A stretch of 64,000 bases of DNA from positions 30,212 to 94,211 of the IMG/VR virus record IMGVR_UViG_3300028833_000112; one strand, written 5' to 3'. The notes under the pieces are model-generated. The model made no database searches and was not told where the DNA came from. It was given only the letters and a program-made list of their open reading frames with translations. The position numbers and the translations under genes were made by a program. Every line of letters starts with the position of its first letter. Positions within the stretch are counted from its first letter, which is position 1. Positions 1-64,000 of the stretch are shown one piece after another. This stretch comes from a virus. Lineage: Duplodnaviria > Caudoviricetes.

Positions 1-263
1 TGCAAGGACGTTGGTTTGACATTGAGCGCGACCACATTGTCCAGCCATGCCGTCATAAAATCTTTCAGCGTGATTGCCTCCGATGTAATTCCGATATTGC
101 CGTGGAGAAAATCATTGAACGCCTCGACGCCGGCTTTGTACGCGGCCGCCTTTGTTGGGAACCCGCCCTTCTCCACCACTTTGCGCTTGCCGTCAGATTT
201 TTTCCCCGCTTCGAAAATGTAGCTGAAAGTTTTGCCGCGTTTGCGCACTCTGACCTGCGCCAT
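1..263 (-). CDS. int: Tyrosine integrase, N-terminal part (runs off the window)
   Basis: Manual translation from ATG at 263: MAQVRVRKRGKTFSYIFEAGKKSDGKRKVVEKGGFPTKAAAYKAG...ITLKDFMTAWLDNVVALNVKPTSL. This resembles the arm-binding and SAM-like N-terminus of Firmicute phage integrases. It lies at the end of the repressor operon and is not in the ORF track. Confidence 0.85.
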   Translation of the reverse strand, partial: MAQVRVRKRGKTFSYIFEAGKKSDGKRKVVEKGGFPTKAAAYKAGVEAFNDFLHGNIGITSEAITLKDFMTAWLDNVVALNVKPTSL

Positions 264-268
264 AAGAT

Positions 269-1837
269 TCACCCCTTGCCCTCCCACGCGGAGGGCTTTT
301 TTTGTTTGCGTTCTTCCTTGAGCAAAAATTTTACTCGCTCATGCGCCGCCGAAAGTAATTCACTCACGTCGTGCCTGAATGATTCGCTGCGTGCCACGTC
401 GGGGATTATGCCTTCGCGCTTCAATGACACGTTCGCGAAAAAAATTTCTGAACGTTGCGGGCTCTCGGCTAAAATTTTTTCTGTGAGTGGATAACCGTGC
501 TCCGAAAATTTTTCCGTCAGCAATTCGGTCAACGCGTCGCGAAATTTGTCGGGATAATTTTTTATGTACCGCTTGTTCGTGAAGCCGACCGCGCCCGCCA
601 ATTTCATGAGTGCGCCCGCGTTCAAAGACGATTTGAAATGCGCGAGGCACGCCAGTAACGTCGGCGACAAATTTATTTCTTCAAGCAGCAGCCGATTCAA
701 AACGTCGGGGCGATTGCGGATGAGGCACGCCGCCACCAACGCCGTGCTTGAGTAGGCGTCAAAAGAATTGTTGACGTGATGAGCGCGCAACCTCCGAATC
801 ATTTCAAACGCGCGGTTGAATTCGTCCACGTTGCCCGCCAGTAACCGCCGCTCCAAGCCGTAATAAAAAATAAACACGTAACCGATTTCAATTTCCGCCT
901 CGACGTTGCGCAACCAGTTCAAATAAGTCGCGCGCGCGTTCGGCGTCATCGTCGCGTATGACGGATAATAATCCAGCTTGGGCGCGGGCGTGACCGATAC
1001 GCCGAGAAAATCTGTCGTGCGAATCAAACTTGGCTCTTCCTCGCGCGGAAAAGTTATCGAAAAAAATTTTGCCGTGAACGTCGGGAGCGTCGCCGAATAA
1101 TTTTTTCTGCGTCCGTCGCCGAACCAGAGCATTTGAATAACTTCGGGCGGAATTGCGTTGAGTGCTTGTTCCAAATCGCCGCCGCTCGGCACCACTGCCC
1201 TGCCGGATGAAGTTCGCGCCGCCAAAATTTTTCGCGCGTAATTTTTTGACGCTTCGGGCATATACTCCAGCCGATTCAGCGTCGCCAAAATTTTTTCCAC
1301 GCGTTTTTCTTTTGCCGCGGCTCGTTGCAGATTTTCAAGCTCAGCGATTTGTTTGCCGAGGTATCTGTCGATTGCCGCGTCGAAGAGATTTATCTTTTGC
1401 TCCGGTCGTTGCAACCGTTCAAGTTCTTTTCTGTACACATCAAAATCCGCTGAAGGTATCGCCGCCAATTTTGCCCCGAAGCGCAGGCAGTCGCCGTATC
1501 TGTCGTTGACCGTCTCAATGTTCGCCGAAGTCTCCACCAAATTCATTGACTCGATAAAAATATTTATTAAGCGGGCGGCGTCCGCGGTTTCATTTGAATA
1601 TGGCATGGGCGGCAGTTGCGCCGGCGTTTCTTTGACTTCATAAATCGTGTCGCGCGCGTCTTGATATGAGCCGCCCGATTTCCCGCCCGCGCTGAAGATT
1701 ATGTACACGAACAGCCCGACCGCCGACAGTGCGAGGAGTATCTGCCAATACTCGCCGATGAATTTTATGACAGCCCACAGCACCGCGACGATTATTAAAA
1801 TCGCTATCCAACCGCCGTCATTTTGCTTCCGCGCCAT
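269..1837 (-). CDS. Membrane-anchored TerB N-terminal (TerB_N) domain protein
   Basis: Two N-terminal hydrophobic helices; motif YYPSYATMTPNARATYLNWL...IGYVFIFYYGLERRLL typical of TerB_N. Confidence 0.75.
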   Translation of the reverse strand: MARKQNDGGWIAILIIVAVLWAVIKFIGEYWQILLALSAVGLFVYIIFSAGGKSGGSYQDARDTIYEVKETPAQLPPMPYSNETADAARLINIFIESMNLVETSANIETVNDRYGDCLRFGAKLAAIPSADFDVYRKELERLQRPEQKINLFDAAIDRYLGKQIAELENLQRAAAKEKRVEKILATLNRLEYMPEASKNYARKILAARTSSGRAVVPSGGDLEQALNAIPPEVIQMLWFGDGRRKNYSATLPTFTAKFFSITFPREEEPSLIRTTDFLGVSVTPAPKLDYYPSYATMTPNARATYLNWLRNVEAEIEIGYVFIFYYGLERRLLAGNVDEFNRAFEMIRRLRAHHVNNSFDAYSSTALVAACLIRNRPDVLNRLLLEEINLSPTLLACLAHFKSSLNAGALMKLAGAVGFTNKRYIKNYPDKFRDALTELLTEKFSEHGYPLTEKILAESPQRSEIFFANVSLKREGIIPDVARSESFRHDVSELLSAAHERVKFLLKEERKQKKPSAWEGKG

Positions 1838-2063
1838 CGCCGCCCCGCTCTTTACCGTTCATGTAAACTGAACCGCCGACCGCCACTATACTGTTGTCAG
1901 TGGCTTGGTTGTTGCTCATTAACTCCATGCGCGCGAAAAATTTTCCGTGCCTCGCCAGAGTCTGGCACATGGTCAGCGCGAACTCCCGGCAGTCGACACT
2001 CATCGCGCGATATGTGCCAACCAACTGTTTCTCGTCCGTCGTGAGTTCCACCAATTCATTCAT
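1818..2063 (-). CDS. Small protein resembling the C-terminal part of the adjacent repressor
   Basis: ELTTDEKQLVGTYRAM resembles PLNADEQELIRQYRAL in 2166..2573; GGAGG upstream of the ATG. Confidence 0.55.
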   Translation of the reverse strand: MNELVELTTDEKQLVGTYRAMSVDCREFALTMCQTLARHGKFFARMELMSNNQATDNSIVAVGGSVYMNGKERGGDGAEAK

Positions 2064-2165
2064 CTCAATCCCTCCAAAAGAAAAATCCCTCGGCATTTCT
2101 GCTTTGGGATTTTAATATTTTTTTAGCCAAAAGGCAAATTCATTTCGCGATTTTCACCAAGTTGC

Positions 2166-2573
2166 TCACCCAGCTCCAATCGCAGTCGGCAAGTCTTTTT
2201 GAAAAGACGCCAGCGCGTCATCATACTCGCCTTTTAATGTTCGTTGAATGCGACGTTGCCCGGCGGCATCCAGTGCTCGATACTGCCTGATTAATTCCTG
2301 TTCGTCAGCGTTCAATGGTTCTTCCGATTTTTCGTAAAAAATTATTTCGCCATGACCGAGGCCATCCGCACTTATGCCCAGTTCGGCACAAATTTTGAAC
2401 ACGTTGCCCAGCCCTGAATTTAGTACACCGCGCTTTAAAATGCTTACGACTGTTTGATTTGGCAACCCTATTACTTCCGAGAACGCCGACACGCTTTTAT
2501 AGCGCGCCAAAATTAAGCACTTCAGCCGCTCCTCAACTGTTCCTGCTTGTTCTTCGGTAACCACGACTTTCAC
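2166..2573 (-). CDS. CI-like XRE helix-turn-helix repressor
   Basis: HTH pattern SVSAFSEVIGLPNQTVVSIL...KICAELGISAD; divergent from a Cro-like gene and upstream of the integrase. Confidence 0.8.
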   Translation of the reverse strand: MKVVVTEEQAGTVEERLKCLILARYKSVSAFSEVIGLPNQTVVSILKRGVLNSGLGNVFKICAELGISADGLGHGEIIFYEKSEEPLNADEQELIRQYRALDAAGQRRIQRTLKGEYDDALASFQKDLPTAIGAG

Positions 2574-2624
2574 CTCCTTTTGTTATAGAGTATACATTAC
2601 CCCTTACGATTTTTCAACCTTTTT

Positions 2625-2699
2625 TTATGAATTTTCATTGGCGCACATTGACATTTATTAAAATTCATATATAATAAGCGTGGTTATGAATATTCATAA
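2625..2699 (+). promoter_or_regulatory. Lysis/lysogeny switch: sigma70-type promoter with operator palindromes
   Basis: TTGACA 2648-2653 and TATAAT 2670-2675; perfect palindrome TTATGAATATTCATAA 2684-2699, with variants at 2625-2639 and in the promoter spacer. Confidence 0.8.
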
Positions 2700-2716
2700 A
2701 TCGAGGAGGTGAAATT

Positions 2717-2932
2717 ATGTATCCGAACTTGGAAGCTGAGCTTAAGCGGCGCAACTTCAAACGAGCCGACATTGCCAAATGTTTGGGGATTGGTCTTTCA
2801 GCCGTCTCTGACAAAATGCAACACAAAAGCGACTTCTCTCTTGCCGCCGCCATCGCGATTAAAAAATTCCTCGGCGTCGATTACAGCCTCGAATATCTTT
2901 TCGCCAGAGATGACGAACCGCAGACAGCTTGA
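2717..2932 (+). CDS. Cro-like XRE regulator
   Basis: MYPNLEAELKRR...DIAKCLGIGLSAVSDKM...SLEYLF; GGAGGTG RBS. Confidence 0.85.
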   Translation: MYPNLEAELKRRNFKRADIAKCLGIGLSAVSDKMQHKSDFSLAAAIAIKKFLGVDYSLEYLFARDDEPQTA

Positions 2933-2962
2933 ACTCCGTCGTTCCTTGAGAACCGAATAGAG

Positions 2963-3688
2963 GTGAGCTTTATGAACGATTTGGTTTTCCTGAAAAACAA
3001 ACAGCCCGTGACCACGAGTTTGATTATCGCTGAGGGCACGGGCAACGAGCACAAGTCGGTTATCCGCCTCATCAACGAGCATAAAAAATATTTTGAGCGT
3101 TGGGGCAAAATTTATTTTAGCGATTTGAAATCGCCAAATAAAAATGACGACCTTCGCGGACGCCCGACTAAAGTTGCTTATCTCAATGAACCGCAGGCGA
3201 CGTTTCTCATCACACTCCTGCGCAATACAGAAATCGTTCTTGAATTCAAAAATGAACTCGTAGACCGATTCTATAAGATGCGCGAGATTCTGCTCAACCA
3301 ACAGAACGCTCAGTGGCAGGAACTTCGTGCGGCGACCAAGACCGGCTACAAAACTTTGTCGGACGCTGTGCATATGATTTATCAGCTGGCGGTGGCGGCG
3401 GGAAGTAAAACCCCCGAAAAAAGATTTTATCAAAATTTCGCAGGGCTCATAAACCGAACACTCGGTATCGACCCGAAATCGCGTGACGTGCTCGAACTGT
3501 GGCAACTCTTTGAAGTTGAGAAACTCCAATTCATTGCGCAAACGGTTATCGAAGGGCTCGTTGCTCAAAAAGGCGTCGATTATCATCAGCCTTACAAAGC
3601 ATGCAAAACCGCGTTCGAGAGTTATGCGCGGCTGTCATACATCAACGAACGCTTGCTGGTCGCGTGCCATGAACTTCAACAATCTTAA
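2963..3688 (+). CDS. Rha family phage regulatory protein
   Basis: PVTTSLIIAEGTGNEHKSVIRLI...YLNEPQATFLITLLRNT...FKNELVDRFYKMR. Confidence 0.85.
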   Translation: MSFMNDLVFLKNKQPVTTSLIIAEGTGNEHKSVIRLINEHKKYFERWGKIYFSDLKSPNKNDDLRGRPTKVAYLNEPQATFLITLLRNTEIVLEFKNELVDRFYKMREILLNQQNAQWQELRAATKTGYKTLSDAVHMIYQLAVAAGSKTPEKRFYQNFAGLINRTLGIDPKSRDVLELWQLFEVEKLQFIAQTVIEGLVAQKGVDYHQPYKACKTAFESYARLSYINERLLVACHELQQS

Positions 3689-4019
3689 CGAACTGCGGGA
3701 GGCTGCCGAATATGCCGAGCGCATCCAAGCCGCCGCGAAAGAAATTATCCCGCTCATCGAAGCTCTTAAAAACCTCGAAGGCAAAATGATTATCCCGGCT
3801 CCGACTGACCGTTTGGTTAAGGCGGGCGAAGCTGCCAAAATCCTCGGCGTGAGTAAAACTTCTATCAGCGACTTCGTGCGGGTGGGACTCCTCGTTCCCG
3901 TCTACGTCGACTCCGAACGCAGAAAATTTTGGCTCAGCGATGTCATGGCTCTGCCGAAAAAATCTCCGTGGTCAGTCAAAGATTCAGGCGATAAACGCGG
4001 GCGACGGGAAAAATCTTAA
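3669..4019 (+). CDS. Excisionase-like (MerR/HTH_17-type) DNA-binding protein
   Basis: LVKAGEAAKILGVSKTSISDFVRVGLL...RRKFWLSDV. Confidence 0.65.
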   Translation: MNFNNLNELREAAEYAERIQAAAKEIIPLIEALKNLEGKMIIPAPTDRLVKAGEAAKILGVSKTSISDFVRVGLLVPVYVDSERRKFWLSDVMALPKKSPWSVKDSGDKRGRREKS

Positions 4020-4827
4020 TTAAGTGAGGTGAACCTTCCGCCTCGCAATCTACGTGTCGGCAGCCTTCCTTGCGTCGGCACATATTAAACTCAAAAACCA
4101 AACCGTCGCCTTGCGTTTTTTATAACTGAGGCGCGAGCAGTGCTCCAAGGTACCGTTTGATGTTCATTCAAAATTTAATCGTGAACAGAAAGACCCTAAA
4201 CCTTACGCTCTAAATTTTTGAACACACGCACTGCCCGTTGCCTTTTTCATGAGGAGGTATGTTATGGAAACGACGGTCGAATATCTTATCATCCCGCCCG
4301 ACGGCAAATTCGAAAAGACACCCGAACAGGCAAAAATGATTCGCGCGTTGTTCTCCGATGAAGACGGCATTGACAAACTCAATATCAAATTCCATGAGAT
4401 TTACTCCGTCGAGACTCCGGCAAAAAACAATAAGAGTTGCAACAATGCCATCGGCAACGGAGCATTCGTCAACGTGAGGTGATTCGCGTGTTCGTCTTCG
4501 ACAAGGATGAAGCCATGCGCGCGTTCCTCGCAAGACGTCAATCGATACGAGCCGTGGCGCAGGAAGCAGGTGTCAGCGGTTATACGCTCCAAAAAGCATT
4601 CCTCGGTCAGCCGTTGATGTCAGAACCCGCTGCCAAAATCGCCATAGCTCTCGACCTTGAGCCGAAGTGGATTGACGCGCCACACAAAAGGAAGGACACG
4701 TCATGAAGAAGCGTTGCAAAAGATTGTGCGACCGCTGCGACGGGCAATCTCATCTGAGTAAGTTTTGCCCCGCGACGTGTTTCAAACGCCGGGACAAGCC
4801 CGAACAATCGCAGAGGAGTGAAAAACC

Positions 4828-5004
4828 ATGTTCAAAAAAATCTTCAGAACGCTCTTAATCATCACAATCGTGGCGACGGTGCTTAATCTCTTAAGCGCGG
4901 AGTACGGCTCGGCAAGTCGTTTGCTCAATTACATCATGGGCTTTTTGAACGGCGCGAGTTGGGTCGTGCTCTTCGAAGTTTACAAAAACGGGGAGGATGA
5001 TTAG
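4828..5004 (+). CDS. Small membrane protein (paralog of the next gene)
   Basis: 58 aa, GAGGAG RBS, hydrophobic, GFLNGASW motif; below the ORF-track cutoff. Confidence 0.6.
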   Translation: MFKKIFRTLLIITIVATVLNLLSAEYGSASRLLNYIMGFLNGASWVVLFEVYKNGEDD

Positions 5005-5199
5005 ATGCTTGAACATCTGACTGTGGCTAAACTCTTCGCGCTGACCGTGGCGACCGTCGTGGCGACTCTGCGCCTCGTCGGCTCCGTCGTGTTCTTCGAG
5101 CCGCCCGCCTTCTTCGGATTCGCATTCGGATTTTTGAACGGCGCGAGCTGGATTGGGCTTCTCACTCTTTATCTTCGCTATTGGGAGGAATTCGCATGA
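5005..5199 (+). CDS. Small membrane protein
   Basis: Hydrophobic; shares GFLNGASW with the upstream gene. Confidence 0.6.
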   Translation: MLEHLTVAKLFALTVATVVATLRLVGSVVFFEPPAFFGFAFGFLNGASWIGLLTLYLRYWEEFA

Positions 5200-5331
5200 G
5201 TTATGCACAGTTAAGACTTGAAACGTGGCGTCTGTGGAAGGCGTGGCAAGATGAAACCGACCCGAAGCTCAAGGAAGAGCGGCGCAAAATTTTTCAGCAA
5301 GCGCGGATTGAATTTTTGAGGATGAGGAACC

Positions 5332-5619
5332 ATGAGACTAATTAAATTTCGCGGGCGCACTCGGAACGGCGACGTTTATTACGGTGGCTGTATGCAAATC
5401 TTGCACACAGGCACAACCTATATCGTCGGCGGTAGTGGTGGTGGCAGTCATCGTAAATTTTATCGCGTTAAGCCTGAAACTATTCAACAGCTTGTCGGCT
5501 ATGACCGCAACGGCGAGGAAGTCTACGAGGGCGACACACTCATCGACGACCCGGAGAATGAATTCACCGCAGAAATTTACATGCGCCCTGAACAGATTGA
5601 ACGGCTAATTTTAAGATAA
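5332..5619 (+). CDS. YopX family protein
   Basis: MRLIKFRGR...QLVGYDRNGEEVYEGD. Confidence 0.75.
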   Translation: MRLIKFRGRTRNGDVYYGGCMQILHTGTTYIVGGSGGGSHRKFYRVKPETIQQLVGYDRNGEEVYEGDTLIDDPENEFTAEIYMRPEQIERLILR

Positions 5620-6010
5620 ACGCAGTCGACGTGCTCCGCCTCTCTTTCGACATGACGACTCCGCCGAAAACTTGGCAACGGCTCGTCGACTGATTTTTAC
5701 GCTTGCTAAGTGTCGGGCGTCGGAAATATTTCAGAGCAAAAGCTCAAGGAAAAGGATGTGAATTCAACCTCCGCCTTAACGCTGACGCCCCACACTTTCA
5801 TAAAGGAGATTGTATGGAGCCGATTACGATTAACTGCGAAGGCTTGAGCAAGAAACGAATCGTTGAGCTGGCGGACAAACTGCAACCGCTTTATCGCATG
5901 GTCACTATCGACGACGAAAAAATTTTTCTCGATAAGCCGACCTGCGAAGACTCCTCAGCGGTTCTGCCTTTTATCGTTGCTCAATACTTCGCCGACGAGA
6001 GGCATTCGTC

Positions 6011-6349
6011 ATGAAGTGTCAGAGATGTGGGCGTGAACTCGGCGATGTACATTACAAGCAAAAGTATTGTGCGGTTTGTCGATGGGAAGTGAAACGCGAA
6101 CGTGACCGCAACTATTACAGAAAGAAAAGAGCCTTGAAGAAACTCCTCAAAGCCGAAGCCCAAAAACTTAAACCGCCTGCCCCGCCGAAGCGGGCGACCT
6201 GCTTGCACTGCCACAAAAAATTTGAACCGAGATATCGCGGAGAAAAATATTGCTCCGAAGAGTGTTACGAGCACAGCCCGTTCAGAATCATGTGTCGGCA
6301 AAACCCGCGCGTGCTGAAATATTTTTACCGACTGATTGAAGAGGATTGA
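6011..6349 (+). CDS. Zinc-finger protein
   Basis: CQRC...YCAVC and CLHC...YCSEEC. Confidence 0.65.
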   Translation: MKCQRCGRELGDVHYKQKYCAVCRWEVKRERDRNYYRKKRALKKLLKAEAQKLKPPAPPKRATCLHCHKKFEPRYRGEKYCSEECYEHSPFRIMCRQNPRVLKYFYRLIEED

Positions 6350-6980
6350 GCATGGAATTTTTACTCGCACTGACCTTCCCGATTTGGAGTGCGCCGCTTC
6401 TCGTTTTGCTCGGTAAAGCCGGGGCTCGCGTCTTAAAAATCTTTTGGAGGTGATTCACCTGACTGAAGAGCAAAAAGAAATTGAACGCAGATTTGAACTC
6501 GGTATCTGCCAATTCAACATGCTGATTGAGTATGAAAGAAAACACGTACCGCACGACCTCACCTTCGATGGCGACCCGACTCTGCCACAGATATTGGAAG
6601 CCGCGCGTGACGCTTTCATGGAGTTGCACGTTGATTGGCGGGCGCACATCGGCGACCCTGTGATGGACAAGCGCGAAGCCGTCAGCCGATTGCTTGTCAA
6701 ACTCGCCGCAGACATCGCAAACGGCAAAGTTGATTTATGAGGAGTGATTCATTTGGAAATTACATTCGTCGGTTCGCCCGAAGAGTGGCACGCGACCTTT
6801 GACCACTGCACGCCGAAAAAGTGTGAATCAAAATCTTTCGTTCGGAAAAATATTCTCCACGGCTACGAGTCCGTCGAAGACGACGCAATCAGGGGACGAA
6901 CTTGCGCACCGACCTTTCTCGGACGACGAATATGCCCCAAATTTCAGGCTGAGCAAAACTAATACGCTGTAAGGTTGACC

Positions 6981-7190
6981 CCTGCCGCTAATCGGCGCGG
7001 GCGGCAGGTGTGAGCCTTTAGCCGAGGCTCAAGCCATTCCCTCTATTCATTTTTCAAAGAACTCAATCGCAAGATTGACACCAGCCGCCGTTGTTCCATG
7101 ACCTCCAAATGACGGCGGTGAGTGTGAGTCTTGCAAAAGACTCAAGCAGTGGACGCGAGTGACAGTTCAGCCGAAGATGAATTGCGATTC
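6981..7190 (+). ncRNA. Cluster of stable hairpins (putative structured RNA)
   Basis: Stems 6981-7008, 7011-7031, 7063-7078 (GCAA tetraloop), 7084-7119 and 7125-7144 (GCAA tetraloop); no credible ORF. Confidence 0.55.
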
Positions 7191-7211
7191 GCCGAAACTG
7201 CAAGCCCTTTC

Positions 7212-7349
7212 GTGGGCGGTTGCTTGATAAATCTCCTTTCAGAGAGCCTCCGTGCTCAACGAGCCCCTACGGGGGCTCAACACGCGAGCAACAGATTAGT
7301 GCCGTGGTCGACATCAACCCCGGCGTCGGTTCGAGTCCGACTGCCCGCC
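7212..7349 (+). ncRNA. tRNA-shaped RNA with acceptor stem and T-arm but no D or anticodon arm
   Basis: GTGGGCG(7212-18)/TGCCCGC(7342-48); T-arm GTCGG-TTCGAGT-CCGAC; arm GTTGCTTG/CGAGCAAC enclosing GAGCCCC-TACG-GGGGCTC. Confidence 0.65.
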
Positions 7350-7390
7350 TATCATCAACGCACGTCACGTGCAGAAAGGAGGAGAAACAG

Positions 7391-7789
7391 ATGGCAAAAA
7401 CTTTTGACCTTACCGACGAGGAACTCGATGCTTTTGCTTCTTGGATGGCATATGAAATAATGTGCCCTTTCTCTATGGACAAATCTTGTTACAAAAAATC
7501 TTATCCCCGAGACGTGTTTCGCATCTCTTATCGTAAATCTGTTTGGCTTTGCCATGAACACATAACCATCGTTGCATTGTTTATCAAACACATTCTTTAC
7601 GAATTTAATAAAACAGGCAAAACAACTGGATTTGATTGGTTAGGGATATTGGAAACCCTTACTGAAATGATTGGGATGAAAAACTCATTAATTGACTACA
7701 GCCGCGATATTGATTTAAGGGCGATTTGCATGTCATTTACTGAGAAATTCCCTGACTTTGTTAAGCTTGTCGAAGAAGGTGATTTTTAA
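7391..7789 (+). CDS. Hypothetical protein (AT-rich)
   Basis: AAGGAGGAG RBS; open frame. Confidence 0.6.
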   Translation: MAKTFDLTDEELDAFASWMAYEIMCPFSMDKSCYKKSYPRDVFRISYRKSVWLCHEHITIVALFIKHILYEFNKTGKTTGFDWLGILETLTEMIGMKNSLIDYSRDIDLRAICMSFTEKFPDFVKLVEEGDF

Positions 7790-8556
7790 TGTGGCTCTAT
7801 GACATTGATTATGACATTTATTCCTCAGACCACACACGAAAAATTTATGTTGTCCGCCACGAGCAGAAAAAAGTTGAGCATGTGGTCAGCAGAGCCTCAC
7901 ATCAGTATATATGTCAGGACAGAAAGCGCGAAGTATTTACCGTCGTTGAAGATTGGCATACTCCTGAAAGTCAAGGCAACACCGGCGACTTTGGTTATTA
8001 TATTTTTTATAACCCCCACGATGCCGCCTACTTCATTGCTTGGCTTGCTATGAAACTCAATTCACCGCTCCAAAATGCATTGTTGCAGTCTGCAGACGAA
8101 ATTATCACTCGAATTACCCGGGAACATAACAGATATTACAAGAAAGCTGCTAAGCTGAAAGAAGCGAAGAAATCGAAAATTAAACCCACACCGCCGCCTC
8201 CTCCACCGCCCAAGAAAAAGTCGAAAAAAGATTTGCCGAGTATCGAGCAGATGAAACTCAAAAATTACAACAAGCACGTCTATGCGTTTGACATGAATAA
8301 CGGCAAAATCAAAATCGGCGTGACCAATGACATCCCAACTCGGAAAAAAGCACACGAACACTCTAATGGGACAATCATAACGCGTTATTGTTACACGCAG
8401 ATGATGCCGAATCAAGGCGCGCTGAATATTGAAACTATGTGTCTTAAAGCTTTTGATGACCGCAGAGCACCCGTCGGCGAATTAGTTTTTGCTTCATTTG
8501 AAGAAGTTAAGACGCAGCTTCAATTTCTCGCAAATCTTGAATTCACGACCGAATAA
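7789..8556 (+). CDS. Protein with a C-terminal T5orf172/GIY-YIG-like domain
   Basis: HVYAFDMNNGKIKIGVTNDIPTR...IETMCLKAF...GELVF. Confidence 0.6.
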   Translation: MWLYDIDYDIYSSDHTRKIYVVRHEQKKVEHVVSRASHQYICQDRKREVFTVVEDWHTPESQGNTGDFGYYIFYNPHDAAYFIAWLAMKLNSPLQNALLQSADEIITRITREHNRYYKKAAKLKEAKKSKIKPTPPPPPPPKKKSKKDLPSIEQMKLKNYNKHVYAFDMNNGKIKIGVTNDIPTRKKAHEHSNGTIITRYCYTQMMPNQGALNIETMCLKAFDDRRAPVGELVFASFEEVKTQLQFLANLEFTTE

Positions 8557-8625
8557 TCCCTTAACCCTCTCGATTTTTGAATCCCGCTGCTCAGTGACGG
8601 GCGGCGGGCTTGAAAGATTGGAGGA

Positions 8626-9801
8626 ATGCTTATGTCTAAAAGATTAATCAGAGCCTCAACGTTTTACGCGGACACCGGGCGACCGTTTGATTTGTTGGTG
8701 ACCGACGACCTCAAGCAATTTTATATTGACTTGGAGCAGCTGGCGGTGTCGATGGACGATTATCACGAACAACCGATTGGCACGACGTCGGCTGAAGTTC
8801 TCGCGCATCAAATCAGAAGATTCTTCGAGACAAAAATTAACGGAAAAAACAAATTCCTTATGAGCGTCGAGCGGCTCAAGGAGCACTCGGAAAACTGCGA
8901 CGAGCTTATGTTTTATGAACTTAGGCTCAGCAAAACTTTCCCCACTGAAATTTTTGAAGCGGTCAAGCGTCCGTTCCCCGCGCCTATCAAAATTTTGAAT
9001 ACTCCGCCCACATTGGTTTACGACACCGGCGAGAAAAATCCCGAAAAACAAATTCGGATTTACGAGAACGCGGACGAGTACTTGATTGACCTCGGCAACA
9101 TTAACTACTTGCTCACGGGCAGTTGTGATTGGTCACCCGCGCTCGTCAAAGCCGTGCTCCGTGATTACAAAGTTTACACGTGGAGGCACAGCAGATATTT
9201 CTGCGGTTTGGACGCCGTGCCCGATATTTTCACCGACATCGGCACGAAGGAAGCACGCAAACTGATAAGACGATTCGCCAAGCAAGTTTTCATGTCTCCA
9301 ACGCCGGAAAAAATTAATTTCGTCAAACTCAACTGCAAACTCTTTCATGACGAGCCATGGGAGGACGGCGAATTCAAAATCTACAGAGGCGTCGGCTTCG
9401 TTCAGAACGGTTTCTTCTTCAGGACGGACGAGCTTGGCGATTTGCTGGCGGGCGATGATTGCGACCGCGAAGCTGCATTGGATATGGCGGCTCATGAACT
9501 CGGCGAATTCAAAGACAAATCCAATTTCCGTTTCTATTGCCGACTCGATTACACCGATACGGTTGTCCGCAACTATCTGGCAAAGCTGTGGAACGGCGAG
9601 AACGAGCATAATAAATTCATTCAACGCGGCTGGAGTTTCATCCGCTGGTTCCATGACTTCCTGCCGAAATTCTTCAAACAACACGGTATCAACTTCGACG
9701 CGTTCTTCGGACAGTTTCATCATGCGAACGCTTACGAGGAAGAAACCGAGCCGACTCCGCTGGAAGATTATTTGAGAGAACAAACCGCGACAGATTTTTG
9801 A
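8626..9801 (+). CDS. Hypothetical protein
   Basis: 391 aa ORF with GGAGG RBS and phage-like codon use. Confidence 0.7.
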   Translation: MLMSKRLIRASTFYADTGRPFDLLVTDDLKQFYIDLEQLAVSMDDYHEQPIGTTSAEVLAHQIRRFFETKINGKNKFLMSVERLKEHSENCDELMFYELRLSKTFPTEIFEAVKRPFPAPIKILNTPPTLVYDTGEKNPEKQIRIYENADEYLIDLGNINYLLTGSCDWSPALVKAVLRDYKVYTWRHSRYFCGLDAVPDIFTDIGTKEARKLIRRFAKQVFMSPTPEKINFVKLNCKLFHDEPWEDGEFKIYRGVGFVQNGFFFRTDELGDLLAGDDCDREAALDMAAHELGEFKDKSNFRFYCRLDYTDTVVRNYLAKLWNGENEHNKFIQRGWSFIRWFHDFLPKFFKQHGINFDAFFGQFHHANAYEEETEPTPLEDYLREQTATDF

Positions 9802-10594
9802 AGGAGTACTTATGATTCGGATGAAGCTAACGCGCCCGAAAAGACCGACGCGCCCCGCGTCGACACCGACCGAAGGAGTGATTCAAATGACTGACACCGA
9901 GAAGGATTATAAGGCGGCATTCATGGCGTTGCTGAAGGATTATCAACACGATGTCTACGAGTACGATTCTTACGATTATTGCCACGGTTGTTGCCCGTTT
10001 CGTGACGAGTTCAATAACGGTTGCCCCGCGTGCGTGTATGAAGAGTATCACGATTCCGATTACGACGCTTACAAGATTGACGAGGACAAATGTCGCGAAG
10101 AAATTTTCAAGTGGTATGTGGAGAAAGCAAATGGCTGATTACGGGATTGAACATTATGTCGATGAGGACACGTTCTATATTCGGCAACCGCATTGCTCGA
10201 CGAGTGTGCGCGTGGTAAAGCGCGATTACAAACGCGTGATTGTCAAGCCGTTCTGGGATGTGGAAATTTCCGCCGACGGCGACCACTGGCAGAACGTGTA
10301 CACTCTCGCTGACAAAGACAGTGCCATCGAAGCTTGCGCGCGCTTGGCTGAATTCATTGACCGCGAGGCGAGTAAAAATGACTGAGCACGAGCAAAAACT
10401 TCAGCGAACTGTCGAATGGCTCCTTGCTTTGATTGAAGACGCCATCGACGCGGCCGACGATTATTGCGCGAATCGTTGTCCCGTCCGTGAGCCGAGCGGC
10501 TTTTGCCCCGCCGAAGACCGCGTGGACGAATATGACGTGCGCGATTATCGGGAGTGCATGGATTTGAGAGTGGAATTTTTTGTGGAGAAAGCAA

Positions 10595-12100
10595 ATGGAT
10601 GAGTTAATCACGACGCAAGACAACGCGGTTGCTCTGCCGCAACTTGAACTCGAAATTAAATTTTATCTCGGTCAGACCGCGCAGAACATAATTGAAGTGG
10701 GCAAGCGGCTGATTCAAGCAAAACAGCTCGTCAAACACGGACACTGGCAGAACTGGCTGGAGAAAAATTTTCAGCTGAGTCAACAAACCGCAAGAAAGTT
10801 TATGGAGTGTGCTGAACGATTCGGCAAAATGCTCGACGTCGAGCGTTTTAAACCTTCGCAACTTACGGAGATGTTAGCACTGCCGTCAGCCGAGGAGACG
10901 GAGAAGTTTATCGCCGAGAAAGCCGCTGAGCAGAAAAACGTCGCCGAAATGACGATTAAAGAGCTCCGCGAAGAAATTGCCAAGCACAAGAAGAAAATCG
11001 CTGAGCAGGATGAGACAATCGCCGCGCGTGACAAAACCATCGTCGACAATAAAAAGGCGTATCAAGAATCACTCTTCAAGCTGGACGAGGCGCACAAGAA
11101 AGAAGTCACCGACCTGAACGATGAGCTTGCCGACGTTCAAAGCGAACTCGCCGACAAGAAAGACAAACTTGAGGACGCGGAAAAGGAACTCAAGGAACGC
11201 CCGACCGTGACCGTGCCGCCCGAAGATTATCAGCAGACAAAGAAAGACTTCGCCGCCGCGCAGATTGAACTCGGCAAAGCACAAGCCGCCATTGAAAACC
11301 AAGCCAAAGACTTTGAACGGCAAAGCAAGGAAGCGCAAGAGGCTTTCGACAGCCAAAACCAAGAACTTCAAAAGAAGCTTGATAAGGCTAACAAAGAGAA
11401 GAAAAAACTCAAAGAGCGGCTTGAAGCTAAAGAAGAAATTGTCGCACAGGTCGAAGAAGACGCGCCACCGCCTACATTGTTTATCGGCAACGGAATCGGC
11501 TTTGTGCCCGATGAACCCTACAAGCTTCTGCTGACCGACCCGCCCTATTCGACGGACGTTGACGACGTTGATGAATTCGCGCAAAGCTGGTTGCCGAATG
11601 CGCTCCGCTATGTGCGCCATGACGGATTCGCTTACGTTTTCATCGGCGCATATCCCGACGAGCTTCGCGCTTACCTGAACATTACGCCGCCCGAACATTT
11701 AAATCTGTGTCAAGTGCTCGTGTGGACGTATCGCAACACACTCGGTAACAACCCGAAAGACCGGTACAAACTTAATTGGCAGGCGTGTTTGTTCTATCGC
11801 GGTGTCGACGCTCAAAATCTCGATTGTCCTGTGACCAATGAGCAATGGGCAGTTCAAGATATTAATGCGCCTGATGGCAGATTGGGTAACCGTGACCACA
11901 CTTGGCAAAAACCCAATGAAATTGCCGAACGCTTTGTCCGTCACTCGACACAAAAAGGCGACACCGTCTTTGACCCGTTCGCTTGTACGGGAACGTTTCT
12001 CCTTGCCGCCGCGAAATTTGGGCGCAAAGCTTACGGTTTTGAAATTAATCCCGATAATGCCGCTCTGGCTTTTAAGAGGGGGTGCACTAATGGGGCTTAA
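10595..12100 (+). CDS. DUF3102 + coiled coil + N6/N4 DNA methyltransferase fusion
   Basis: N-terminal IIEVGKRLIQAKQLVKHGHWQNWL; DPPY motif; HTWQKP; VFDPFACTGT (beta-class motif order). Confidence 0.8.
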   Translation: MDELITTQDNAVALPQLELEIKFYLGQTAQNIIEVGKRLIQAKQLVKHGHWQNWLEKNFQLSQQTARKFMECAERFGKMLDVERFKPSQLTEMLALPSAEETEKFIAEKAAEQKNVAEMTIKELREEIAKHKKKIAEQDETIAARDKTIVDNKKAYQESLFKLDEAHKKEVTDLNDELADVQSELADKKDKLEDAEKELKERPTVTVPPEDYQQTKKDFAAAQIELGKAQAAIENQAKDFERQSKEAQEAFDSQNQELQKKLDKANKEKKKLKERLEAKEEIVAQVEEDAPPPTLFIGNGIGFVPDEPYKLLLTDPPYSTDVDDVDEFAQSWLPNALRYVRHDGFAYVFIGAYPDELRAYLNITPPEHLNLCQVLVWTYRNTLGNNPKDRYKLNWQACLFYRGVDAQNLDCPVTNEQWAVQDINAPDGRLGNRDHTWQKPNEIAERFVRHSTQKGDTVFDPFACTGTFLLAAAKFGRKAYGFEINPDNAALAFKRGCTNGA

Positions 12101-12710
12101 CTTTAATGAAGCAATGAGTGTGACACGCCAAGATTTTGGGAAACATGTCGCGCCTTTATTTCGCTCAATGTGGAGCGGGTGTGAAATATACTCAAACGAA
12201 AAACATCCAGACCCATTGCGCCGACTTTTGGACGATTACGCAGGGAAAGATTATGTAATTTTTCATAAGGAGTGGGGAATGCCGTTCTCTTTGGCAAGCA
12301 GAATTCAACGCACGGGCTTCAGCTATGACACTTTCACCGTTCGCAACAAACGCGACAGCGGCTCGGCTACTGAATACGAAAAACGACGCAAAGCAATTGT
12401 CGCCGGCGGCGAATATCCAACGCTGACACTTCAAGCTTATTTGACTAAAGATGGAGCTTCACTTTTGAAGTTGGCTATTGTGAGAACTGTCGACCTTTTT
12501 GAGTATCTTAGGTGTAACGAAGGTAAGCTTGAAAAAAAGCATACAGGTACCGAACAATCCGGTCAAGCTGAATTCATTGTAGCTAAATGGTCTGAACTGG
12601 GCAGAAAATATGCCGTCAGTGTTTTTGAACCTAAGGATAACGGCTGGCTCAAAACTTACCGAAACAATACAGGGCAAGTAAAAGAATTTTTGAGGAGGCA
12701 ATCTTCATGA
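12090..12710 (+). CDS. Hypothetical protein, possibly nuclease-fold
   Basis: Overlaps the MTase stop; lower GC; LDDYAGKDY...ASRIQ resembles a PD-(D/E)xK-type core only weakly. Confidence 0.5.
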   Translation: MGLNFNEAMSVTRQDFGKHVAPLFRSMWSGCEIYSNEKHPDPLRRLLDDYAGKDYVIFHKEWGMPFSLASRIQRTGFSYDTFTVRNKRDSGSATEYEKRRKAIVAGGEYPTLTLQAYLTKDGASLLKLAIVRTVDLFEYLRCNEGKLEKKHTGTEQSGQAEFIVAKWSELGRKYAVSVFEPKDNGWLKTYRNNTGQVKEFLRRQSS

Positions 12711-13087
12711 ACAAAGTATTTCTCAGCGGGAACCTGACCCGCGATATCGAGCTCAAAGAGACTCAGAGCGGCAAATCCTACGCGCGAATCGGAATCGCAG
12801 TCAAGCGTCCCTTCTCCAAGGACAAAGACGCCGTTGACTTCCTCAACCTCGTCGTCTGGGATAAAACCGCCGAATTCATGAACAAGTACATGGGCAAGGG
12901 CTCTCGCGTGCTCGTCGAAGGGCGAATCCAAACGGGCAGCTACGAGAAAGACGGAACCAAGTTCAACACTTTTGATATTGTTGTCGACAACGTGGAATTC
13001 GCGGGCGGCGACAAACGTGACTCCAAACCCAAAGCCCATGACGAATTCGACGGCGAACCCATACCGCCCGATGACACTCCGTTCTAA
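12707..13087 (+). CDS. ssb: Single-stranded DNA-binding protein
   Basis: MNKVFLSGNLTRDIEL...KGSRVLVEGRIQTGSYEKDG; acidic tail DDTPF. Confidence 0.95.
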   Translation: MNKVFLSGNLTRDIELKETQSGKSYARIGIAVKRPFSKDKDAVDFLNLVVWDKTAEFMNKYMGKGSRVLVEGRIQTGSYEKDGTKFNTFDIVVDNVEFAGGDKRDSKPKAHDEFDGEPIPPDDTPF

Positions 13088-13090
13088 GCC

Positions 13091-13819
13091 ATGAAGCGCG
13101 AAGACAAATATCTGATTGACCACAAACGCCTTGCCCAACTCGCGTCGAAGTCTGCGAGCGATTTGTTTAACAGAAGAGCCCCATTTCATTTCAAAGCCCT
13201 TAGGTTGCGGAAAGTATTCTCCGCCACCGATGCCAAAGCTGTTGCTGATTATCTCGGCGTGGACGTTTCCGAGTTCGGCGAGCTGTTCACGCCGGAGCAA
13301 CAAGTCCAAGAGTGTTTGCGGCTGAAAGATTTGCTCAAGTCTTTAATGCAAGAGATAAATGAATCCTTTCGCGCGGAACGCAAACTCAACGCCGAAATTC
13401 AATTGCTCATATTCAAAACTTTCGGGACGCAACTCGAAGACCTCAAGCAGCACACGACCGAGCTCCGCGATAAGGCAGACAAAATCGCAGGGCGGCTTAA
13501 AGCGTTTGGTAGAAAAATTCCTGCCATAAAGAACGCTCAAGGCGGAAGTGTGGACGGCGACGCGTGGTGGTATCTGCCCGACGCCTCAGGACATTTCGCC
13601 GCGTCAAGAATCCCCGTCGTGAATCTCGCCAAAGAAAAATATGCCAAGCGCGGGCTCACCATTCGGCAGGCGCGCGACAGCATGAACATCGGCGGCGACA
13701 AAAATTTTCTCGACCGCACTAACTCAATCGTGGCGGAACTCGCAGAAATTTTGGACGTGTACATTAAAAAGGGCTTCGGCGATTTGTATCTGCTCGAAGT
13801 CTTACCCAATCTCATTTAG
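13091..13819 (+). CDS. Hypothetical protein
   Basis: ORF tightly packed in the operon. Confidence 0.6.
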   Translation: MKREDKYLIDHKRLAQLASKSASDLFNRRAPFHFKALRLRKVFSATDAKAVADYLGVDVSEFGELFTPEQQVQECLRLKDLLKSLMQEINESFRAERKLNAEIQLLIFKTFGTQLEDLKQHTTELRDKADKIAGRLKAFGRKIPAIKNAQGGSVDGDAWWYLPDASGHFAASRIPVVNLAKEKYAKRGLTIRQARDSMNIGGDKNFLDRTNSIVAELAEILDVYIKKGFGDLYLLEVLPNLI

Positions 13820-13828
13820 GAGGGCAAC

Positions 13829-14938
13829 ATGAAATTTTCTTGCTATAAATCTGATTTGGTGGAGGCGTTGAGCTTCGTCAGCCGTGCCGCCGCCGTCAAA
13901 CCCATGACGCCCGTCCTCAGCGGCGTTTTCATCCGCACCGAGGGCAGCGCGGGCGTCGAACTCCAAGCCAACAATAATTCCACGGCCATTGCCGCGAAAA
14001 TCCCCGTCAACGTCGAAGTCCCCGGCGCGACCGTCGTCAACGCAAAACGTTTCCTCGACTTCGCGCGCAATATGCCCGACGACACAATCACGCTCACGCT
14101 GGAGGATAATACTCTCGCGCTCGAATCGGGCGGCGCACACGTCGACCTGCTCACCATGAACCCCGACGACTTTCCCAAAATCAAAGCCGAGGAGATGCCG
14201 AACACTTTCAAAGTCAGGGTGCCCGTGCTCGCTGAGTTAATCCGCCGAACTGTCTACGCCGTCGCAAAGGATGACTCGCGCCCTGTTTTTACCGGCGTCA
14301 ACTTTATCCTCCGCGGCGAAGATATTACGGCCACTGCATCCAACACTCACCGCCTTGCGTTCGCCAAAGACAAACTCGTTGAAGACTGCGGAAATATTTT
14401 TGAATTCGTCATCCGCGGCGACACTCTCCGCGATATCCTCGCGCGCCTCGATTCCAAAGACGCCGAAGAGATTGTCACGATTAATTACAACGGCAAATCC
14501 GCCGCGTTCCTGTTCAATAACGTTTTCGTGACCACGCGCCTTATTGAAGGGCAATTCCCGCCTTACGACCGCGTCATCCCGAAAGAATCTGTGCTCCACG
14601 TCAAAGTCAACACCGCCGAACTCAAGGAAGCCGTAAGATTTGTTTCGGGCATGAGCAAGGAAACCGAGTACAACACGATTAAATTTGACATCACACGGGA
14701 CGGCATTGACATCTCGGCGAACTCGCCCGAAGTCGGCGGCGCATCCAGCCCCGTCGAAGCCGACGTGGACGGCGACGAGCTTATCATCAATTTCAACGTC
14801 GATTACATTTCCGACGTGCTCAAGGTCGTGACCGATGAAAAATTGCTCCTCGAATTCAACGACCAATACTCGCCCGTGAAAGTCACCGAGCCGGGCAACG
14901 CGAATTTTATTTATATCGCGACGCCCGTGCGCACCTGA
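13829..14938 (+). CDS. dnaN: DNA polymerase III beta sliding clamp
   Basis: 369 aa; SRPVFTGV, ASNTHRLA, TRLIEGQFPPYDRVIP, INFNVDYISDVLK, YIATPVRT. Confidence 0.95.
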   Translation: MKFSCYKSDLVEALSFVSRAAAVKPMTPVLSGVFIRTEGSAGVELQANNNSTAIAAKIPVNVEVPGATVVNAKRFLDFARNMPDDTITLTLEDNTLALESGGAHVDLLTMNPDDFPKIKAEEMPNTFKVRVPVLAELIRRTVYAVAKDDSRPVFTGVNFILRGEDITATASNTHRLAFAKDKLVEDCGNIFEFVIRGDTLRDILARLDSKDAEEIVTINYNGKSAAFLFNNVFVTTRLIEGQFPPYDRVIPKESVLHVKVNTAELKEAVRFVSGMSKETEYNTIKFDITRDGIDISANSPEVGGASSPVEADVDGDELIINFNVDYISDVLKVVTDEKLLLEFNDQYSPVKVTEPGNANFIYIATPVRT

Positions 14939-14939
14939 A

Positions 14940-15923
14940 ATGATTACCATACAAACACCGCGCGCGCCGATTAAAATTTTTGCCACGGGCACGGGGAAAT
15001 TTTTCTTCCTGCAGAAAAGATTGTTCGCCGCTTTGGGTTTCAGCGAACGCTCCGAACTCGGCGAAACTGTCGTCGACATGTGTCGTTACGCACTCGCGCG
15101 GAGGAGAATCGGCAGGCACTATCTCCTCGACCTGCAATTGCTCGTCAGGGATATCCTGCCCGTCCTCCTCGAAATGTTCGACGAGTCGCCCGAAATTGTT
15201 TCCGCGCGCGAAGTCCACAAACTTTTGAGCAAAGGGCTGAACCAAATCATGAATCAACCTGTTGCGCCGTTCAAAAAATTTAAGCCGCCCGAAGAATCCG
15301 AGCAACTTGAATATCTGCCGAAGATTGGCTGGTGCGTGCTGAACAATGTGCCCATCAACGCCTACAAGAACGACGCGGGCGAAATTTTTCTCCAATGTAA
15401 CCATCTGCTTCAGGCGTTGGGGCTCTCGCGAACCAAATCTTTGACTGCGGGCGACTTCGGCAGATTTTTGACCGAACATAATTTGCCGCGCAAGATGCTG
15501 ACCGACGGCGTTGAAAATTTCGGCAAACGCCCTGTCATTGTCCTCAAGGCCGCCGACGTCCGCGACGTGCTCCTGCCCAATATTTTGTCCGGCGCAATTA
15601 AATTTAATACCGCCGATTCGAAACGCCGCAATGCTCGGATTATCCTCGACGATTTGAATAATTATCTGGAGGGAAAAGTTATGCCGCCCGAAAACGTGAA
15701 ACCCGAAGTTGCAGAAATTAAAAGTGACACGACACCGACCGAAAAAGAAATGCCGACCGCCGTCAGCGAAAAAGAAAAATTGGACGCCACACGCGCGCTT
15801 ATCGATGAGCTTGTGGCCGTCACCGGCGTCCCGAAAGATTTTCTCGCCAAATCTCTTTACGATTACAAAGCCGCTGAGTTGAAACGTTGGCGCGAGGGGT
15901 TAATCAATGGCGCGCAAATTTGA
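14940..15923 (+). CDS. Hypothetical protein
   Basis: 327 aa ORF coupled to dnaN. Confidence 0.6.
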   Translation: MITIQTPRAPIKIFATGTGKFFFLQKRLFAALGFSERSELGETVVDMCRYALARRRIGRHYLLDLQLLVRDILPVLLEMFDESPEIVSAREVHKLLSKGLNQIMNQPVAPFKKFKPPEESEQLEYLPKIGWCVLNNVPINAYKNDAGEIFLQCNHLLQALGLSRTKSLTAGDFGRFLTEHNLPRKMLTDGVENFGKRPVIVLKAADVRDVLLPNILSGAIKFNTADSKRRNARIILDDLNNYLEGKVMPPENVKPEVAEIKSDTTPTEKEMPTAVSEKEKLDATRALIDELVAVTGVPKDFLAKSLYDYKAAELKRWREGLINGAQI

Positions 15924-16380
15924 AGCCACGGGCAAGGCAGTTGTCTACACTCGCGACGGCGTGGAAATCGTCGATGCCGAAGTCCGCCGCTCGTTCAACG
16001 TGCACTGCGACACCTGCACTTACAAACTTAAAAATTTTCAAAAGCCTCACATCTTAGTGGGAGGGGCGCGAACTGTGCCGACAGATAACAAATACGCACA
16101 AGCCTCATACGAACTCGAACGCATTGAACAAGCTGCCAAGTATGCGTCGACAAAATTCTTTCGGCTCATGCTCGACCTGCAACGTTGCGCGCAATGGGAA
16201 CCGATTCACCCGTCCAATTCGCCCTTCGGCTGGGGCTGCTTCCGTGATAACCGACGGCGACCTTTGCCGACCAGTGACCCTGAACTTTACAAACTCTTCG
16301 ACTTCACGCCCGCGATGATTCGTTTTGTGGAGGAACATTACAATGATGAGTTACTCGACGCCCGAAGCGCGCAAGGATAA
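15907..16380 (+). CDS. Protein resembling the C-terminus of Eco57I-type restriction-modification enzymes
   Basis: KYASTKFFRLML...DPELYKLFDFTPAMIRFVE. Confidence 0.5.
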   Translation: MARKFEATGKAVVYTRDGVEIVDAEVRRSFNVHCDTCTYKLKNFQKPHILVGGARTVPTDNKYAQASYELERIEQAAKYASTKFFRLMLDLQRCAQWEPIHPSNSPFGWGCFRDNRRRPLPTSDPELYKLFDFTPAMIRFVEEHYNDELLDARSAQG

Positions 16381-16810
16381 AAATTCTGCGTATCACAAGC
16401 ACGCTGAAGTTTTCACGCCTGCGGGTCTTGCCTTCGATATGATTCTTAACGAGTATGTGCGCGAACTCGTTCAAGACGTCGACAAAACTGCCTTCGACCC
16501 CGCTGTCGGGCAGGGGCAATTCCCGTGCGCCGAACTCGTCTGCAAACTTTTTTACAACATTGACCGCTTGGATGAGGACTTGGCTCTCCGCGCGCTCAAA
16601 TCTCTCTACGGCATCGACATCCAAGAATCTTCCGTGCGCCAAGCCCGCGAACATTTAATTCTTACGCTCTGTGATTCGTTCCGCTTCTTTACCGGCAAGG
16701 AGTTCACTCGCCTCGCCGAAGCTCAAGCAATCGCCGAAGAAAATATCTTCCAAGGCGACAGCTTGAAAATTATGGAGGAATGGACGAATCCGCAGGGCTC
16801 TTTGTTTTGA
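16343..16810 (+). CDS. N-terminal SAM-binding half of an adenine methyltransferase
   Basis: HAEVFTP, FDPAVGQGQF, LYGIDI, NIFQGDSL; ends before an NPPY motif. Confidence 0.7.
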   Translation: MMSYSTPEARKDKNSAYHKHAEVFTPAGLAFDMILNEYVRELVQDVDKTAFDPAVGQGQFPCAELVCKLFYNIDRLDEDLALRALKSLYGIDIQESSVRQAREHLILTLCDSFRFFTGKEFTRLAEAQAIAEENIFQGDSLKIMEEWTNPQGSLF

Positions 16811-17279
16811 GGTAACGTTTTGATTCGTGACAGAGGAGGATAACCATGAGCGCGAATTTTATCTTCACCGACAGGCACGGGAAGCAATGGGTTGACGCTG
16901 AATATTTGCGCAAGCACTTCGGCATCACCGACGCCGGGAAAAAGTTCTTCTACGATTATGATTTTTGGCGCGCCAAGGCTGAGCACTACCTCACGCTCGC
17001 CCGCAAAGCTCGGCAGGAGCAGACGCGTCGCTGATTTTTAAGGAGTGATTGGTTATGGAGCTGAGAGAAGTATTGAAAAATTTTTGGGTCAGACCTGAAG
17101 CTGTGGATTATGTCGAGGTAATTAACGAATCCGATGACACAGTAGCCTTGTGGAGCGTGGAAATTGGAACTCGTGGCGGGCAACGTTTAACCACCGGCAA
17201 ACTGTTCGACACTGAAAAAGACGCGCGCAACCATGCCTGCTATGTGCTCGGTGTGCTGCTCGCGGCAAAGGATTGAGCC

Positions 17280-17531
17280 ATGAAGACAATTACTCAAGCG
17301 ACGTTTGCTTATCGCGGCTCAAAAATTATCGCGCGGCAAATCCGCGACAAAAGCACCGACAAATTTTTCTGCTGGCACGGGCTCATTGATGGCGAGGAGG
17401 AATTCCCCGTCGCCGCCCGTTCCCTTCAGCAGTTCGAAAAAAATTTCGTGCTTCAAATGAATGACTTGGAAGCCGCAATTAATATCGAGGAGGGAATCAT
17501 CCGTGAAAACAAACAACACCAGGACAATTGA
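17280..17531 (+). CDS. HicB-like N-terminal domain protein, copy 1
   Basis: YRG...FFCWHGLIDG...AARSLQQFEKNF pattern. Confidence 0.45.
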   Translation: MKTITQATFAYRGSKIIARQIRDKSTDKFFCWHGLIDGEEEFPVAARSLQQFEKNFVLQMNDLEAAINIEEGIIRENKQHQDN

Positions 17532-17724
17532 ATATCGCGGGCACTATATCATCGTGCAAGAAATGTATGAAGGCTCCGATGGTAAATTTTCCTGCTGGTA
17601 CGGTGAGCCCGACGGCATTGAAAACCTTTCTATCACCGCCAACACACTTAAGGAATTTATGAAAATTTTTATTAATATGGTTGACAACATTGAAAGCAAG
17701 GAGGAAGCCAATGAAAATAATTGA
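17503..17724 (+). CDS. HicB-like N-terminal domain protein, copy 2
   Basis: YRG...FSCWYGEPDGIENLSITANTLKEFMKIF; aligns with the upstream ORF. Confidence 0.45.
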   Translation: MKTNNTRTIEYRGHYIIVQEMYEGSDGKFSCWYGEPDGIENLSITANTLKEFMKIFINMVDNIESKEEANENN

Positions 17725-18343
17725 ACCATCGGCAACGCTCGTCGACGAAATTAACCCCGATGAAATTCTGCTCAAGCTGGAGACTTGCGGGCGCGTCTCT
17801 CATCAATCCAGTGGTCGCCCGTTGCACACTCGCGGAGCACAAGAACGCGCCGAAAGTTTTGTCCGTATGCTCATCAAGCGCGGGCACGAATCCGTCCTTG
17901 AACACGTGTCGCTTGCCTTCCACATCATCTGCGACCGCGCTATCCAAAATGAACTCGTTCGTCACAGGCACGCAAGTTTTACGGTTGAGAGCACCCGCTA
18001 CGTCAAATACGACGAGCTTGAAGTCATTGCGCCGCGTTGGCAAGAGCAAACTTTTCTTTATCGGAAATGGTATTCGCACATGTGCGAAGTTGAAGACACC
18101 TATAAGGATATGATTGAACATGGTGCACGCCCTGAAGATGCTCGCTCCGTTTTATCTAACTGTGTTAAGTCCGAGTTGTACATGGCTTGCAATTTAAGGG
18201 AGTGGAGACATATTTTGAAGTTGAGGACGGACAAGGCGGCTCATCCGCAAATGCGCCAAGTCATGAATCAAGTGCTTGCCGTGTTCAAAGAGAAATTGCC
18301 CGTCATTGTGGAGGATATTAATTATGATAGGTCAGCTTGGTGA
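17711..18343 (+). CDS. thyX: FAD-dependent thymidylate synthase
   Basis: RGHESVLEH; ELVRHRHASFTVESTRY; NLREWRHILKLR...AHPQMR. Confidence 0.95.
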   Translation: MKIIEPSATLVDEINPDEILLKLETCGRVSHQSSGRPLHTRGAQERAESFVRMLIKRGHESVLEHVSLAFHIICDRAIQNELVRHRHASFTVESTRYVKYDELEVIAPRWQEQTFLYRKWYSHMCEVEDTYKDMIEHGARPEDARSVLSNCVKSELYMACNLREWRHILKLRTDKAAHPQMRQVMNQVLAVFKEKLPVIVEDINYDRSAW

Positions 18344-18862
18344 CAAAGGTGAGTACCGTGAAATCTTGCGGGTCGACTTCACCGACGAAAAAGAATATCG
18401 AAAATTTGTCGATGATATTGCTCAATCAATCCTGTGCGATTTTAACTTCAATGAAGATTTGGAAGAAAATATCGCGCACGAAATAATCGAGCGGCATCTT
18501 ACCACGTTGGCAGAAGCTTTGCTCGACAGCTTAATCGCCCAGCTGCCTGCTAATAAGGAGGGCAACGGAAATGAATGAAACTGATTTTATGAGCGACATT
18601 TTGTTCGGCGACAAAGAAAAAATTTCCGACGCCTTGAAATCATACGTGGCGAGCGAAATGCAACCGCTCCTCGCGCTGACCACGGCAATCGAAGCCCAGC
18701 TGAAACTTGAAACGCTGACAAATTTGCTGGTCGCCAAGGGTGTTATCGCTCAAAAGGAGATTGACGCCGCCAACGCCCTCGCCGAACAATCGGAAGCCGG
18801 TTTGTTTGTCACCGAGATGACACAAAAATTAACTCACCTGTCTGATTTGATGAGGAAGAACG

Positions 18863-19537
18863 ATGAGAAATAATTTTCTGACCATCCCCGGCACCAACTA
18901 CGAAATCAATTCCGAGCTCATCTGTCGCAACAAAAAGACCGGCTACGTGCTCAAGAAGCAGTTGGATAAAAACAAATCGTTCTACTACAGCTTGCGGCGG
19001 CTCGACCAGACTTTATTTTGCCGTTCGCCAAAATTTCTTCGTCGAATCGCTAAAGCCGCTGCCGAGAAGTCAACTTTCGAACCGATTTACTCACTCGATT
19101 GTAAGTACGAAATTAACAAGCAGGGTGTCGTGCGGAATGTCGCGACCAAATTCGTCCTTAAAACAAAAGCAAACGGTAAATGCGTCTCGATTCAGCTGAG
19201 TGCTCATAAATATATCAGCCGCGCCATCGCCGACCTGCTCTGGGAGGCTCACGGCAAAATTATCAAGCGACGTTTCAGACCCTGCCCGTGTTCAGCCGAG
19301 AGCAAAAGTGGGAAAAAATTTTTTGACAATCTGGCTCAGTGCGCACGCTTTTTGTCCCCGAAAGTTTTCTTGGCGGTTAGCACAATAAAAAATTATTTAT
19401 GCTGCCGCAACTCGACTGTCGGCGGATGGAAGATTACTTACCTCAAGGCCACACCCGCCAGCCCACAGCTTGAAGCCCACGGGTTGAATTGCGAGGCTCG
19501 CCGTATGAAAAAATTGGATAAGGAGTTGGGTTTATGA
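18863..19537 (+). CDS. NUMOD4-like repeat DNA-binding protein
   Basis: Two YEIN-x-x-[GL]-x-x-RN repeats; no recognisable HNH motif. Confidence 0.5.
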   Translation: MRNNFLTIPGTNYEINSELICRNKKTGYVLKKQLDKNKSFYYSLRRLDQTLFCRSPKFLRRIAKAAAEKSTFEPIYSLDCKYEINKQGVVRNVATKFVLKTKANGKCVSIQLSAHKYISRAIADLLWEAHGKIIKRRFRPCPCSAESKSGKKFFDNLAQCARFLSPKVFLAVSTIKNYLCCRNSTVGGWKITYLKATPASPQLEAHGLNCEARRMKKLDKELGL

Positions 19538-19947
19538 TTTGTCCGCACTGCAAAAAATCTTTCGAGCAGACCGAAGCGCGTGAAATTTTCTGCTCCGAGT
19601 GCAACGAAGAAATTTATCGGCAGTTGCGAGCCAAACGCCTCAAGCACAAACTCCCGCCTGATGGTTACAGTCAATTCGTCGCTAAAAAATTCGTCGGCTT
19701 TGATTGGGTGGAGGGCAACAGATTATATTATAACAACGGCAACGACGCCTTCTATCTGTCGTTTTGGATAATCAAAAATCCCCCTCGGCGCGGGCGGCTC
19801 ATCGGCGAGGCTTGGGTTGACCCCGACCACATTTATCAATTCTGTCTAAGCGACCCGCCGTCTGAAGAAAATCACTACAACACTCGCGCTGCATTCAAAG
19901 ATTTTTTGGAAGATAAAATTTTTCGCGTTAAGGAGTGGTGACTCTTA

Positions 19948-19982
19948 GAAAAAAATAACCGCCCGAAGGCGGTCTGAATTTA
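19948..19982. terminator. Terminator between convergent operons
   Basis: ACCGCC-CGAA-GGCGGT hairpin flanked by an A-tract. Confidence 0.7.
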
Positions 19983-20759
19983 ATCTTCCGCAATACCGAG
20001 CTGAAGAAATTTTCCACTCAGCTGTTTGGTGAACTTGTAACCGTCTGAACGAATTGTGCGCGAGTTTTGCAGGTCGTCGACAATCGTTTCGCCGAGACCC
20101 AACCCGCCATAAACGACGTCGGGGTCAGTGGTGTCCGAGAAGGTTTGAATCAGCAAATCATAAACCAACAGCGAGCCGGCGAAGATGTTAGGGTCTTGAA
20201 TTGTTGTCCGCAGCGTTGCGCCCGTGACTCCATCGCCGACCGTCGCCACTATCAATTCCATTTGCCCGCCTTCAGCCATGGGATAAGTGATGGTGTTGCC
20301 ACGCTGTGAGCCAGTGCCCATCGCCGCAGTTCCGTATACACCGAACGCATTTGCGAGCCGTGTCATCCGCGATTCAAAATCAGATTTGAATTCGGAAATT
20401 GTCAGGCGTCGAGCGGCACGTTCGGCTTCACGGGCGGCGCGTTGCTCCTCCAAGGCTTGTTGTTCGGCTTGGCGCGCGACGAGCGTTTCTTCCAAGTGGC
20501 GTTTGCTCTCCTCGGACTTGCGGCGACTCTCTTCGAGTTCGGCATCGCGCTTGGCGTTCAGCTCTGCGGGCGTCAGTTTTACTACTTCAGGTTGCTCGGC
20601 TTTCTGCTTGGTTTGACGCTCGTGAATTTCTTTTTGGACTTGAGCCATTTCACGGTCAGCTTCGTGTTTCCGCTCAACAGATACCAATAATGACGCGAGT
20701 GCCACAACGACCACAGTAATTGTTATAGCAATTGTAATTCGTTGTTCTTTTTGACTCAT
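19980..20759 (-). CDS. Membrane-anchored protein (lysogenic cargo candidate)
   Basis: N-terminal TM helix ITIAITITVVVVALASLLV, then a coiled coil and a globular C-terminus. Confidence 0.7.
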   Translation of the reverse strand: MSQKEQRITIAITITVVVVALASLLVSVERKHEADREMAQVQKEIHERQTKQKAEQPEVVKLTPAELNAKRDAELEESRRKSEESKRHLEETLVARQAEQQALEEQRAAREAERAARRLTISEFKSDFESRMTRLANAFGVYGTAAMGTGSQRGNTITYPMAEGGQMELIVATVGDGVTGATLRTTIQDPNIFAGSLLVYDLLIQTFSDTTDPDVVYGGLGLGETIVDDLQNSRTIRSDGYKFTKQLSGKFLQLGIAED

Positions 20760-20772
20760 GTGGTCACCGCCT

Positions 20773-21420
20773 TCACGCCGTCGCTGCAGGCTGAGGAAGA
20801 GGCGCGGTTGGTGTTCTTGAATCCTTCCACGCTTCCAAAACCTTAAGCAAATTTGTCGTCTCACGGTCAAACGTCTGCGGGCGCGGCTCGTCACTCAATC
20901 CCAACAGATAATCGGTCGTGACGTTATATTCTTTTGCGAGCTTAAGAATTGACCTTACAGGCGGAGCCGCCTTCCCATACTCATAATACTGATATGCTTG
21001 GCTTGTAATACCGAGTAATGACGCAACATCTTTCTGCTGCAATTTAAAATCGCGCCGAAATCTTTTCAATGCTTCTCCTACAGTTAATTTCCCGGTCGTT
21101 TTGATAAACGCTACAAAATGCGGCTTATGACTTCGAACTTTAGGGGAGCAACTTTCGCCGCCATCGGATTGATTATAACCGTTGGGCACTTTGCATTTGA
21201 GGACTTTAATCCAGAAACGCTCACGCTCTTTGGTTAGTTCAGGCGTCGCGCACTCTTCGACGACTTCAATCGTGAAGTTTTCGAGCCCGCATTTGCGCAT
21301 GGCGTCACCGAGTGGCGTTTTGGCTGCGGCGTGCTGAAGAAATCTCTTTTCAAGCGGTTGCCGTGTCTGCCCGATGTACGGTTTGCCGTTGAGCCGATTC
21401 GTGATTTTGTAAATGACCAT
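20773..21420 (-). CDS. GIY-YIG endonuclease fused to an XRE HTH
   Basis: VIYKITNRLNGKPYIGQT...RE-x-FWI...NGYNQSDGG, then LKRFRRDFKLQQKDVASLLGI. Confidence 0.85.
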   Translation of the reverse strand: MVIYKITNRLNGKPYIGQTRQPLEKRFLQHAAAKTPLGDAMRKCGLENFTIEVVEECATPELTKERERFWIKVLKCKVPNGYNQSDGGESCSPKVRSHKPHFVAFIKTTGKLTVGEALKRFRRDFKLQQKDVASLLGITSQAYQYYEYGKAAPPVRSILKLAKEYNVTTDYLLGLSDEPRPQTFDRETTNLLKVLEAWKDSRTPTAPLPQPAATA

Positions 21421-21745
21421 ATGTGCTTCCTCCGAGAATGCGGTCAACTTTTCCAAGGACTTGCCACAACGCGTCACGGCAATCAATCATTTCCCCAGTC
21501 CACGAAGGGTCGGTGGTTCTGGGGCGCGGCTCATCGCTTAAACCCAACAAATAATCAGCAGAGACATTGAATTCGTTTGCCAAATTTATAACAAGAGTAA
21601 CCGACGGTGACATCTGGTCTTTCTCGTACTTAATATACATTTGTGGAGCCAGCCCGACTGCCGCAGCTACCTTGTTTTGCTTAAGCTTGAATGCCTCACG
21701 GAACCGTCTCAGATATTTCCCAATATATTTTCTTTCAGTTGCCAT
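21350..21745 (-). CDS. XRE HTH regulator
   Basis: LRRFREAFKLKQNKVAAAVGL...VSADYLLGLSDEPRP. Confidence 0.85.
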   Translation of the reverse strand: MATERKYIGKYLRRFREAFKLKQNKVAAAVGLAPQMYIKYEKDQMSPSVTLVINLANEFNVSADYLLGLSDEPRPRTTDPSWTGEMIDCRDALWQVLGKVDRILGGSTYGHLQNHESAQRQTVHRADTATA

Positions 21746-21786
21746 TTAAAACACCTCCCTGTTTTCGCCAGTATACCACCAAACCA

Positions 21787-21862
21787 AAAGGTTTACAAGC
21801 AAAAAATTTTTTTCGCGAAAAGGGTTACAAAGGGTTGACAAGTTAAGAGAAAAGTGTATAAT
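21787..21862 (+). promoter_or_regulatory. Consensus sigma70 promoter with upstream direct repeats
   Basis: TTGACA 21835-21840 and TATAAT 21857-21862; three AAAGG(G/T)TT(G)ACAA repeats overlapping or preceding the -35. Confidence 0.8.
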
Positions 21863-21951
21863 GTCGGCAGAAGTTAAGGAAAACGCAAACACAAAGAACC
21901 CCACCGAAGGGGCGAAGGAAACCAAAAGAGATTCTGAGAGGAGAAACTAAA

Positions 21952-24873
21952 ATGAAAAACGCAACCACCAAAGCAGCGAAGGTCTTCACGGAAGAGCAAT
22001 TCCAGAACGGCGCAACCTTCACCATGACTGCGAAAGAAGCTATCGAGGCTATCGAGGCAACCGCCAACGACACCTTCAACTACGACTGGACAATCAACGC
22101 CATGTACACCGATAACGACGGCGAACTGCAGATTGGCACCGAGCGCATTTTCGAACGCAACGACCAGAGCTTCAAAGGCGATTGGGTCAGCTACAAATTC
22201 GTCGAAGTGTGCGACGCCGACGGCAACCTCGTGGAAGTTAAAGTTATCCGCGGTATCAACGCCCGCACCTACATCACCATCAACATCGTTGCCGAGACCG
22301 AAGAGAACGTCGAAGTCGAAGAGACCACGACGGAGCAGGTCGCCGAAGTCAACACGATGAACGCGGTCGAAAAACTCGCCGAAATCAAAGCTGAGCAAGA
22401 CAAAATCAACGACGCGCAAGTTTACTACTACACGACCAACCGCGGCAACGTCTACACCGCAAGATACGGCGAGACCGGAAGCACACCGCGCGGCAAATGG
22501 TACACCTGCCACGAGATTGCAGGCTTGAGCGAACAGAACGTTATCAGCCTCGCAACCGAAACCGAGAGCGGCGAATTCGTCAACATGCTCTGCAAATTCA
22601 TCGCCACCGAAACCGACGGCTCCGAAGAGAACGCCGACACCAACGAAGTGTTCAGCCTTCTGCCCACGCTCGACGAAGTCGACGAAGACGACGACACCGA
22701 CGAACCCGAAATCCTCGACGCGGACAAATGGGTGAACCTCTACTTCTCGCCCGCACACGAGAAAAACGGCTCGACTTACGTGAAAATCGGCGACAACAAA
22801 CTCAGCTTCAGCCGGCACGGACTTTATTCAATCACGGACGAACGTCACGGATTTGAGCTCAAGTTCAGCAACGGCAAGAAACTTTTCTACACCACGGGGT
22901 TCCACACCGGCATAATGAATAGCTACCGCCACGTCATCAGCGCGAAGAAAGTTATTGAAACCTACATGAACCACGAACTCGCCGCCGAACAGGAGAAAAA
23001 CTTCCGTAACTTCTTCCTCACCGACGCCCGCAAAAACTCCACGGGTTTCTACAACGTCGTGACCACTGTGACCTTCGCGGACGACGTCGACCACAATTAC
23101 GGCGTGAACTTCGATAAATTCTCCGACGCCCAAGCCTTTGTCGAGGAAGTTAAAAATTTTGTCGGTAACGTCCCCGCCTACATTACTATCCGCAGCCACC
23201 AAAATATTTACTACCACCGCACGCAGGACGGCTCCGAAACCTACAACGTCGACCCCGAACAGCTCAAATTGATTGACGAGTACGCGGTCAGCAAATCGGC
23301 TTTCAACGTCGCGGTCGAGGCCGAGGAAAAAGCGGCGGCAACCGTCGAATCGGAACCGACAGGCAAAATGAAATGGGCGGCTGAACTCCTCGACGACTAC
23401 ACTTACGAATTTGAGGGCGACTGGGAAGCAGGTAACGGCGGACTCGCGCGTCACTACAAACACTTCAACCGCGACGGCGAACACTGCGGCAAGGTCGTCG
23501 AAGTCTTCACTGACAAAACCAGCTTTATCCTCGACCACGTGAACATCGTCGACAAAAGTATCCGCACCTACTACTACATCAACGGCGAGAAGCTCAGCTA
23601 CCTGAACGGCGAATTCAACTTCATCTGGAGTGACAAGTACAAAGCGGGCGTGAGCGTGGTCGGCGGCAGACACCTGCAGGTTGAAGTCCCTGACGGTCAG
23701 TGGAAGAAATACAAAAACTTCATGGTCGACGACGACGAATTCTTCCAAATCTTGAGTGAGCGCGGTGCCTGCTCCTTCGAGACCGAACCGCCCGAAATTC
23801 CCGCGACCGTTGCCCCTGTCGAAACTAACCTGACCGACAAGTACCAAGCGGCTCTCGAAGGAGTCTACGTCGAAGATGAGGCCGGTGACTTCGTGCCCGC
23901 CGCAGGTATGACCAACGTCGCTACAGACAACCTTATGGTCTACCGCAAAGGCGACAGCGGATTCATGGAGGAAGACCCCGATAAATATGTTGAACTCCTC
24001 GACATGGAGGAAGAATTGGAGGATGTCATGATGGACAAAAAAATCGCTGAGGGAAATCACAAGCTTGACGAAGCCGGACTTGATACTGAAGTGTTCAGTC
24101 TCCTCCCCACGCTCGAAGAAACCGACGAGGATGACGAAACCGACGAACCCGAAATCCTCAATGCTGACATCTGGGTTAATATCAACCACTCGCCCCAACA
24201 AGATTGCGCTTTCGTCACAGTCGGTACCGACGACCTTTACTTTGAAGGAGTCAAGCTTGTTAGCATTCTGAACGACGCGTACGACTTTCGCCTTAAATTC
24301 ACGCCCTTCGGCAGAAAACAATTCAGCTACAGAGGCGAAATCATCAGCGCAAAGAAAGTTGCCGATATCTACATGAGTCAATTGGCGGCAAAGGAAGCTG
24401 CCGGTGAACTCAAGCTGCCACTCGTTGACTCCTTCACCGTCAAGCGCGACAGGCTGATTGCCGAACGTGACGCCGCCAATGCAAAACTCAAGAGAGCTGA
24501 GGAAGCTCTCAAAGCCGCGAAACTCGCCGCCTTTAACGCCGACGACGCTGCCATGAACTTCATGGAAGACGCGGTCGACGAATTGAGAGAACGAATTGAC
24601 CTGCCCGATGAAGTCCTTGAAGTCAAAACCATGGAGGGTAACCTTGCTTATGTCAATGCCGAAAGCGTCTACGTGAACTTCGACGACACCAAGTTCACTC
24701 TCCGCGGCGATTGCTCCGAACTCAACGGATTGACCCTCGGCACCTACGACACGCCCAAACAGGTTATGACCGCTGTCGAAAAATTCAAGGCGGCTATCGA
24801 GCGCGGCGATAAAAGATTTGACTTCAATCAAAAACCCGACGCGCAAAACTTCAACCAAGCACTCGTCGCGTAA
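21952..24873 (+). CDS. Large acidic protein with an internal duplication, function unknown
   Basis: 973 aa, D/E-rich, strong codon bias; EVFSLLPTL...EPEIL...ISAKKV block present twice. Confidence 0.85.
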   Translation: MKNATTKAAKVFTEEQFQNGATFTMTAKEAIEAIEATANDTFNYDWTINAMYTDNDGELQIGTERIFERNDQSFKGDWVSYKFVEVCDADGNLVEVKVIRGINARTYITINIVAETEENVEVEETTTEQVAEVNTMNAVEKLAEIKAEQDKINDAQVYYYTTNRGNVYTARYGETGSTPRGKWYTCHEIAGLSEQNVISLATETESGEFVNMLCKFIATETDGSEENADTNEVFSLLPTLDEVDEDDDTDEPEILDADKWVNLYFSPAHEKNGSTYVKIGDNKLSFSRHGLYSITDERHGFELKFSNGKKLFYTTGFHTGIMNSYRHVISAKKVIETYMNHELAAEQEKNFRNFFLTDARKNSTGFYNVVTTVTFADDVDHNYGVNFDKFSDAQAFVEEVKNFVGNVPAYITIRSHQNIYYHRTQDGSETYNVDPEQLKLIDEYAVSKSAFNVAVEAEEKAAATVESEPTGKMKWAAELLDDYTYEFEGDWEAGNGGLARHYKHFNRDGEHCGKVVEVFTDKTSFILDHVNIVDKSIRTYYYINGEKLSYLNGEFNFIWSDKYKAGVSVVGGRHLQVEVPDGQWKKYKNFMVDDDEFFQILSERGACSFETEPPEIPATVAPVETNLTDKYQAALEGVYVEDEAGDFVPAAGMTNVATDNLMVYRKGDSGFMEEDPDKYVELLDMEEELEDVMMDKKIAEGNHKLDEAGLDTEVFSLLPTLEETDEDDETDEPEILNADIWVNINHSPQQDCAFVTVGTDDLYFEGVKLVSILNDAYDFRLKFTPFGRKQFSYRGEIISAKKVADIYMSQLAAKEAAGELKLPLVDSFTVKRDRLIAERDAANAKLKRAEEALKAAKLAAFNADDAAMNFMEDAVDELRERIDLPDEVLEVKTMEGNLAYVNAESVYVNFDDTKFTLRGDCSELNGLTLGTYDTPKQVMTAVEKFKAAIERGDKRFDFNQKPDAQNFNQALVA

Positions 24874-25179
24874 TAACCTTTGCCACGCGGGGTGAGTATA
24901 CTTGACTAAGCCGTTGACTCTCGCCCCGCTTTGAGCGAACATGACACCCGAAAGGAGGTGCCGCTAATGTTCGTTTGGTACGCTGACAGCGTTAAGAAGG
25001 AAGCCCGCGAGATTTACGCTCAGGTCAAAGTGCACGGCTGCAAAGCTTGCCCCCGCCGCGAGTGGTGCGAAAAGCGTTTCGAGGATTGCTACTTGAATAT
25101 TCTTCGCGAGCTTCAAACCCGTTACGACTACAAAGTTGACCTGCAACAAAATTACGGAATTTACTGAGGAGGTCAGACC

Positions 25180-25476
25180 ATGCAAATCAATTTCGACTAC
25201 CACGGCTCGACCAGCCATCTTGGTGCCGAGGAGGTCGACGGGCTTATCAAAGGACTCGCCGCTTGCCTGCCCGAACGCCGCTATGAATTCTTCAGCGTCA
25301 ATCGCGAATCGGTCGATGTCGCAGGCTCCTATGACGACGAAGACGGCTACGTTGATATCGCGACTGATATCGAGTGGACGCTCAGCAATTACGACGTTGA
25401 CTGGCAGGGCGGGCACGAGCCCGAAGACTCCGAGCCCGACTGGGACAGAATGCCCGGCGGTGTCGACTTCTACTAA
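25180..25476 (+). CDS. Small highly acidic protein
   Basis: GAGGAGG RBS; D/E-rich. Confidence 0.7.
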   Translation: MQINFDYHGSTSHLGAEEVDGLIKGLAACLPERRYEFFSVNRESVDVAGSYDDEDGYVDIATDIEWTLSNYDVDWQGGHEPEDSEPDWDRMPGGVDFY

Positions 25477-25607
25477 AAAAATTAACGCCGACCGAAGCCG
25501 ACGTGCTACAAAGAAACTATTCACATAAACCGCTTGAATTGTAACACGTCGGCGGATGACGCGCAAGGAAAATTTTCAAAGAGCTAGAATAATCCAAGCG
25601 AGTATGT

Positions 25608-25826
25608 TCACGGCAGACGCGCGGGGTTACTCGACCGCCCAACCAAATAATCAATCGACACATTGAAAAAATTGGAGAGAGACAGCAACACATCGTAAGC
25701 AGGTTTTCGGGAACGTCGCTCATATCCTTTGATACCCTCGATACTGAGTCCCGCACCTTCAGCCAATTGTTTGCGAGTCAAGCCGTGAGTCTGTCTCAAA
25801 GAGTAAATTCTATCAGCGTAATCCAC
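25608..25826 (-). CDS. XRE HTH regulator
   Basis: GTG start after GGAGG; RIYSLRQTHGLTRKQLAE...FFNVSIDYLVGRS. Confidence 0.8.
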   Translation of the reverse strand: MDYADRIYSLRQTHGLTRKQLAEGAGLSIEGIKGYERRSRKPAYDVLLSLSNFFNVSIDYLVGRSSNPARLP

Positions 25827-26062
25827 GGCAATCCCTCCTGAAAAGTTTTTGTTGACAGTTGCAAATGCGCCTGCTAATATACGCAAAGGTACAAACGCAC
25901 AAGCGGCTGGTTCAAACCACGTAACCTGAAGCGAGAAGTACGACGCTCCCGGTAAAAGGCAATAAACATTCAAGAATTACCAAAGGAGATAATTCTTGCT
26001 AAGTTGCGCAAAGTGTATCATGGATAACAATTTTTGTCAAAGAAAAATTTGGGAGGTCGACA

Positions 26063-26827
26063 ATGGACATTCAAATCTTTAAACACCCCGAATTCGGCGA
26101 CGTGCGTGTCGCCAACAAGGACGGCGAGCCGCTGTTCGTTGGCAAGGACGTGGCAATCGCGCTGGGCTACTCGAATCCGCGCGACGCGTTGGCAAAACAC
26201 GTGCCCGACAAATTCAAAAGGGTGTCGCAAATCGCGACCCCCGGCGGCAATCAGGATATGACGCTCATCACCGAGGCAGGCTTGTATAAGCTGGTCTTCG
26301 CGAGCAAGTTGCCCAAGGCGGTCGAGTTCTCGGATTGGACGTGCGAAAAAGTCATCCCGTCGATTCGCAAGCACGGCGTGTACATGACGGCGAAGACTGC
26401 CGAGGAGATTCTCTCCAATCCCGACTTTATTATCGAGTTGGCTCAGCAGGTCAAAGCGGCGCGCGCACAAATCGAGGTGCTCAATACTCAGGTCGCTGAA
26501 CTGCAGACGCGGGCAAGCTACTGCGACGTGGTGCTCCAATGTAAGGAACTGGTCACGACGTCCGTTATCGCCAAAGATTACGGCTACAGTGCCAAGGCGT
26601 TCAATAAACTCCTTCACGAACTGGAAGTCCAATTTAAGCAGAGCGATATCTGGTTGCTTTATCAGAAATACGCCGCGCAAGGCTGGTCGCAAACCAAAAC
26701 TCACGTCTACTACGATGATGAAGGCAAGCCGCACGGCAAACCCCACATGTATTGGACGCAAAAAGGGCGGCTCGGTCTCTACGAATTTCTCAAAGCCAAC
26801 GGCATTTTGCCGCTGATTGAACAGTAA
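26063..26827 (+). CDS. Antirepressor (Bro-N + KilAC/ANT)
   Basis: IFKHPEFGDVR...FVGKDVAIALGYSNPRDAL...VIPSIRKHGVY; TTSVIAKDYG...WTQKGR. Confidence 0.92.
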   Translation: MDIQIFKHPEFGDVRVANKDGEPLFVGKDVAIALGYSNPRDALAKHVPDKFKRVSQIATPGGNQDMTLITEAGLYKLVFASKLPKAVEFSDWTCEKVIPSIRKHGVYMTAKTAEEILSNPDFIIELAQQVKAARAQIEVLNTQVAELQTRASYCDVVLQCKELVTTSVIAKDYGYSAKAFNKLLHELEVQFKQSDIWLLYQKYAAQGWSQTKTHVYYDDEGKPHGKPHMYWTQKGRLGLYEFLKANGILPLIEQ

Positions 26828-26962
26828 AAAGTACTCCCAAAGTTTCATGTCAGCTCTCCTCTTTGAGGATAGCCCCTCTCTTCATAGCGGAGAGCTGAGA
26901 TGAGTCTTTGGACACAAGTTCAAAGCGTTCTTTCAAAATTGAATATGGAAGGAGGTGACGAA

Positions 26963-27742
26963 GTGAAAATCAGTTTGATTGACTATTTCAAAGCGTTTCA
27001 CCGTTACAGCAAAGAGCATGAGCTTTCGGCGAGTGCGCGAAGTCTGGGATTCAGCTTAATTGGCGAATTCAACGCGAGACTGTGGCCGAGGGAGTTGTGC
27101 TTTTCGGATAACGAGCTGGCGACTTTGTCAGGAGTCCGAACGAGAGAGACGATTCGCGACGCGAAAAATCTGCTCAAGGAATGCAAATGGATTAACTTCA
27201 GCCCCGGCAAAAATCGTAAGTCTGTCATCCAACTTTTACCCGACAACTTGGTAGACAACTTGGTAGACAACTTGGTAGACAACTTACCCGACAACTTACC
27301 CGACAACTTTGGGGCGGGCTCTATTAAACGCGCACGCGAAGACGCAAAAGACGTTAAGACAAATTTCATCCCCGTCACCGTCGCGGGCACGCGCGAAGAC
27401 TTGGATAAGGTGGAAGATTATTGGCGGGAGCTCGGCGGCGGTCGCTTGACGGTCGAGCACCTGTCGAAGCTTGAGGTTTGCCTTGACCGTCACGGATTTG
27501 ATTGGGTCATGGCAGTGATGAAGGAAGCCGCTGACTCCAACGGCAGCCGATTCGGTGCAAGTCCCAAATACCTGTTCGCGGTCATCGCGGGTAAAGAAAA
27601 AGGCGGTGAACGTCGTGAGCAACCAAAACGCAGCGAGCAAACTCAACAACCGTTCGTCGTGCCCGATAACCCCGTCTACGTCCCGCCTGCTCTCCGAAAC
27701 ATTTTCCCGGCAGGAATTATCGGGAACACGGGCACGGCTTGA
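26963..27742 (+). CDS. Replication initiator with a DnaD-like C-terminal domain
   Basis: N-terminal wHTH-like region, internal iterons, SPKYLFAVI; immediately upstream of a DnaC-like loader. Confidence 0.7.
   Translation: MKISLIDYFKAFHRYSKEHELSASARSLGFSLIGEFNARLWPRELCFSDNELATLSGVRTRETIRDAKNLLKECKWINFSPGKNRKSVIQLLPDNLVDNLVDNLVDNLPDNLPDNFGAGSIKRAREDAKDVKTNFIPVTVAGTREDLDKVEDYWRELGGGRLTVEHLSKLEVCLDRHGFDWVMAVMKEAADSNGSRFGASPKYLFAVIAGKEKGGERREQPKRSEQTQQPFVVPDNPVYVPPALRNIFPAGIIGNTGTA
27236..27309 (+). repeat. Six 12-bp iterons (probable replication origin)
   Basis: GACAACTT at 27242, 27254, 27266, 27278, 27290 and 27302, with GGTA/ACCC linkers. Confidence 0.85.
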
Positions 27743-28496
27743 GAAAACCTACGGCGCGCTCACTAACTCCGATATCGTCAAGATTCTCTCGGCGGAACGC
27801 GAGCTCAAGACTTGCGAGAAGTGCAAGGGCAAATGCCTGAAGACCAGCGACCGCTACTCGCAACCGAAGATTCGCACAGGTGACAATATCCACGTGGACT
27901 TCGCGCCGTGCAAGCACAGCATACCACAGAACGTTCCTTACGCCGGCAAAACACTTAATGATTATTGGTTCGCGAAGGAGAATGCGGCGGCGACTCAGAC
28001 CGTCCACTGGTACTTAACCGAGAAACCCCCTGACATGGGCATTTACCTCTACGGCGGCTTCGGGTCGGGCAAAACTCTTCTCGCGTCCATCGTCGCGCAA
28101 GAATTCATTCGAGCCGGCAAGCAAGTAATTTTCGGCGACGTGCCGAGTTTACTCAGCCGAATCAAGGCGACGTTCGATAAGGGCGGAGGCACGCAAGAGG
28201 TCGTTGACAGCTACAACAACTGCGACCTGCTCATACTCGACGATTTAGGCGCGGGGCAATCTACCGAGTGGTCGGTCAGCGTGCTCTATCAGATTATCAA
28301 CGCGCGCTATGCATCGGGCAGGCGATTGATTGTCACAAGTAATTTCGATTTGAACGGGCTGGAGCAGAGGCTGGTCGTTAAAGATAAGGCGGGGAAAGTT
28401 GTCGACGCCTTGACGGCAGGGCGAATCGTCAGCCGTTTAAGTGAAAAATGTGTCCAAGCATTCTTGGGCGCGAAAGACAGGAGGAGAGAAAAATGA
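27615..28496 (+). CDS. DnaC/IstB-like helicase loader ATPase
   Basis: CEKC zinc motif; GGFGSGKT Walker A; LLILDDLG Walker B; IVTSN; RIVSRL. Confidence 0.9.
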   Translation: MSNQNAASKLNNRSSCPITPSTSRLLSETFSRQELSGTRARLEKTYGALTNSDIVKILSAERELKTCEKCKGKCLKTSDRYSQPKIRTGDNIHVDFAPCKHSIPQNVPYAGKTLNDYWFAKENAAATQTVHWYLTEKPPDMGIYLYGGFGSGKTLLASIVAQEFIRAGKQVIFGDVPSLLSRIKATFDKGGGTQEVVDSYNNCDLLILDDLGAGQSTEWSVSVLYQIINARYASGRRLIVTSNFDLNGLEQRLVVKDKAGKVVDALTAGRIVSRLSEKCVQAFLGAKDRRREK

Positions 28497-29029
28497 AATT
28501 GGTAACACAGGACGGGCGCAAGCTTGAACTGAGCCGCGAACTTGACTTGTTCGTCAGCGGATTCTTGAAAGGCAACGGTCATGGCGCAACCGTCACGGTC
28601 ACAATGTTCACCAAGCCAATTCTGCGTAAAGGGTGCATTTTCCCCGACAAAGAAGTTGTTGAACGCTACGGGACGGTCGCCGAATATTCGACGAACACCG
28701 GCAGAGAAAACGCCGCCAAAGCACTCGAAAAAGCGTGGGCGGACGGCGCAACCGAATTCATCATGCCGCAGGACACGGGCGAAAAATCTTTGGCGGAGCA
28801 GTTCGAAGATTTTTGCGACGCTCACAGCTTGAGACTGGTCAGCATGAATGAATTGGGCTACTCGACTTACGACACCGCACGTAACTGGCGTTTGTGGAAG
28901 ACTACGGACGAATTTGAGCGGCGCGGGATTCTGGTCGCGGGTGAAGAGTTCGACAACTACGCGGGTTACTACATTGAATCACTCAGGAAGTGGCAGTCTC
29001 TGCAAGCGCGGGAGGCGAAGACGGCATGA
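28493..29029 (+). CDS. Hypothetical protein
   Basis: GGAGGAG RBS; ATGA overlap with the loader gene. Confidence 0.65.
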   Translation: MKLVTQDGRKLELSRELDLFVSGFLKGNGHGATVTVTMFTKPILRKGCIFPDKEVVERYGTVAEYSTNTGRENAAKALEKAWADGATEFIMPQDTGEKSLAEQFEDFCDAHSLRLVSMNELGYSTYDTARNWRLWKTTDEFERRGILVAGEEFDNYAGYYIESLRKWQSLQAREAKTA

Positions 29030-29678
29030 CCCCGGCTGAATACATTGTCGCGAAAGACCGCTGGCGCGAACTTGCCGAGAGTGGTCGCCTTGACGAACAG
29101 CAACTGAATTTTCTGGGCGAAGTTCTCTTCAACAATCGCCCGCGGGAAATGAAGGTCGTTGACCTGAGTGAGTATCGTGAAAGGCGGCGGAGTGCATGAA
29201 ATACGTGATGATTACTTGCGCGTGTTGCGGCAAACAAGAATTTCGCGCATACAACACAAAGTATTGCTTCGAGTGCAAGAGAACGCTCCAACGCGAGAAA
29301 ATGCGCGAGTATTCAGCAAGACGCAGGGCGGAGAAGCGTAATGAAAATCATTAAGTCAGGCGAAGTCGTTGCTCAAATGCGTGACACACCTAAAGACTTC
29401 GAGGGCGGCTGCAAAGGCGGAGTTGTCTGGTTGGTCGTCGGCGATTCGGAAGTCAAACTCGCGCGCTATGAATCACCCGAACGCGCGGGCGAGGTGCTCA
29501 ATGCTCTGCATGACGCATACTTTGCGGGCAATGATGAATTCATCGTGCCTGAAGAGGAGACAAACAAATAAGCGGCAAACCCATAGGTCGCCGCAAGATT
29601 CCGAAAGTTAAAACTAAAAAAGAAACCGTAGGAATTATATAACGGCGACCTTGGGCTTGTCAAGTATGGTGAGGAACC

Positions 29679-31268
29679 ATGGCTAAGAAAAAATCTGCAA
29701 AGACTCTCGTGGTCAAGAGCGAGCACAGAAAAAATTTCGTCAAAGCTTTGAATCAGTTCAATGCTTACGGCTACTCGCGATTCAACGTCTTCAATGACTT
29801 CCTCCATCTGTCGGCTATCACGCTCGCTAACAGCAGCGACCCGTATAATTTGGCGAACGCAAAGGCAACGGTCGACGAACGCGAAGCTCAATACAAAAAC
29901 ATAATCGGCAAGTACAAGCCCGAACTCCAAAACTTGTTCGGAGAAATGCTCGGCGAAATTGTTCTTGAAATGGAAAGCTACTGCCCGAATCATTTGACTG
30001 ACGTGCTCGGAGAAATTTTCCACAGCTTGGAGTTTCACGACGAGTGGAAGGGGCAATTCTTTACCCCGCAATGTGTCAGCGATATGTGCGGCATGGTGTT
30101 GACCGATAACAATTCTTTGAACGCGGCAATCGCGGAGAAAGGTTTCATCACGGTCAACGAGCCGTGTTGCGGCAGCGGGTCAATGATGCGACGAATTCGA
30201 GGACGAGCAATGACGCTCGGCAGTCTCTTCGACGGGCTGGGCACATGGCAACTGGCAGCGGCGAACGTCGGGATTAAAACTTTGTGGTCGAGTGAACTTG
30301 ATTCATTCTGCCGATTCATTACGGCGCGCCACTTCCCCGATACCGTTCAACTTGGCGACATCAATCACATAACCGACGCACCGCACGTGGACATCATCAC
30401 GGCAAGCAGTCCGTGCCAAAATTTGTCCGTGGCGGGCAATAGGAGTGGTCTTCATGGCAACCAAAGCAAATTGTTCTTCAAAGCAGCTGAGCTTGTTCGA
30501 CAAATCCGTCCTCGATTCTTTGTATGGGAGAACGTGCCCGGCGCATTCAGTTCAAACGGCGGGAATGATTTTCGTACCGTCCTCGAAGAAATCTTGCAGG
30601 AGCCCGTTCCTCTACCTCGACACTGGAGCAATGCAGGATTGGTTGACGGTCGAAACGCTCAAGTCGGCTGGAGACTTCTCAACGCTGAACACTGGGGAGT
30701 CGCCCAACGACGTAAAAGAATCTTCCTTGTCGCAGATTTTGGAGGACGACGCGCCGGCGAAATACTCTTTGAGCCCGCGAGCGTGTCAGGGGATTCTGAG
30801 GCGGGCGAAAGCTCACAAGAAAATTTTGCCGCCCGAACTCGAAGCGATTTTAGTTGCACAGTCTACGACAACCACTGGAAAGACAGCCGAATCAAACGGT
30901 TAGGCGACGTTGCTCCGACGGTCAGCGCAATGTACGGCACCGGCGGCAACAACATTCCGCTTGTGACTTACGGCTTAGGGCGCGACGCATTCAATCAAGG
31001 ACACAATGCCAAATATATGCCAACAATTGAATATGATTTATGCCCCCCCCTCATGGCGCGTGGTGCCGCCGCCTGTGCCACGCAATCACGCGTAAGGCGG
31101 CTGACTCCAAGGGAGTGCGAAAGACTTCAAGGTTTGCCCGATTCATTTACGGCAGGCGGGTCGGACGCAAAACGTTACAAAGCACTCGGCAACGGTTTGG
31201 CTCTTCCTTGCGCCGAATACGTTCTGAGGAGAATCACAGAGATAATCCGAAAGGAGGCTGAACAATGA
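29679..31268 (+). CDS. Truncated N6-MTase-like N-terminus in frame with a C5 cytosine methyltransferase
   Basis: GQFFTP and NEPCCGSG, then from ATG 30210: SLFDGLG, SPCQ, ENV, QRRKRIF, RRLTPRECERLQGLP, YKALGN. Confidence 0.88.
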   Translation: MAKKKSAKTLVVKSEHRKNFVKALNQFNAYGYSRFNVFNDFLHLSAITLANSSDPYNLANAKATVDEREAQYKNIIGKYKPELQNLFGEMLGEIVLEMESYCPNHLTDVLGEIFHSLEFHDEWKGQFFTPQCVSDMCGMVLTDNNSLNAAIAEKGFITVNEPCCGSGSMMRRIRGRAMTLGSLFDGLGTWQLAAANVGIKTLWSSELDSFCRFITARHFPDTVQLGDINHITDAPHVDIITASSPCQNLSVAGNRSGLHGNQSKLFFKAAELVRQIRPRFFVWENVPGAFSSNGGNDFRTVLEEILQEPVPLPRHWSNAGLVDGRNAQVGWRLLNAEHWGVAQRRKRIFLVADFGGRRAGEILFEPASVSGDSEAGESSQENFAARTRSDFSCTVYDNHWKDSRIKRLGDVAPTVSAMYGTGGNNIPLVTYGLGRDAFNQGHNAKYMPTIEYDLCPPLMARGAAACATQSRVRRLTPRECERLQGLPDSFTAGGSDAKRYKALGNGLALPCAEYVLRRITEIIRKEAEQ

Positions 31269-32950
31269 GAATCAGAAAAATCCGCTGGTGGAACTATCGC
31301 GGGCTCGACGACGGAGAAATTGTCGCGGACGGAGCCGATGTGATAATCCGCGGGCAAAATGGCGTGGGCAAGACTTCAATCGCGTCAATCGTGCCGTTCG
31401 TGCTGTTCGGGAAGGATAAGGACAAAGTGCGGCGATACGAGGACGGCTTGGAGGTTCGCGACGACGGTCTGCTCCACGGTGCCGAAGTTGAATTCGACAA
31501 CGGCACAATCTTTAGGCGCGAGGTCGACGGCAAGGACGGGTTTTATTACGTCGACGGCGTGCTCATGACGATGACAACTTTTAATGCAAAGGTCGCCGAG
31601 TTCCTTAATCACGGCGGCGAGTATGTTCTGAATCCGTTTTTCTTCTGCGAGGGGAAATCGCCCAAAATTCAGCGCAACACTCTGGAAAAAATATTCGGCA
31701 CTGTAAGCGACAAAGATATTTTGAGCACATCCGAATTTGAAGAGTTGGCGCAAGAAATCGGCGGGCAATCCTTCGACGCATTCATCACGAGCACGCAGAG
31801 CCAAATCAAAAATTTGCGGGGAAAATTAATGGATATCCCGGCGCGAATTGATGAGATTGACCGACAGCTGGCGGATAATCCCTACGACGCGAAAGTTGCC
31901 GAGTCATTGCAAGCCGAGCGCGACGAGTTAGACCGCGAACGCAAAGCACTGCAGACGGCGGAGAACGAAGTCGCTAAAGAATTGTCGGCGGCAAAGATTG
32001 AGCGTGAGCGGTTGGCTGCTCCGAGCGCGGCGGCGAGTCGTTTGGCGGATTTGATTGAGGGTAAAGAGTTTTACTCGCAAAAAGTGGAAAGGCAACACGC
32101 GCGAGTAAGACAGCTCCTCCAAAAGCACCGCGAAATCAGCAAGCGTGAAGTGAGTATTTGCCCGGCGTGCGGTCAGAAGTTGTCGGAAGAAAAATTTGCC
32201 GCACTTAAAGAATCCCAGCTGACTGAAGTTGTCGCTGAGGGTAGATGTGAACGCGCCGAGGAACAAAAACTTGAACAAATTTTGCGTGACATTAACACAC
32301 AAATCGAGACGGTGAAAGAAAAACTCGCGGCGGAGAAAAATCCTGCCGAACAACTTGCCGCGCTCGACGAACGGATAAAAACTCTGGAGCAGCAGGCGGC
32401 GGATGAAAAAGTTCAGCGCAAAGAACGGCTGGCGAAATTCGACGCGGACATCAAAGAGATTGACCGTTGCATTAATGATTTGAAGTCGGCGGCGAAAGCC
32501 CAGAAACGAATCGGAGAGTTGCGCGCTGAGGAGAAGGAATTGAATCAGCGAATCGTCGACCTTGAACACCTCGTGCACTTGGCGAAGGACGCGCGCAATC
32601 GCAAAATCGAATTGACGGAGAGTCAAATCGCTGACCACTTTGAGTACGTGAAATTTAAAATGTTCAAGCTGGTCGTGTCGACAGGCGTGTTCGAGCCGAC
32701 GTGCGAGGCAATGCTCCATGGCGTGCCGTACTCGCTGTTGTCGAAGGGCGAAAAGCTCAAGGTGGTCTTGGACATCTTTCGCGCGCTGCAGAAAAAATTC
32801 AAGGTGGAGATGCCGTTGCTCATCGACGACGCGGAGAGTTATACGCGCAACAGTTTCGTTGAACAGCCAAACCAACTTTGGTTGTTCAAGGTCAGCGACG
32901 AGGAGCAGTTGGTTATCGAAGTGAAAAAGGAAGCGAGGCGTGCGGCATGA
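31265..32950 (+). CDS. SbcC/Rad50-like ATPase
   Basis: GQNGVGKT; coiled coil with CPACG hook; LSKGE signature; LLIDDAE. Confidence 0.88.
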   Translation: MRIRKIRWWNYRGLDDGEIVADGADVIIRGQNGVGKTSIASIVPFVLFGKDKDKVRRYEDGLEVRDDGLLHGAEVEFDNGTIFRREVDGKDGFYYVDGVLMTMTTFNAKVAEFLNHGGEYVLNPFFFCEGKSPKIQRNTLEKIFGTVSDKDILSTSEFEELAQEIGGQSFDAFITSTQSQIKNLRGKLMDIPARIDEIDRQLADNPYDAKVAESLQAERDELDRERKALQTAENEVAKELSAAKIERERLAAPSAAASRLADLIEGKEFYSQKVERQHARVRQLLQKHREISKREVSICPACGQKLSEEKFAALKESQLTEVVAEGRCERAEEQKLEQILRDINTQIETVKEKLAAEKNPAEQLAALDERIKTLEQQAADEKVQRKERLAKFDADIKEIDRCINDLKSAAKAQKRIGELRAEEKELNQRIVDLEHLVHLAKDARNRKIELTESQIADHFEYVKFKMFKLVVSTGVFEPTCEAMLHGVPYSLLSKGEKLKVVLDIFRALQKKFKVEMPLLIDDAESYTRNSFVEQPNQLWLFKVSDEEQLVIEVKKEARRAA

Positions 32951-33258
32951 GAGAGATTAAATTCCGCTGGATTGACAAACATGGGATTAACTATCGGTCA
33001 GTCCTGTTGCCCGATAACGCGGAGCAAATGCTTTACGTCGACAAAAACGATACCGAAGTCTACGAGAACGCAATTGTTTTCGAGGGCAGTAGCGAATCCC
33101 AAATTTTTGCTGAAGCTACGGATTATGCCGCCGAGTATGAGGATTATATCAGCTTGGACGTCGTAGAGTTGATGCGCAAAGACGAGCAAGATAACCCCGA
33201 ATCCTCCGAGCTCTACCCGCGCATTTATCACAAGTCGCTGACATTGGCGGAGGAGTGA
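32947..33258 (+). CDS. YopX-like protein
   Basis: MREIKFRWID...DKNDTEVYEN. Confidence 0.6.
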   Translation: MREIKFRWIDKHGINYRSVLLPDNAEQMLYVDKNDTEVYENAIVFEGSSESQIFAEATDYAAEYEDYISLDVVELMRKDEQDNPESSELYPRIYHKSLTLAEE

Positions 33259-33563
33259 GCAACATGAAGCGAATTAGATTCCGCGGAAACTATTTGGGCA
33301 GCCGCTCGCGCGTCTATGGCGATTATGTGCACAAAGGCGACAAAGAATATATTTTCGACGGGGTTATGCCTCTCCAGTGCACAGATATTGTTCAGCTGAT
33401 TGGAATTGACGCGGACGGGAAAGAAATTTACGAAGGTGATTATGTGGAGGTTGTGCACGACGGCAAGCAATACGTCTACCAAGCACACCTTGAGGGATTC
33501 GCGACGGGCAAAGACGGCATCTACCTGACCTCGAAGCAGCTCTCCACAGCACGGAGGATTTGA
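33255..33563 (+). CDS. YopX-like protein
   Basis: RIRFRG...QLIGIDADGKEIYEGD. Confidence 0.7.
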   Translation: MSNMKRIRFRGNYLGSRSRVYGDYVHKGDKEYIFDGVMPLQCTDIVQLIGIDADGKEIYEGDYVEVVHDGKQYVYQAHLEGFATGKDGIYLTSKQLSTARRI

Positions 33564-33564
33564 G

Positions 33565-33903
33565 ATGAGAGAGATTAAATTCCGCGGGCGGCGTGTCAAA
33601 GACAACGGCTTTGTGTACGGAGGACGTTGCATTGTCTTGCGCGGTCGCACGTTAATTCACGACGAGGAAACTGAACAAGATGTTGATGTTAATCCTGACA
33701 GTGTAGCGCAATTACTTGGTCACGACAGCCACGACAACGAGGTTTACGAAGGCGATAAACTCACCGACAGTCAAGGCAACAACTACATCGCGAAGATTGA
33801 TTCTGTCGTTGAGTGGCAGAGCAACAAAACGCCAGTATTCCGCCGAGTACCATTCAATTTTGCCAAAGAATTCATCGACTTTACTGTGGGGGCTAAATCA
33901 TGA
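33565..33903 (+). CDS. YopX-like protein
   Basis: MREIKFRGR...QLLGHDSHDNEVYEGD. Confidence 0.7.
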   Translation: MREIKFRGRRVKDNGFVYGGRCIVLRGRTLIHDEETEQDVDVNPDSVAQLLGHDSHDNEVYEGDKLTDSQGNNYIAKIDSVVEWQSNKTPVFRRVPFNFAKEFIDFTVGAKS

Positions 33904-34256
33904 GGCAGATTAAATTCCGCGGGGAGACGTTGGGTGGTCGTATCGTTTACGGTTTCTTCTGCTGTACAGAAGTAGAAGACGTTACACTCCCCTGCATAAT
34001 TGTAGAGGAAGGCGACTATCGGCAAGTCAAGCCCGAAAGCGTTGCACAGCTGGTCGAAATTGATTCGAACGGCAAAGAAGTCTACGAGGGTGACGAAGTG
34101 GTCGACAAGTTCGGCGAAAAATATTTGGCACAGCTGACACCGACGTTGCGTGAAAATCACGAAGGCGCGGGCGGGGTGTTCTCCAAGCCGACAGAAAGAT
34201 TTTGGGCTGAACGCCGGCAATATATGCCGCTGACACTGGTGGAGCAATGCACGTAG
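33900..34256 (+). CDS. YopX-like protein
   Basis: MRQIKFRG...QLVEIDSNGKEVYEGD. Confidence 0.7.
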   Translation: MRQIKFRGETLGGRIVYGFFCCTEVEDVTLPCIIVEEGDYRQVKPESVAQLVEIDSNGKEVYEGDEVVDKFGEKYLAQLTPTLRENHEGAGGVFSKPTERFWAERRQYMPLTLVEQCT

Positions 34257-34894
34257 AAATTTTGGCGAGCGGGAGCAGAGGGAACGTAACGGCAGTTTGG
34301 TCGGAGCAAGCGTTCCTCCTGCTCGACTGCGGGAAGCCGTTTCACTGGACGCTGGCGCAACTGAATCACACATTGCCCGACGCGATATTGCTCACGCACG
34401 AACACGGCGACCACTCTAAGGCGGCGAAAAATTTTCTGGCGCGCGGGGTGGATGTGTACATGACGGCGGGCACGATTCGGAAACTGCAGATGGAGGCGCG
34501 GCACAATCTTCACGTGATAAAGAAGCGGCAAAAGTTTACGGTGGCGGACGTCGCGGTCGAAGTAATTGGTTCGATACACGACGCCGCCGAGCCCGTGAAC
34601 TTTATCCTGCAAGACGCGCAAGACCGATTGCTGTTGCTGACGGACACGGGCGAGATACCGGACGGCATCCGAGGAGACTTCACGAAAATATTAATCGAAG
34701 CCAATTACTCGATACCGGCGTTGATGAGTGCAGAATTGAATTACGGCGGCAAGCTGCGAATTCTGAACAATCATTTGTCAATCGAGAGCGCGGAAATATT
34801 TTTGTCGAAGTATCCGAAAGCGGAGGTCAGTCTGATTCATGTCAGCCCGCGGCACGGCAACGCTGAAGAATTTTACGAGCGAATCAAGAGGTGA
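34247..34894 (+). CDS. MBL-fold metallo-hydrolase (YycJ-like exonuclease)
   Basis: LASGSRGN, LLDCG, THEHGDH, HDA, TDTG, IEANY, HLS. Confidence 0.9.
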   Translation: MHVEILASGSRGNVTAVWSEQAFLLLDCGKPFHWTLAQLNHTLPDAILLTHEHGDHSKAAKNFLARGVDVYMTAGTIRKLQMEARHNLHVIKKRQKFTVADVAVEVIGSIHDAAEPVNFILQDAQDRLLLLTDTGEIPDGIRGDFTKILIEANYSIPALMSAELNYGGKLRILNNHLSIESAEIFLSKYPKAEVSLIHVSPRHGNAEEFYERIKR

Positions 34895-35595
34895 GTAAAA
34901 TGATTGGGTACAAAGGATTCGATAAAGATTTGAAGTGCAAGGGCTTTCAATACCGTGTCGGAGAAACCTATAAACTCGACGAAAAAATTAAAATCTGCGA
35001 ACGCGGCTTTCACTTCTGCGATATCCCCACTGCGGTGTTTGAGTTCTATGAGCCCGCTGATTCGCGCTTTGCTCTGGTCGAAGCTACAGGCTTAATAGCC
35101 GATGACGGGCAACACAAATTTTGCACGGACGAAATTAAGATTGTCAAGGAATTGACGTTGGCAGAAATGGCGGGAGCGATAACTGACAAAGACGCCAACA
35201 CAGGCGATTATTCAGCGGCAACCAACACAGGCGATTGGTCAGCGGCAACCAACACAGGCGATTGGTCAGCGGCAACCAACACAGGCAATCGTTCAGCGGC
35301 AACCAACACAGGCGATTATTCAGCGGCAACCAACACAGGCAATCGTTCAGCGGCAACCAACACAGGCAACTGGTCAGCGGCAAGTGTTTCGGGAAAAAGT
35401 TCCGTCGCGGCAGTTTTCGGCAGAGATAGCAAAGCCAAAGGGGCGATTGGTTGTTGGTTGGTATTGACTGAATGGAACGACGACGGAATTAAAGACATGC
35501 AATGTTTCAAGGTGGACGGCAAAATTATTAAAGCCGACGTTTTCTACACACTTAAAGACGGCAAGCCTGTCGAGGCAGATAAGTTGGAGGAATAA
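34891..35595 (+). CDS. Phage protein with 9-aa tandem repeats
   Basis: GYKGFDKDLKCKGFQY...GFHFC N-terminus; (NTG[DN][YWR]SAAT) repeats. Confidence 0.8.
   Translation: MSKMIGYKGFDKDLKCKGFQYRVGETYKLDEKIKICERGFHFCDIPTAVFEFYEPADSRFALVEATGLIADDGQHKFCTDEIKIVKELTLAEMAGAITDKDANTGDYSAATNTGDWSAATNTGDWSAATNTGNRSAATNTGDYSAATNTGNRSAATNTGNWSAASVSGKSSVAAVFGRDSKAKGAIGCWLVLTEWNDDGIKDMQCFKVDGKIIKADVFYTLKDGKPVEADKLEE
35197..35382 (+). repeat. 27-bp coding tandem repeat, about 7 copies
   Basis: AACACAGGC(G/A)A(T/C)NNNTCAGCGGCAACC. Confidence 0.9.
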
Positions 35596-35597
35596 AA

Positions 35598-36191
35598 ATG
35601 GGAATCGGAACAAAAATGGTGGCGGTCATGGAGGAGTGCCGCTATATGCCCAAGGACGGAGTGAATCAATTCCAACATTACAGCTACACGACGGCGGCGG
35701 GCATGTTCGCGAAAATCAATGCGGCATTGACGGCACAGAATTTGTTCACGGCAACCGAGCTGACGCTGGTCGAGTTGCGTGACACCGCGAACGCTAAGGG
35801 CGGCACGGAAAAACATGCGGTCGTTATGGCGAAGATAACTGTCACGGACGCAGATTCGGGCGAGCAAATTTTTTTCACGGGCGTCGGCTCCGGTCAAGAC
35901 AACGGGGATAAGGCAGTCATGAAAGCCAACACTGCCGCGCTCAAGTATGCATACATCGGCGGGCTGTGCATTGCCATGGCGGACGACCCCGAAAACGTTT
36001 CAACTGACAGCTTTGAGCCGGTGATTAAAAATCCTCCACCGAGACAAAATTCAAAACCGTCGGGCGGCAATGAAATTGTTGATAAGTGTGCGGACTGCGG
36101 CAAAGGAATTTCTCAGAACGTTGCCGATTTCTCGGTGAAAAAATATGGTAAGCCGCTCTGCTTTGACTGTCAGAAGAAACGCAAGCAGTGA
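35598..36191 (+). CDS. ERF family ssDNA annealing protein
   Basis: KDGVNQFQHYSY...GSGQDNGDKAVMKANTAALKYA; C-terminal CxxC...CxxC. Confidence 0.85.
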   Translation: MGIGTKMVAVMEECRYMPKDGVNQFQHYSYTTAAGMFAKINAALTAQNLFTATELTLVELRDTANAKGGTEKHAVVMAKITVTDADSGEQIFFTGVGSGQDNGDKAVMKANTAALKYAYIGGLCIAMADDPENVSTDSFEPVIKNPPPRQNSKPSGGNEIVDKCADCGKGISQNVADFSVKKYGKPLCFDCQKKRKQ

Positions 36192-36623
36192 GGTAAAGTC
36201 ATGACGCCGAAAAAAGCGGCGGCGATTGCTAAGCGACTGGATGTCATGTGCGACGAACCGTTCATGTTCGCGTGCAAGGTAGGAAGCGGGTGTCACGCAA
36301 GCTGTAAGGGCAAGCGTGACCCGCAAGACTACCTGACCATGATTCTGCAGCTGATTGACGGAGTGTTCGACCGATTGCCGCCGAGACAAAAAGAAAAATT
36401 TATCGAATGGTTCTTGCTGGTGCTCAAAAGATATTTGGAGGATAACCGCGATGAGGAAGATAAAACCGAAACCGTTCAAGCCAAAACTCCGCAGAGACGT
36501 TCCGATAATCTTTTGCACAAACCTCGTGCAATATCAGATGATGTGGCAGGAACGATACGGGCGATATGCGCCAGACTCGACGGTACGAATCGACCTGAAT
36601 AAAATTTTGGCGGCGATTCAGCC

Positions 36624-37025
36624 GTGAAATGTTTGCAATGCGGTGAAGAAATTGTTCTCCCTACGAGCTGGCAGAAATTTTGCTGCAAAAAATGTCGGGA
36701 CACTTATTCTCGCAAATTAGACCAGTTTAAACTTAAGCCGGCACGTTGCGCTCAGTGTGGAAAATATTTCACCCCACGAAACAGCTATCACAGATTTTGT
36801 TGCGAGCAATGCCGAAGAGATTCTGACAATGGCAAAAAATGTTCGACACGGGAGACTACGGTCAAGAAGCTGGAGGATTGGGTACGTGAAGCGCGCGAGT
36901 GCAATTTGGATTACGGGAACTATCGTGCGCTGATTGAGAGCGGCAAGACGTTCGAGGAGCTTAAGGCAACAGCGAACACTCGGTCGGCGGGCGAGCACGC
37001 ACATAAACCATACAGATTTATTTAG
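36624..37025 (+). CDS. Zinc-finger protein
   Basis: Two CxxCG...FCCxxC repeats. Confidence 0.65.
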   Translation: MKCLQCGEEIVLPTSWQKFCCKKCRDTYSRKLDQFKLKPARCAQCGKYFTPRNSYHRFCCEQCRRDSDNGKKCSTRETTVKKLEDWVREARECNLDYGNYRALIESGKTFEELKATANTRSAGEHAHKPYRFI

Positions 37026-37039
37026 GGAGTTGCGAGGTC

Positions 37040-38350
37040 ATGAGGCTGAATGAAGATATCGAGGTTGAGAAAAAATTATTGTCGGCGTTGATGATTGATG
37101 ACGGCGTGGCGATTCCGCAGGTCGCCGATATCCTCAAGCCTGATGACTTCTCGCGCCCCGAACACAGATTGATTTACAACGCGCTGCTGACACTGAGCGC
37201 GGACGGCGCAGCAGTCAACGTGTTGCTCGTCGAACGCGAACTGAAACGCACGAATGATTTGGGTCGAGTGAATCGCGCTTACCTGTTCGGGCTGGTCGAT
37301 TATGAGTACACGACGGCGCGCGCGAAATATTACGCGGACACGGTCAAGCGGCTGTCGAACTTCAGGCGGCTCGGAGATATCGGGCGGATTCTCGTCGATG
37401 AGGCAGAAAACGAACGTCACGAGCCGTCGGAGATTCAAGCGCAAGCCGAACAATATTTTTCAGAGATGAACGCCGGGCAAGTGACCACGAGCTGGTCGGT
37501 CGCCGATTTGGTTATTGAATCATTCCGAATTGCAGTTCAGGAGCATGGAGGCGAAAAAGGATTGCCGACGGGATTCATGGACTTGGACAAAGTTATCGGC
37601 GGGCTGAAAAAATCTGACTTGGTAATTTTGGCGGCGCGTCCCTCCATGGGCAAGACTGCGCTCGCGCTGAACATGGCGGCGGAGGTCGCGAAGAAAAATC
37701 ACGTGCTGTTCTTTTCGCTGGAGATGGGCAAGAAGCAAGTGACAGACCGCCTGCTTTGTTCGATGAGCCGAGTGGACGCGACACGATTCCGCGACGGCAA
37801 TTTGGACGAGGAAGAAAAATTCGCACTCATAGCTGGCGTGGAAGAAATTTCTAAATTGAAGTTGAGGATAGACGAGACGTCAGCTATCAGCTTGAACGAG
37901 GTGAGGCGGCGCGCGCGGAAGATGAAGACGGAGCTTGGACTGGATTTGATTGTGATTGATTACCTGCAGTTGATGACGGCGAGCAAAGCTTACCAAGGTA
38001 ACCGTGTGCAAGAGGTCAGTGAGCTGAGTCGCGGGCTGAAGTCGCTGGCAAAAGATTTGGATGTGCCGGTGCTCGCGTTGAGTCAGTTGAGCCGCGGCGT
38101 CGAGTTGCGCGCGGAGAAACGCCCACAGCTGAGTGACTTAAGAGAGTCGGGTTCAATCGAACAGGACGCGGATATCGTCATGTTCCTCTACCGTGATGAA
38201 TATTACGACAAGCAGACGGAGCACGCGAACATTGCCGAGGTCAACGTGGCGAAGAATCGGAACGGCGAAACCAAACGGGTCGCGCTACACTTCGAGCCGA
38301 AGTATTTGCTGTTCAGTAATTTGGTTAGGGAGGCGGTTTGGAATGAATAA
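37040..38350 (+). CDS. dnaB: Replicative DNA helicase
   Basis: AARPSMGKT, FFSLEM, IVIDYLQLM, LSQLSR, DLRESGSIEQDAD, KNRNG. Confidence 0.97.
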   Translation: MRLNEDIEVEKKLLSALMIDDGVAIPQVADILKPDDFSRPEHRLIYNALLTLSADGAAVNVLLVERELKRTNDLGRVNRAYLFGLVDYEYTTARAKYYADTVKRLSNFRRLGDIGRILVDEAENERHEPSEIQAQAEQYFSEMNAGQVTTSWSVADLVIESFRIAVQEHGGEKGLPTGFMDLDKVIGGLKKSDLVILAARPSMGKTALALNMAAEVAKKNHVLFFSLEMGKKQVTDRLLCSMSRVDATRFRDGNLDEEEKFALIAGVEEISKLKLRIDETSAISLNEVRRRARKMKTELGLDLIVIDYLQLMTASKAYQGNRVQEVSELSRGLKSLAKDLDVPVLALSQLSRGVELRAEKRPQLSDLRESGSIEQDADIVMFLYRDEYYDKQTEHANIAEVNVAKNRNGETKRVALHFEPKYLLFSNLVREAVWNE

Positions 38351-38672
38351 TCCTGTGCACAAGGTGAAGCGGCTGGTCGTCACCGAGGACGGCACGCGGC
38401 ATTGGGTCGAGGAAGAAATTGTCGGCTGGCTGTCGACGGGACGCAAGGACATGAACGGGCGAGTGATTTTCGAGGGCGATATCGTGGACGTTTCTGTCTA
38501 TGATTGCTTTAATGATGAGTTGCACCAAGTATTTTTTCGTGGCGGGGAATTTGTGTTTGTTGGTAAAAGTGATTGGCATTGCTGGCAAGTGGTAGGCTGT
38601 ATCCCTGCGAGTCACGCAACGCCGAAAGCTTACGCGGTCGTCGGGCACGTGACGGAGGAGGGCGAAGAATGA
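38343..38672 (+). CDS. YopX-like protein
   Basis: STGRKDMNGRVIFEGDIV...VVGHV. Confidence 0.65.
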   Translation: MNNPVHKVKRLVVTEDGTRHWVEEEIVGWLSTGRKDMNGRVIFEGDIVDVSVYDCFNDELHQVFFRGGEFVFVGKSDWHCWQVVGCIPASHATPKAYAVVGHVTEEGEE

Positions 38673-38950
38673 AACATAACATTAGAATTAACGGCGAGGT
38701 CAAGGAATTTGATTGCGAGTTGGGCAGCGGGATTCTCGACAAAAATGGCCGTGAAGTTTTCGAGGGCGATAAAGTTAATGTTAAGGAAGTCGGCGGAAAA
38801 AGACAGTTTGACGGAAAAATCACTGTTGATGACGGCTGTTTCTGTTTTCTGTGTTCGCCTATCCAAACTTGGTTTGACGACGGTTATTCGTTTGAAATCG
38901 TTGAAGCCTGCGCGGCGGCGCAAGAAAATTTTAAGTCCGCGCAGGTTTAG
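38669..38950 (+). CDS. YopX-like protein
   Basis: SGILDKNGREVFEGDKV. Confidence 0.65.
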   Translation: MKHNIRINGEVKEFDCELGSGILDKNGREVFEGDKVNVKEVGGKRQFDGKITVDDGCFCFLCSPIQTWFDDGYSFEIVEACAAAQENFKSAQV

Positions 38951-39334
38951 GAGGCGATTGCAATTATGGCGTATTCAAATTGGGGAGCATTTGTCTTCTG
39001 CAACGATATTCGTCGCGAAGATAAAGAAGACAGCGTTTTATTTGACGGCATGCATGATTATAGCCACGGCGTAATGGGCGACGGGGCAATAAGAGTAAAG
39101 TGTTTCAAAGGATATTCGCCTGAAATTTTTGAGCAAGACAGCGACGGCATTCACAAAATTGAGTATGAGGACGAAGACGCGGATATGTTTGAATTTGACG
39201 TCCGCTTTGAGTACAAGGACTACAAGTTTGATTTTAAATCCGGCGATGTTTGCAAAGCGATGATGACAGAGCCTGACGGTACAATTTGGGAATGCACTTA
39301 CGGATACTGTTACGGAGCCGGTTGGGAGTAAAAA

Positions 39335-39700
39335 TTGGTGATGATAAAGATAACAGCTCCGCTAACCCCCGTGCCGTTCAAGCGGGTAATGACAAACGGG
39401 AAGCAACGCTACAACAGCGCGAGATATACCGAGTTCAAGGATGAGCTCGGCTTTTTCGCGTTTCAAGCAATGGGTGGGCGTGAGCCGTTCAAAGGTTGCG
39501 TGCGGGTGTCGGCGGAGTTTTATAAAAAGCGTCGCGGAGTGAGTAAGGGCTCGTGGGGCGACGTCGATAATTTTCTCAAGGCGGTGCTCGATTCGTTGAT
39601 TGGGATTTGCTACGTTGACGACGGGCAGGTAATTCAAGTGAGCGCGGCGAAGGCGTATGGAGAGCCGCACATTGTCATTGAATTGGAGGAAATCAGATGA
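39335..39700 (+). CDS. rusA: RusA family Holliday junction resolvase
   Basis: GDVDNFLKAVLDSLIGICYVDDGQV. Confidence 0.9.
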   Translation: MVMIKITAPLTPVPFKRVMTNGKQRYNSARYTEFKDELGFFAFQAMGGREPFKGCVRVSAEFYKKRRGVSKGSWGDVDNFLKAVLDSLIGICYVDDGQVIQVSAAKAYGEPHIVIELEEIR

Positions 39701-40078
39701 TGAGGAAGTTTTTGATTTACTTGACGCTGTTAATCGTAGTTGCCGCCTCCTGCTATCAGATTTTTGGTCTGCTTTCTGTTGCAGATAAAAGTTTTTTCGC
39801 CGCTTACGTCGCCGGTGCAATAATGGCTTATACTTGGCAAGCCGCCGCTCGGTTAATTGCCAAACTCCGCGCGAAGGAGGAAGTCAGATGACTAAGGAAG
39901 AGATATATCAAAGAATGCTTGATTGCCGGCTGATTGCGGATGAAGTCTATGCCGCGACTACCTTGTTGCCAAATGCAAAGGAACGTTTTGAAGTCAGCTG
40001 GGGCGCGGAAAAAGTTCTTGATAAGATTGATTTTTTCTTGAACTGTTTGCGCAATATGGGTGTTGAGGTGGATGCCGA

Positions 40079-40278
40079 ATGAAATTCATAAGCCGGCGGA
40101 CGGCAGTTATATCAACGCCGAGAAAATTTTGAAATTCTTCGTTCAGCAGATGTGCGACGAAAAATTTTGCGTCTACGCTGAGCTGGGCATTGAGGATTCG
40201 GCAGCTCTCCATATCACGGAGACAGAAGCCGAAGCGTAAGAGTGGCTGGATAATTTGATTAAACGGTGGGCGAGATGA
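40079..40278 (+). pseudogene. Frameshifted small gene with an internal stop
   Basis: ATG 40079 (MKF..) continues one base out of frame as KPADGSYINAEKILKFFV...EAEA*EWLDNLIKRWAR; TAA at 40237. Confidence 0.5.
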
Positions 40279-40777
40279 GGATAGCGAAGTCCAAGAAAAA
40301 TAATTCCGTGTGGACGATAAATAATTTTGGTACGATAACGAACGGCGCGAACATTGAAATTCGTATGGAGCCGAATCGTGAGCCAATACCGCAAAACGTC
40401 ATGTTCGATATATTTGTGTATGAGATTGACGAAAACGAGCGCATTACTCGAAAACTGTTGAAAGACTTTGTGACGTTTGACCATGGACGCAATTTGCTTC
40501 GAGAAGCATTTGAACGCAACACCAAAGGTGAGCAAGATGAATCTGGACAAATACGACGCGATAACGCGGCGGGAGATTGAAGTCTTCCTCGAACGCAAGG
40601 ACGCGGAGTCGGATAAGCTCAAGGGACAAATCGCAAAGGACTTGCGGCGGCTCGGCGGCGAAGACGGTTTCATGGTCGCGGGCAATTATCGCAAGCTGGA
40701 GGAGAAATATCGCCGGTGGCACGTCAGCCGAAAGAAGCTGGCGATACTCGATAAGATGAAAAAGGAGTGGTGCCGCG

Positions 40778-41572
40778 ATGTTGGTTGAACATACTCTCTT
40801 TGGCGTGGAAGATAAAATTACCAGAGCGATTGAACTGCTCCGTGAACACGAGCCGCCCGAAGGATATTATCTGTGCTTTAGTGGCGGGAAAGACTCGGTG
40901 GTGATTTACGATTTGGCAGTCAAAGCCGGGGTAAAGTTCGACGCGCACCACAATATCACCACGGTGGAGCCGCCCGAACTCATGAAGTTCATCCGCGACA
41001 ATTATCCCAACGTCATTAACGAACACCCGCCTCTTACCATGTATCAGCTGATTCTCAAAAAAGGTATGCTCCCGACGCGCATAATCCGTTATTGTTGCGC
41101 TGAACTAAAGGAGCGCGGTGGGAAAGACCGCGTGAAGATAACGGGCATTCGTTCTGAAGAATCACCACGGCGGGCTAAGAGACCGCAGATTGAAGAAAAC
41201 AGGCGCGGCGGGGGGTTTGTCCATGTCATTAAAAATTGGACTGTAGAAGATGTTTGGCAATACATTCGAGAGAATAATCTTCCCTACTGCCGGCTTTACG
41301 ACGAAGGCTTTCACAGAATCGGTTGCGTGCTTTGTCCCTTTGAACATTGGAAGCAAGTGCAACGTGACATGGAGCGTTTTCCCGCTATCGTCGAGTATTA
41401 CCGCAGTGCTTGCCGTGCTCTGCTCGCCGGCAAAGGCAACCGCAAAAATCTTCGCCATAAATCTGCCGAGGACATGTTCGATTGGTGGATTAAGGGCAGG
41501 GAACGCCGTTCCATTGCCGAGGATTGTAATTCCATTCCGCTTTTCTCGGAGGATGACGGCTGGGTTTTATAA
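40778..41572 (+). CDS. PAPS reductase family protein
   Basis: CFSGGKDS, CCAELKE, TGIRSEES-x-x-R, LYDEGFHRIGCVLCP. Confidence 0.9.
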   Translation: MLVEHTLFGVEDKITRAIELLREHEPPEGYYLCFSGGKDSVVIYDLAVKAGVKFDAHHNITTVEPPELMKFIRDNYPNVINEHPPLTMYQLILKKGMLPTRIIRYCCAELKERGGKDRVKITGIRSEESPRRAKRPQIEENRRGGGFVHVIKNWTVEDVWQYIRENNLPYCRLYDEGFHRIGCVLCPFEHWKQVQRDMERFPAIVEYYRSACRALLAGKGNRKNLRHKSAEDMFDWWIKGRERRSIAEDCNSIPLFSEDDGWVL

Positions 41573-41592
41573 AAGTAAGGAGAGAAAAAATC

Positions 41593-41868
41593 ATGACTAA
41601 AAGTGAACTGATTGCGAAGGTCAGCGGCTTGACTGCTTTGAACGAGTCGCAGGCGACGAGCGCAACGAACGCGGTGTTCGGCACGATTACCAAGGAACTG
41701 CTCAAGGGGAACAAGGTGCAAATCCTCGGCTTCGGGACGTTCAGCGTGAAAATCCGCAAGGCGCGCAAGGGACGTAACCCGCGCACGGGCGAGGAAATTG
41801 AAATTCCCGCGAGCGTCAACGTCCACTTCAAGCAAAGCAAAAATATCAAGGCGGCGATGAACGAATGA
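41593..41868 (+). CDS. hup: HU family DNA-binding protein
   Basis: MTKSELI...GFGTFSV...RKGRNPRTGEEIEIPA. Confidence 0.95.
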   Translation: MTKSELIAKVSGLTALNESQATSATNAVFGTITKELLKGNKVQILGFGTFSVKIRKARKGRNPRTGEEIEIPASVNVHFKQSKNIKAAMNE

Positions 41869-42375
41869 TTATTGACGGTGTGGAGGTCGTGGCAGAAGGG
41901 TTTGACCCTTCGCCCGATGAAATGAAAAATTATGTGGAGTACACTCGCGAGCGCGTGCCCGGTGTCGATAAAATCACGGTCAAGATGTGCGACGACGGTT
42001 GCGTTGATGTAAAGTACACGAAGCACGGAGAAAAGTTTGAACGAATCAGACGTATAACAGGTTAGAGGATAGCCGTCCGCCGTCGAGCCGAATGAAGACG
42101 ATGGATAATCAGCGCGGTAAAAAACTGGGAAGTCTCACGGAGATAATCAGAGGTGAAGGCGCAAGCCAGCCGCAGAGCATAGGCGGTGAAATAATCCGCC
42201 CAAGAGACCGCGCCACGCACGGCGATTAGCGTGAAAAGATATGCCGAACTGCAGGGCGACTTGCAGAGGGCGGGATAAAAAGCCCGTCGATAACAAAATG
42301 TATCTGGTCGGGACAACGGACAGATGGAACGACGCAAAAAAATCTGAGGAGCGCGACCGCGTTAAACACATGTGA
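41865..42375 (+). CDS. Stand-alone NrdD-like glycyl-radical domain protein; spliced join(41865..42062,42301..42375), 90 aa
   Basis: Exon 1 ends FERIRRITG; exon 2 reads YLVGTTDRWNDAKKSEERDRVKHM*, matching the NrdD C-terminal signature. Confidence 0.88.
42063..42300 (+). ncRNA. Group I self-splicing intron, 238 nt, no homing endonuclease ORF
   Basis: Exon ends in U and intron ends in G; P1 GGU^UA/UAGCC with U-G at the splice site; GGAUA can pair with exon 2 UAUCU (P10); P7-like GCAGAGCAUA / AAGAUAUGCC. Confidence 0.88.
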
Positions 42376-42858
42376 GGGATTTGAAATGTTCGAACAAATG
42401 ATTGATACTCTTGGCTCGCATTTGATGACGGCGTTTAATGCTTTCGTGATTGTGGCGTTGTTTTTTCTCGTTTGCGGAGCGTTGTTTCTAATCGGTAGTG
42501 TGTTGGTTCGATTGGTTTGTTGCGTGAACGAACGCCTTGCCAAAAAGGTTTACGACATCGAAGACCACAACGACGTTTGGAAATGAGAGGATTGAAATGG
42601 AATATTTTCAAGCGCAGGACGGGAAGAAATATTGTTTTAAAAAGTTTTACGGTTTCGGCATGAATTTTGAAACGCTGGCTGTCTTCGGATGTGTATATGA
42701 AGATGATGAAATTTTACTTGGCGAATACGAATCAGAGACAGAATTGCTCAGCGTGGGGGAAGCGCAACGTGAAGCCGAGGAGCAAGGCAAATCGGTTTTC
42801 ATCTTCCCGCCGAAAGGGTTTTCAAAGAGCAGGTGACGTGAACAGAAAGTGTGATGAT

Positions 42859-43278
42859 ATGACTGAGAAAGAATTGAATCGCGTGCGAAACTTGAAAAAG
42901 AAAATCGAACGCGAAGCAGAACGCGTGGCGGGGACTCGGCGGGCGATAACAGATTTGGTTCCGTTCCTCGACGGCATGCCGCACGCACAGAATCAAAGTT
43001 CGCGCGTGGAGAAATTGACGGCGCAAATCGTCGACGGAGAGAGACGACTCGACGAGCTCAAGGACGAAATGGCAGCGGAGGCGGCGGCATTGACGGCTGA
43101 AATAAGTCGCGCGCCGTTGAATCGGCAGGAACACGACGTGATTATGCTCCGCTATGTCACGTGCTTGAACTTTCGCGATATAGAGTTCCGGCTCAATTAC
43201 TCGGACGCGAATGTTTTTTATCACCACCGAAACGGCACGAAAAAATTGTTCGGCAAAATTCCTTTTGATTCGGATTGA
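42859..43278 (+). CDS. RinA/ArpU-like late transcription activator
   Basis: LDGMPHA...VIMLRYV...IEFRLNYS...YHHRNG; last gene before the packaging module. Confidence 0.75.
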   Translation: MTEKELNRVRNLKKKIEREAERVAGTRRAITDLVPFLDGMPHAQNQSSRVEKLTAQIVDGERRLDELKDEMAAEAAALTAEISRAPLNRQEHDVIMLRYVTCLNFRDIEFRLNYSDANVFYHHRNGTKKLFGKIPFDSD

Positions 43279-43392
43279 AAAATTTTAAAGTAGCTTAACA
43301 GTTGCATTACAGTCGTATCATCTGATATTGTTACGCTGAAAAATTTTGTAAGACTCCCGCCCGCGTGGCGGATATTTTTTTTGGAGGGAAAG

Positions 43393-43854
43393 ATGAATCA
43401 GTGGGAACGACAGCCGCACGAGAGTTATCCCGCGTTCACTGCGTTTAAGGTATTCTTGACCGTGAGGAGTTACCCCGATGTCTCCAAGCAGCTGTCGAAG
43501 TCGCTGTCGTTGATAAAGCGTTGGGCGAAGCAATACGCGTGGAAGGCGCGGGCGGACGCATGGGACAATGAAATTAGTCGCAAGGCAATGGAAAAGGCGT
43601 CGGAAGATTTTACGACGATGGTCGAGCGGCAATTGAATATCGGGCGGCTCATGCAGGCGAAGAGTGCCAACGCGCTCAAAGAAATGGACTTAACAAATCT
43701 GCCGCCGAAATTTATTCCGGCGTTGGTGTCCATGCTCAAGGCGGGCGTCGATATCGAGCGGTCGGCACGCGAATTGCAAATCGAAAAGCCGCAGGAGGAT
43801 TTGTTCGTTAATACGCTCACTCGCATGTGGCGGGAGCGCGACGGCGATGACTGA
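43393..43854 (+). CDS. HTH protein, possibly terminase-associated
   Basis: WERQPHES..AFTAFKVFL...IKRWAKQYAWKARADAWD. Confidence 0.6.
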   Translation: MNQWERQPHESYPAFTAFKVFLTVRSYPDVSKQLSKSLSLIKRWAKQYAWKARADAWDNEISRKAMEKASEDFTTMVERQLNIGRLMQAKSANALKEMDLTNLPPKFIPALVSMLKAGVDIERSARELQIEKPQEDLFVNTLTRMWRERDGDD

Positions 43855-44314
43855 ACAGCAAAAGCGATTTGTGGATTTTTATATCCAGACGGCGAACGCG
43901 ACGGAGGCAGCGAAGCGCGCGGGTTACTCGCCGAGGACGGCTTACTCCAGCGGGCAACGATTGCTCAAGCGTGAAAATATTCGGCGGGCGATAGATGAGA
44001 GGATGGACAGCTTGGAGAACGAACGAATAATTCAGACGGAAGAAATATTGGTGCACTTGTCGGACGTGATACGCGGGCAGGTGACGGAGACGATTGTCAC
44101 GCCGGGTGGCAAAACATTTTTAGTGCCTGTGCGCGAGGCAGACAGACTTCGTGCCGCCGAAACCATTTTGAAAATCCGCGGGTTGTTCCGTGATAAGGTC
44201 GACGTAAAAGTCGGCGGGGCTGAATTGTTCGTGCGAACATTGGAGCAAGCGTGGACGGAGGAAACGGGAGGTGATGGTCGTGCTCGTGCGAGCGATGAAA
44301 CGCTATCGCAATGA
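43847..44314 (+). CDS. terS: Terminase small subunit
   Basis: MTEQQKRFVDFYIQTANATEAAKRAGYSPRTAYSSGQRLLK. Confidence 0.92.
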   Translation: MTEQQKRFVDFYIQTANATEAAKRAGYSPRTAYSSGQRLLKRENIRRAIDERMDSLENERIIQTEEILVHLSDVIRGQVTETIVTPGGKTFLVPVREADRLRAAETILKIRGLFRDKVDVKVGGAELFVRTLEQAWTEETGGDGRARASDETLSQ

Positions 44315-45679
44315 CCCTGCGGCGTTCGTCAGAGAGATACTTCACGCCGAGCCGCAAGCGTGGCAGGCAGAAGCCTTGAGCGCATTGGCAGGACACAAGC
44401 GATTGGCAGTTCGCAGCGGGCACGGCTAGACGTCGGCAAAACGTGCTTGGAGGCGTGGGCAATACTCCACTTTCTGTTCACGCGTCCTTATTGCAAAATC
44501 CCGTGCACAGCTCCGACGCAACAGCAGCTGTATAAAATTCTGTGGTCGGAAATTTCAAAGTGGTTACAGCGTTCGGAATTGCTTTCGGATTTATTTGAGT
44601 GGACGAAAACGGAAATTCGATTCAAGGGCGCGCGCGAACGATGGCTGGCAATGGCGAAGACCGCGGCGAAACCCGAAAATTTGCAGGGCTTTCACGATGA
44701 CCACTTGCTGTTCGTTTTGGACGAGGCGAGCGGTATCGACGACGGGATATTTGAGGCGGTCGAAGGTGCATTGACGACGCCCGACGCGCGATTGCTCATC
44801 ATGGGCAACCCGACGAAGAGCACGGGTTTTTTTAAGCGCGCGTTCTTCGAGGACAGAGATTTTTATTACACAATGAAAGTTTCGTCGGCGGATTCGGAGC
44901 GTGTGTCCAGTGAATATTGTCAGCGGCTGATTCGGACTTACGGCATGGAGTCAAACGTCGTTCGCGTTCGAGTGCTCGGCGAATTCCCCGAAATGGATTC
45001 GGACAGCTTAATCGCGCTGGAGTGGGTGGAAGCCGCCATGAATCGCGAGCCGCCCTGCGACGAAAACGGCAAGCCGATTTACTCAGGCGAATTGGTTCTC
45101 GGCGTCGACGTTGCGAGGTTCGGCGACGATGAAACTGTTCTCGCGGCACGAATCGGTGACACAGCTTTGCCGCTGAAAAAGTGGCGCAAGACTGACTTAA
45201 TGACGACCACGGGCAGGATTGTCGGCGAACTCGAACGGCTGATGAAAAAATATGAGCACGGGCGCGCGAAAATCAACGTGGACGACACGGGCGTGGGCGG
45301 TGGAGTCACTGACCGCCTGCGTGAAGTGATTCGCGAAAAGAAATGGTACGTGACAGTTACCGGCTGTAACAACGGTGGCGCGGCTCGTGACAAACATTAT
45401 TTGAACTGGGGTTCGGAGAGTTACTTTGCGCTTCGTGACCGTTTGCAGGCGGGCGAAATAATTCTTCCCCGTGATGATGAGATGGCGGCTCAGCTGTCGA
45501 CGCGAAAATATTTCGTGAACAGCGCGGACAAATTGGTGCTCGAACGCAAGGACGAATTCAAAAAAAGATTGGGCAGGTCGCCTGACCGAGCAGACGCGTT
45601 GGTTTTGGCGTTCGCGCCGACGGTGGCTGTGACTGCCCCGCCGCAAATCCCGCTGGTACAAAGTTATTGGTTCCGATAA
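44274..45679 (+). pseudogene. terL: Terminase large subunit interrupted by a 5-nt insertion in Walker A
   Basis: Frame from 44274 reads ...WQAEAL...LAVRSGHG then TAG; deleting TAGAC (44427-44431) restores RSGHGVGKT. Downstream motifs: FVLDEA, MGNP, GVDVARFGDD, SPDRADA. Confidence 0.85.
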
Positions 45680-46924
45680 TTGGAGGACGACGTGACGACA
45701 GAAAAATTAGAACTGATTGAGCTTGCGAAGCTCAAGCCGTATGCAGGCAACGCAAGGACACACAGTGAAAGTCAACTTCTTCAGCTTCAGAAGTCTCTTA
45801 GAGAGTTTGGATTCGTTAATCCCGTGCTGGTCGACAGCGGGCTGAACATAATCGCGGGGCACGGGCGAGTACTCGCGGCACAGGCGGAGGGATTTGACCG
45901 CGTGCCGTGTGTGTTCGTGGAACATTTGACCGAAGCGCAAAAACGGGCGTATATCCTCGCGGACAATCGCTTGGCGGAAATGGCGGGCTGGGACGAGGAA
46001 AAATTAAAAATCGAATTGGACGCTCTCCGCGAAATGAATTTCGATATCGGGCTTACCGGCTTCGACGATTACGAATTCAAAAATTTGGACGTGGCGGAAG
46101 ATAATTTTGACGTGGACGCCGCCTTGGAGAAACCCGCTGTCGCCAAACTCGGCGACATTTTTTATTTGGGCAGGCACAAAATAATTTGCGGCGACGCAAC
46201 CAAGCCTGAAACGTTTGAACGGTTGCTCGGTGGGCTGAAAGTGAACCTTTTGTTGACCGACCCGCCGTATTTCGTCGACGAGGAAAATAATTCGGGCAAA
46301 ATTTTAAATGACGATTTGAGTGCCAAAGAGGGCTACGAATTTTTGCGTGCGGCGTTCGAGAACTGCAAGGGCGCGATGGCGAACGACGCGGCGGCGTATA
46401 TTTTTTACGCGTCGAGCAAAACGCGGATATTTTTTGACGCGTTCGAGGACGCGGGTTTTTACGTCATGGCGGGTTTGGTCTGGCTGAAAAATTGTTCCGT
46501 GCTCTGCCGCGGTGATTTCAATTTCAAGCACGAGCCAATAATTTACGGGAAGAAAAAACGCGGGACGCACAAGTGGTACGGCGACCACACGCAAACGACC
46601 GTCCTCGAATTCCCGCGAATAATGGACTCGGTGGCGGAAGGCTTCGGTCACCCGTCATCAAAACCGTTGCCGCTGGTCAGCTACCTGCTCTCGCTGTCGA
46701 GCAAGCGGGGCGACAAAATTTTGGACTGCTTTTTGGGTTCGGCGTCGACGCTTATCGCCGCTGAGCAGACGGGGCGCACGTGCCTTGGGGTGGAGTTGGA
46801 GCCGCGGTTCGTGGACGTTGCCGTCGAGCGTTTCAAAACCGTTTCGGACGAAAAAATTTTCGTCGAGCGGGACGGTCAACGGTTCGCCTTGGGCGCGTCA
46901 AGTATACAGGATTCGTCGCGGTGA
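45680..46924 (+). CDS. ParB-like nuclease domain + DNA methyltransferase
   Basis: LKPYAGNARTH...IIAGHGR...ADNRLAE; TDPPY; HPSSKP; ILDCFLGSAST. Confidence 0.9.
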   Translation: MEDDVTTEKLELIELAKLKPYAGNARTHSESQLLQLQKSLREFGFVNPVLVDSGLNIIAGHGRVLAAQAEGFDRVPCVFVEHLTEAQKRAYILADNRLAEMAGWDEEKLKIELDALREMNFDIGLTGFDDYEFKNLDVAEDNFDVDAALEKPAVAKLGDIFYLGRHKIICGDATKPETFERLLGGLKVNLLLTDPPYFVDEENNSGKILNDDLSAKEGYEFLRAAFENCKGAMANDAAAYIFYASSKTRIFFDAFEDAGFYVMAGLVWLKNCSVLCRGDFNFKHEPIIYGKKKRGTHKWYGDHTQTTVLEFPRIMDSVAEGFGHPSSKPLPLVSYLLSLSSKRGDKILDCFLGSASTLIAAEQTGRTCLGVELEPRFVDVAVERFKTVSDEKIFVERDGQRFALGASSIQDSSR

Positions 46925-47003
46925 CCGCTTGACTTCCCCGGCGTTTAGAGCGAACATGCGCACACCGAAAGGGAAAACAAAAAAATGAAAAGAGGAAACC
47001 AAA

Positions 47004-47210
47004 ATGACGAGAACCGAAATTGAAAACGAAATGACAGCGATAGCGCAGGAGCGCGGCGAAATTTTCGACGAGCTGGACGCGATAGCCGCCGAGGACGACC
47101 CGCTTTGCGGCACCCCGCAGCACCACATCGACGCGCTGGAAGCCCGCGCCGCCGAACTCCTCACCGAATACTACGCGCTCTGGGCGCAACTGGACGCAGC
47201 CACCGCCTGA
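47004..47210 (+). CDS. Small acidic helical protein (cassette 1)
   Basis: GAGG RBS; own promoter and terminator. Confidence 0.75.
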   Translation: MTRTEIENEMTAIAQERGEIFDELDAIAAEDDPLCGTPQHHIDALEARAAELLTEYYALWAQLDAATA

Positions 47211-47408
47211 GCCAAAAATTTCTCCAAGGAAGAGCCCGCCAAGGACGGCGGGTTTTTTCGTTGCCTCGCCGAAAACGCGGGCGGCAATTTTGTTTTACCC
47301 GAAAAAATTTTTTTACTTTTTTTGAGAAAACCGCTTGACTTTTGGCGGAAGGAGAGGTAATATATAATCACCGAAAGGGAAAAACAAAATAAAAAGGAGA
47401 AACCAAAA

Positions 47409-47591
47409 ATGAAAAACGAAAACAAAAAAGGAACCCAGAAAGCCGCAAGGAACACCTACAAATGGTTGATTGAAGCCACCGAGTGGTATTACACAAGGAA
47501 AACCGACGCAGGCCGCCGCACCGCGATTTACGAAATCGAGTGGCACCTGCAAACCTTGAACCGCCTCCGCAACGCCCTCGCCGCGAAGTAA
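47409..47591 (+). CDS. Small basic helical protein (cassette 2)
   Basis: AAGGAG RBS; own promoter and terminator. Confidence 0.75.
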   Translation: MKNENKKGTQKAARNTYKWLIEATEWYYTRKTDAGRRTAIYEIEWHLQTLNRLRNALAAK

Positions 47592-47878
47592 ACCGAAAAC
47601 CCCCGACACCGACAACCCGCCAAGGACGGCGGGTTTTTTCGTGCGAAAAAATTTCCCTCGACGGGTCGAAACCGCTTGACTTCCGCGGCGGGTAGAGGTA
47701 ACCTATGGTCAACCCGAAAGGGGAAACCAAGGGGGTAGTCCGAGCCGAAACTTGGGCGCGCCCAGCCGGGTCACGAAAATTACGGCATATTTTTTTTTGC
47801 ACCGGGTTGACTTTGCCTGCGGTTAGAGGTAATATCCACTCACCGAAAGGGAAAAACAAAATAAAGGAGAAACCGAAA

Positions 47879-48085
47879 ATGAAAACCGAAAACAAAAACC
47901 GCAAAGCGACCTTGGAACAGCAAAAAGCCGCAACGCAAAACGAGCTCGGTCACCTGAACCTGATTATCAGCGACTCGCTCGAAATTGGCGGCGAAGATGA
48001 ATTTTACGCAGGATTGTGCCGCGAAGCCGCCGGGTTGAAACGCCGAATTCGGATAATCGACGCGGAGCTTGCCGCAATCGCCTGA
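47879..48085 (+). CDS. Small helical protein (cassette 3)
   Basis: AAGGAG RBS; own promoter and terminator. Confidence 0.75.
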   Translation: MKTENKNRKATLEQQKAATQNELGHLNLIISDSLEIGGEDEFYAGLCREAAGLKRRIRIIDAELAAIA

Positions 48086-48256
48086 GCCAAAAATAAAATC
48101 GAAACCAACAAAACCCTGCCACGGACGGCGGGGTTTTTTCGTGCACGGGAGCCGTCAAGTATACACGACGGTCGGGGCAAAAACGCTTGCTATGTGTTTT
48201 CGGTAGAGGTAACATGCGGTCACCGAAAGGGAAAAACAAATAAAGGAGAAACCAAA

Positions 48257-48529
48257 ATGAACACCACCGAAAACAAATCCGAAGCCCTGAAAGCCCGAAT
48301 CCTCGAATTGCACGCCGCGGAGCGCGCGCTCGACGAAGAATACGAGCGGCTGGGTTATTACGAGAAGTGCCCCGAATTTGACGGGAACCCCGAAGGTCGG
48401 CTGAGGGCGCAGAACAGCCTCGAAACCCAAATGTCGCGGGTGCACCTGCAGGCGTGGAAACTCGCAAAAGAATTGCGGCAAATTGACCACGACGCTTGGG
48501 CGAGCCTCCCGAAAGAAATTCGCGGCTAA
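48257..48529 (+). CDS. Small helical protein (cassette 4)
   Basis: AAGGAG RBS; own promoter and terminator. Confidence 0.75.
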   Translation: MNTTENKSEALKARILELHAAERALDEEYERLGYYEKCPEFDGNPEGRLRAQNSLETQMSRVHLQAWKLAKELRQIDHDAWASLPKEIRG

Positions 48530-48681
48530 AATAAAATCCGGCTCCACAGCCCGCCAAGGACGGCGGGTTTTCTCGTTCACGCGACCCGTGAAGTATACAC
48601 GACACGCCCGCCCAAATGACTTGCTATGTGTTTTGGTTAGAGGTAACATGCGCCTACCAAAAACACAGGGGGTTCGGGAAA

Positions 48682-49545
48682 ATGAAAAATCAAACAATCG
48701 GGGCGGAGCTGGAGTTCACGGGGCTCACGCGGAGAGCAGCGGCGCGGGTTATTGCCGAAATTTTCGACACGACGGTTTACTCGGTCGGGATGAACGGCTG
48801 GGCAGCAGAGGACGACGCCGGGCGCGAGTGGAAAGTCGTTTACGACAGCTCGATTCGGCGGGAAGACGGCGAACAGTGCGAATTGGTTACCCCGATTCTC
48901 GGCTGGGCGGATATCGAAACCCTGCAGATGATTGTGCGCGAATTGCGGCACGACGGCGCGAAGGTCAATAATTCTTGCGGGCTCCACGTCCACATCGGCG
49001 CGGCGGGCATGACGGCGCAAGCGGTTCGGAACTTGGTGAACAATTTCGCCAGCCACGAAGCCCTGCTCATCAAAGCCCTGGACGTCCACGAAAATCGCCG
49101 CAGGTATTGCAAATCCCTTGACGAAAATTTCATTCGCGAGCTGAACGAACGCAAACCCGCAACCCTTGACGGTGTCGGCGAAATTTGGTATCGGAGACCC
49201 GCGGGCACCTTCCCGACGTATCATTACCACGAAAGCCGTTACCAAACGTTGAACTTGCACGCAACCTTCACGAAGGGCACGGTGGAGTTTAGATTTTTCA
49301 ACGGCACCATGCACGCGGGCGAGGTCAAGACGGCGATTCAACTGGCGTGCGCGCTGGTCGCCAACGCGAAGGCGGCGAAGAGGACGCTTTACCGCCCGAT
49401 TGAAACCGACAATGACCGATTCGCGATGAGGACTTGGTTGACTCGACCGCAGGGATTGAATTTGAACGGCGAAGAATTTTCGACGCTCAGATACCATTTG
49501 ACGAAACGGCTTGAAGGCAACGCGGCTTGGCGGCACGCGGTGTAA
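48682..49545 (+). CDS. Amidoligase_2 family (COOH-NH2 ligase)
   Basis: IGAELEF, WKVVYDSSI, CELVTPIL, SCGLHVHI, RYQTLN, TVEFRFF. Confidence 0.9.
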   Translation: MKNQTIGAELEFTGLTRRAAARVIAEIFDTTVYSVGMNGWAAEDDAGREWKVVYDSSIRREDGEQCELVTPILGWADIETLQMIVRELRHDGAKVNNSCGLHVHIGAAGMTAQAVRNLVNNFASHEALLIKALDVHENRRRYCKSLDENFIRELNERKPATLDGVGEIWYRRPAGTFPTYHYHESRYQTLNLHATFTKGTVEFRFFNGTMHAGEVKTAIQLACALVANAKAAKRTLYRPIETDNDRFAMRTWLTRPQGLNLNGEEFSTLRYHLTKRLEGNAAWRHAV

Positions 49546-50092
49546 GAAGCAGGACGGGGCGGGGCAACCCGCCCTTGGTGAAAGAAAGGCGGAGTGAATA
49601 TGGCACGGGCAGATTTTCTCGAAAAAGCAATTGCGTTGCACGGGGATGCACGGGCGCGAGCCAACGACGCTTACGCCACAATGCTTGAAGCCTCGGATGA
49701 GGATGAGCGGCGCGCGGCTATGGAAATATTTTTCCGCTGGTCGCAGGCACAAAGCGGTTTGAAATCTGCGATTGAAGTTTTGGTTGGAATGGAGTGAGTA
49801 ATGTGAAGCTCGAAGATTTTGCCAAGCTGAAAAATCTAGTCGAACAAATTTCGGAAATGGTAGCGGACGAATGCTCCGAATCTTGCCGCTTACTCAGCTA
49901 CGTAAAAGGAATCACGGGCAAAGGCAAGGAGTGGGCGAACGTCGATACAGTGTGCGACTGCTGGCTTAATTTAAGCGAGGATTTTAGGTGCGCCTGTGAA
50001 ACTTTGGCTCGGTTAGAAAAATGCGGTGAATGGGTCGAGTGGGACGGCAAAGAGTTAGCGAAAAGCGGCGAATGGGTTTGGACTAGAATGGA

Positions 50093-50548
50093 GTGAGCAG
50101 CGTGAAATATTTGGCTTACGGGGCGAACATGGACGAGGGCATTATGGCTCAGCGGTGCCCGAAAGCGAAATTACTCGGCACGGGCGAATTGGATAATTTC
50201 CGCCTGATGTTCAAAGGGGTTGAGCCGAGAGCCTACGCGACAATCGAAGAGTGGCAAGGATACAAAGTTCCGTTCGTGCTCTGGGAAATTTCCGAGGAGC
50301 ACGAGAAAGCACTTGACCGATTTGAAGGTTACCCGAAAAGTTATCTCAAGCACGTGGTCGAAATTGAATTCGGCGGCGAAAAAGCTTTGGCGATGTATTA
50401 CGCGAAGCCGGAGGAGCAACCCGTCGGGCAGCCGATGACTCACTATATCAGCGTGTTGGAAGAAGCCTACGTGCGGTGGAAATTTAATCGCGCGATTTTG
50501 GATGCCGCGCTGAAACTCAGCGACGATTATTATCAGCGCAATTTTTAA
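50093..50548 (+). CDS. Gamma-glutamylcyclotransferase (AIG2-like)
   Basis: YLAYGANM...RCP...LDRFEGYP. Confidence 0.88.
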   Translation: MSSVKYLAYGANMDEGIMAQRCPKAKLLGTGELDNFRLMFKGVEPRAYATIEEWQGYKVPFVLWEISEEHEKALDRFEGYPKSYLKHVVEIEFGGEKALAMYYAKPEEQPVGQPMTHYISVLEEAYVRWKFNRAILDAALKLSDDYYQRNF

Positions 50549-50560
50549 CGAGGACTCGAA

Positions 50561-51793
50561 ATGAAATTTGATAAAGAATATGGGCGCGTCGGGGCGAATC
50601 GCTACGGCGGCTCTTTTTTTGAAGAATTCTTGCCTGAACTTCGCGGAGCCGACGGCATAAAAATTTACAAAGAGATGAGCGATAACGACGACATGATTGG
50701 CGCGGTGCTCTTTGCGATAAAAATGTTGATTCGGCAGGCGAGCTGGACAGTTCAGCCGCAGGGCACGACCGCCGCCGATAAAAAAGCCGCAGAGTTCGTT
50801 GAATCGTGCTTGCACGATATGTCGTCGACGTGGACGGACACGCTCAGCGAAATTCTTTCCTTCCTGACCTACGGCTGGTCGGTCGTCGAAATTGTTTACA
50901 AACGGCGCATGGGTCGCAAGCGTGACCCGCGTTTGGAGAGTAAATTTGATGACGGCTATATCGGCTGGCAGAAATTGCCGATTCGCGCGCAAGAAAGTTT
51001 GTACGAGTGGGAATTTGACGGTGACGATAATCTGACCGCGTTCGTGCAAATGCCCGCGCCTGATTTTCAGATAATCCGAATCCCCGTCGAAAAAATTTTA
51101 CTGTTCCGCACCGAGAGCCGCAAAGAAAATCCCGAAGGTCGCTCAATCCTCCGCAACGCCTATAAATCTTATTACCACAAGAAACGAATCCAAGAAATTG
51201 AAGGTATTGGCATTGAACGTGACTTGGCGGGCTTCCCATTGCTCATCGCGCCCGAAGGCATGAATATTTGGGAGATGCCAGAAAAATTCGCGGAGGCTAT
51301 GACCTTCGTGCAAAATATTCGGCGGGACGCAATGGAGGGCTTCGTTTTGCCCAGCGGCTGGGAATTGAAATTGCTCTCGACAGGTGGAGCCAGACAATTT
51401 GACACCAACGCCGTGATTCAACGCTACGACCAGGCAATTGCGCGGACGGTGCTCGCCGATTTTATTTTGCTCGGCAGTCAGAACGTCGGAAGCTGGGCGT
51501 TGTCGAGTGACAAAACTCGGCTGTTCGCCATGGCAATCGGCGCATATCTGGATATTGTCACCGAGGTTTTCAATCGTCAGGCGATACCCGCGTTGATTGA
51601 CGTGAACGGAAAAGTTTTCGCCAGGATAACCGATTATCCGCGATTGGAGCACGGAGATATTGAAACGCAGGATTTGAATGCGCTGGCGACTTTCATCAAA
51701 GAAATGGTCGGAATCGGTGCGATAACTCCCGATGAAAATCTGGAAGAATATTTGCGTGAGCAAGCTTCTCTGCCGCAGAATTTGGAGGATTAA
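50561..51793 (+). CDS. Portal protein (DUF935/Mu gp29-like)
   Basis: YGWSVVEIVY, NPEGRSILRNAY, IGIERDLAG, YDQAIARTVL; first gene of the head module. Confidence 0.85.
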   Translation: MKFDKEYGRVGANRYGGSFFEEFLPELRGADGIKIYKEMSDNDDMIGAVLFAIKMLIRQASWTVQPQGTTAADKKAAEFVESCLHDMSSTWTDTLSEILSFLTYGWSVVEIVYKRRMGRKRDPRLESKFDDGYIGWQKLPIRAQESLYEWEFDGDDNLTAFVQMPAPDFQIIRIPVEKILLFRTESRKENPEGRSILRNAYKSYYHKKRIQEIEGIGIERDLAGFPLLIAPEGMNIWEMPEKFAEAMTFVQNIRRDAMEGFVLPSGWELKLLSTGGARQFDTNAVIQRYDQAIARTVLADFILLGSQNVGSWALSSDKTRLFAMAIGAYLDIVTEVFNRQAIPALIDVNGKVFARITDYPRLEHGDIETQDLNALATFIKEMVGIGAITPDENLEEYLREQASLPQNLED

Positions 51794-51828
51794 TTTTTAC
51801 GCAGGAGCTTTTTTAATTTGGAGGAGCA

Positions 51829-53121
51829 ATGATAGTTTTTCGGAAGGCGCGGAATCCGCAGCAGACGCTCAATGACTTGGACGCGTATTTGCGGACGGTC
51901 GGAGATAAGCCTGTGCGTTGGCTGGCACGCGAAGTGCAATCGTGGGGCGAATTCAGCTACGACGAAATTGCCGCGTTGATTGAGAACGGACAGCTGGACG
52001 CGCTGATTGATTGGCAGGAACGTTGGGCGGGCGTCGTGAATCAAACCTTGGCTCCGATGTGGACAAAGGCAATCGAGGAGGCGTCGCGCAAGGCAACCAA
52101 GGGCATGACCGTCCTTTCCGACAGCAACGATTATGTCAAGGCGTGGGTGAACAGTCACGGCGGCGAGTTAATCACTTTGCTCAGCGATGAAAGCCGCAAA
52201 GCAATTTCAAATATCCTGCTCCGTGGTCAAGGCTTGCGAATGGCACCGCGCGATATTGCAAAAGATATTCGTCCGCTGATTGGACTGACTGACAGGCAAG
52301 CTCAGGCGAACGTCAAGTACAAAGACCGCGTTTATCAGAAATATTTGGACAACGGCTTGAGTGAATCAAAGGCGCGCGAGAGGTCGGAGGCGGCGGCACT
52401 CAAGTACGCGGGCAAGCAACATCGTTATCGCGCCGAATCGATTGTGCTCACGGAAAATGCGTTCGCCTATAATCGCGGGGCGCACATGGGCGTGAGTCAA
52501 TCAATCGCGGATGGCTACATGGGACGCTGCGAAATGGTGTGGACGACTGCCGGGACAAATCGCGTGTGCGGGCGTTGCATGGAGCTCAAGGATACCGTGG
52601 TTGGCTACACTGACCAGAGCGGAGTGACAATTCCGCCGTTGCACCCGCGTTGCCGTTGCGCTATCATGTACCGCGAGGTCGGCATACCGAGAGTAATGCA
52701 GTCGAAGCCGAAGCCTGAAAGCGGACTACAAAGACCGTCAGCAAATAGAGGCGCATTTGCTCACTTGGAAGTGCCAATGCAACTGCGAGCGGTTAAGCAA
52801 ATTTGTCACAAATATGGCGTCAAAATATCTGAACTCAAAATAAAAATTCAGCGAAGGGAAGAATGGCTGACGGCAAAATACAAATATGCAGGAATGACGG
52901 ACTACTACGACATTGGGCGAATAGATTTAACTCCTCACGCATTTGCCAATGAAGAAGAACTTTTGCGGACTGTTATTCATGAAGGGTGCCATGTTAAGCA
53001 ACTGAAAAAATATGGGCGAGAATATGCACAAGAACATATAAATCGAATGGAACAAGTGGCAGAACGATACGAAAAATTATTCTTGCGAATAGTAAAAAGG
53101 AGGAAACAACATGCCTCGTAA
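51829..53121 (+). CDS. MuF-like minor head protein with a C-terminal HExxH extension
   Basis: VCGRC...PPLHPRCRC MuF motif, then an AT-rich tail with LLRTVIHEGCH. Confidence 0.8.
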   Translation: MIVFRKARNPQQTLNDLDAYLRTVGDKPVRWLAREVQSWGEFSYDEIAALIENGQLDALIDWQERWAGVVNQTLAPMWTKAIEEASRKATKGMTVLSDSNDYVKAWVNSHGGELITLLSDESRKAISNILLRGQGLRMAPRDIAKDIRPLIGLTDRQAQANVKYKDRVYQKYLDNGLSESKARERSEAAALKYAGKQHRYRAESIVLTENAFAYNRGAHMGVSQSIADGYMGRCEMVWTTAGTNRVCGRCMELKDTVVGYTDQSGVTIPPLHPRCRCAIMYREVGIPRVMQSKPKPESGLQRPSANRGAFAHLEVPMQLRAVKQICHKYGVKISELKIKIQRREEWLTAKYKYAGMTDYYDIGRIDLTPHAFANEEELLRTVIHEGCHVKQLKKYGREYAQEHINRMEQVAERYEKLFLRIVKRRKQHAS

Positions 53122-53374
53122 AACCAAACGTCAGAGATGGATAGATGAAATTTTGGCGTTTGCGAATGGAAGAGAACCGACTTGTCCATTTTGTGGTGCT
53201 CATAATTTTGAGGTCGGTTATCTCGAATTGAATACTAAAGAACATTTGGGTTGGGGCGCAGTCTGGTGTGAAGAATGTCGGAGTGCTTTTACTTTAAGTC
53301 GCGTTATTTTGACGGATGAAGAATCACGAAAAAAAATCGTGTCCGCTCTGCCTGTCAATTTGAAATTTATTTAA
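53111..53374 (+). CDS. Small zinc-ribbon protein (candidate immunity partner)
   Basis: CPFC...CEEC; overlaps the MuF stop; same low GC as the MuF tail. Confidence 0.6.
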   Translation: MPRKTKRQRWIDEILAFANGREPTCPFCGAHNFEVGYLELNTKEHLGWGAVWCEECRSAFTLSRVILTDEESRKKIVSALPVNLKFI

Positions 53375-53466
53375 GGAGGAACAATGATTTACAACGAAGA
53401 CTGCTTGGAGGAATAGCAGTTCGTCGGCTCATGAAACATGGTGTTGAATTTTGAGGAGTGATAGGT

Positions 53467-53766
53467 ATGGAATTAAACGAACGTGAAGCTCATTGTGTGG
53501 CGCGACTGTTGCAGGGCGCAATCTTGGGAGAAAATGTTCTGACGGGTTGTGATTATTGCAAAAATCGTTGTTACGAAACTCAATGGGATATACTTTATAA
53601 AATAAGAGAACGCCTGACTGAAGAGACAGGCGTTGAACTCGGTAATTTCTATTACGGCACATTGCCGCATTCAGATTTCCCTTACAAAATGTTTCTTAAA
53701 AACGCGAGTGATAAAGTTAAAGATTATTACCGCGCTCGCTTCAATTATCTTGTTGAAAATATTTAG
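53467..53766 (+). CDS. Hypothetical protein, paralog of 60186..60500
   Basis: EAHCVARLLQGA...GCDYCK...ETGV...LPHS. Confidence 0.7.
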   Translation: MELNEREAHCVARLLQGAILGENVLTGCDYCKNRCYETQWDILYKIRERLTEETGVELGNFYYGTLPHSDFPYKMFLKNASDKVKDYYRARFNYLVENI

Positions 53767-54189
53767 CTACAATCTCTTCGCCAGTGGGACAACGACCATG
53801 TTTTTGGCGAAAGGAGCAAATGAATTCAAATTTACATCTACGCGGTTTAGGCATATAGCCGATTTGAGGGCTACCTATTGGTTGGTACTTGGTACCTTCG
53901 CTTATAAACGGTTCACCAAGTTCCAACGAAAGGCAAAAAATTTCACTAAGCGGGAGCATTTAATTCACCTCCTTTCTTCGTGTGATGGGCGATTCACCTC
54001 CTTTAGCGCGAGTGTACCGAAGGCGAATGAATTTTTCTTGGAGTGATGATAATGATTTAATGGCAGGTATCAGCGCGTCGGTGGCGAAGAATCAATTGCT
54101 TTGTAGGAGTTAGTGTCATAATTATCAACGTGAGTCGCACCCCTTCTCGCGGGGGTGTAGCTAAAGGGTTCTTAAAACCGCGAGAAATT

Positions 54190-54217
54190 CAAAGCTCACT
54201 TCGGTGGGCTTTTTTAT
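54190..54217 (+). terminator. Rho-independent terminator
   Basis: AAAGCTCAC-TTCG-GTGGGCTTTTTT. Confidence 0.75.
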
Positions 54218-54281
54218 TGGAGTGATTGAAGTGTTGGGTTATTCATTTACTTGGTTAACAAATTCAGAGGAGGAAAAAATT

Positions 54282-54551
54282 ATGTTTGGGAAATTGAACT
54301 TGGAAGAATTCACGGGACTCACGAGCATGCCGCAGAGGATAGCTTCCGCGTGGGCAGGCGCATGCGAGGGATTGGTTGGCGCAAGCTATAAACCGCTTCT
54401 CTTCTACGCGACGCAGCTGGTCAAAGGCACGAACTACTACTTCATCGCTGAGCAGACTCTTATCACGAATCCGATTATCCGCCGCGTGGTCAAACTCGTC
54501 ATTAACGAATTCGAGGGCAAGTATGAACTCGTCGACGTCACGGAGATTTAA
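54282..54551 (+). CDS. Hypothetical protein
   Basis: GAGGAGG RBS; GLVGASYKPLLFYATQLVKGTNY. Confidence 0.7.
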   Translation: MFGKLNLEEFTGLTSMPQRIASAWAGACEGLVGASYKPLLFYATQLVKGTNYYFIAEQTLITNPIIRRVVKLVINEFEGKYELVDVTEI

Positions 54552-54554
54552 ATC

Positions 54555-54938
54555 ATGAAACTCACGGGCAAGATAGCCAAGCGTGACGACGAAAAATTTC
54601 TTGTGTTCGGGTATGCGTCGATGGCGGACGTGACCGACAGCCAAGGCGACGTAATTTCAATTGAGACACTGGAGAAAGCCGCGTATAATTTTGTGCTTTA
54701 CAGCCGCATGGGCGGAGAAATGCATGAAGTCGTGGGCGTGTCGACGTTGGTTGAATCGATTGTGTTCACGAAAGAAAAACTCGCGTTGCTCGGCTTGGCA
54801 GAAGACGCATTACCGCCCGGCTGGTGGGTCGGTTTCAAAGTCCATGACACCGAGACTTGGCAGAAGATAAAGAATGGTGCTTACAACGACTTCTCCATTG
54901 GCGGGCGTGCGATAAGGGAGGCAGTTTCAAAACCGTAA
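54555..54938 (+). CDS. XkdF-like putative prohead serine protease
   Basis: LVFGYAS...DSQGD...LEKAAYNF...MH...GWWVG...IKNGAYNDFSIGG. Confidence 0.85.
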   Translation: MKLTGKIAKRDDEKFLVFGYASMADVTDSQGDVISIETLEKAAYNFVLYSRMGGEMHEVVGVSTLVESIVFTKEKLALLGLAEDALPPGWWVGFKVHDTETWQKIKNGAYNDFSIGGRAIREAVSKP

Positions 54939-55103
54939 ACGGTAAGGAGACATGCATAACGCATTGGTGAAAAATTTTTCATTCCGAAACGTGGCGGGCA
55001 AGTTTCAAAACCGTAAATGGTAAGGAGATATGTTGCGACACCTTGAGGTGCTCGGTCATGATGGCAGTGGGCTTGTCTAGTTTCAAAACCGTAAACGGTA
55101 AGG
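54924..55103 (-). CRISPR. Cas-less CRISPR mini-array: 3 repeats (last one partial), 2 spacers
   Basis: GTTTCAAAACCGTAAA(C/T)GGTAAGG at 54924, 55002 and 55080 (78-nt period); spacers 41 and 40 nt; the middle repeat reads GTCGCAACATATCTCCTTACCATTTACGGTTTTGAAAC on the minus strand. Confidence 0.85.
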
Positions 55104-55116
55104 GAGGCGGTCAGCG

Positions 55117-55800
55117 ATGAATGAGCTGAAAGAATTGGAAGTGGACGAAGTGAGCTTAGTGGACGCCGGGGCGAATCCCGAAGCGCACATCGTTTTCTTT
55201 AAACGTAAGGAGGAAAAATCTATGGCAAAGAAAGAAACGGCGGCTGAGGTCGTCAAGCAGGAAGAGTTGCAGTTGGAGGTCACAAAGACTGCGGAGCCGA
55301 CGGTTGACGCGGAGAAGGACGAACTCCAAAAGCGTGTCGCCGAACTCGAAGCACAATTGGCTGAACGTGACGCGGCAGAGAAAGCGGCAGTCGAAAAGGC
55401 GGCTCAAGAAAAATTGGCGGCGGACAACGCGGAAATTTCTGCGGCGTTCGAACGGCTCAATCAACGCTTTGAAGCATACGTGGCGAAGGCGGAGGAGTCC
55501 GAATTGCTCAAGACCGCGTCGAAGTATGAAATCCTCGGCGAGAAGGCTGAAGAACTTGCGCCCGTGCTCAAGAAGATGAAAGCGGCGGGCGTTTACGACG
55601 AGTACATCAGCAAGCTTGACCGCGAACTCGCGCTCGTGAAGAAATCGGGCACGTTCGACGAAATCGGCAAGACCGGCGCGGGCTATGCTCAGGCGTCAAT
55701 CGAAAGCATTGCAAAAAAACTCATGGAAGCTGACCCGAAACTCTCTGAACGCGCGGCAATCGATAAAGCCTTCCAGCTTCATCCTGAACTCGAATATTGA
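55117..55800 (+). CDS. Capsid scaffold-like protein
   Basis: EVSLVDAGAN N-terminus; long coiled coil; upstream of the capsid genes. Confidence 0.7.
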   Translation: MNELKELEVDEVSLVDAGANPEAHIVFFKRKEEKSMAKKETAAEVVKQEELQLEVTKTAEPTVDAEKDELQKRVAELEAQLAERDAAEKAAVEKAAQEKLAADNAEISAAFERLNQRFEAYVAKAEESELLKTASKYEILGEKAEELAPVLKKMKAAGVYDEYISKLDRELALVKKSGTFDEIGKTGAGYAQASIESIAKKLMEADPKLSERAAIDKAFQLHPELEY

Positions 55801-56014
55801 GGTGCGGCATGAACGGCGTGGAATTTGAAGTGGAAGTGACCAGCGTCAAGCAGGCGCAAGAACAATTCGCGGCGATTCGTGAGGCGTTCGGCGAGGACAC
55901 TTTCATTAAATTTACTCTCGTCGCGGGCGACAAAAGCCGTGTGCTCAAAACGCTCGACGAGTCAATAAAAAAGACCGCGGAGGAAATCGCGGCGAAACTT
56001 AGGAGGAAAGACTC

Positions 56015-56395
56015 ATGATTTACACATACTCGATGATTGACGATTCGCCGACCAGAGTGTTTGCGGCAAGTGCAGGCCTCACGGGCGCGCGCTTCACTGC
56101 CGTAACTCTCGGCGAAAATGGCGTTGCTACTTCGGCGGCGGGCGATGTTCCGATTGGAATTCTTATCGCTGAAACCGAACTGCCCGTTGTTCAGGGCGAA
56201 GAAGTCGGCGTTCAAGTCAAGGGCGGCTCGATGTGGCTGGTCGCCGAGGAAGTTAAAGCCGGAGATTTGCTCGCGGCGGGCGAAGGTGGCAAGGCTGTTA
56301 AGGCGACGTCGGGCACATTTGCTCTGGCTCAAGCACTCGAAAACGCGGCGGCGGGCGGCACTGCTCACGTGCTCATTGTCCGCTGCAAAGCTTAA
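56015..56395 (+). CDS. Head decoration/cement protein (DUF2190-like)
   Basis: Ala/Gly-rich; VKAGDLL...GKAVKA...ALENAAAG; directly upstream of the capsid gene. Confidence 0.7.
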   Translation: MIYTYSMIDDSPTRVFAASAGLTGARFTAVTLGENGVATSAAGDVPIGILIAETELPVVQGEEVGVQVKGGSMWLVAEEVKAGDLLAAGEGGKAVKATSGTFALAQALENAAAGGTAHVLIVRCKA

Positions 56396-56407
56396 GGAGG
56401 AATAATC

Positions 56408-57436
56408 ATGGAAATCAAAACTGGCATTGACGTTCACAAGCTGGAGCTCAGAAAGGCACTCGGCACTTACAAGCCGATAACGTACCTCTCCAATATCGCC
56501 GTGATGTACTTCGAGGAGCCCACATTCGCGCACAGAAGAATTTTCCCAATTTGTCCCGTCGCTGTTCCGTCGGGGCATTTTTATACATTCAGCAAAGGCG
56601 ACCTTGCGCGCGATAACGTTGGCTTGAAGCCGCCTTACGGGAAAGTTGCGCCGGCAGTCTTCGGTATCAGCAACCAATCTTACAGCTGCCAAGTTTATCA
56701 GATTATTATCGGGCTCGACCAGATTTTGACTCTGCCTTACATGCGCACGAACGCGACCGTTGACCCGCGTCGCATGCGTGTCCGCACAATCAGCGAACAG
56801 CTTGCCCATCATCAGGAATTGGACTTCGCGAAGAAATTCTTCAACGCCACGGCTTGGGATAACACTTGGACGGGCGCGGCTTCCGCTGACCCCGACAACA
56901 AGAAGTTCAAGAAATTTGATAACAGCGATGTCGACCCCGTGGTTTTCTTCGACGAGAGAATCACCGATATCCGCCGCAGTGGTCGCCGCAAACCCAACAA
57001 GCTTGCTCTCGGCATCGACACCTTCAACGCGCTCAAGAACAATCAATTCATTCTCGACCGAATCAAATACAGCGGCACGACTCAAAACCCCGCTATTGTG
57101 AATGAAAATGTTCTCGCGCAAGTTTTTGGCGTCGACGAAGTTGTTGTCCTCGACGCGACTTATAACGCCGCTGAATTCGGTGCACCTGAAAAAATGGAAT
57201 TCATTTGCGACAGCAAAGGCGCGTTGCTCCTCTATACACCTGCTGCTCCGTCAATCGACGAACCGTCTGCGGGCTATTGCTTCTCTTATCTGCTCGACAA
57301 CAATAACTACATCGGCGTTTCAACTTATGAGGGCGCGCCCGGCGAACACACAGAACTCATGGAAGGGCTTATTGCTTACGACGAGCAAATCACCGGTCAG
57401 GATTTGGCAATTTACATGACGGATTGTGTGGGATGA
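56408..57436 (+). CDS. Major capsid protein
   Basis: 342 aa; YLSNIAV.Y, IFPICPV, RKPNKLALG, RIKY; position and codon bias. Confidence 0.8.
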   Translation: MEIKTGIDVHKLELRKALGTYKPITYLSNIAVMYFEEPTFAHRRIFPICPVAVPSGHFYTFSKGDLARDNVGLKPPYGKVAPAVFGISNQSYSCQVYQIIIGLDQILTLPYMRTNATVDPRRMRVRTISEQLAHHQELDFAKKFFNATAWDNTWTGAASADPDNKKFKKFDNSDVDPVVFFDERITDIRRSGRRKPNKLALGIDTFNALKNNQFILDRIKYSGTTQNPAIVNENVLAQVFGVDEVVVLDATYNAAEFGAPEKMEFICDSKGALLLYTPAAPSIDEPSAGYCFSYLLDNNNYIGVSTYEGAPGEHTELMEGLIAYDEQITGQDLAIYMTDCVG

Positions 57437-57627
57437 TATGATGATTCGGGCATTGAAAAGTTGCCGCTTCATGGGCAAGAATTATTCGGCGGGTGACCGC
57501 GTGCCCGAAGCAGCAATCGAAAAGAAAATGATTGGCGCGCTCGTCCGCATGAAACTAATCGCGCTGGAGGACGAGCCGCCGCCCGCTCCCAAACCTAAAC
57601 CCAAACCGAAGGCGAGGGCGAAACAAG

Positions 57628-58026
57628 ATGACTTACTCATACGACCCGACACAGATTAACGACGGCGGACTTAATCAGGCACGCTTCACCATGGGCGACG
57701 TGTTCGTCAAGGAGCCCGAAAAAGATTCGTACTTGAGCGACGAAGAATATCTTGCCGTGCTCTCGACGGACGATTCATGGAAAAGAAAAATGCTCCGCCT
57801 CGTCGAAACTTTGCTTTTGCGTTTCAGTTATGAGGTCGACACTGAAATCCGTGAAGCCAAGTGGTCGTTACATCAACGCGTTGACTTTTGGGAGAAATTG
57901 CGCAAGCGGCTGGCTGATGAAATCGCTGAGGAGGATTCAGTCGCCGCTTTTGGTTTCGCGGGCAGGAAACAACGTCCGCCTGCGTTTTGGATTGGGCAGT
58001 TCGATAATCGTCGGAGGGCAAGATAA
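57628..58026 (+). CDS. Head-tail adaptor-like protein
   Basis: MTYSYDP...RFTMGD...LSDEE; position. Confidence 0.6.
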   Translation: MTYSYDPTQINDGGLNQARFTMGDVFVKEPEKDSYLSDEEYLAVLSTDDSWKRKMLRLVETLLLRFSYEVDTEIREAKWSLHQRVDFWEKLRKRLADEIAEEDSVAAFGFAGRKQRPPAFWIGQFDNRRRAR

Positions 58027-58358
58027 TGTACCTGCGTCCCAGAACGCTGTTCGAAAAATTTCTCGTGCATGAAAAAATCACTCGGCTTGATGAAATCGGT
58101 CACCCGCGCGTTGAATTCAAACCCACGGGTGAAATTCTTTTCGGAGCCGTGAGCATAACCACGCCCGCTGAAGTTGAAAAGTACAAAGCCCTGCGGCACG
58201 AGGTTAGTCACACGATTGTACAGCGCGGCGGCAGACCTATGGCTCGCGTCGGAGATTTGCTCGTCAACGCGCACGAAAAATTTCTTGTGCAAGACGTCGA
58301 AACCGTTGCGGGCGGTCAGTGGTATTGGTATCAAGTCAATCGGAGGAGTGATTTGTAA
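58026..58358 (+). CDS. Head closure-like protein
   Basis: Position; HEVSHTIVQRG...VGDLL. Confidence 0.55.
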   Translation: MYLRPRTLFEKFLVHEKITRLDEIGHPRVEFKPTGEILFGAVSITTPAEVEKYKALRHEVSHTIVQRGGRPMARVGDLLVNAHEKFLVQDVETVAGGQWYWYQVNRRSDL

Positions 58359-58783
58359 TGTCCCCTGCAGCCGGAGCGCAAGCTTTAGAAATCGAAGTGG
58401 AAAAGACTGTTGAGGAAATCAACGCGGCGGCAATCAGTCGTGGAGACCGCGCTTTGAACGTCATGCGCAACGTTGAAATTGAAACACTCAGTAAAGAAGG
58501 TTCGGGTAGAGTGTATAAGCGCGGCAAAAAAGGTTTTCAGGTAGCTTCAGCACCTGGCGAAACCCCGGCACCAGATTCTGGCACCTTACGGCGCGATTGG
58601 GTGCCACAGAAATTAATCGGCAGGAATGGCGGCGGCGTCCGAATTATCCTTCGCTTGACGAGTAGCGTCTTTTATCAAACATTCTTGGAGCGCGGCACAA
58701 CGCGTATGGCTCCACGCCCGCACATGGAAAAAATCAAGCAAAAATCTATCCCGCAAGTCGCGACGCTGTTCAGCAACCTTTGA
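58358..58783 (+). CDS. HK97 gp10-like neck protein
   Basis: ASAPGETPAPDSGTLRR...FLERGTTRMAPRP. Confidence 0.8.
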   Translation: MSPAAGAQALEIEVEKTVEEINAAAISRGDRALNVMRNVEIETLSKEGSGRVYKRGKKGFQVASAPGETPAPDSGTLRRDWVPQKLIGRNGGGVRIILRLTSSVFYQTFLERGTTRMAPRPHMEKIKQKSIPQVATLFSNL

Positions 58784-59503
58784 GGTGGTCATATGAAAAA
58801 TTTTCTTTTGCAGATGTGGCGCATGCTGTCTGTCGGTTTGGAGAGTTTTGATTTGAATCAACGCCGCCGCAGTCAACGCATAGACACCGTAAAAAAAGAT
58901 ATGGACGCATGGCGGGGAGTCGGGCAAAGGCTGAAACGCTCGGCTGATAAAGTAATGAAGCAAGAGGTATCGACATGGAATTTGTAACGACGGGCGAGCG
59001 CACAGTGTTCGCAGATGACGTGATAAAAAATCGCGGGCTGATTCGCGCAAAACATTTCACGTGGGAGGAGCCGCGAAACGGATTAATCGTTTACGCCGGA
59101 AAAGAGTTTCTCCGCGTGATTTTTTTGACGGGCGTGAACACTTCCGCCAGCTACTTCAACATCAAGGCGAGCGAAGTCGCCGCAGGTCAGTGGGATATTC
59201 GGTGGTCGGCGGACATGGAAAATGTTTGTTTGATGAGAAGTGCCTCGGCGAGCGATTTGGTTACCGAGGTCAGAAAACTTTTTAAAGAGGAGGTTGAGCC
59301 TTAATGGTGACACAATCGGACATTGTGGCTGCTCTCGGCGTGTTTCGGGAGCTTATGCTTGAGGAGAACAAGAAACTGTTCGTGGAAAAGGACGGGGCGA
59401 AAGTTTTATCGACGAATGACTTCACGGACGCACTGAAAGCGAAACTCGATTCGATAACCGAGGAGAAGATTGACGCGGCAGATATCCGCGCGTTGTTCGA
59501 GTC

Positions 59504-60184
59504 ATGATTAGCAAAGATACCGCGTTGGATGCGTTGCGCGAATTCCGTTCGGCGAGCATGGCAAACCTAATTTGGGAGAACGGGCTGAGGATTCGCCACG
59601 GAAATTTCGAGTACGTCTTCAACGCGGATGAAATTAATTACGTGGGCGACGGGGCAGAATTTGTGGTCGTGTCACTCAAGGACGAGTGGACGGCTGCAGG
59701 CACGCCACAACTTTCCGACGGCGTGTTGACTCTGGACGGCGTGAGCTGGCTTGAACGCGGTGCGGTTGAACTCGGCGGGCGCGATTTTCAAATCACGGGG
59801 CGCGCCTTCGAAGACCCGAACGATATGGCTGTCCGCAGAAAAATTTTTGAGCTGTACACGTCGGGCGATTTGAACGTCAGCTTGTACTCGTCGGGCGCGG
59901 GCAAAAATCTTGACCTGCTCGTGCACTGCGGCGGAGTCTTTGACAATTACTTTGAGCCCGCGATTTTGGAGAGGGAATACACCTTCGCGCTGAAGTGGCG
60001 GCAAGAAACAAGCACGTTGAGCTTGACCGTCGACGGTGAAGAGATTTACTCGCTGATTGCCCCGGCGTTCACTGAGAGAAAAATTTTTGAACGCGTGATT
60101 CTCGGCGGGAGCGTCCTCCACTCGAACGCGGCGTGGAAGGGCACAATCGCCGAATTCAAAATCTTTGACGGCTGGAGTGATTGA
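59504..60184 (+). CDS. Beta-sandwich (LamG/lectin-like) virion protein
   Basis: LTLDGVSWL...LTVDGEE...ILGG...WKGTIAEFKIFDG. Confidence 0.5.
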   Translation: MISKDTALDALREFRSASMANLIWENGLRIRHGNFEYVFNADEINYVGDGAEFVVVSLKDEWTAAGTPQLSDGVLTLDGVSWLERGAVELGGRDFQITGRAFEDPNDMAVRRKIFELYTSGDLNVSLYSSGAGKNLDLLVHCGGVFDNYFEPAILEREYTFALKWRQETSTLSLTVDGEEIYSLIAPAFTERKIFERVILGGSVLHSNAAWKGTIAEFKIFDGWSD

Positions 60185-60185
60185 A

Positions 60186-60500
60186 GTGGAATTGACCGAG
60201 AAAGAAGCTCATTGTGTTGCACGATTGATTCAAGGCGCGCTGTTCGCAGATGACATAATTGCGGGCTGTGAGTATTGCAAGTTTCGTTGTTTTGATGACC
60301 CTGAAAACCCCGCATTATTCGCGGGCGAGATAAGAAGACGTCTTGAGAAAGAAACGGGCGTCGATTTGAATGTCTTGTGGGGTGTTGACCTTCCTCACTC
60401 AAAATTTCCGTATGGCAAATTTCTCAAGAACGCGCACGCAAAAGTTAAGGAAGAATATCGCAAAAGGCTTGAAGCTGTTCGCGGGATTTGTGAGGAGTGA
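60186..60500 (+). CDS. Hypothetical protein, paralog of 53467..53766
   Basis: EAHCVARLIQGA...GCEYCK...ETGV...LPHSKFPY. Confidence 0.7.
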   Translation: MELTEKEAHCVARLIQGALFADDIIAGCEYCKFRCFDDPENPALFAGEIRRRLEKETGVDLNVLWGVDLPHSKFPYGKFLKNAHAKVKEEYRKRLEAVRGICEE

Positions 60501-61390
60501 CCATGGAACGGTTGATTCGTCAAAGGCTGGCGGGCGATGAGGAATTAAAATCTTTGCTGGCGAGTTTCGGGACGGAACCCGCTATTTTTTATGGCAAAAG
60601 CCCCGCCGACACGGATTCGCTCGAAAGATTTTATCCGCACATAATTTTATCGGCGGACAAATTCAGCGACGCGCAACACGGCGTGGCGGGCTTGCTCACG
60701 GCGGATATCATTTGCTCGCAAGACACAGTCGCGCCGGAGCCGATAGAAAAACTCGTGCGCAATCTTTTGGAGGGCGTCCTCTTCAAGGTGGAGGAAGTCT
60801 TCCTGCTCAAGTGGCAGCGCACAGAAAAATTTGCCGAACAAAATGCGGAGCGGACGGCGTTGGTTATCGGCGCGACAATGACATTTGAAATTTACGAATT
60901 GCCGTGCGGATTGACGGCTTCGCCCGACGCGATTCAAGCTGCGCAACTTTGGGCGGAACATTGGGATAAAAATCTGGTCGTGGTCGGACTGACTGACTTC
61001 GGGGAAATTTTCGTGCCGAGTCGCGAACACCCCGCGCTTTGGATAAGTCAAGCGAACTTGAACATGGCGCGGCAGTTGAACGTGGTCACATACGTCACGA
61101 CGGATTTGAACTTCCACATCTTTGCTCCCGGCGTTCAAGCGCGGCGTGAGTGGTTGGTTGCGATTTATCACGCGCTGGTTTTGGCTAAGGCAATCGAACT
61201 CGACGACCACTCGCCGATGAGACTGCAAAACGCTGACATTGACTTCAACGCCAATGAAATTCAAGGGCAGCTCAAAACTTCGTGGGAGTACGGAATTCCG
61301 CGGCGAATCACTTACGCTCACCCGCTCAAGAATTTGGAGGTTGAACATGACGGCGCGCTTCGCCGTTACGACGGTTACATGAGGAGATGA
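60497..61390 (+). CDS. Tail completion/terminator-like protein
   Basis: Position before the sheath gene; two similar-sized beta-rich halves. Confidence 0.5.
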   Translation: MTMERLIRQRLAGDEELKSLLASFGTEPAIFYGKSPADTDSLERFYPHIILSADKFSDAQHGVAGLLTADIICSQDTVAPEPIEKLVRNLLEGVLFKVEEVFLLKWQRTEKFAEQNAERTALVIGATMTFEIYELPCGLTASPDAIQAAQLWAEHWDKNLVVVGLTDFGEIFVPSREHPALWISQANLNMARQLNVVTYVTTDLNFHIFAPGVQARREWLVAIYHALVLAKAIELDDHSPMRLQNADIDFNANEIQGQLKTSWEYGIPRRITYAHPLKNLEVEHDGALRRYDGYMRR

Positions 61391-61394
61391 TTTT

Positions 61395-61556
61395 ATGTAC
61401 ACGATAAAAGAATTGGTCGCGGTGGCGCGCAAGCAATTCGGGCGGTCACCTGTGCTCGTTGAAGCCGCGCTCAAAACTTCAGGCAAAAAGAAATTCACGC
61501 TCGAAGAAGCCCAAACGATTATCGAAGCGTTTGCAACTCAGGAGGTGAAGAGGTAA
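61395..61556 (+). CDS. Small protein preceding the sheath
   Basis: MYTIKELVAVARKQFG...KKFTLEEAQTIIEAF; GAGGAG RBS. Confidence 0.6.
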   Translation: MYTIKELVAVARKQFGRSPVLVEAALKTSGKKKFTLEEAQTIIEAFATQEVKR

Positions 61557-63121
61557 TGGCAAGAAGATGGATTGAAGGCACGATACCTGTCAGCCCCGGC
61601 GTTTATTTCAGAACGACATCGGGCGACGTTGCTATCGAGGGCGCAATTAACGGGATTGTCGCCGTGGTTTACAAAGGCAACTGGGGCGCGCTGAACACGG
61701 TCGTTGATATTGCTCCCGAAGATATGAATAACTTGAAAGATATCGTCGGCACGGGCGCAGGCTACAATGCAATTTATCAGGCATTCCGCGGTGGCGCGCT
61801 CAGAGTTCGGGCGGTGCGTGTCGGCACGGGCGGCTCTGCTCCTTATGTGCGTATTTATTCGTCGAACACGTATAAAGTCAGCACGGCTCACCCTGCAAGT
61901 GCAAGCGGCGTTCCTGCCACGGCGACCAGTGTCCCTGCGGCAGACGCGGCATATGCAATTCGTATCGAAGCAAAATATCCCGGCTCACTTGAATTCAAAT
62001 GCAGTATTGCCGACGATTTGGTCACGGGCAAGAGAAAGCTCACGATTTACGACGGCACGCGTATTATTGAAAGTTTCAGCGTGCTGAAGGGCGACAAAGA
62101 ATCTATTCGCATGGTCAACGAGATTAACAACACGAGCAAATATTTTATAGCCAAGCATAAGTTAGAGAACACTGTCACGGGCAAGAATGTCGGCTGTCGC
62201 TTGAGTAATTACACGCAACGCAGTTTCCAAGGCGGGGCAGACCCGACGACAAATGTTGATTCGTTCTCGGCAGGGCTTGACGTGCTCGAACGCTACAGCT
62301 GGAACGTCGTCGTAACCACGTCGAATGAGGCGAGTGTTCACGCGTTGCTGACCGCTTACGTCCAGCAGTGCTATGACAACGGGCAACTGATTATGACGGT
62401 TATCGGCGGCACGCGCAAGCATAAAGACAGCAGCGGAGCGACGGTCGCTTATCCGTATACTGAGCGAGTTGCTTACGCCACGGCGACAAATGATTGGCGC
62501 GTGGTTTACGTTCCCAGCGGTTGGCTCGGCACTGACGGTTTGGAGTATGAGGGCTATCAATCGGCGGCTTATCTTGCGGGCATGATTGCGGGCAGTGAGT
62601 CGAACACCTCAATCACTCATCTGGTTATCCAAGGCGCGCTCCGTCCGCTTGAAGATTTGTCTATCGGGGAAGCTGAAGCGGCAATGGCGGGTGGTTGCGT
62701 TGTCCTCCAGCCGAATGACGAAGGGCAAGTTTGGGTCGGCAACGCGAACAACACGCTGGTCACTCTCGGCAATAACCAAGATTTGGGCTGGACTAAAATA
62801 CGTCGGACAAAGACTCGCTTCGAGTTCATGTCACGCGTCAATTGCACATGTGATAAGCTCGTCGGCAGGCTGAACAATGACGCTCACGGGCGCGCGACGA
62901 TTGTCACTGCCATCACCACGGTTATCCGCGAGATGATTGCCGAGAGAAAACTTTTCGAAGGTTCTTACGTCGAAGTCGACACCGCACATCAGCCCGTGGG
63001 CGACAGGGCTTACTTTATCGCCCATATCGGTGACATTGATTCACTGGAAAAGATTTTCCTCACACACAATTTTTCTTACGCGAATCCGTTCAGTGAACTT
63101 GACGTGGTGACGACAGCTTAA
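61556..63121 (+). CDS. Contractile tail sheath protein
   Basis: PGVYFR, NWGALNTVV, AKYPG, GMIAG...SITH, WTKIRR, DSLEKIF. Confidence 0.9.
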   Translation: MARRWIEGTIPVSPGVYFRTTSGDVAIEGAINGIVAVVYKGNWGALNTVVDIAPEDMNNLKDIVGTGAGYNAIYQAFRGGALRVRAVRVGTGGSAPYVRIYSSNTYKVSTAHPASASGVPATATSVPAADAAYAIRIEAKYPGSLEFKCSIADDLVTGKRKLTIYDGTRIIESFSVLKGDKESIRMVNEINNTSKYFIAKHKLENTVTGKNVGCRLSNYTQRSFQGGADPTTNVDSFSAGLDVLERYSWNVVVTTSNEASVHALLTAYVQQCYDNGQLIMTVIGGTRKHKDSSGATVAYPYTERVAYATATNDWRVVYVPSGWLGTDGLEYEGYQSAAYLAGMIAGSESNTSITHLVIQGALRPLEDLSIGEAEAAMAGGCVVLQPNDEGQVWVGNANNTLVTLGNNQDLGWTKIRRTKTRFEFMSRVNCTCDKLVGRLNNDAHGRATIVTAITTVIREMIAERKLFEGSYVEVDTAHQPVGDRAYFIAHIGDIDSLEKIFLTHNFSYANPFSELDVVTTA

Positions 63122-63125
63122 CATC

Positions 63126-63148
63126 GGCTCGCTTCGGCGGGCTTTTTT
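63126..63148 (+). terminator. Rho-independent terminator/attenuator
   Basis: GGCTCGC-TTCG-GCGGGCTTTTTT. Confidence 0.7.
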
Positions 63149-63164
63149 GATTGGAGATGATTAT

Positions 63165-63638
63165 ATGGCGTTCAATGAGTTTTCCTTGTATGGCAAAGGC
63201 GTGCGGAATGCTTTCAGCGGGAAGGACGCGTCCATTTTCTACGGCGACGGCAGATTGCTGACCACGGTCGAATCATGGCAGGCGCAAGTAAATTTTAACA
63301 CGGCAACGTTTCAGCCGCTTGGGTCGCCGATAGAACAGGCACACCTTTTGGGTTACTCGGTGACGATTACCCTTGTGCAATACATTATTGAGGACAGCGA
63401 TTTTATCAAGCAGGCGTTTGACTTTTTCACGAACGGTCGGCATGCTCCGATGTGGACGCTCTCTTCGGTGATTCACGGTTACGACGACTCCGAATCGCGC
63501 TTTAACTTTATTAACTGTGTGCCTGAGGGACAATGGGATTTACACAATCTGTCAATCGGTGACGTGACTCGCCGCTCGATTTCTCTGCGTTGCAATCAGC
63601 CGCCCGACCTGCAAAAAGTTTTGACTTACCAAGATTAA
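63165..63638 (+). CDS. Tail tube protein (XkdM-like)
   Basis: SGKDASIF; size; follows the sheath gene. Confidence 0.75.
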   Translation: MAFNEFSLYGKGVRNAFSGKDASIFYGDGRLLTTVESWQAQVNFNTATFQPLGSPIEQAHLLGYSVTITLVQYIIEDSDFIKQAFDFFTNGRHAPMWTLSSVIHGYDDSESRFNFINCVPEGQWDLHNLSIGDVTRRSISLRCNQPPDLQKVLTYQD

Positions 63639-63650
63639 GGAGATTGAATC

Positions 63651-64000
63651 ATGAAAAAAGAAGTTGACCTTGAGAAGGTCGAATCGGATATCACTGCGGC
63701 TCTGCTTGAGGCGGCGTCTTATCGCATGAGCGACGAAACTCAGCCGGTAGTAATTAAACGCCAAGGGAAAATTATATTTGAATTCACGGTGCGCGGGCTC
63801 GACGAGGACGAGTGGGCTAAATGCCGCCGCCAAAATCTTGTTAATCGCGGGCTCCGTACGGAAGAAATAAAGCAATCCCGCTTCAACAGTCAAGTGATTT
63901 ACGAGGCGACAATCGACGAAGACAAAGAACGGCTTTGGAAAAACAAAGACGCGTGGGCAAAGCTCAACGTAGCCAGTGGCATTGATATGGTCAACGCAAT
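63651..64000 (+). CDS. Tail assembly chaperone (XkdN-like), partial
   Basis: FEFTVRGLDEDEWAKCRRQ...VIYEATI...LWKNK; follows the tube gene; runs off the window. Confidence 0.65.
   Translation, partial: MKKEVDLEKVESDITAALLEAASYRMSDETQPVVIKRQGKIIFEFTVRGLDEDEWAKCRRQNLVNRGLRTEEIKQSRFNSQVIYEATIDEDKERLWKNKDAWAKLNVASGIDMVNA

What the first reader, a model, noticed from the sequence alone, without database searches (positions are those of the whole stretch)
6981..7349. tRNA-shaped non-tRNA RNA at the end of a ~370-nt hairpin cluster
Seen: 7212-7349 folds into a four-way junction. It has a 7-bp acceptor stem and a canonical T-arm (GTCGG-TTCGAGT-CCGAC). The D and anticodon arms are replaced by a long arm with a C(UACG)G hairpin and anti-SD tracts, plus a second short arm. 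Upstream are two GCAA-tetraloop stems and a twice-repeated GTGTGAG...CTCAAGC hairpin (7008-7034, 7122-7147). Known: P1 C4 and P4 CI antisense RNAs are RNase P-processed regulators of immunity. Inference: an analogous, possibly undescribed, RNA that uses tRNA-processing enzymes to release an antisense guide, or a tRNA decoy for anticodon-nuclease defences.
Basis: partly seen in the sequence, partly recalled or inferred. Interest (0 to 1): 0.75.

Follow-up and report, generated by a model that had tools for sequence, protein, structure and literature searches.

The report
Truncated tRNA look-alike in phage operon
The end of this hairpin-rich non-coding stretch of a sheep-gut phage is a tRNA gene that kept a perfect T arm and acceptor end but lost half its D arm and its anticodon loop; it cannot decode, and it may survive as a cutting signal for tRNA-processing enzymes, which is a modest finding rather than a new kind of RNA.

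Summary
The described features are all in the sequence. They lie in a 428-nt gene-free gap of the early operon of a temperate, Shine-Dalgarno-using phage from sheep gut. ARAGORN and Rfam find no tRNA, tmRNA or other family.

The solid part is 7325-7349. This T arm plus acceptor 3' strand matches the 3' ends of real tRNA-His and tRNA-Gly genes letter for letter. Aligned to those genes, 7284-7349 is a whole tRNA body with three defects:
- a 7-nt deletion of the D-stem 5' strand;
- an A·C mismatch in the acceptor stem;
- an 8-nt loop without U33 in place of the anticodon loop.

It competes with closures at 6997 and 7284 within 7 kcal/mol.

Relatives in four other gut studies carry the region at 90-95% identity, with a few compensatory changes. 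One lineage has a more canonical CAU-type arm at the same place.

Best reading (about 0.45): a tRNA-derived, non-decoding element kept as an RNase P/RNase Z site between a structured leader and the next gene. A decaying relic is the main rival. C4/CI membership, tmRNA, attP and an anticodon-nuclease decoy are not supported. No RNA ends were seen.

The parts
6963..7390 (+). 428-nt gene-free gap between the ORF ending at 6962 and the ATG at 7391, inside a + strand early operon
   Evidence: ORF list. Relatives carry indels of 1, 2 and 3 nt in 7031-7065, which fits non-coding sequence. The translated ORF 7131-7460 has no protein relatives.
6997..7003 (+). Candidate 5' acceptor strand A (GCGGGCG). 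It would close a 353-nt RNA with tmRNA-like ends.
   Evidence: It is the partner in the minimum-energy fold of 6975-7355 (probability 0.82). Constrained energy -154.5 kcal/mol. Within chance.
7007..7035 (+). Hairpin H1 (GAGCCUU / GAGGCUC, loop UAGCC), first copy of the GAG...CUCAA module, preceded by GGCGG
   Evidence: In relatives 7025 A>G keeps U7017 paired as U·G.
7063..7078 (+). 6-bp hairpin with a GCAA tetraloop
7079..7124 (+). Long hairpin whose loop holds CCAUGACCUCC (anti-SD-like)
   Evidence: 7107 A>G keeps the pair with U7099. X4 replaces 7024-7112 with 76 other letters. No exact target in the genome.
7125..7144 (+). Hairpin H2 (UGAGUCUU-GCAA-AAGACUCA), second copy of the module, preceded by GGCGG
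7146..7201 (+). Long irregular hairpin
   Evidence: 7150:7197 changes from U:A to C:G in runs X3 and X23, which is compensatory; X4 has C·A.
7212..7218 (+).
   Evidence: It is the least favourable of the three closures and within chance.
7219..7292 (+).
   Evidence: TCTCCTTTCA is kept in an X5 variant whose flanks differ.
7261..7278 (+). Hairpin H3, GAGCCCC-UACG-GGGGCUC, third copy of the module
   Evidence: The X4 variant reads GAGCCTC-TTCG, a stem change with the UNCG loop type kept (table 7).
7284..7349 (+). tRNA-derived unit of 66 nt: acceptor 5' strand C (GCGAGCA, 6 of 7 pairs), a 10-nt connector in place of the D arm, an 8-position arm with an 8-nt loop (7301-7324), the T arm, the acceptor 3' strand and C7349
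   Evidence: Rfam tRNA model 13.8 bits, the only tRNA-model match in the genome. Alignment to real tRNA-Gly and tRNA-His shows a 7-nt D-arm deletion. Fold.
7301..7324 (+). Arm in the anticodon position: GCCG-U-GGU / ACC-C-CGGC with loop CGACAUCA
   Evidence: The X23 lineage has GC-A-UUGGG / CCCAA-C-GC with a 7-nt loop CUCAUUC; two positions change on both sides.
7325..7341 (+). Canonical T arm (G53:C61 present, loop UUCGAGU)
   Evidence: It is the only T-arm-like motif on either strand of the 94-kb genome. It is identical to real tRNA genes.
7342..7349 (+). Acceptor 3' strand UGCCCGC plus discriminator C; no encoded CCA (UAUCA follows)
7350..7393 (+). Spacer with the hairpin GCACG-UCA-CGUGC (7360-7372), SD GAAAGGAGGAG (7374-7384) and ATG (7391). 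The block 7325-7385 travels together in relatives.
   Evidence: X5 record 18 and X23 record 3 keep 7325-7385/6 in front of different genes.

Best explanation
7284-7349 is a tRNA gene derivative. It keeps a perfect T arm, acceptor 3' strand and discriminator. It has lost the 5' strand of its D stem, carries one acceptor mismatch, and has an 8-nt loop without U33 where the anticodon loop should be. It therefore cannot decode. It ends a roughly 300-nt hairpin-rich non-coding part of the phage's early + strand transcript and lies 41 nt before the next start codon.

Inferred mechanism: the acceptor/T-arm stack is still read by the host's tRNA-maturation enzymes. RNase P would cut 5' of whichever strand closes the stem, most likely at 7284. 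RNase Z would cut after C7349, because no CCA is encoded. These cuts would separate the structured leader from the downstream message, which would then begin with a short hairpin and a strong Shine-Dalgarno site.

Shown here: the tRNA descent, the non-decoding state, conservation in related phages, and the RNA-type signatures of the hairpins. Inferred only: transcription, cleavage, and any effect on expression.
For: 1. The 21/22-mer of T loop plus acceptor occurs exactly, and in register, in real tRNA genes: tRNA-His of two Bacteroidia MAGs (29 of 30 identical, including the trailing TAT) and a tRNA-Gly in a metagenomic tRNA cluster.
2. In the alignment with those tRNAs, 7284-7290 matches their acceptor 5' strand at 6 of 7 positions. 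TTAG.GC of the D loop and D-stem 3' strand is in register, and there is one 7-nt gap at the D-stem 5' strand.
3. The Rfam tRNA model picks exactly 7284-7349. This is its only match in the genome, at 13.8 bits.
4. It is the only T-arm motif in 94 kb.
5. Relatives from four other studies carry the region at 90-95% identity. The truncated version is present in X3, X4 and X5.
6. X23 record 3 has, at the same spacing after TTAGTGC, a 5-bp/7-nt CAU-type arm joined to the same T arm. Two arm positions change on both sides.
7. The block 7325-7385 (T arm, acceptor, spacer hairpin, SD) stands in front of three different first genes. That fits a portable processing-and-expression module.
8. The T arm and acceptor are letter-perfect while the rest of the body has diverged, which suggests uneven constraint.
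9. The leader shows RNA signatures: two GCAA loops and one UACG loop, z -5.8 on the + strand against -3.2 on the - strand, a compensatory 7150:7197 change, and an H3 stem change that keeps a UNCG loop.
Against: - No RNA ends were observed. The one metatranscriptome (X23) is held only as contigs, which cannot show transcription or cleavage.
- The tRNA-model score is far below the gathering score (13.8 against 29 bits) and has E 0.32 genome-wide.
- The closing 5' strand is not settled. Three candidates lie within 7 kcal/mol, and such partners are common by chance.
- No acceptor-stem covariation could be tested, because the relatives' sequences could not be fetched.
- Of the 12 substitutions shown in the region, only one pair is compensatory, and 3-4 would break predicted pairs unless hidden rows compensate.
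- Predicted SD masking in the precursor is not exceptional: the median pairing probability over 54 genes is 0.57, ranging up to 0.96.
- A perfect 3' third could also reflect a recent origin or a recombination event rather than selection.
Confidence: 0.45

Rival explanations
1. It is a dead relic. A phage tRNA gene lost part of its D arm and is decaying. It has no function of its own, and the upstream hairpins are unrelated regulatory or stabilising structures of the early transcript.
For: - D-arm deletion, acceptor mismatch and an 8-nt loop.
- Sub-threshold tRNA score.
- The phage encodes no other tRNA.
- A related lineage has a more canonical arm at the same place.
- The locus sits at a mosaic boundary next to a low-GC cassette.
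Against: - The T arm, acceptor strand and discriminator are still letter-identical to working tRNA genes, while the rest of the body has diverged strongly.
- The truncated form is shared by lineages 5-10% apart from several studies.
- 7325-7385 is kept as a block in front of different genes.
Confidence: 0.28
2. A 138-nt four-way-junction RNA (7212-7349) is cut out by RNase P at 7212 and acts as an antisense regulator through its anti-SD tracts, in the manner of P1 C4 or P4 CI.
For: - It is the minimum-energy fold of the isolated segment, z -3.9.
- The 8-bp helix 7219-7226/7285-7292 is strong.
- UCUCCUUUC is kept in an X5 variant with different flanks.
- It pairs with the next gene's SD in wider folds.
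Against: - It is the least stable of the three closures.
- The 7212 strand is within chance.
- Its long arm uses 7285-7292, which homology identifies as the ancestral acceptor 5' strand.
- In the X5 variant the letters that replace 7219-7226 are not complementary to 7285-7292 as it reads in the window. X5's own letters there could not be read (record 16 has 6 unlisted differences in 7250-7354), so this is suggestive only.
- There is no C4 match in Rfam.
- C4 and CI lack a T loop (PMC5499578).
- No specific target was found.
- SD masking is not unusual in this genome.
Confidence: 0.1
3. 7325-7354 is a recombination core: an attP, a secondary att site, or an attB for another element. On this view it is a tRNA 3' end carried for site-specific integration, not an RNA feature.
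For: - Contigs of relatives break reciprocally at the edges of the tRNA-identical block. Left-arm contigs end at 7354 and run on into unlike DNA (X4 record 13, X5 records 16/17). Right-arm contigs begin at 7325 (X5 record 18, X23 record 3).
- The identity includes 5 nt beyond the tRNA end.
- The phage has a tyrosine integrase.
- Variable low-GC genes follow the block.
Against: - The only integrase lies 7.3 kb away, and there is no serine recombinase.
- A textbook attP candidate sits beside that integrase. All five + strand copies of TTGTCTGC in the genome lie within 240 nt, flanking a different tRNA 3' fragment.
- The only genomes with the exact 21-mer are Bacteroidia. The phage uses SD sites at 63% of genes against a 13% background, which argues for another host phylum.
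- tRNA similarity continues, in degenerate form, to a 5' acceptor strand.
- The tRNA-like body in X23 has U37 and C73 with CAU, which is odd for a host tRNA.
Confidence: 0.07
4. It is a roughly 353-nt stable RNA whose 5' end (6997) and 3' end (7349) form a tRNA-like domain, as in tmRNA. A possible tag frame ends ...ALSWAVA followed by UGA UAA at 7225-7230.
For: - The closure at 6997 is the minimum-energy fold of 6975-7355.
- The length is tmRNA-like.
- A short frame with a hydrophobic A-x-A end and a double stop can be read directly from the sequence.
Against: - ARAGORN finds no tmRNA at normal settings and only junk at permissive ones.
- The Rfam tmRNA model has no match at E up to 10.
- Position 3:70 is G:C, not the G·U that AlaRS needs.
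- The discriminator is C.
- The 6997 strand is within chance.
- An X23 variant has a T inserted inside it.
Confidence: 0.05
5. It is a tRNA decoy. It soaks up a host defence nuclease or transferase that attacks tRNAs, either at the anticodon or at the acceptor end. It might work together with the faintly HepT-like protein encoded next to it.
For: - The acceptor/T-arm half is intact.
- The next gene, 7391-7789, has three weak and correlated hints of a HepT/DUF86 fold: Pfam E 0.03, NCBIfam E 0.09 and Atlas 0.83. K and D stand where the catalytic R and H would align, as read by eye.
Against: - There is no anticodon-like loop.
- The HepT hints are all below significance, and the structure model is unusable (pLDDT 50).
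- The neighbouring gene differs in relatives that keep the element.
- There is no PADLOC match.
Confidence: 0.05

Closest known systems
Canonical bacterial and phage tRNA genes (Rfam RF00005), in particular the tRNA-His and tRNA-Gly genes found with the same 3' end
   Same: Identical T arm, acceptor 3' strand and discriminator. The acceptor 5' strand matches at 6 of 7. TTAG.GC of the D loop and D-stem 3' strand is in register.
   Different: 7 nt of the D stem are missing. The loop has 8 nt, no U33 and no readable anticodon. The variable region has 0-3 nt. The score is 13.8 bits against a 29-bit gathering score, and ARAGORN rejects it.
Pseudo-tRNAs and tRNA gene fragments in prokaryotes (fragments surveyed in PMC9897764; Bacillus cereus tRNA-Other, PMC3399842)
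   Same: tRNA-derived sequence that does not decode. Some such molecules have taken on regulatory roles.
   Different: Most fragments are plain 3' pieces left at integration sites. Here a nearly whole but damaged body lies inside a phage operon, 7 kb from the integrase. I took these papers from their abstracts only.
RNase P-processed phage regulators: P1/P7 C4 RNA and P4 CI RNA
   Same: A small structured RNA inside an early or immunity transcript of a temperate phage, proposed to be released by a tRNA-processing enzyme.
   Different: C4 and CI are hairpin-type substrates without a T-loop equivalent (PMC5499578). This element has a canonical T arm, gives no Rfam C4 match, and has no identified target pair.
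tRNA-mRNA co-transcripts, where tRNA excision defines the mRNA 5' end (for example the E. coli thrU-tufB operon; from my own knowledge)
   Same: A tRNA-shaped unit directly upstream of a coding region on the same strand, with no promoter predicted between them.
   Different: In those operons the tRNAs are functional. Here the unit seems to be kept only for its shape.
D-armless mitochondrial tRNAs, and remodelled phage tRNAs noted elsewhere in this scan
   Same: Acceptor, anticodon-position arm and T arm, with a short connector in place of the D arm.
   Different: Those molecules keep a 7-nt anticodon loop and are thought to decode. This one does not.
tmRNA
   Same: The length of the whole cluster, and the possibility that its two ends form an acceptor/T-arm domain.
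   Different: No G3·U70, no model match, no predicted pseudoknots, and no convincing tag.

Membership tests
tRNA (RF00005) | Scores at or above the family's gathering score and is accepted by a tRNA finder | tested here: not met
   13.8 bits against 29. ARAGORN finds none in the window or the genome.
tRNA (RF00005) | Canonical T arm (5 bp, 7-nt loop, G53:C61) directly followed by a 7-nt acceptor 3' strand and a discriminator | tested here: met
   7325-7349, identical to real tRNA genes.
tRNA (RF00005) | D arm with a 3-4 bp stem | tested here: not met
   A 7-nt gap at the D-stem 5' strand in the alignment with real tRNAs.
tRNA (RF00005) | 5-bp anticodon stem with a 7-nt loop, U33 and purine 37 | tested here: not met
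   The loop is CGACAUCA (8 nt, no U33) and the stem has a U·C mismatch.
tRNA (RF00005) | 7-bp acceptor stem supported by covariation | tested here: inconclusive
   Three candidate 5' strands. Partners are common by chance. No full-length homologues could be fetched.
C4 / CI-type RNase P-processed antisense RNA | Match to the Rfam C4 antisense RNA model (accession RF01695 from memory, not checked) | tested here: not met
   No Rfam match at gathering score in the window, and no C4 match at E up to 10 in 6850-7450.
C4 / CI-type RNase P-processed antisense RNA | Loops complementary to specific target sites in the same operon | tested here: not met
   Only generic SD-like complementarity was found. 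The 11-mer target is absent, and one-mismatch hits are at about the chance level.
C4 / CI-type RNase P-processed antisense RNA | Maturation by RNase P | not testable with these tools
   It needs RACE or an in vitro cleavage assay. Only RNA contigs were available.
tmRNA | G3·U70 alanine identity pair, a model match and a tag reading frame | tested here: not met
   3:70 is G:C for the closures at 6997 and 7212. There is no RF00023 match at E up to 10. ARAGORN is negative.
Phage attP in a tRNA gene | Core next to the integrase gene, flanked by arm-type repeats | tested here: not met
   The integrase is 7.3 kb away. The arm-type repeat cluster and another tRNA 3' fragment lie beside the integrase instead.
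Phage attP in a tRNA gene | Core identical to the 3' end of a tRNA gene of the host | tested here: inconclusive
   Exact matches occur only in two Bacteroidia MAGs, which are unlikely hosts for an SD-using phage. The host is unknown.
Proteo-phage-1 RNA (RF03044) | Reaches the gathering score | tested here: not met
   17.6 bits against 42, over 7254-7328.

The most novel reading that the evidence does not exclude
The element is a portable, processing-gated expression switch. In the unprocessed early transcript, pyrimidine tracts of the leader (UCUCCUUUC at 7232-7240, or 7038-7048) mask the Shine-Dalgarno site at 7374-7384. Excision of the non-decoding tRNA look-alike by RNase P and RNase Z cuts the mask away and leaves a hairpin-capped, translatable message. 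The block 7325-7385 moves between phages as a unit to drive different cargo genes.
Probability: 0.12. Interest if true: 0.6.

Novelty: new variant of a known kind. Interest (0 to 1): 0.35.

Why it matters
If the element is cut by tRNA-maturation enzymes, a temperate phage of Gram-positive-type gut bacteria would be keeping only the enzyme-recognition half of a tRNA as a punctuation mark in an operon. That would be a bacterial-virus counterpart of mitochondrial tRNA punctuation and of mascRNA-type processing.

It would also explain why standard annotation leaves a 428-nt gap here. And it gives a concrete example of how a phage tRNA gene can be re-used rather than lost.

If it is merely a relic, it is an ordinary by-product of tRNA gene turnover in phages. 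The more interesting unexplained object would then be the upstream leader with its three paralogous GAG...CUCAA hairpins.

Tried and rejected
- **Known RNA families.** Rfam at gathering score and at E up to 10 gave only sub-threshold matches: tRNA 13.8 bits, Proteo-phage-1 17.6 bits, and a plastid leader on the wrong strand. Permissive ARAGORN runs gave only implausible tRNA and tmRNA calls.
- **Homologues in IMG/VR.** There were none by three flanking proteins or by three motif patterns. The four hits are coding DNA, not hairpins. The 102 hits are ordinary tRNAs with TTAGTGC in the D arm, plus unrelated odd tRNA look-alikes.
- **Other collections.** The INPHARED phage collection gave no DNA match. 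The metagenome and genome scans returned only real tRNA genes.
- **Protein searches.** The downstream protein has no relative in the large protein database. The spurious ORF across the element has none either.
- **Closed or capped tools.** The relatives seen by read laying therefore could not be fetched, and no covariation test of the acceptor stem was possible.
- **Metatranscriptome run X23.** It is held as contigs only, so it gives no evidence of transcription or of RNA ends.
- **SD masking.** It is predicted but not distinctive against 54 other genes.
- **Antisense targets.** No target was found beyond SD-like words.
- **Structure of the 132-aa neighbour.** The model has pLDDT 50 and was not searched.
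- **Earlier notes of this scan.** None mentions look-alike DNA in other genomes.
Full report
**Setting.** The window is bases 30212-94211 of a 94,211-bp IMG/VR virus record (87% complete). DNA runs from a sheep gut metagenome hold it. The phage has a tail sheath, DnaB, a sliding clamp, SSB and methylases, and a tyrosine integrase just left of the window. Its GC content is 51%. SD-like words stand before 63% of long ORFs against a 13% background, so a Bacteroidota host is unlikely. It has no close relatives among deposited phages: the tail sheath and sliding clamp find only about 30% identity, and the stretch 6900-7450 has no DNA match there.

The finding lies in a 428-nt gene-free gap (6963-7390) between small + strand early genes and a strongly SD-led gene starting at 7391. 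No promoter or terminator consensus falls inside the gap.

**The observation.** ARAGORN finds no tRNA or tmRNA in the window or in the whole genome. Rfam has no match at gathering score.
- The isolated segment 7212-7349 folds into the described four-way junction, z -3.9 (z -3.1 for 7205-7355).
- The whole cluster 6975-7355 folds with z -5.8 and a well-defined centroid on the + strand. The - strand gives z -3.2 and a poorly defined centroid.
- Together with two GCAA loops, one UACG loop and a T loop that read correctly only on the + strand, this points to an RNA on the same strand as the genes.

**The acceptor stem is the weak point.** The 3' strand 7342-7348 can be closed by three different 5' strands:
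- 6997-7003: 7 of 7 pairs, constrained energy -154.5 kcal/mol.
- 7284-7290: 6 of 7 pairs, -152.7 kcal/mol.

The ensemble switches partner depending on how much flank is folded. 7-mers able to pair with that strand occur 158 times in the genome. At least one within 345 nt is therefore expected 44% of the time, and two 11% of the time. The octamer G[CT]GGGCGG alone occurs 26 times on the + strand. The four-way junction is thus a possible fold, not an established one.

**What the 3' end is.** An exact scan with the T-loop-to-acceptor 21/22-mer returned only real tRNA genes, always in register:
- tRNA-His(GUG) in two Bacteroidia MAGs, 29 of 30 identical including the TAT after the discriminator.
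- tRNA-His(GUG) on a metagenome contig (L112) whose fetched stretch is identical to that of one of the MAGs (L113).
- tRNA-Gly(UCC) in a metagenomic four-tRNA cluster.

It is the only T-arm-like motif on either strand of the phage genome.

Aligned with those tRNAs, 7284-7349 lines up from end to end:
- GCGAGCA against their GCGGGCA at the acceptor 5' strand.
- A single 7-nt gap where the D-stem 5' strand should be.
- GATTAGTGC against GGTTAG(A/C)G(C/T) for the D loop and D-stem 3' strand.
- A diverged arm in the anticodon position.
- Then 25 identical letters.

The Rfam tRNA model selects exactly these 66 nt. This is its only match in the genome, at a sub-threshold 13.8 bits. The arm in the anticodon position has 8 stem positions with one mismatch and an 8-nt loop, CGACAUCA, without U33. 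The element is therefore a tRNA derivative that cannot decode. This agrees with another first-stage note on the same stretch, which called it a D-arm-less tRNA-like fold.

**Relatives.** IMG/VR, the phage collection and the JGI metagenome scan gave no homologues. Public gut runs do hold them. Contigs from four other studies (X3, X4, X5 and the metatranscriptome X23) cover the region at 90-95% identity.
- X3 tiles the whole region, including 7184-7450, so the same arrangement exists elsewhere.
- X4 and X5 carry the truncated body (7310-7354 and 7250-7354).
- Indels of 1-3 nt cluster in the AU-rich linker 7031-7065, which fits non-coding sequence.
- Among the substitutions shown, 7150:7197 goes from U:A to C:G in X3 and X23. 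7025 and 7107 change to wobble pairs. Five fall in loops, and three or four would break predicted pairs.
- The X4 version of H3 reads GAGCCTC-TTCG where the window has GAGCCCC-TACG. That is a stem change with the UNCG loop type kept.
- In X23 record 3 the 30 letters before the T arm keep TTAGTGC at the same distance. They form a 5-bp stem with a 7-nt loop, CUCAUUC (a CAU anticodon, but with U37), inside the same 2+5 versus 4+3 stem frame. Two positions change on both sides.

The locus thus holds a tRNA-type gene across this phage group, more canonical in one lineage and truncated in ours. A proper covariation test remains undone.

**Breakpoints and the att question.** Contigs with the left arm stop matching at 7354, and contigs with the right arm start matching at 7325. 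That is the pattern expected of an att core, and I took it seriously. Four things argue against it.
- The genome has one integrase and no serine recombinase.
- Beside that integrase lies a classical attP candidate. All five + strand copies of TTGTCTGC in the genome lie within 240 nt, flanking a different tRNA 3' fragment, CGAATCCGACTTCGCTCG.
- Our element is 7.3 kb away, on the other side of the lysogeny genes.
- Its tRNA similarity runs on, in degenerate form, to a 5' acceptor strand.

I read the breakpoints as mosaic module boundaries. The block 7325-7385 (T arm, acceptor, spacer hairpin, SD) recurs in front of three different first genes. The genes that follow here have 36-44% GC against about 51% for the phage.

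**Mechanism.**
- Shown: tRNA descent, loss of decoding features, an intact enzyme-recognition half, persistence in diverged lineages, and RNA-type signatures in the leader.
- Inferred: the acceptor/T-arm stack still serves RNase P and, because no CCA is encoded, RNase Z. This rests on my own knowledge of Bacillus tRNA maturation. The cuts would separate the leader from the downstream message.
- Weakly supported: folding predicts that the SD at 7374-7382 is paired with 7232-7240 in the precursor (probability 0.8-0.96) and much less paired after a cut at 7349. But SD pairing of that order is common among this phage's genes, so I give the switch idea only low odds.

**Comparison with known systems.**
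- P1 C4 and P4 CI are hairpin-type RNase P substrates without a T loop (PMC5499578), and no C4 model match exists here.
- tmRNA fails on G3·U70 and on both detectors.
- An anticodon-nuclease decoy needs an anticodon loop, which is absent.
- The closest class is the pseudo-tRNA or tRNA-derived element. Here it sits inside a phage operon with a possibly retained processing role.

**Verdict.** This is a real, conserved, tRNA-derived but non-decoding element at the end of a structured leader. Function is inferred, not shown. Interest is moderate to low (0.35).

Noticed in passing
L004:1213-1457 (genome 29057-29300, about 0.9-1.15 kb before the window start): Likely true attP. All five + strand copies of TTGTCTGC in the genome lie in the 240-nt gap at the 3' end of the tyrosine integrase gene, two on one side and three on the other. 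They flank a tRNA 3' fragment, CGAATCCGACTTCGCTCG (T-loop half, T-stem 3' strand, acceptor strand).
   Followed up: partly
window 7391-7789: The 132-aa protein right after the element has three weak, correlated hints of a HepT/DUF86 (HEPN RNase toxin) fold at residues 87-128: Pfam E 0.03, NCBIfam E 0.09, Atlas feature score 0.83. The motif reads K-N-S-L-I-D-Y where R...H would be expected. It has no relatives in the large protein database, and the AF2 model is unusable (pLDDT 50).
   Followed up: partly
window 7391-8600: A low-GC cassette (36-44% against about 51% for the phage) holds the HepT-like ORF and a 255-aa protein with a T5orf172 domain and a proline-lysine-rich linker. Relatives have other genes after 7385, so this looks like exchangeable cargo.
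   Followed up: partly
window 7007-7035, 7125-7147, 7261-7281: Three paralogous hairpins share GAG...CUCAA(G/C) at the base, while their upper stems differ by compensating changes (CCUU/GAGG, UCUU/AAGA, CCCC/GGGG). Two are preceded by GGCGG-NNN-GUGU, and two are followed by ACGCGAG-NNACAG. No other clean copy occurs in the genome. Their role, for example as a protein-binding module, is unexplained.
   Followed up: partly
whole genome (window and 30 kb before it): The octamer G[CT]GGGCGG occurs 26 times on the + strand and 9 times on the - strand of the 94-kb record, where about 3 per strand would be expected from length alone. It may reflect Ala-Gly-Gly coding in structural genes, or a strand-biased signal such as a Chi-like site. 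This was not resolved.
   Followed up: no
L052:1397-1472; also L049, L090, L072, L035/L103: Unrelated IMG/VR contigs picked up by the TTAGTGC...GGTTCGAGTCC pattern carry odd tRNA look-alikes with a good T arm and an acceptor-CCA end but no normal D or anticodon arm. ARAGORN calls the L052 one tRNA-??? and misses the others.
   Followed up: no
window 7024-7112: In run X4 this stretch (the 3' half of H1, the AU-rich linker, the first GCAA hairpin and most of the long anti-SD hairpin) is replaced by 76 other letters. Other lineages follow H1 with AAAATCTCCCACTGA instead. The leader is built of exchangeable modules.
   Followed up: no

Follow-up and report, generated by a model that had tools for sequence, protein, structure and literature searches.

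A stand-alone NrdD-type glycyl-radical protein encoded by a phage, with a predicted group I intron between its radical Gly and Tyr codons

Introduction

A reading frame that stops immediately after the codon of a radical glycine raises two questions: how can the gene be expressed, and what does its product do? Such a gene is present in a 64,000-nt stretch of DNA from a rumen phage (hereafter, the window), which belongs to a virus record of 94 kb with an estimated completeness of 87%. The translation of its first part ends in FERIRRITG, and the TAG codon that a previous, sequence-only reading had placed immediately after the Gly codon is seen in the window directly behind GGT. That reading proposed that a group I intron splits a 90-aa NrdD-type glycyl-radical protein, that the protein is a GrcA-like spare part for NrdD, and that its splicing may be coupled to the nucleotide status of the cell.

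A paper from 2021 describes spare-part proteins as known only for formate lyases (PMC8683613), and a review of June 2026 likewise limits stand-alone radical proteins to formate lyases and regards other cases as undetermined (PMC13450708). Surveys of the extensions of ribonucleotide reductases mention a split class II enzyme and not a split class III enzyme (PMC9669993), and our search for a published description of a split class III reductase found none.

Results

Structure of the interrupted gene

Removal of the insert joins exon 1 in frame to YLVGTTDRWNDAKKSEERDRVKHM and a stop codon, and the exon-exon junction word is ATAACAGGTTATCTGGTC (Table 1). The last base of exon 1 is U, and the insert ends in the terminal G that had been claimed for it. 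The ATG codon of the gene overlaps the stop codon of an upstream HU-like gene (ATGA), which suggests that the small radical gene may be translated in a coupled manner with that gene. Ten nucleotides downstream of the small radical gene lies a 66-aa ORF (42386-42586) for which one membrane helix is predicted.

A search with exon 1 returned 146 relatives. About half of them are proteins of 89-98 aa with a Pfam NRDD match and an uninterrupted RRITGYL... sequence, and the remaining ones end 0-3 residues past RRITG, like the window gene. P0003 and P0004, which are 92% and 86% identical over exon 1, respectively, continue without interruption as RRITG-YLVGTTDRWNDAK, and every residue that is invariant in the family is kept in both exons of the window gene. 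The gene is interrupted at 11 of 131 loci (130 from viral and genome collections and the window itself), and the insert, of 238-764 nt, always lies precisely at the boundary of the Gly and Tyr codons. The proposal of an insert after the Gly codon of a 90-aa gene was thus borne out by intact homologues that cross the junction unbroken, and its exact borders by the in-frame join, the same homologues, and the common site in 11 genes. A metagenome scan with P0003 yielded no close intron-less allele of the window phage; many of its matches were the C-termini of one-piece NrdD genes.

Table 1. Gene parts, intron elements, phage nrdG, and second-family inserts. Positions refer to the window unless a locus is given.
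Feature	Position	Strand	Description
Exon 1, small glycyl-radical subunit gene	41865-42062	+	66 codons, the last being the radical Gly66 codon GGT
Group I intron, IA2-like (predicted)	42063-42300	+	238 nt; starts with an in-frame TAG; final G at 42300
Exon 2	42301-42375	+	24 codons and TGA; C-terminal part of the NrdD glycyl-radical domain
P1	42060-42074	+	Exon GGU and intron UA (42060-42064) with guide UAGCC (42070-42074); U-G pair 42062/42072
P10	42068-42071 with 42301-42304	+	5' part of the guide, GAUA, with exon 2 UAUC
P2 hairpin	42076-42105	+	42076-42084 with 42097-42105; 9 pairs
P3	42112-42117 with 42208-42213	+	Encloses P4, P5, and P6; covariation
P4	42125-42128 with 42147-42150	+	Covariation
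P5	42132-42136 with 42140-42144	+	Covariation
P6	42152-42160 with 42165-42171	+	Covariation
P7	42175, 42177-42181 with 42240-42245	+	Bulge at 42176; pseudoknot across P3
P7.1	42182-42186 with 42196-42200	+	100% paired
P8	42214-42218 with 42229-42233	+	Covariation
J8/7	42234-42239	+	AAAAGA
P9	42249-42255 with 42260-42266	+	GNRA loop
P9.1	42269-42274 with 42283-42288	+	Loop AUAAAAAG, conserved
Phage nrdG	G000:C1:28592-29020 (locus L238:1444-1965)		Outside the window
Family B inserts	L001:3196-3946, L006:3211-3974, L080:3205-3926, L079:3205-3766		Unrelated to family A

Fold and class of the insert

We built a fold by hand from seven close copies of the insert and tested it on 36 distinct core sequences (alignment A3). 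The tested fold comprises P3, P4, P5, P6, P7, P7.1, P8, P9, and P9.1 with 48 pairs. Among the 36 relatives, 92.2% of 1722 cells were paired, compared with 33-39% for slid partners, and compensatory changes on both sides were observed in 40 of the 48 pairs. The covariation score was 0.66; column shuffles gave 0.18, none of 500 shuffles reached 0.66, and slid partners gave approximately 0.1. A single-sequence fold alone recovers P3-P6, P7.1, P9, and P9.1 (z = -2.1).

The elements at the splice sites were followed in the seven close copies. P1 is formed in all of them, with the U-G pair in six and a C-G pair in L076, whose Gly codon is GGC. The GAUA/UAUC pairing of P10 is also formed in all seven, with 3-4 pairs in each, and P2 is paired throughout, with compensatory changes in L045, L084, and L003. 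The earlier assignments of P1 with its U-G splice-site pair and of P10 are supported by these pairings, as is that of the P7-like elements: P7 is 100% paired and crosses P3 as a pseudoknot. At columns 104/210, beside the bulged base of P7, a G-C pair is present in 36 of 36 sequences, and the pair across the bulge (columns 102/211) is A-U in 22 and G-C in 13. A bulged P7 with a G-C pair is the standard layout of the guanosine site in the Tetrahymena and phage introns, and the invariant P7 pair is a candidate for this site.

The J8/7 motif across the relatives is AAAAGAUAU. Together with the P3/P7 pseudoknot and the bulged P7, it fits a group I core, and the covariation of the core in 36 relatives supports the claim that the insert is a group I intron. 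The intron can be placed in the phage-typical IA group because the P7.1 helix, in which all five pairs covary among the 36 relatives, sits between P7 and P3'. Many relatives contain an extra insert inside the P7.1 loop, which we read as a putative P7.2; it is missing from the window copy. The sole ORF of the insert has 45 aa (42092-42229) and is too short for a homing endonuclease, in agreement with the earlier statement that none is encoded. By its comparative fold, the insert is an IA2-like group I intron without an endonuclease, for which self-splicing is predicted. An intein was rejected based on the in-frame stops and the RNA covariation, and a group II intron because the insert, at 238 nt, is too small for one and has a different fold. 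With the ribozyme core present, there was no need to invoke translational bypass.

A check with a group I covariance model, which had been suggested as a means of confirmation, did not detect the insert: Rfam RF00028 left it unmatched at the gathering score and even at E = 10. The relatives of the window intron and a second intron family described below were also unmatched by Rfam. The missing Rfam match and the lack of an endonuclease would suit a dead gene, in which the intron no longer splices and a 66-aa product is inert. We regard this explanation as very improbable, because no core helix is lost, the U-G pair, P10, and the terminal G are likewise preserved, the exons retain every invariant residue, and both copies of the small gene in Quinella sp. 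1Q5 are interrupted although no other carrier of the radical motif was found in that genome, which implies splicing. In the 204-kb phage contig of locus L006, Rfam detects a classical group I intron (L006:1689-2039, 69.6 bits) in another gene, approximately 1.2 kb upstream of the small gene.

Intron families at the Gly-Tyr site

Relatives of the intron were collected by a J8/7-P7 pattern and then by nhmmer. They form a large family on viral contigs, located in many different genes including terminase. The sequence-only reading had suggested that splicing couples the small protein to the nucleotide status; this finds no support. Relatives of the intron occur in terminase and a wide range of other genes, and micromolar guanosine nucleotides are enough for group I introns, whereas cells hold millimolar GTP.

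Two families of inserts occupy the Gly-Tyr site of the small gene. Those of family A, the kind in the window, are 238-444 nt long and have no long ORF. Those of family B (Table 1) are 562-764 nt long and contain ORFs of 200-240 aa with Pfam HNH_3 (E = 1e-11 to 1e-14); the ORF at L079 is shortened and lacks the HNH motif. Such sharing of one site by two mobile-element families is what is usually seen when elements home into a conserved target.

In Lactobacillus phage JCL1032, terL is annotated as a joined CDS. The intervening sequence of this gene matches the family profile along the full core (E = 4e-27). This terL intron was reportedly shown to self-splice by Riipinen and Alatossava in 2004.

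The window intron shares 93% identity with that of a small gene on the chromosome of Quinella sp. 1Q7 (L075), whereas the identity of exon 1 between the two genes is just 68% at the DNA level and 59% at the protein level. The difference between intron and exon 1 identity therefore argues for a recent movement of the intron between phage and host copies. In Quinella sp. 1Q5, the two small-gene copies (L250/L255 and L251/L254, on G041:C10 and C17) are interrupted by a family A intron of 245 nt in one case and by an insert of approximately 700 nt in the other. These introns presumably splice, because the interrupted copies are the only radical genes found in that genome.

Identity of the encoded protein

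On its own, exon 2 gives matches to three NCBIfam NrdD models, in each case over the last 23-24 model positions (best E = 2.9e-7), and to positions 542-562 of Pfam NRDD (16.9 bits). The intact homologue P0003 matches Pfam NRDD (PF13597) over positions 531-562 with 36.2 bits, compared with a cut-off of 26.2. A profile of 52 intact members matched one solved protein, the P. copri NrdD 8p23, at residues 702-738 (E = 9e-9), which extend from just past the zinc ribbon to the C-terminus. The NrdD-type glycyl-radical identity proposed earlier is supported by all three kinds of match. The small protein gave no match with the PF01228 Gly_radical and GrcA models. The radical Gly and its flanking invariant residues are kept in all 52 intact members and in the window copy.

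The 90-aa protein contains neither the catalytic barrel nor the four-Cys zinc ribbon of NrdD, both of which are on a separate NrdD body. Only one Cys is invariant in the small-protein family, so the four-Cys zinc site is absent from the small chain. No family in Pfam, PHROGs, or NCBIfam was matched by the first ~55 residues. An AF2 model of the small protein alone had a pLDDT of 71, with the Gly loop below 50; the first ~55 residues were modeled as a small strand-helix-strand-strand domain (pLDDT ~80). A Foldseek search of this model against the PDB returned nothing at E ≤ 0.001. The protein thus appears to consist of a small α/β N-domain and the last ~35 residues of NrdD, with the radical Gly and the following helix.

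NrdD without a radical tail in the likely host family

The NrdD partner was sought in five Negativicutes genomes carrying the small gene, namely two Selenomonadales MAGs, Selenomonas sp. GACV-9, Anaerovibrio sp. RM50, and Quinella sp. 1Q5. Six NrdD genes were found in them, and each ends a few residues past the second CxxC of the ribbon and lacks RxxGY; one example has the C-terminus ...CPHCHRKEVETGTFHIKRLKPEDK-stop. Pfam NRDD is covered at positions 1-540 by the Anaerovibrio body and at 531/533-562 by the small proteins. Because this coverage is complementary, with a short overlap of approximately 8-10 positions, the two chains together make up one complete NrdD. The small gene is present once or twice in each of the five genomes, in which RxxGY was not found elsewhere; a search of these incomplete genomes for class I or class II reductases found none.

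The same division was observed in an even sample of 40-41 Selenomonadaceae genomes. Approximately 36 NrdD matches stop at profile position 547-558, and 35 of these are accompanied by a separate small ORF matching positions 549-581, which lies directly downstream of nrdD in 18 of the 35. A one-piece NrdD is present in only 3-4 of the sampled genomes. The small gene occurs in operons of the types nrdD-small-nrdG (L240), nrdD-small (L086), and small-nrdG (L082 and L083), and its other setting in hosts is a conserved flavodoxin/acetyltransferase/MscS neighbourhood. The host-family NrdD has no tail, and the small gene is the only motif carrier found there and is often located beside nrdD or nrdG; therefore, the small protein is most likely a regular subunit.

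In five Clostridia genomes with related small genes, the main NrdD is a one-piece enzyme. The small-gene family therefore occurs both beside tail-less and beside one-piece NrdD. A Roseburia MAG has a one-piece NrdD (L260) and a second, tail-less NrdD that ends at profile position 550 (L262, G043:C3:7608-9473). In a Bacillota MAG, the small radical gene is present in tandem, with the two copies approximately 300 nt apart (L111:2857 and 3168). Two Selenomonadales genomes have NrdD bodies within frames of 1127-1149 aa (L243 and L244; G038:C19 and G041:C122), in which the NrdD match is broken near profile position 270; this looks like an intein in the large chain.

Predicted complex of the two chains

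A complex was predicted for the pair encoded by the Anaerovibrio operon, a 756-aa body and a 101-aa small chain, as a host pair rather than for the phage protein. Its score was 0.72, compared with 0.00 for the best of three controls, and the value may partly reflect recall of the solved one-piece NrdD structures. The mark for this score is reached by 51 of 78 solved complexes and by 2 of 108 mismatched pairs. The runs agreed in at least 96% of contacts, with a partner pLDDT of at least 80.

In the predicted complex, body residues ~740-752 form a strand pair with residues 57-62 in the N-domain of the small chain, and the segment around the radical Gly touches the ribbon and the barrel. The model suggests that the N-domain may exist to hold the detached tail in place.

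Activase and likely host of the phage

The phage encodes an NrdG (150 bits, above the curated cut-off) with the CxxxCxxC motif. Its gene adjoins a 404-aa integrase gene approximately 43 kb upstream of the small radical gene. No NrdD match was found in the phage record; as the record is 87% complete, its missing part may contain such a gene. Of 36 further phage records that carry the small gene, four have any NrdG match and two have one above the cut-off; for small-gene phage records that are at least 90% complete, NrdG is present in 1 of 21. The pairing of the small gene with an activase is not a general phage module. The closest named relatives of exon 1 come from Selenomonadaceae MAGs. A Quinella-like host is pointed to by two kinds of evidence only, the names of the homologues and the 93% identical intron.

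Discussion

Once spliced, the gene probably supplies a phage version of the radical subunit that is standard in the host; this version would be activated by the NrdG of the phage or the host and used on the host NrdD body. Unspliced RNA would be translated only up to the TAG codon, and group I splicing between the Gly66 and Tyr67 codons would restore the frame. In a two-piece class III reductase, the mature protein would be the glycyl-radical subunit with a gene of its own, and it would dock on a host NrdD body that ends just past the zinc ribbon. According to the model of the host pair, the C-terminal tail of the body would add a strand to the sheet of the N-domain, and the Gly loop would enter the barrel. 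NrdG would then install the radical on the docked small subunit. With its own small subunit and NrdG, the phage would presumably raise or maintain the dNTP supply during its replication in an anaerobic host.

The sequence-only reading regarded the protein as a true spare part of the GrcA/YfiD type, by which a phage copy would replace oxygen-cleaved radical domains and the reductase would recover after exposure to oxygen. Several observations are in line with it: the overlap of approximately 8-10 profile positions with the NrdD body resembles that of GrcA with cleaved PFL (PMC13450708), related small genes coexist with one-piece NrdD in Clostridia, and the phage brings its own activase. In the likely host family, however, NrdD has no built-in radical domain to replace, so every copy would be a regular part, and these data contain no link of the gene to oxygen stress. 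The idea therefore fits that family poorly. In the Clostridia with one-piece NrdD, the related proteins may act as spare parts or as competitors. As an account of the phage gene, we consider the spare-part idea unlikely. A variant, to which we give similarly little weight, is that the radical tail is a consumable cartridge: the NrdD body would be long-lived and its oxygen-cleaved small subunits would be swapped for new ones, with the phage providing cartridges and activase of its own. If true, pyruvate formate-lyase would no longer be the only glycyl radical enzyme with a known spare-part system.

The phage protein might alternatively be a decoy or inhibitor that fills the docking site of the host NrdD or titrates NrdG, thereby redirecting or stopping nucleotide synthesis. 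Dominant-negative copies of host subunits are common in phages, and family likeness to the modeled host chain predicts the same interface for the phage protein. However, the radical Gly and its invariant flanks have been retained throughout the intact members and in the window copy, the phage also encodes an activase, and it would gain little by blocking a reductase that is the only one found in the host lineage. We judge a decoy to be quite improbable, more so than a spare part. A further possibility, less likely than the cartridge, is that the unspliced message yields a 66-aa stub ending at the radical Gly that could block docking, in which case splicing would set the ratio of blocker to active subunit.

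As a regular radical subunit, the protein can be compared with one-piece NrdD, which acts with NrdG in P. copri (8p23), phage T4, and T. maritima. The last ~35 residues are the glycyl-radical segment in both (RITGYLVGTTDRWN..RV.H), and an activase of the NrdG type is likewise present in the window phage. Unlike in one-piece NrdD, this segment forms a chain apart from the enzyme body, together with a 55-residue N-domain for which our searches revealed no relative by sequence or fold, and the partner NrdD ends past the zinc ribbon. GrcA/YfiD of E. coli and Y06I of phage T4, which are autonomous cofactors of PFL (PMC8683613; PMC13450708), are likewise small, have the radical domain only, and include a phage version; like GrcA, the small NrdD-type protein overlaps the end of the large chain. 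Unlike for GrcA, the parent is NrdD and not PFL, there is no Pfam Gly_radical match, and the parent in the host family has no such domain of its own, so that the small protein would be a subunit and not a replacement. The split class II enzyme NrdJa/NrdJb (cited in PMC9669993) likewise comprises a catalytic chain and a small C-terminal chain; it differs in class and split point, and its detached piece carries no radical.

The stand-alone NrdD-type radical proteins thus form a large conserved family that is the norm in one bacterial family with tail-less NrdD and is also borne by phages. They offer a direct system for asking how one chain can use a radical installed on another and whether the part that is sensitive to oxygen can be exchanged.

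The intron shares P1-P10, the P3/P7 pseudoknot, P7.1, and the terminal G with the phage IA2 introns of JCL1032 terL, T4 td, nrdB, and nrdD/sunY, Twort, and a Bacillus prophage (PMC2504315). Like them, it lies in the most conserved codons of a phage gene, which again belongs to ribonucleotide reductase. It differs from these introns in that its host gene is a stand-alone gene of 90 aa, its site is between the radical Gly and Tyr codons, it has no homing endonuclease, and the Rfam model misses it. It is a clear example of a mobile ribozyme that targets the best-conserved codons of its gene. In some phages, the family A intron appears to be highly invasive. Two such introns lie a few hundred bases apart at L132 (3854-4115 and 4232-4493) and at L157 (3341-3581 and 3714-3949), and paired family A introns are also present on the viral contigs L181, L189, L227, and L171.

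Follow-up and report, generated by a model that had tools for sequence, protein, structure and literature searches.

A tandem array of small-gene cassettes with a shared, widespread promoter/leader design inside a phage packaging module

How might a phage express, and exchange, small accessory genes that lie among the genes for packaging its DNA? The question is raised by a 64,000-nt window of a 94-kb rumen/gut phage record, in which 1.8 kb of the packaging module holds six predicted promoter units. The gene order is TerS, TerL, ParB-methylase (a ParB-N6/N4 methylase), array, amidoligase, GGACT and portal, and the array is an accessory island that splits this module. The most prevalent human gut viruses include Ca. 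Heliusvirales and related Clostridia phages; to our knowledge, almost nothing is known of gene control in these phages. The original prediction described an integron-like array of individually promoted and terminated cassettes. We found its anatomy (units, leaders, ORFs, terminators, an empty unit and upstream boxes) to be correct in every detail, and we added a seventh unit at 24914. We consider it fairly probable that the locus is a tandem array of self-contained cassettes, whose repeats serve both expression and the homologous exchange of ORF bodies.

The promoter pattern TTG(M)(Y)(W)-N12-AGAG(S)(K)AA(Y)(M)T matched all six of the predicted, near-identical units without a mismatch and the seventh with one mismatch (7 matches, compared to 0.36 expected from shuffles and a largest shuffle count of 2). 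The predicted promoters have a -35 of TTGACT or TTGCTA, a 17-nt spacer and a -10 of TAATAT, TAACAT, GAACAT or TAACCT (Table 1). The leader CCGAAAGGG(R)AAA occurs five times, as had been claimed (46965, 47371, 47714, 47843 and 48223; 0.49 expected), and in four of these cases is followed by AAAGGAGAAACC, the A-rich ribosome binding site, and an ATG. Each of the four small ORFs ends in the same hairpin, GCCAAGGACGGCGGG (47238, 47619, 48118 with one mismatch and 48553; 0.18 expected), which consists of a 6-bp G+C stem and a U tract and folds at -15 to -17.4 kcal/mol (z of -3.3 to -3.65). By these features, the repeated hairpins are predicted intrinsic terminators.

The intergenic repeat is thus a composite of about 120 nt: intrinsic terminator, A/T-rich spacer, GTATAC box in some units, a predicted promoter of sigma-70 geometry extended by a conserved AGAG, and an A-rich leader that is unstructured and bears a strong Shine-Dalgarno sequence. 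It reaches into the first 6–7 codons of the ORFs and, in places, also takes in their last 4 codons. No copies beyond the seven were found in the whole 94-kb record. With a terminator, promoter and leader in each repeat, the upstream transcript would be ended and a new one started, so that every small ORF would be expressed at its own level.

Table 1. Coordinates of the array, its neighbouring operon and two distant elements (positions in the window)
Feature	Coordinates	Strand	Description
Seventh unit	24895..24942	+	reversed GTATAC box and predicted promoter; heads anti-repressor and replication module
Candidate cognate regulator	42667..43278	+	phrog_36 transcriptional regulator, just upstream of terS
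Upstream box 1	46897..46908	+	GTCAAGTATACA; overlaps last codons of ParB-methylase gene
Promoter unit 1	46929..46957	+	TTGACT, 17-nt spacer, GAACAT; AGAGC abuts -10
ORF A	47004..47210	+	68 aa; predicted helical hairpin
Terminator A	47233..47258	+	CCCGCC/GGCGGG stem and U6, -17.3 kcal/mol
Promoter unit 2	47335..47363	+	TTGACT, 17-nt spacer, TAATAT; without upstream box
ORF B	47409..47591	+	60 aa
Terminator B	47614..47639	+	
Promoter unit 3 ('empty')	47676..47806	+	TTGACT, 17-nt spacer, TAACCT; leader-like start
Promoter unit 4	47807..47835	+	TTGACT, 17-nt spacer, TAATAT; without upstream box
ORF C	47879..48085	+	68 aa
Terminator C	48113..48139	+	variant with stem kept, -17.4 kcal/mol
Upstream box 2	48154..48165	+	GTCAAGTATACA; AAGTATACA ends 21 nt before -35
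Promoter unit 5	48187..48215	+	TTGCTA, 17-nt spacer, TAACAT
ORF D	48257..48529	+	90 aa; predicted helical hairpin, invariant CPEFDGNPEGR loop
Terminator D	48548..48573	+	
Upstream box 3	48588..48599	+	GTGAAGTATACA
Promoter unit 6	48621..48649	+	TTGCTA, 17-nt spacer, TAACAT; TACCAAAAAC-type leader
Amidoligase_2 gene	48682..49545	+	PF12224, E 2.9e-65; first gene of predicted unit-6 operon

Unit 3 has neither a ribosome binding site nor an ORF ahead of the next -35, matching the empty unit predicted at 47676–47730. A small RNA at this place was rejected, its fold being no better than that of shuffles (z = -0.99). The best complement to the shared leader, as an antisense RNA might carry, was 10 nt long anywhere in the 94-kb record.

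Alternatively, the leader could function as an RNA signal, nut-like or structured in another way, that loads an antiterminator and so allows read-through of the four terminators that stand between TerL and portal; at its 5′ end, CCGAAAGG could pair as a 2–3-bp stem with a GAAA loop. We rejected this hairpin. The leader folds at only -2.4 kcal/mol (z = -0.6) and is therefore unstructured, and many class members, unit 6 among them, carry the TACCAAAAAC variant, which is incompatible with the stem. A conserved boxB-like hairpin, as in lambda-type N/nut systems, was not found in the leader, and an Rfam scan of 46500–49000 (E up to 10) returned chance-level matches only. Moreover, each cassette has its own predicted promoter, as does the operon from amidoligase to portal. 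An antitermination signal is consequently very improbable.

That last promoter belongs to unit 6, which lies 33 nt upstream of the amidoligase ATG, in keeping with the prediction that the last unit precedes the amidoligase operon. It is predicted to head an operon that runs from amidoligase through GGACT to portal and MuF. No terminator-like site was found on the + strand between 48569 and 53856, from unit 6 to beyond the portal gene. The internal terminators had been taken to imply antitermination or re-initiation; antitermination would be unneeded because promoter 6 would restart transcription for amidoligase through portal.

Three units carry the upstream box that had been noticed, GTSAAGTATACA, and a reversed copy at 24895 lies just 5′ of the seventh promoter. 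The box stands at varying distances from the -35 (11, 21 and 21 nt; about 14 nt in the main family), and one common binding geometry is therefore not established. All boxed promoters carry the weaker -10 sequences, and units 2 and 4 match the sigma-70 consensus at 9 of 12 positions with a 17-nt spacer. These observations could also describe host sigma-A promoters, active immediately on infection or constitutively in a lysogen; the array would then be an early or lysogenic effector set, and the GTATAC box a repressor operator that silences units 1, 5 and 6 and the 24914 copy in the prophage. The boxed copy ahead of the anti-repressor and replication genes resembles a typical repressor-controlled early operon and fits poorly with a purely late promoter class, and XRE-type regulators, which we take to be encoded in the window, would count for the same account. 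However, the portal and MuF genes also have to be served by unit 6, and one copy in Heliusvirales immediately precedes TerL, portal and capsid. Conservation among phages of many host families extends to positions beyond the sigma-A hexamers (AGAG and the start of the leader), and the motif does not occur elsewhere in the host-like, 2.5-Mb metagenome-assembled genome (MAG) that holds the close relative described below. Overall, we regard purely host-read, repressor-controlled promoters as possible, if somewhat unlikely.

The GTATAC core is palindromic, and the array sits inside the packaging module next to a protein with a ParB-N domain. The repeats might accordingly be bound by packaging or partition proteins, as TerS pac boxes or as targets of the ParB-domain methylase, instead of being expression signals. 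Such sites would not account for the exact -35/-10 geometry of every unit, for a leader, Shine-Dalgarno sequence and ATG of a conserved ORF at fixed distance, or for the co-orientation of all units with the genes, and we give this reading hardly any credence.

The four ORFs, claimed to be unrelated and 60–90 aa long, are of that length and share no sequence or profile similarity with each other by BLASTP or hhalign; searches of Pfam, PHROGs and NCBIfam gave nothing below E 0.02. Structure prediction renders ORFs A and D as helical hairpins (pLDDT 92–93). Homologues of ORF A are 64–99% identical and of the same length, and those of ORF D are 70–98% identical; across both sets, the lengths are the same or nearly the same and the loops invariant. 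On these grounds, alongside a dN/dS of about 0.15 for ORFs C and D, we judge A and D to be real genes. Their homologues sit on ENA, Logan and NCBI contigs of 5–10 kb and 456 kb. ORF C has one homologue only, a distant one (57% identity), among 1.8 billion representatives. For ORF D, the ESM Atlas yielded no score above 0.79, an uninformative level, and Foldseek with its model against the PDB returned generic helical hairpins only (E above 0.4). Any anti-CRISPR, wider anti-defence or host-takeover role of the four helical-hairpin proteins would be a guess.

We found that ORF content varies between conserved repeats in a close relative from a sheep-rumen MAG (L119; JAFXQM010000027.1), the sole relative compared at the DNA level. 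The array is syntenic there and its flanks are kept at 90–100% identity. Identity is 96.5% over 47200–47427 and 90.3% over 47578–47700, but only 36.7% over 47428–47577, the interior of ORF B, where L119 has a different 70-aa protein that keeps MKNENK at its start and AAK at its end. Therefore, the interior of ORF B has been swapped for an unrelated ORF, with breakpoints exactly at the repeat edges, and cassette content is not identical in all relatives. A second replaced patch is the tail of unit 3: the first ~55 nt of the predicted transcript (about 47711–47763) are identical, and the tail has diverged. RNA-library contigs of relatives at 90–95% identity, which may contain DNA, join unit 3 to a canonical leader and also a C-type ORF to a unit-5-type 5′ end. 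The recombination reading thus draws on one clean replacement and on contig joints with short sides (30–58 nt). No close relatives were found in IMG/VR with amidoligase as a probe, and the leader 20-mer, searched in IMG/VR and metagenome contigs, recovered only unrelated phages of the same class.

This pattern suggests that the repeats would act as homology patches, so that ORF bodies could be lost, gained or exchanged by ordinary homologous recombination, as has been described for the stem-loop cassettes of T4-type phages, and not by site-specific, integron-type capture. A plain moron array is another account, in which units arose by tandem duplication, followed by divergence or de novo birth of their ORFs; the repeats would then play no part in exchange, and ORF B would mark a single unrelated horizontal transfer. 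The units do lie head to tail within 1.8 kb, with leader, start-codon region and terminator in common; ORF A has the same length as ORF C (68 aa) and the same final codons and 3′ flank (repeat D9), and A and D have the same fold class. Nevertheless, duplication explains neither the lack of similarity among the ORFs nor the position of the ORF B breakpoints, and in many other phages this promoter class is found beside ORFs that are unrelated. We therefore consider duplication without exchange unlikely.

The promoter/leader design is found well beyond this window. The AGAG/-10/ACCGAAAGG class, defined as TTG(C/A)(T/C)(A/T), N12, AGAG, NN, AA(T/C)AT, N5, (C/T)ACC(G/A)AAA, then Shine-Dalgarno sequence and ATG, was found in more than 114 IMG/VR stretches, the majority of them from Ca. 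Heliusvirales phages of gut Clostridia, and is present in other Firmicutes phages as well. Units 1, 2, 4 and 5 match the definition fully, and unit 6 has the ACCAAAA variant. Genomes carry 2–6 clustered copies, all co-oriented with the genes, compared to 0 matches for a control pattern. The genes downstream are amidoligase and ORFs of 50–123 aa. L083, L114 and L061 contain arrays built in the same way, and in L083 AAGTATACA has the same 21-nt offset as in units 5 and 6. The window's portal protein is closest to that of a human faecal phage (62%), followed by those of Arthrobacter siphophages (46%). Searches of the literature for the motif strings, and for Heliusvirales with promoter or amidoligase, found nothing relevant, and the class appears to be unpublished, though widespread. 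The suggestion of an undescribed system accordingly holds for the particular promoter/leader class and not for the design, which is known from T4-type phages and from morons; the window's array is a good example of the class and no new kind of system.

In our favoured account of self-contained, exchangeable cassettes, the class would probably be read with the help of a phage-encoded regulator, and the protein just upstream of terS, which weakly resembles sigma-70 region 4, would be the candidate. A co-oriented phrog_36 regulator lies 4–8 kb upstream in the window's phage, and the same holds for each of the five further records with the motif, L119 included. The family is broad and sigma-like, also matching 12 of 14 control bacterial genomes, and the window's copy had no BLAST match among GenBank phages, so that the link is one of position. 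A bolder proposal is that the promoter/leader is a portable 'expression plug', read by phrog_36-family sigma-like factors and spread across unrelated gut and rumen Firmicutes phage lineages together with the methylase/amidoligase island, its copies being both on-switch and recombination handles for trading small counter-defence proteins. We hold this proposal to be doubtful at present; if true, it would be a Firmicutes-wide counterpart of the promoter-early stem-loop (PeSL) system of T4, with its own dedicated transcription factor.

A conserved promoter/leader that marks accessory genes would provide a sequence handle for cargo genes, including candidate counter-defence and host-modulating ones, and could serve directly as an expression element for the genetics of gut Firmicutes that are difficult to engineer. 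The shuffling of cassettes by way of repeats, documented to date in T4-like phages of Gram-negative hosts, would extend to a very different group.

Several known systems resemble parts of this array. It directly precedes the gene pair of the Amidoligase_2 and GGACT/AIG2 neighbourhoods of Firmicutes phages (PF12224 and PF06094; phrog_2443 and phrog_2520), and in Ca. Heliusvirales the same promoter class stands ahead of amidoligase. Those neighbourhoods are defined by their enzymes, whereas we found the promoter/leader class and its small-ORF cassettes in no published description.

Integron cassettes have no promoter of their own; they carry attC sites and rely on an IntI integrase and a Pc promoter next to them. 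Both arrangements place small unrelated genes in tandem between repeated hairpin-forming sequences. However, the array is not an integron, because its cassettes have their own predicted promoters, its hairpins are U-tailed terminators and no integrase adjoins it, contrary to the integron-like organization first proposed. We found no recombinase within the array or its flanks (TerS, TerL, ParB-N6/N4 methylase, amidoligase, GGACT and portal), no attC-type sites in the array, and no set of IntI, attI and Pc.

The host-takeover module of SPO1, located in the terminal redundancy, comprises ~24–26 small genes with many strong promoters, and these genes are proven to be early. Like the array, it combines dense small genes with repeated strong promoters and strong ribosome binding sites in a Firmicutes phage (predicted here). 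This module is mentioned in PMC6873191. The array differs in its location within the packaging module and in its promoters.

Morons of lambdoid and other temperate phages, a concept of Juhala and Hendrix, are single insertions with unrelated signals. They share with the array extra genes that have their own promoter and terminator between essential phage genes, and a gene present in one phage is absent or different in a close relative. Here, by contrast, four tandem units follow one promoter/leader/terminator design.

The closest likeness is to the PeSLs of T4-type phages (Arbiol et al. 2010, PMC2839356; Comeau et al. 2014, PMC4122927), whose logic had been invoked for this locus and is borne out by composite repeats between which an ORF is swapped. 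In both, intergenic repeats join a terminator stem-loop, a sigma-70-like promoter and an A/T-rich upstream stretch, small ORFans are flanked in a plastic region, and close relatives differ by ORF replacement or indel between conserved repeats; as judged from one relative's DNA, the ORFans lie in a relative-variable region whose breakpoints fall within the repeats. PeSLs have been shown to form mini-circles and to have both promoter and terminator activity (PMC2839356; PMC4122927). Its phage is not a T4-like myovirus and its repeats lack the PeSL consensus: the sequence is unrelated, the host is of Firmicutes type and the lineage is not T4-like. In addition, its repeat takes in a conserved 5′ leader, ribosome binding site and first codons, it lies inside the packaging module, and its class is common to unrelated phage lineages. 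The array is an analogue, rather than a member, of the PeSLs.

We found that the −35/spacer/AGAG/−10 pattern matched without mismatch at all six array positions (−35 at 46929, 47335, 47676, 47807, 48187 and 48621) and, with 1 mismatch, additionally at 24914 (7 matches versus 0.36 expected). The shared A-rich leader was present in 5 copies (0.49 expected) and the terminator core in 4 (0.18 expected), while the GTATAC box occurred three times in the array and once in reversed orientation near 24914, 8 nt ahead of that promoter. Each of the four terminator hairpins precedes a U tract, with folding energies between −15 and −17.4 kcal/mol (z about −3.5); the leader is essentially unstructured (−2.4 kcal/mol, z −0.6). 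The repeat reaches into the first 6–7 codons of the ORFs (MKNENK, MKTENK, MNTTENK); in ORFs A and C it also takes in the final four codons together with the 3′ flank. Neither an RBS nor an ORF was found in unit 3, and no promoter-unit copies were found in the remaining 30 kb of the source record (94,211 bp, IMG/VR virus; window, bases 30212–94211; estimated completeness 87%). The inventory of the original prediction (six units, leaders, terminators, boxes and an empty unit) is therefore present in full at counts well above expectation, and its observation is real and well described.

Packaging-module features in window coordinates
Feature	Position	Strand
TerS-like genes	43381-43854 and 43847-44314	+
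TerL	44360-45679	+
ParB-N-domain/N6-N4 DNA methylase	45680-46924	+
Array	46897-48681	+
ORF A (68 aa)	47004-47210	+
ORF B (60 aa)	47409-47591	+
ORF C (68 aa)	47879-48085	+
ORF D (90 aa)	48257-48529	+
Amidoligase_2 enzyme	48682-49545	+
Two small ORFs	between Amidoligase_2 and GGACT genes	+
GGACT cyclotransferase	50093-50548	+
Portal	50561-51793	+
MuF-like protein	51829-53121	+

Whether ORF content varies between conserved repeats was checked against the DNA of one close relative, L119 (contig JAFXQM010000027.1, sheep-rumen Selenomonadaceae MAG), which is syntenic at 89–97% identity. Cassette 2 (promoter unit 2, ORF B and its terminator) is 96.5% identical over the promoter, leader and first six codons and 90.3% identical over the last codons and terminator, but only 36.7% identical across the 150-nt interior of ORF B, where L119 encodes a different 70-aa protein. 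ORF content does vary, and the sharp edges of this identity pattern rule out point mutation; on sequence comparison, the difference bears the hallmark of a recombinational replacement at the conserved flanks. The tail of the empty unit 3 contains another replaced patch.

Further differences from L119 lie beside the array. A 266-aa NUMOD4/HNH_3 homing-endonuclease-like gene (L119 6559-7359), absent from the window, sits exactly at the TerL stop/methylase start junction (window 45679/45680), and a second variable spot follows the amidoligase (window 49532-50141; L119 11330-11731, with an extra 133-aa ORF). Metatranscriptome contigs from two libraries, representing relatives at 90–95% identity, carry a canonical leader after unit 3, or a C-type ORF with a unit-5-type 5′ flank, or skip 49532-50141 or 49786-50086, the site of the two small ORFs; having short sides and possibly being DNA-derived, they lend weak support to array variation. 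The window’s TerL ORF has a GTG start and encodes 439 aa, its N-terminal Walker A part lying in a different frame (44254-44445); L119 has a GTG-start ORF of identical length (5147-6466), and in RNA-library contigs of more distant relatives, 1, 2 and 3 nt are inserted at window 44254, 44256 and 44263.

By sequence, ORFs A–D are narrow-range ORFans. They show no mutual similarity by BLASTP or profile comparison and no match in Pfam, PHROGs or NCBIfam, and Atlas and Foldseek searches returned no specific match. Homologues of equal or near-equal length were found for ORF A (64–99% identity, invariant loop DPLCGTP) and ORF D (70–98%, CPEFDGNPEGR), and a single homologue (57%) for ORF C among 1.8 billion representatives. 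The dN/dS of ORFs C and D against L119 is ~0.15, a figure underlain by few changes. ORFs A and D are confidently predicted to be two-helix hairpins (pLDDT 92.9 and 91.9). The ATG of a 126-aa ORF (47705-48085) that shares its frame with ORF C falls inside the −10/start region of unit 3; since this ORF begins before the point where transcription is likely to start and runs across promoter 4, it is probably not a gene. Long minus-strand ORFs over the array (e.g. 47967-48605) likewise cross promoters and terminators.

In the proposed mechanism, each repeat would end the upstream transcript and start the next, so that the small genes are probably insulated and individually expressed. Unit 6 would restart transcription into the amidoligase, GGACT, portal and MuF genes, and no terminator-like site was found on the + strand downstream of it until 53856; antitermination, which the original prediction named alongside re-initiation as a way to reach the portal gene, would then be superfluous. 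Units 2 and 4 match the sigma-70 consensus at 9/12 positions, and a weaker −10, (G/T)AACAT, is present in every boxed promoter (1, 5, 6 and 24914), where the box may serve as a site for an activator or a repressor. Two other intergenic GTATAC sites (window 2590 and 21771, minus strand) lie within −10-like TG(N)TATACT elements facing leftward genes, so, read from the opposite strand, the box core may look like a −10. A 14-nt segment located between terminator A and promoter 2 (47287-47300) shows 93% complementarity to the shared leader (GGGAAAAACAAAAT at 47377 and 47849), with which it could pair in read-through RNA. A search for antisense RNA against the shared leaders found none, the longest complement in the 94-kb record being 10 nt.

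Scanning IMG/VR for AGAG, −10, N5 and CACCGAAAGGG yielded at least 114 stretches. Every match listed has a −35 (TTGCTAT or TTGATAT) at equal spacing; the matches listed also show an upstream TTGTGTAGTATAT-like box, a Shine-Dalgarno and ATG ~36–53 nt downstream of the leader start, and downstream genes encoding an amidoligase (~315 aa) and ORFs of 50–123 aa. In additional copies at these loci the leader varies, for example to TACCGAAAGG or to TACCAAAAAC; TACCAAAAAC is the form of window unit 6 and is incompatible with the small CC/GG hairpin. The class consensus was drawn from 120 distinct units. Three other stretches contain arrays of the same design: L083 with five units in 4.2 kb, in each of which AAGTATACA ends 21 nt upstream of the −35, precisely the offset of window units 5 and 6; L114 with three units and its own repeated terminator; and L061 with five units. 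Five whole records hold 2–6 copies each, all co-oriented with genes and clustered around the amidoligase/terminase junction, versus 0 matches to a reversed control pattern.

The motif is matched in GenBank by Ca. Heliusvirales phages with assignments to Acutalibacteraceae, Lachnospiraceae, Ruminococcus, Coprococcus, Agathobacter, Dorea, Clostridium and others. Because portal comparison places the window’s phage outside Heliusvirales, the class spans phage lineages. As the motif is confined to the phage array in the 2.5-Mb MAG holding L119, the class does not represent a general host promoter. The Heliusvirales phylogeny paper mentions neither promoters nor amidoligase, and literature searches with the motif strings found nothing relevant; the class is apparently both widespread and unpublished.

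The promoter geometry is that of sigma-70. Conservation extends beyond the hexamers in phages from many host families, hinting at an additional reader. In the window, a phrog_36 regulator weakly resembling sigma region 4 is encoded a short way upstream of terS, and a family member occurs 4–8 kb upstream, co-oriented, in 5/5 other motif-bearing records searched, including L119. The family is broad, with matches in 12/14 control bacteria, and the tie between this candidate reader and the promoter class is therefore only positional. One phrog_36 match (42390-42839 of G004, the 107-kb record of L011) has two in-frame TGA codons, which could reflect a broken gene or a recoded stop. Late activity is favoured by unit 6 and by a Heliusvirales copy before TerL, portal and capsid genes. 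A purely late class is disfavoured by the copy at 24914, since this one heads an anti-repressor/DnaD/DnaC/methylase/SbcC/Erf module.

The Heliusvirales stretch L135 (PV036426.1 25055-39037) encodes TerS, two DNA methylases, two amidoligase paralogues, GGACT and small ORFs, then TerL, portal and capsid, with promoter copies ahead of both amidoligase 2 and the small ORF that comes before TerL. It shares with the window the order TerS, methylases, amidoligase(s), GGACT and small ORFs, then TerL or portal, and the island seems to be a common accessory hot spot within the packaging module. Its DNA methylases suggest counter-restriction, so that the small ORFs may plausibly act in counter-defence.

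The array lacks either of the two defining features of an integron, and the proposed integron-like character was not borne out. Its probable mechanism is instead like that of the promoter-early stem-loops (PeSLs) of T4-type phages, composite terminator-plus-promoter repeats that flank ORFans and whose copies recombine with one another, leading to insertion, deletion and replacement (PMC2839356, PMC4122927). The predicted likeness to these cassettes holds both in repeat design and in behaviour between relatives. The array is also one of ‘morons’. The notion of an undescribed system stands in part: such a design was already known from PeSLs and morons, and the promoter class, though apparently unpublished, is widely distributed. 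Because its sequence, host group and phage lineage all differ, and with a repeat that additionally carries the leader, RBS and first codons, the array is a PeSL analogue rather than a PeSL member.

Follow-up and report, generated by a model that had tools for sequence, protein, structure and literature searches.

A type III-D CRISPR array fragment from rumen Selenomonadaceae inserted at the protease-scaffold junction of a phage late operon

The window analysed here is a stretch of 64,000 nucleotides (positions 30,212 to 94,211) of IMG/VR record IMGVR_UViG_3300028833_000112, which belongs to a Caudoviricetes phage that is probably temperate and infects Selenomonadaceae of the sheep rumen. The phage genome contains an integrase gene, and homologues of its scaffold-like protein were found in 11 of 262 Selenomonadaceae genomes as well as in metagenome-assembled genomes (MAGs) named Selenomonadaceae. 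The genomes with scaffold homologues and the repeat-bearing arrays described below were all of ruminant gut origin. Isolate phages gave no blastn match to the array region, single-protein locus searches of IMG/VR with the capsid and baseplate proteins gave no matches, and a profile search recovered only relatives at 39-48% identity. The region of interest lies in the late structural operon, with the gene order portal, MuF, protease, scaffold, capsid, and no terminator was found between the protease and scaffold genes. In some relatives, these two genes form fused ORFs of 331-418 aa, of which the scaffold-like ORF corresponds to the C-terminal part. The features of the junction are as follows.

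54555-54938, plus strand: XkdF-type prohead protease ORF, 127 aa (PF14550, 5.5e-25)
54913-54922: left copy of TAAGGGAGGC, original phage sequence; the scaffold Shine-Dalgarno sequence in the empty-site allele
54923-55108: insertion of exactly 186 nt, absent from empty-site alleles
54924-54960, minus strand: repeat R1, 37 nt, last in crRNA orientation; 34/37 to the commonest host variant, with the 24 conserved nt identical
54961-55001, minus strand: spacer A, 41 nt; 35/41 to the phage's own baseplate wedge gene, sense strand
55002-55039, minus strand: repeat R2, 38 nt; 23/24 in the conserved part, with a C-to-T change in the hairpin; 5' part (crRNA sense) diverged
55040-55079, minus strand: spacer B, 40 nt; no match in any search
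55058-55086, minus strand: candidate weak promoter-like site (TTGAAA, 17 nt, CATCAT, TG-extended, 9/12)
55080-55116, minus strand: repeat R3, first in crRNA orientation; 55080-55104 (25 nt, plus-strand reading) match the host repeat
55099-55108: right copy of TAAGGGAGGC, part repeat (TAAGG(-)AGGC) and part phage Shine-Dalgarno sequence; the scaffold gene's working ribosome-binding site
55117-55800, plus strand: scaffold-like protein ORF, 227 aa (phrog_17741, 1.6e-34; 152 homologues)

A first-pass annotation had described this junction as a CRISPR mini-array with three repeats at a 78-nt period, an ACCG-TAAA-CGGT hairpin, a minus-strand repeat end of ...GTTTTGAAAC and two unique spacers, and all of these elements were recovered. 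Three direct repeats were located at 54923, 55001 and 55079, and a 26-nt repeat pattern (up to three mismatches) occurred three times in the window compared to none in 100 shuffles, with no further copy anywhere in the 94-kb virus record. Tandem Repeats Finder did not detect the array because its spacers are unique. Comparison with host arrays, which set the boundaries, corrected the repeat length from about 32 nt to 37-38 nt and gave spacers of 41 and 40 nt. All three repeats differ from one another, and they match host variants at 34/37 (R1), 33/38 (R2) and 25 nt only (R3), with the 24 conserved nt identical in both R1 and R3; the remainder of R3 is phage sequence, consisting of the Shine-Dalgarno sequence and its distance to the scaffold ATG. 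All three copies retain the repeat's 3' 24 nt (in crRNA sense), with hairpin and tag, and it is the 5' part that drifts. As had been stated for the window, cas genes are lacking: neither Cas1 nor Cas6 was found there or in the whole virus record. The element is a CRISPR array fragment of three repeats and two spacers, with neither leader nor cas genes.

Two readings unrelated to CRISPR were also weighed, namely a tandem duplication of a ribosome-binding-site cassette and a chimera of the metagenome assembly. On the plus strand, each repeat carries AAGGAG followed by ATG, which opens micro-ORFs at 54952-55023 and 55030-55080 (23 and 16 aa), and the Logan contigs break at R1, leaving the left junction without independent confirmation. 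However, the motif of Shine-Dalgarno sequence plus ATG is intrinsic to the host repeat (..AAGGAGGCATGC..), the micro-ORFs cross the repeat in different frames, and the repeat is identical to that of cas-linked arrays. In other studies, R2, both spacers and the right junction are seen again with no differences, and an exact 186-nt polymorphism with a 10-nt duplication is unlike the product of a chimera. These two readings are therefore largely refuted, and only a very slight chance is left to them.

The insertion site is exact. Contigs of two independent studies (runs X3 and X7) join position 54912 to 55099, skipping 186 nt, with 10 letters at the joint that fit either side; an empty site of this kind had been proposed as something to look for in relatives. 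The ten letters are those of TAAGGGAGGC, which had been seen at first pass to flank the array at 54913-54922 and 55099-55108. When 54923-55108 was deleted in silico, the protease ended in ...GGRAIREAVSDE*, with its stop overlapping the scaffold ATG as ATGAATGA, so that the annotated restoration of an overlapping junction held; protease-scaffold junctions also overlap in relatives. In the array allele, as had likewise been recognised, R1 supplies the final three codons of the protease ORF and its TAA stop, giving ...AVSKP* instead of ...AVSDE*, and R3 merges into the scaffold Shine-Dalgarno sequence. The insertion is tolerated because the 10-nt duplication keeps both a protease stop (in R1) and a scaffold ribosome-binding site. 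Among the proteases listed for the 90% cluster, the 12 other full-length ones terminate in AVSNE or AVSDE, and AVSKP is seen in this phage only. Given these termini and the empty-site contigs, the array allele is rare and derived, and it circulates alongside the empty site. It was found with no differences in runs X3 and X5, and is identical in at least three studies dated 2019 to 2025. A depth spike at 54894-55001 in the read runs reflects CRISPR repeats of the community and not phage copy number.

As to how the fragment entered, capture of a host array at microhomology had been suggested. The host origin stood, and the likeness between TAAGGAGGC in the host repeat and the phage Shine-Dalgarno sequence TAAGGGAGGC makes such a capture plausible, but the microhomology accounts for the right junction only. 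We also considered whether the phage integrates into host arrays with the repeat as its attachment site, which is unlikely, with the integrase lying far off beside the early region (approximately 38 kb away around the presumed circular map and 56 kb along the linear record).

The donor was identified from repeat-bearing contigs. A 20-mer of the repeat was found at 41 loci in genome contigs, most of them arrays in MAGs of rumen Selenomonadaceae or Selenomonadales, and the 24 conserved nt are identical to those of long arrays in rumen Selenomonadaceae MAGs. These host arrays hold 4-20 repeat copies at a period of 74-82 nt, with spacers of 34-48 nt (median 42) that bracket the 41 and 40 nt of the phage. 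The genes adjoining them encode Cas1 (TIGR00287, 2.4e-71), Cas6 (Cas1 and Cas6 models PF01867, PF10040 and PF19308), a RAMP protein (TIGR03986, 334 bits), Csx19 (TIGR03984, 85.8 bits, above the cut-off), Csx7, a Csx10-like protein and a weak Cas10 match. From the Cas1, Cas6, Csx19, Csx10-like and RAMP neighbours, we conclude that the donor system is type III-D; the comparison with host arrays, which had been recommended, thereby assigned a subtype to what had been called a class 1, Cas6-type repeat. Of the outcomes named beforehand as refuting the annotation, a repeat unlike any cas-linked array and a missing empty-site allele were both contradicted. Low-copy MAG loci were mostly array ends adjoining leaders and not solitary prophage units, and PHROG searches around loci L013, L018 and L026 were uninformative. 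The 20-mer was also seen in non-array contexts of another virus, and a regulatory or mobile repeat was considered; this was dropped once cas-linked arrays were found in genomes.

In nine of nine loci, the ...GAAAC strand is the one on which cas1 is oriented toward the array, and the host arrays carry two further marks of orientation, degenerate distal repeats and a leader motif adjoining the first repeat. Together, these features establish that the crRNA strand is the minus strand of the window, antisense to the late operon, just as the annotation had supposed. No leader is present in the phage: R3 directly adjoins the start codon and coding sequence of the scaffold gene, which are conserved, and the phage array lacks the leader motif of the host arrays (GTGATATAA in crRNA sense). 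The only minus-strand promoter candidate is the site at 55058-55086, with its -35 element within the ...TTTTGAAAC end of R3.

The spacers were then compared with sequences within and beyond the window. The first-pass annotation had found no spacer match, which is true within the window; beyond it, at record positions 7026-7066, the baseplate wedge gene of this phage (phrog_120, PF10934) agrees with spacer A at 35/41 on its sense strand (E = 3.7e-8, chance expectation 1.4e-10). A minus-strand spacer A crRNA would thus be antisense to the baseplate wedge mRNA. Six of the 41 positions differ from the carrier gene, two of them beside the 5' tag and four at third codon positions. None of 39 homologue clusters shows either of the two non-synonymous differences (W to L and D to G), a pattern that looks more like spacer decay than like the sequence of a real rival. 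None of the 173 spacers from the fetched host arrays matched the phage over more than 16 nt, compared to one of the two phage-borne spacers with a match to the carrier lineage.

The viral, metagenome, phage and Selenomonadaceae collections yielded no target for spacer A or B that was perfect or better than the carrier gene, and none at all for spacer B. Exact 27-29-nt cores of both spacers had no matches in IMG/VR, blastn of both against 50,697 phage records returned chance matches only (E >= 2), and neither occurred in the 262 Selenomonadaceae genomes with up to three mismatches. Codon-degenerate patterns were also without matches, that of spacer A (VKNFSFRNVA) in viral and metagenome contigs and that of spacer B (EVLGHDGSGLV) in metagenome contigs. 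Spacer B had no peptide-level match in the six frames of the phage genome.

The function that we consider most likely, tentatively and at somewhat less than an even chance, is that the mini-array serves lysogens in attacking related phages. On this reading, a piece of host type III-D array was copied into the phage at the end of the protease gene and the scaffold Shine-Dalgarno sequence. In a lysogen, where the late operon is silent, low-level minus-strand transcription could yield a pre-crRNA, which host Cas6 would cut 8 nt from the 3' end of each repeat, and the crRNAs so produced may be taken up by the host's type III-D complex. Once a superinfecting relative expressed its late genes, the baseplate wedge gene among them, the spacer A crRNA would set off type III immunity, while the carrier could be spared by the mismatches of its own gene to spacer A (6/41, two of them next to the 5' tag). 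The match of spacer A to the baseplate gene of the lineage supports the function by borrowed Cas proteins or as a decoy that had been raised at first pass, whereas the missing leader, the rarity of the allele and the lack of a perfect target weaken it. Against a guide function in particular, the array is antisense to a strongly transcribed late operon, its sole minus-strand promoter candidate is weak (9/12), and R2, which is due to give the spacer A crRNA its 5' tag, has a hairpin mutation and a diverged 5' part.

An appreciable if doubtful possibility is that the fragment is a neutral passenger: illegitimate recombination of replicating phage DNA with a host array, or a template switch between the two, would recently have left a harmless, decaying and functionless piece. 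The rare and derived allele, the absent leader, the repeats that differ among themselves and from every host variant, the hairpin mutation in R2, the failure to find a target for the spacers and the non-synonymous differences in spacer A, which are not natural variants, all point in this direction, and spacers resembling a phage lineage are expected in any host that has met it. What such neutrality does not readily explain is that the array allele is identical across at least three studies spanning 2019 to 2025, that the 3' 24 nt with hairpin and tag are retained in three of three repeats while the 5' part drifts, and that a carrier-lineage match is found in one of two phage spacers compared to none of 173 sampled host spacers.

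The orientation of the array raises another possibility, in which the plus strand is the active one. Complementary anti-tags block Cas10 activation in type III systems. The plus-strand late mRNA would carry target-sense spacers, each followed by GUUUCAAA, the exact complement of the crRNA 5' tag UUUGAAAC, and host type III complexes that are loaded with these spacers and bind it would read 'self' and leave Cas10 inactive; the anti-repeats could additionally pair with host pre-crRNA. Such an antisense decoy is in our view unlikely, although a number of observations are consistent with it. The operon strand is the plus strand and there is no intergenic terminator, and the RNA would therefore very probably be made without an extra promoter. 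Plus-strand repeat RNA folds well (-9.7 kcal/mol, z = -3.6) while the crRNA strand has a z near 0, the R2 hairpin change is a G-U pair in the plus-strand RNA, and an antidote to a host spacer would resemble a gene of the phage itself, as spacer A does. The repeat also occurs as solitary copies in a second rumen phage, G263, where they lie within coding sequence or at its end, on the genes' sense strand, so that both repeat-bearing phages have the anti-repeat in mRNA. Two phages with three sites are, however, a weak statistical basis for a claim about orientation, and the decoy would neutralise two specific crRNAs only, when a few activated complexes may suffice for immunity. Furthermore, host arrays with spacer A or B were not found among the 173 host spacers and 262 Selenomonadaceae genomes, and we know of no experimentally demonstrated precedent for an RNA antidote or decoy of this kind. 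That the backward array is an antidote of stolen spacers delivered in abundant late mRNA, possibly with anti-repeat pairing to host pre-crRNA as well, is accordingly a rather improbable proposal; if true, the same backward repeat orientation in the second rumen phage would fit a recurrent antidote strategy.

A further alternative concerns the minus-strand repeat RNA, which might titrate host Cas6 or Cas7 and suppress type III-D immunity irrespective of the spacers. Solitary repeat units (Racr) are widespread as RNA anti-CRISPRs of phages (Camara-Wilpert et al. 2023, PMC10651486), and the phage array resembles them in being a phage-borne host repeat with a hairpin and 3' handle, the hairpin-plus-tag part being retained in all three copies; solitary copies of the same repeat occur in G263. 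We nevertheless consider a repeat mimic of this type very unlikely. Racr is recognised as a single unit apart from other repeats, usually just downstream of a promoter, whereas the element described here comprises three repeats with real spacers of natural length, one of them with a meaningful match, and has no adjacent strong promoter in sense orientation. The G263 copies also differ from Racr, lying in anti-repeat orientation within or at the end of coding sequence.

Virus-borne mini-arrays and their function have already been published (PMC6858448, PMC11656645), including those of the portogloboviruses SPV1 and SPV2 (Medvedeva et al. 2019, PMC6858448) and those that Faure et al. 2019 surveyed in phages and prophages (as cited in PMC6858448 and PMC11656645). 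The present array shares with them one or two spacers, the absence of cas genes, repeats of the host's system, and one spacer related to a gene of the carrier lineage with point differences at the carrier's locus; leaderless phage mini-arrays have likewise been read as acquisitions by recombination with host arrays. In contrast to the known examples, its host system is a type III-D system of Negativicutes, it occupies the final codons of a gene in a late structural operon, to which it is antisense, natural populations contain an exact empty-site polymorphism, its repeats are heterogeneous, and a perfectly matching rival was not found. Compared to the donor arrays of rumen Selenomonadaceae (e.g., G002:C14 and L039/L071), with which it shares the 37-nt repeat family ending in ...ACGGTTTTGAAAC, the 74-82 nt period and the spacer length, it has no leader or cas genes, only two spacers, and a first repeat truncated into phage sequence.

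The array is a well-documented further example of a known viral trick and not a new principle. It extends virus-borne mini-arrays to phages of rumen Negativicutes and to type III-D. With its exact site, 10-nt duplication, co-circulating empty-site allele and identified donor, it provides a clean population-level example of a phage picking up pieces of a host array. For a prophage that excludes relatives without harm to itself, transcription-dependent type III-D targeting directed at a late gene would be apt, and the backward orientation relative to the late operon, shared with a second phage, makes the question of guide or decoy testable.

The sequence at 54913-55119 agreed with the first-pass annotation, which had described a CRISPR mini-array at the protease-scaffold junction. 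A repeat search of the window gave a 78-nt spacing for three copies (54923, 55001 and 55079), and a 26-nt version of the repeat (up to 3 mismatches) gave 3 matches in the window against 0 in 100 shuffles; no further copy was found in the whole 94,211-nt virus record. The sequence TAAGGGAGGC was present twice, at 54913-54922 and 55099-55108. With boundaries set from the 37-nt unit of host arrays, the element was divided as follows.

Repeats (boundaries from host arrays) and spacers of the array
54924-54960, repeat R1
54961-55001, spacer A, 41 nt
55002-55039, repeat R2
55040-55079, spacer B, 40 nt
55080-55116, repeat R3

The first-pass annotation had noted no cas genes in the window, and neither Cas1 nor Cas6 was found in the virus record itself. 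We consider it almost certain that the element is a host-derived type III-D mini-array that was recently inserted at this junction, where the ORF listing and profile searches placed it among head-module genes.

Head-module genes surrounding the array
50561-51793, portal
51829-53121, MuF-like protein
54555-54938, plus strand, XkdF-type protease (PF14550, 5.5e-25)
55117-55800, plus strand, scaffold-like protein (phrog_17741, 1.6e-34)
56015-56395, cement or decoration protein
56408-57436, major capsid protein

One genome per prokaryote species was scanned for the 20-mer GTTTCAAAACCGTAAAYGGT, which was found at 41 loci. Most belong to Selenomonadaceae or Selenomonadales MAGs recovered from the rumen of goat, sheep, deer, reindeer and buffalo, and many of the loci had 4 to 20 copies with a period of 74 to 82 nt. 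The host repeat is 37 nt long: 24 conserved nt, GTTTCAAAACCGTAAACGGTAAGG, and then 13 nt that differ among arrays; on the crRNA strand it ends ...GTTTTGAAAC. The 173 extracted host spacers were 34 to 48 nt long (median 42). R1 agreed with the commonest host variant (...GGAGGCATGCACGAC) in 34 of its 37 nt. Within the conserved part, R1 and R3 were identical over all 24 nt and R2 matched at 23 of 24; R3 followed the host repeat for 25 nt and phage sequence thereafter. That this is a genuine CRISPR repeat was borne out, as the conserved 24 nt equal those of cas-linked host arrays.

Adjoining the host arrays were Cas1 (TIGR00287, 2.4e-71, at the host cas locus L027; PF01867, 2.5e-80, at the host cas locus L039), Cas6 (PF10040 and PF19308 matches), a type III RAMP protein that matched TIGR03986 at 334 bits, and other RAMP proteins. 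On the extended L039 contig there was also Csx19, which matched TIGR03984 (annotated type III-D) at 85.8 bits, well over the cut-off of 35, together with RAMPs of the Csx7 type, a protein resembling Csx10 and a weak match to Cas10. Because Csx19, RAMP, Csx10-like and Cas10-like genes lie beside the arrays, the donor system is, on gene content, type III-D, and comparison of the repeat with host arrays, which had been proposed for assigning a subtype, thus gave a cas-linked type III-D repeat. An ORF of about 600 aa also recurred beside many of the host type III-D arrays.

Copies of the recurrent ORF (locus, coordinates)
L027 3525-5342
L010 799-2598
L022 2805-4610
L038 5432-7249
L021 597-2420
L041 346-2157
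L026 462-2273

The single copy searched (L027 3525-5342) had no Pfam or NCBIfam match, and the ORF may be an uncharacterised type III-D-associated gene.

Cas1 homologues (63-97% identity) lay beside nine arrays, and cas1 was directed into the array on the strand with the repeat end ...ACGGTTTTGAAAC in all nine. Host arrays also had a degenerate terminal repeat at the distal end and, directly before the first repeat, a conserved motif (GTGATATAA on the crRNA strand). From these three features we read the crRNA strand as the minus strand of the window, antisense to the late operon, as the first-pass annotation had supposed. The leader motif was common to five host loci (L028 1673, L033 759, L044 1052, L030 7226 and L042 5543), and in several of these the first repeat retained only the conserved 3' 21-24 nt.

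No leader was captured with the array in the phage, and its minus strand had only a weak promoter-like site (9/12) with the -35 element in R3. The plus strand at the array is that of the late operon, which would be silent in a lysogen. A terminator-like hairpin with a T-run is present on the minus strand at 55974-55993, inside a plus-strand gene. Transcription in the crRNA direction would meet it before the array, so that long antisense transcripts would be stopped short of the repeats. A near-consensus sigma-70-like promoter on the plus strand (54661-54689; TTGAGA, 17 nt, TATAAT; 11/12) lies within the protease gene and is directed toward the array and the genes for scaffold and capsid. The crRNA-strand repeat formed only a 4-bp hairpin (-4.2 kcal/mol, z about 0), and the plus-strand repeat RNA folded to -9.7 kcal/mol (z = -3.6) through G-U pairs. 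This better plus-strand fold concerned 54924-54960 as well as host repeats (for example L029 5197-5233), and its outer GUUUC/GAGAC stem used G-U pairs; the position changed from C to T in R2 pairs as G-U in the plus-strand RNA and is an A-C mismatch in RNA of the crRNA strand.

Removal of the insert had been said to restore an overlapping junction, and without 54923-55108 (186 nt) the reconstructed protease indeed ends ...GGRAIREAVSDE and a stop, which overlaps the scaffold ATG as ATGAATGA. More distant Selenomonadaceae relatives likewise had an uninterrupted, overlapping junction, ending ...AGRAVREEIENE and a stop with a ATGAATAA overlap at L059 and ...GGRAMREELQ and a stop with a GTGA overlap at L060. 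Logan contigs from four other gut metagenomes were aligned to the array region, and the empty-site allele that the first-pass annotation had suggested seeking was present in two different studies: one contig in run X3 and one in run X7 joined 54912 directly to 55099, skipping 186 nt, with 10 letters fitting either side. Among the listed proteases that share its 90% identity cluster, 12 other full-length proteins have AVSNE or AVSDE at the C-terminus, and only the window's own protein has AVSKP there. Since relatives, joints and C-termini agree, we take the uninterrupted junction to be the ancestral state. The array allele is also real and recurrent, with 0 differences in contigs from X3 (54966-55156) and run X5 (55067-55388); no independent contig from the four metagenomes spans the left junction, because the Logan contigs break at the repeat.

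Capture by microhomology, as had been proposed, is plausible. The phage Shine-Dalgarno sequence, TAAGGGAGGC, resembles TAAGGAGGC within the host repeat, and this homology explains the right junction; none was found at the left one, which reads GGAGGC, A, GTTTC. A template switch that left at the homology and re-entered 10 nt upstream would produce the 10-nt duplication.

The phage is probably temperate, since the virus record (G000) encodes a tyrosine integrase and its relatives are found within Selenomonadaceae MAGs.

Integrase gene (record numbering)
29344-29907, minus strand, tyrosine integrase (PF00589, 72 bits)

This gene just precedes the window start, with the tail module on one side and the early region on the other. 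Because the record starts with tail genes and finishes with head genes, it looks circularly permuted. In some Selenomonadaceae relatives (L066-L069, in G149, G024, G185 and G014) open frames of 331-418 aa contain the scaffold homologue, suggesting protease-scaffold fusion proteins, unlike the separate, overlapping ORFs of the window's phage lineage.

Neither spacer had a second copy in the phage genome at up to 3 mismatches. When a more permissive local search was run, spacer A had a second match at 7026-7066 of the record (35/41, same strand; chance expectation in this genome about 1e-10). Along the record this site lies 23 kb upstream of the window start, and on the presumed circular map it is about 16 kb downstream of the array. 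The ORF that contains it (6693-7133, plus strand) belongs to the baseplate wedge family (phrog_120, PF10934/DUF2634). Type III targeting needs a crRNA complementary to mRNA; the plus strand of spacer A is the sense strand of this gene (spacer ALVKNFSFRNVAG, gene AWVKNFSFRNVAD), so that a crRNA made from the minus strand would be complementary to its mRNA. The mismatches fall at crRNA positions 3, 4, 21, 30, 37 and 39, with four of the six at third codon positions; the two non-synonymous differences (W to L and D to G) occurred in none of 39 homologue clusters, which retain W/Y/F (A in two distant clusters) and D/E there. None of the 173 sampled host spacers matched the phage, so one match among two phage-borne spacers is an enrichment.

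Published virus-borne mini-arrays exclude related viruses via host Cas machinery; those of phages typically have no leader, and the carrier's own locus typically shows point differences (PMC6858448, PMC11656645). The window's array is alike in structure, and both the orientation of spacer A relative to the target mRNA and its match to the carrier's own lineage fit. We rank first, though tentatively, that the array may exclude related phages through host Cas machinery. No relative matched spacer A better than the carrier's own gene among viral and metagenome contigs and Selenomonadaceae genomes, and spacer B had no nucleotide or peptide match in viral, phage, metagenome and Selenomonadaceae collections or in the phage genome. 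Since the allele is rare, the repeats are heterogeneous and partly mutated, and no real target was found, all of which counts against exclusion, a neutral passenger follows closely, doubtful as we hold it to be.

The same CRISPR repeat occurred outside any array in a second rumen virus record (G263, IMGVR_UViG_3300028591_000234), at 31870-31890 and 41690-41797, both on the minus strand. Its full-length copy (34/37 to the L041-type host variant) interrupts no reading frame, being read through as DEFQNRKRYEKSLN within a radical SAM gene (phrog_9298, 4e-50), and a tandem partial pair is located where a gene ends as ...EEDVSKP and a stop, a C-terminal tail shared with the window's protease. Every copy is on the genes' sense strand, so the mRNA carries the anti-repeat. 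Type III complexes take RNA with the exact complement of the crRNA tag as self. The array might then be a decoy, its late mRNA carrying target-sense spacer copies followed by that exact complement; the backward array and the same repeat orientation in G263 would fit, but we regard this as improbable. A Racr-type Cas6 sponge (PMC10651486) is less likely, because the element is an array with real spacers.

Specific to this array are a documented insertion polymorphism with a 10-nt duplication, a location within the last codons of a structural gene, and an identified III-D donor in rumen Selenomonadaceae.
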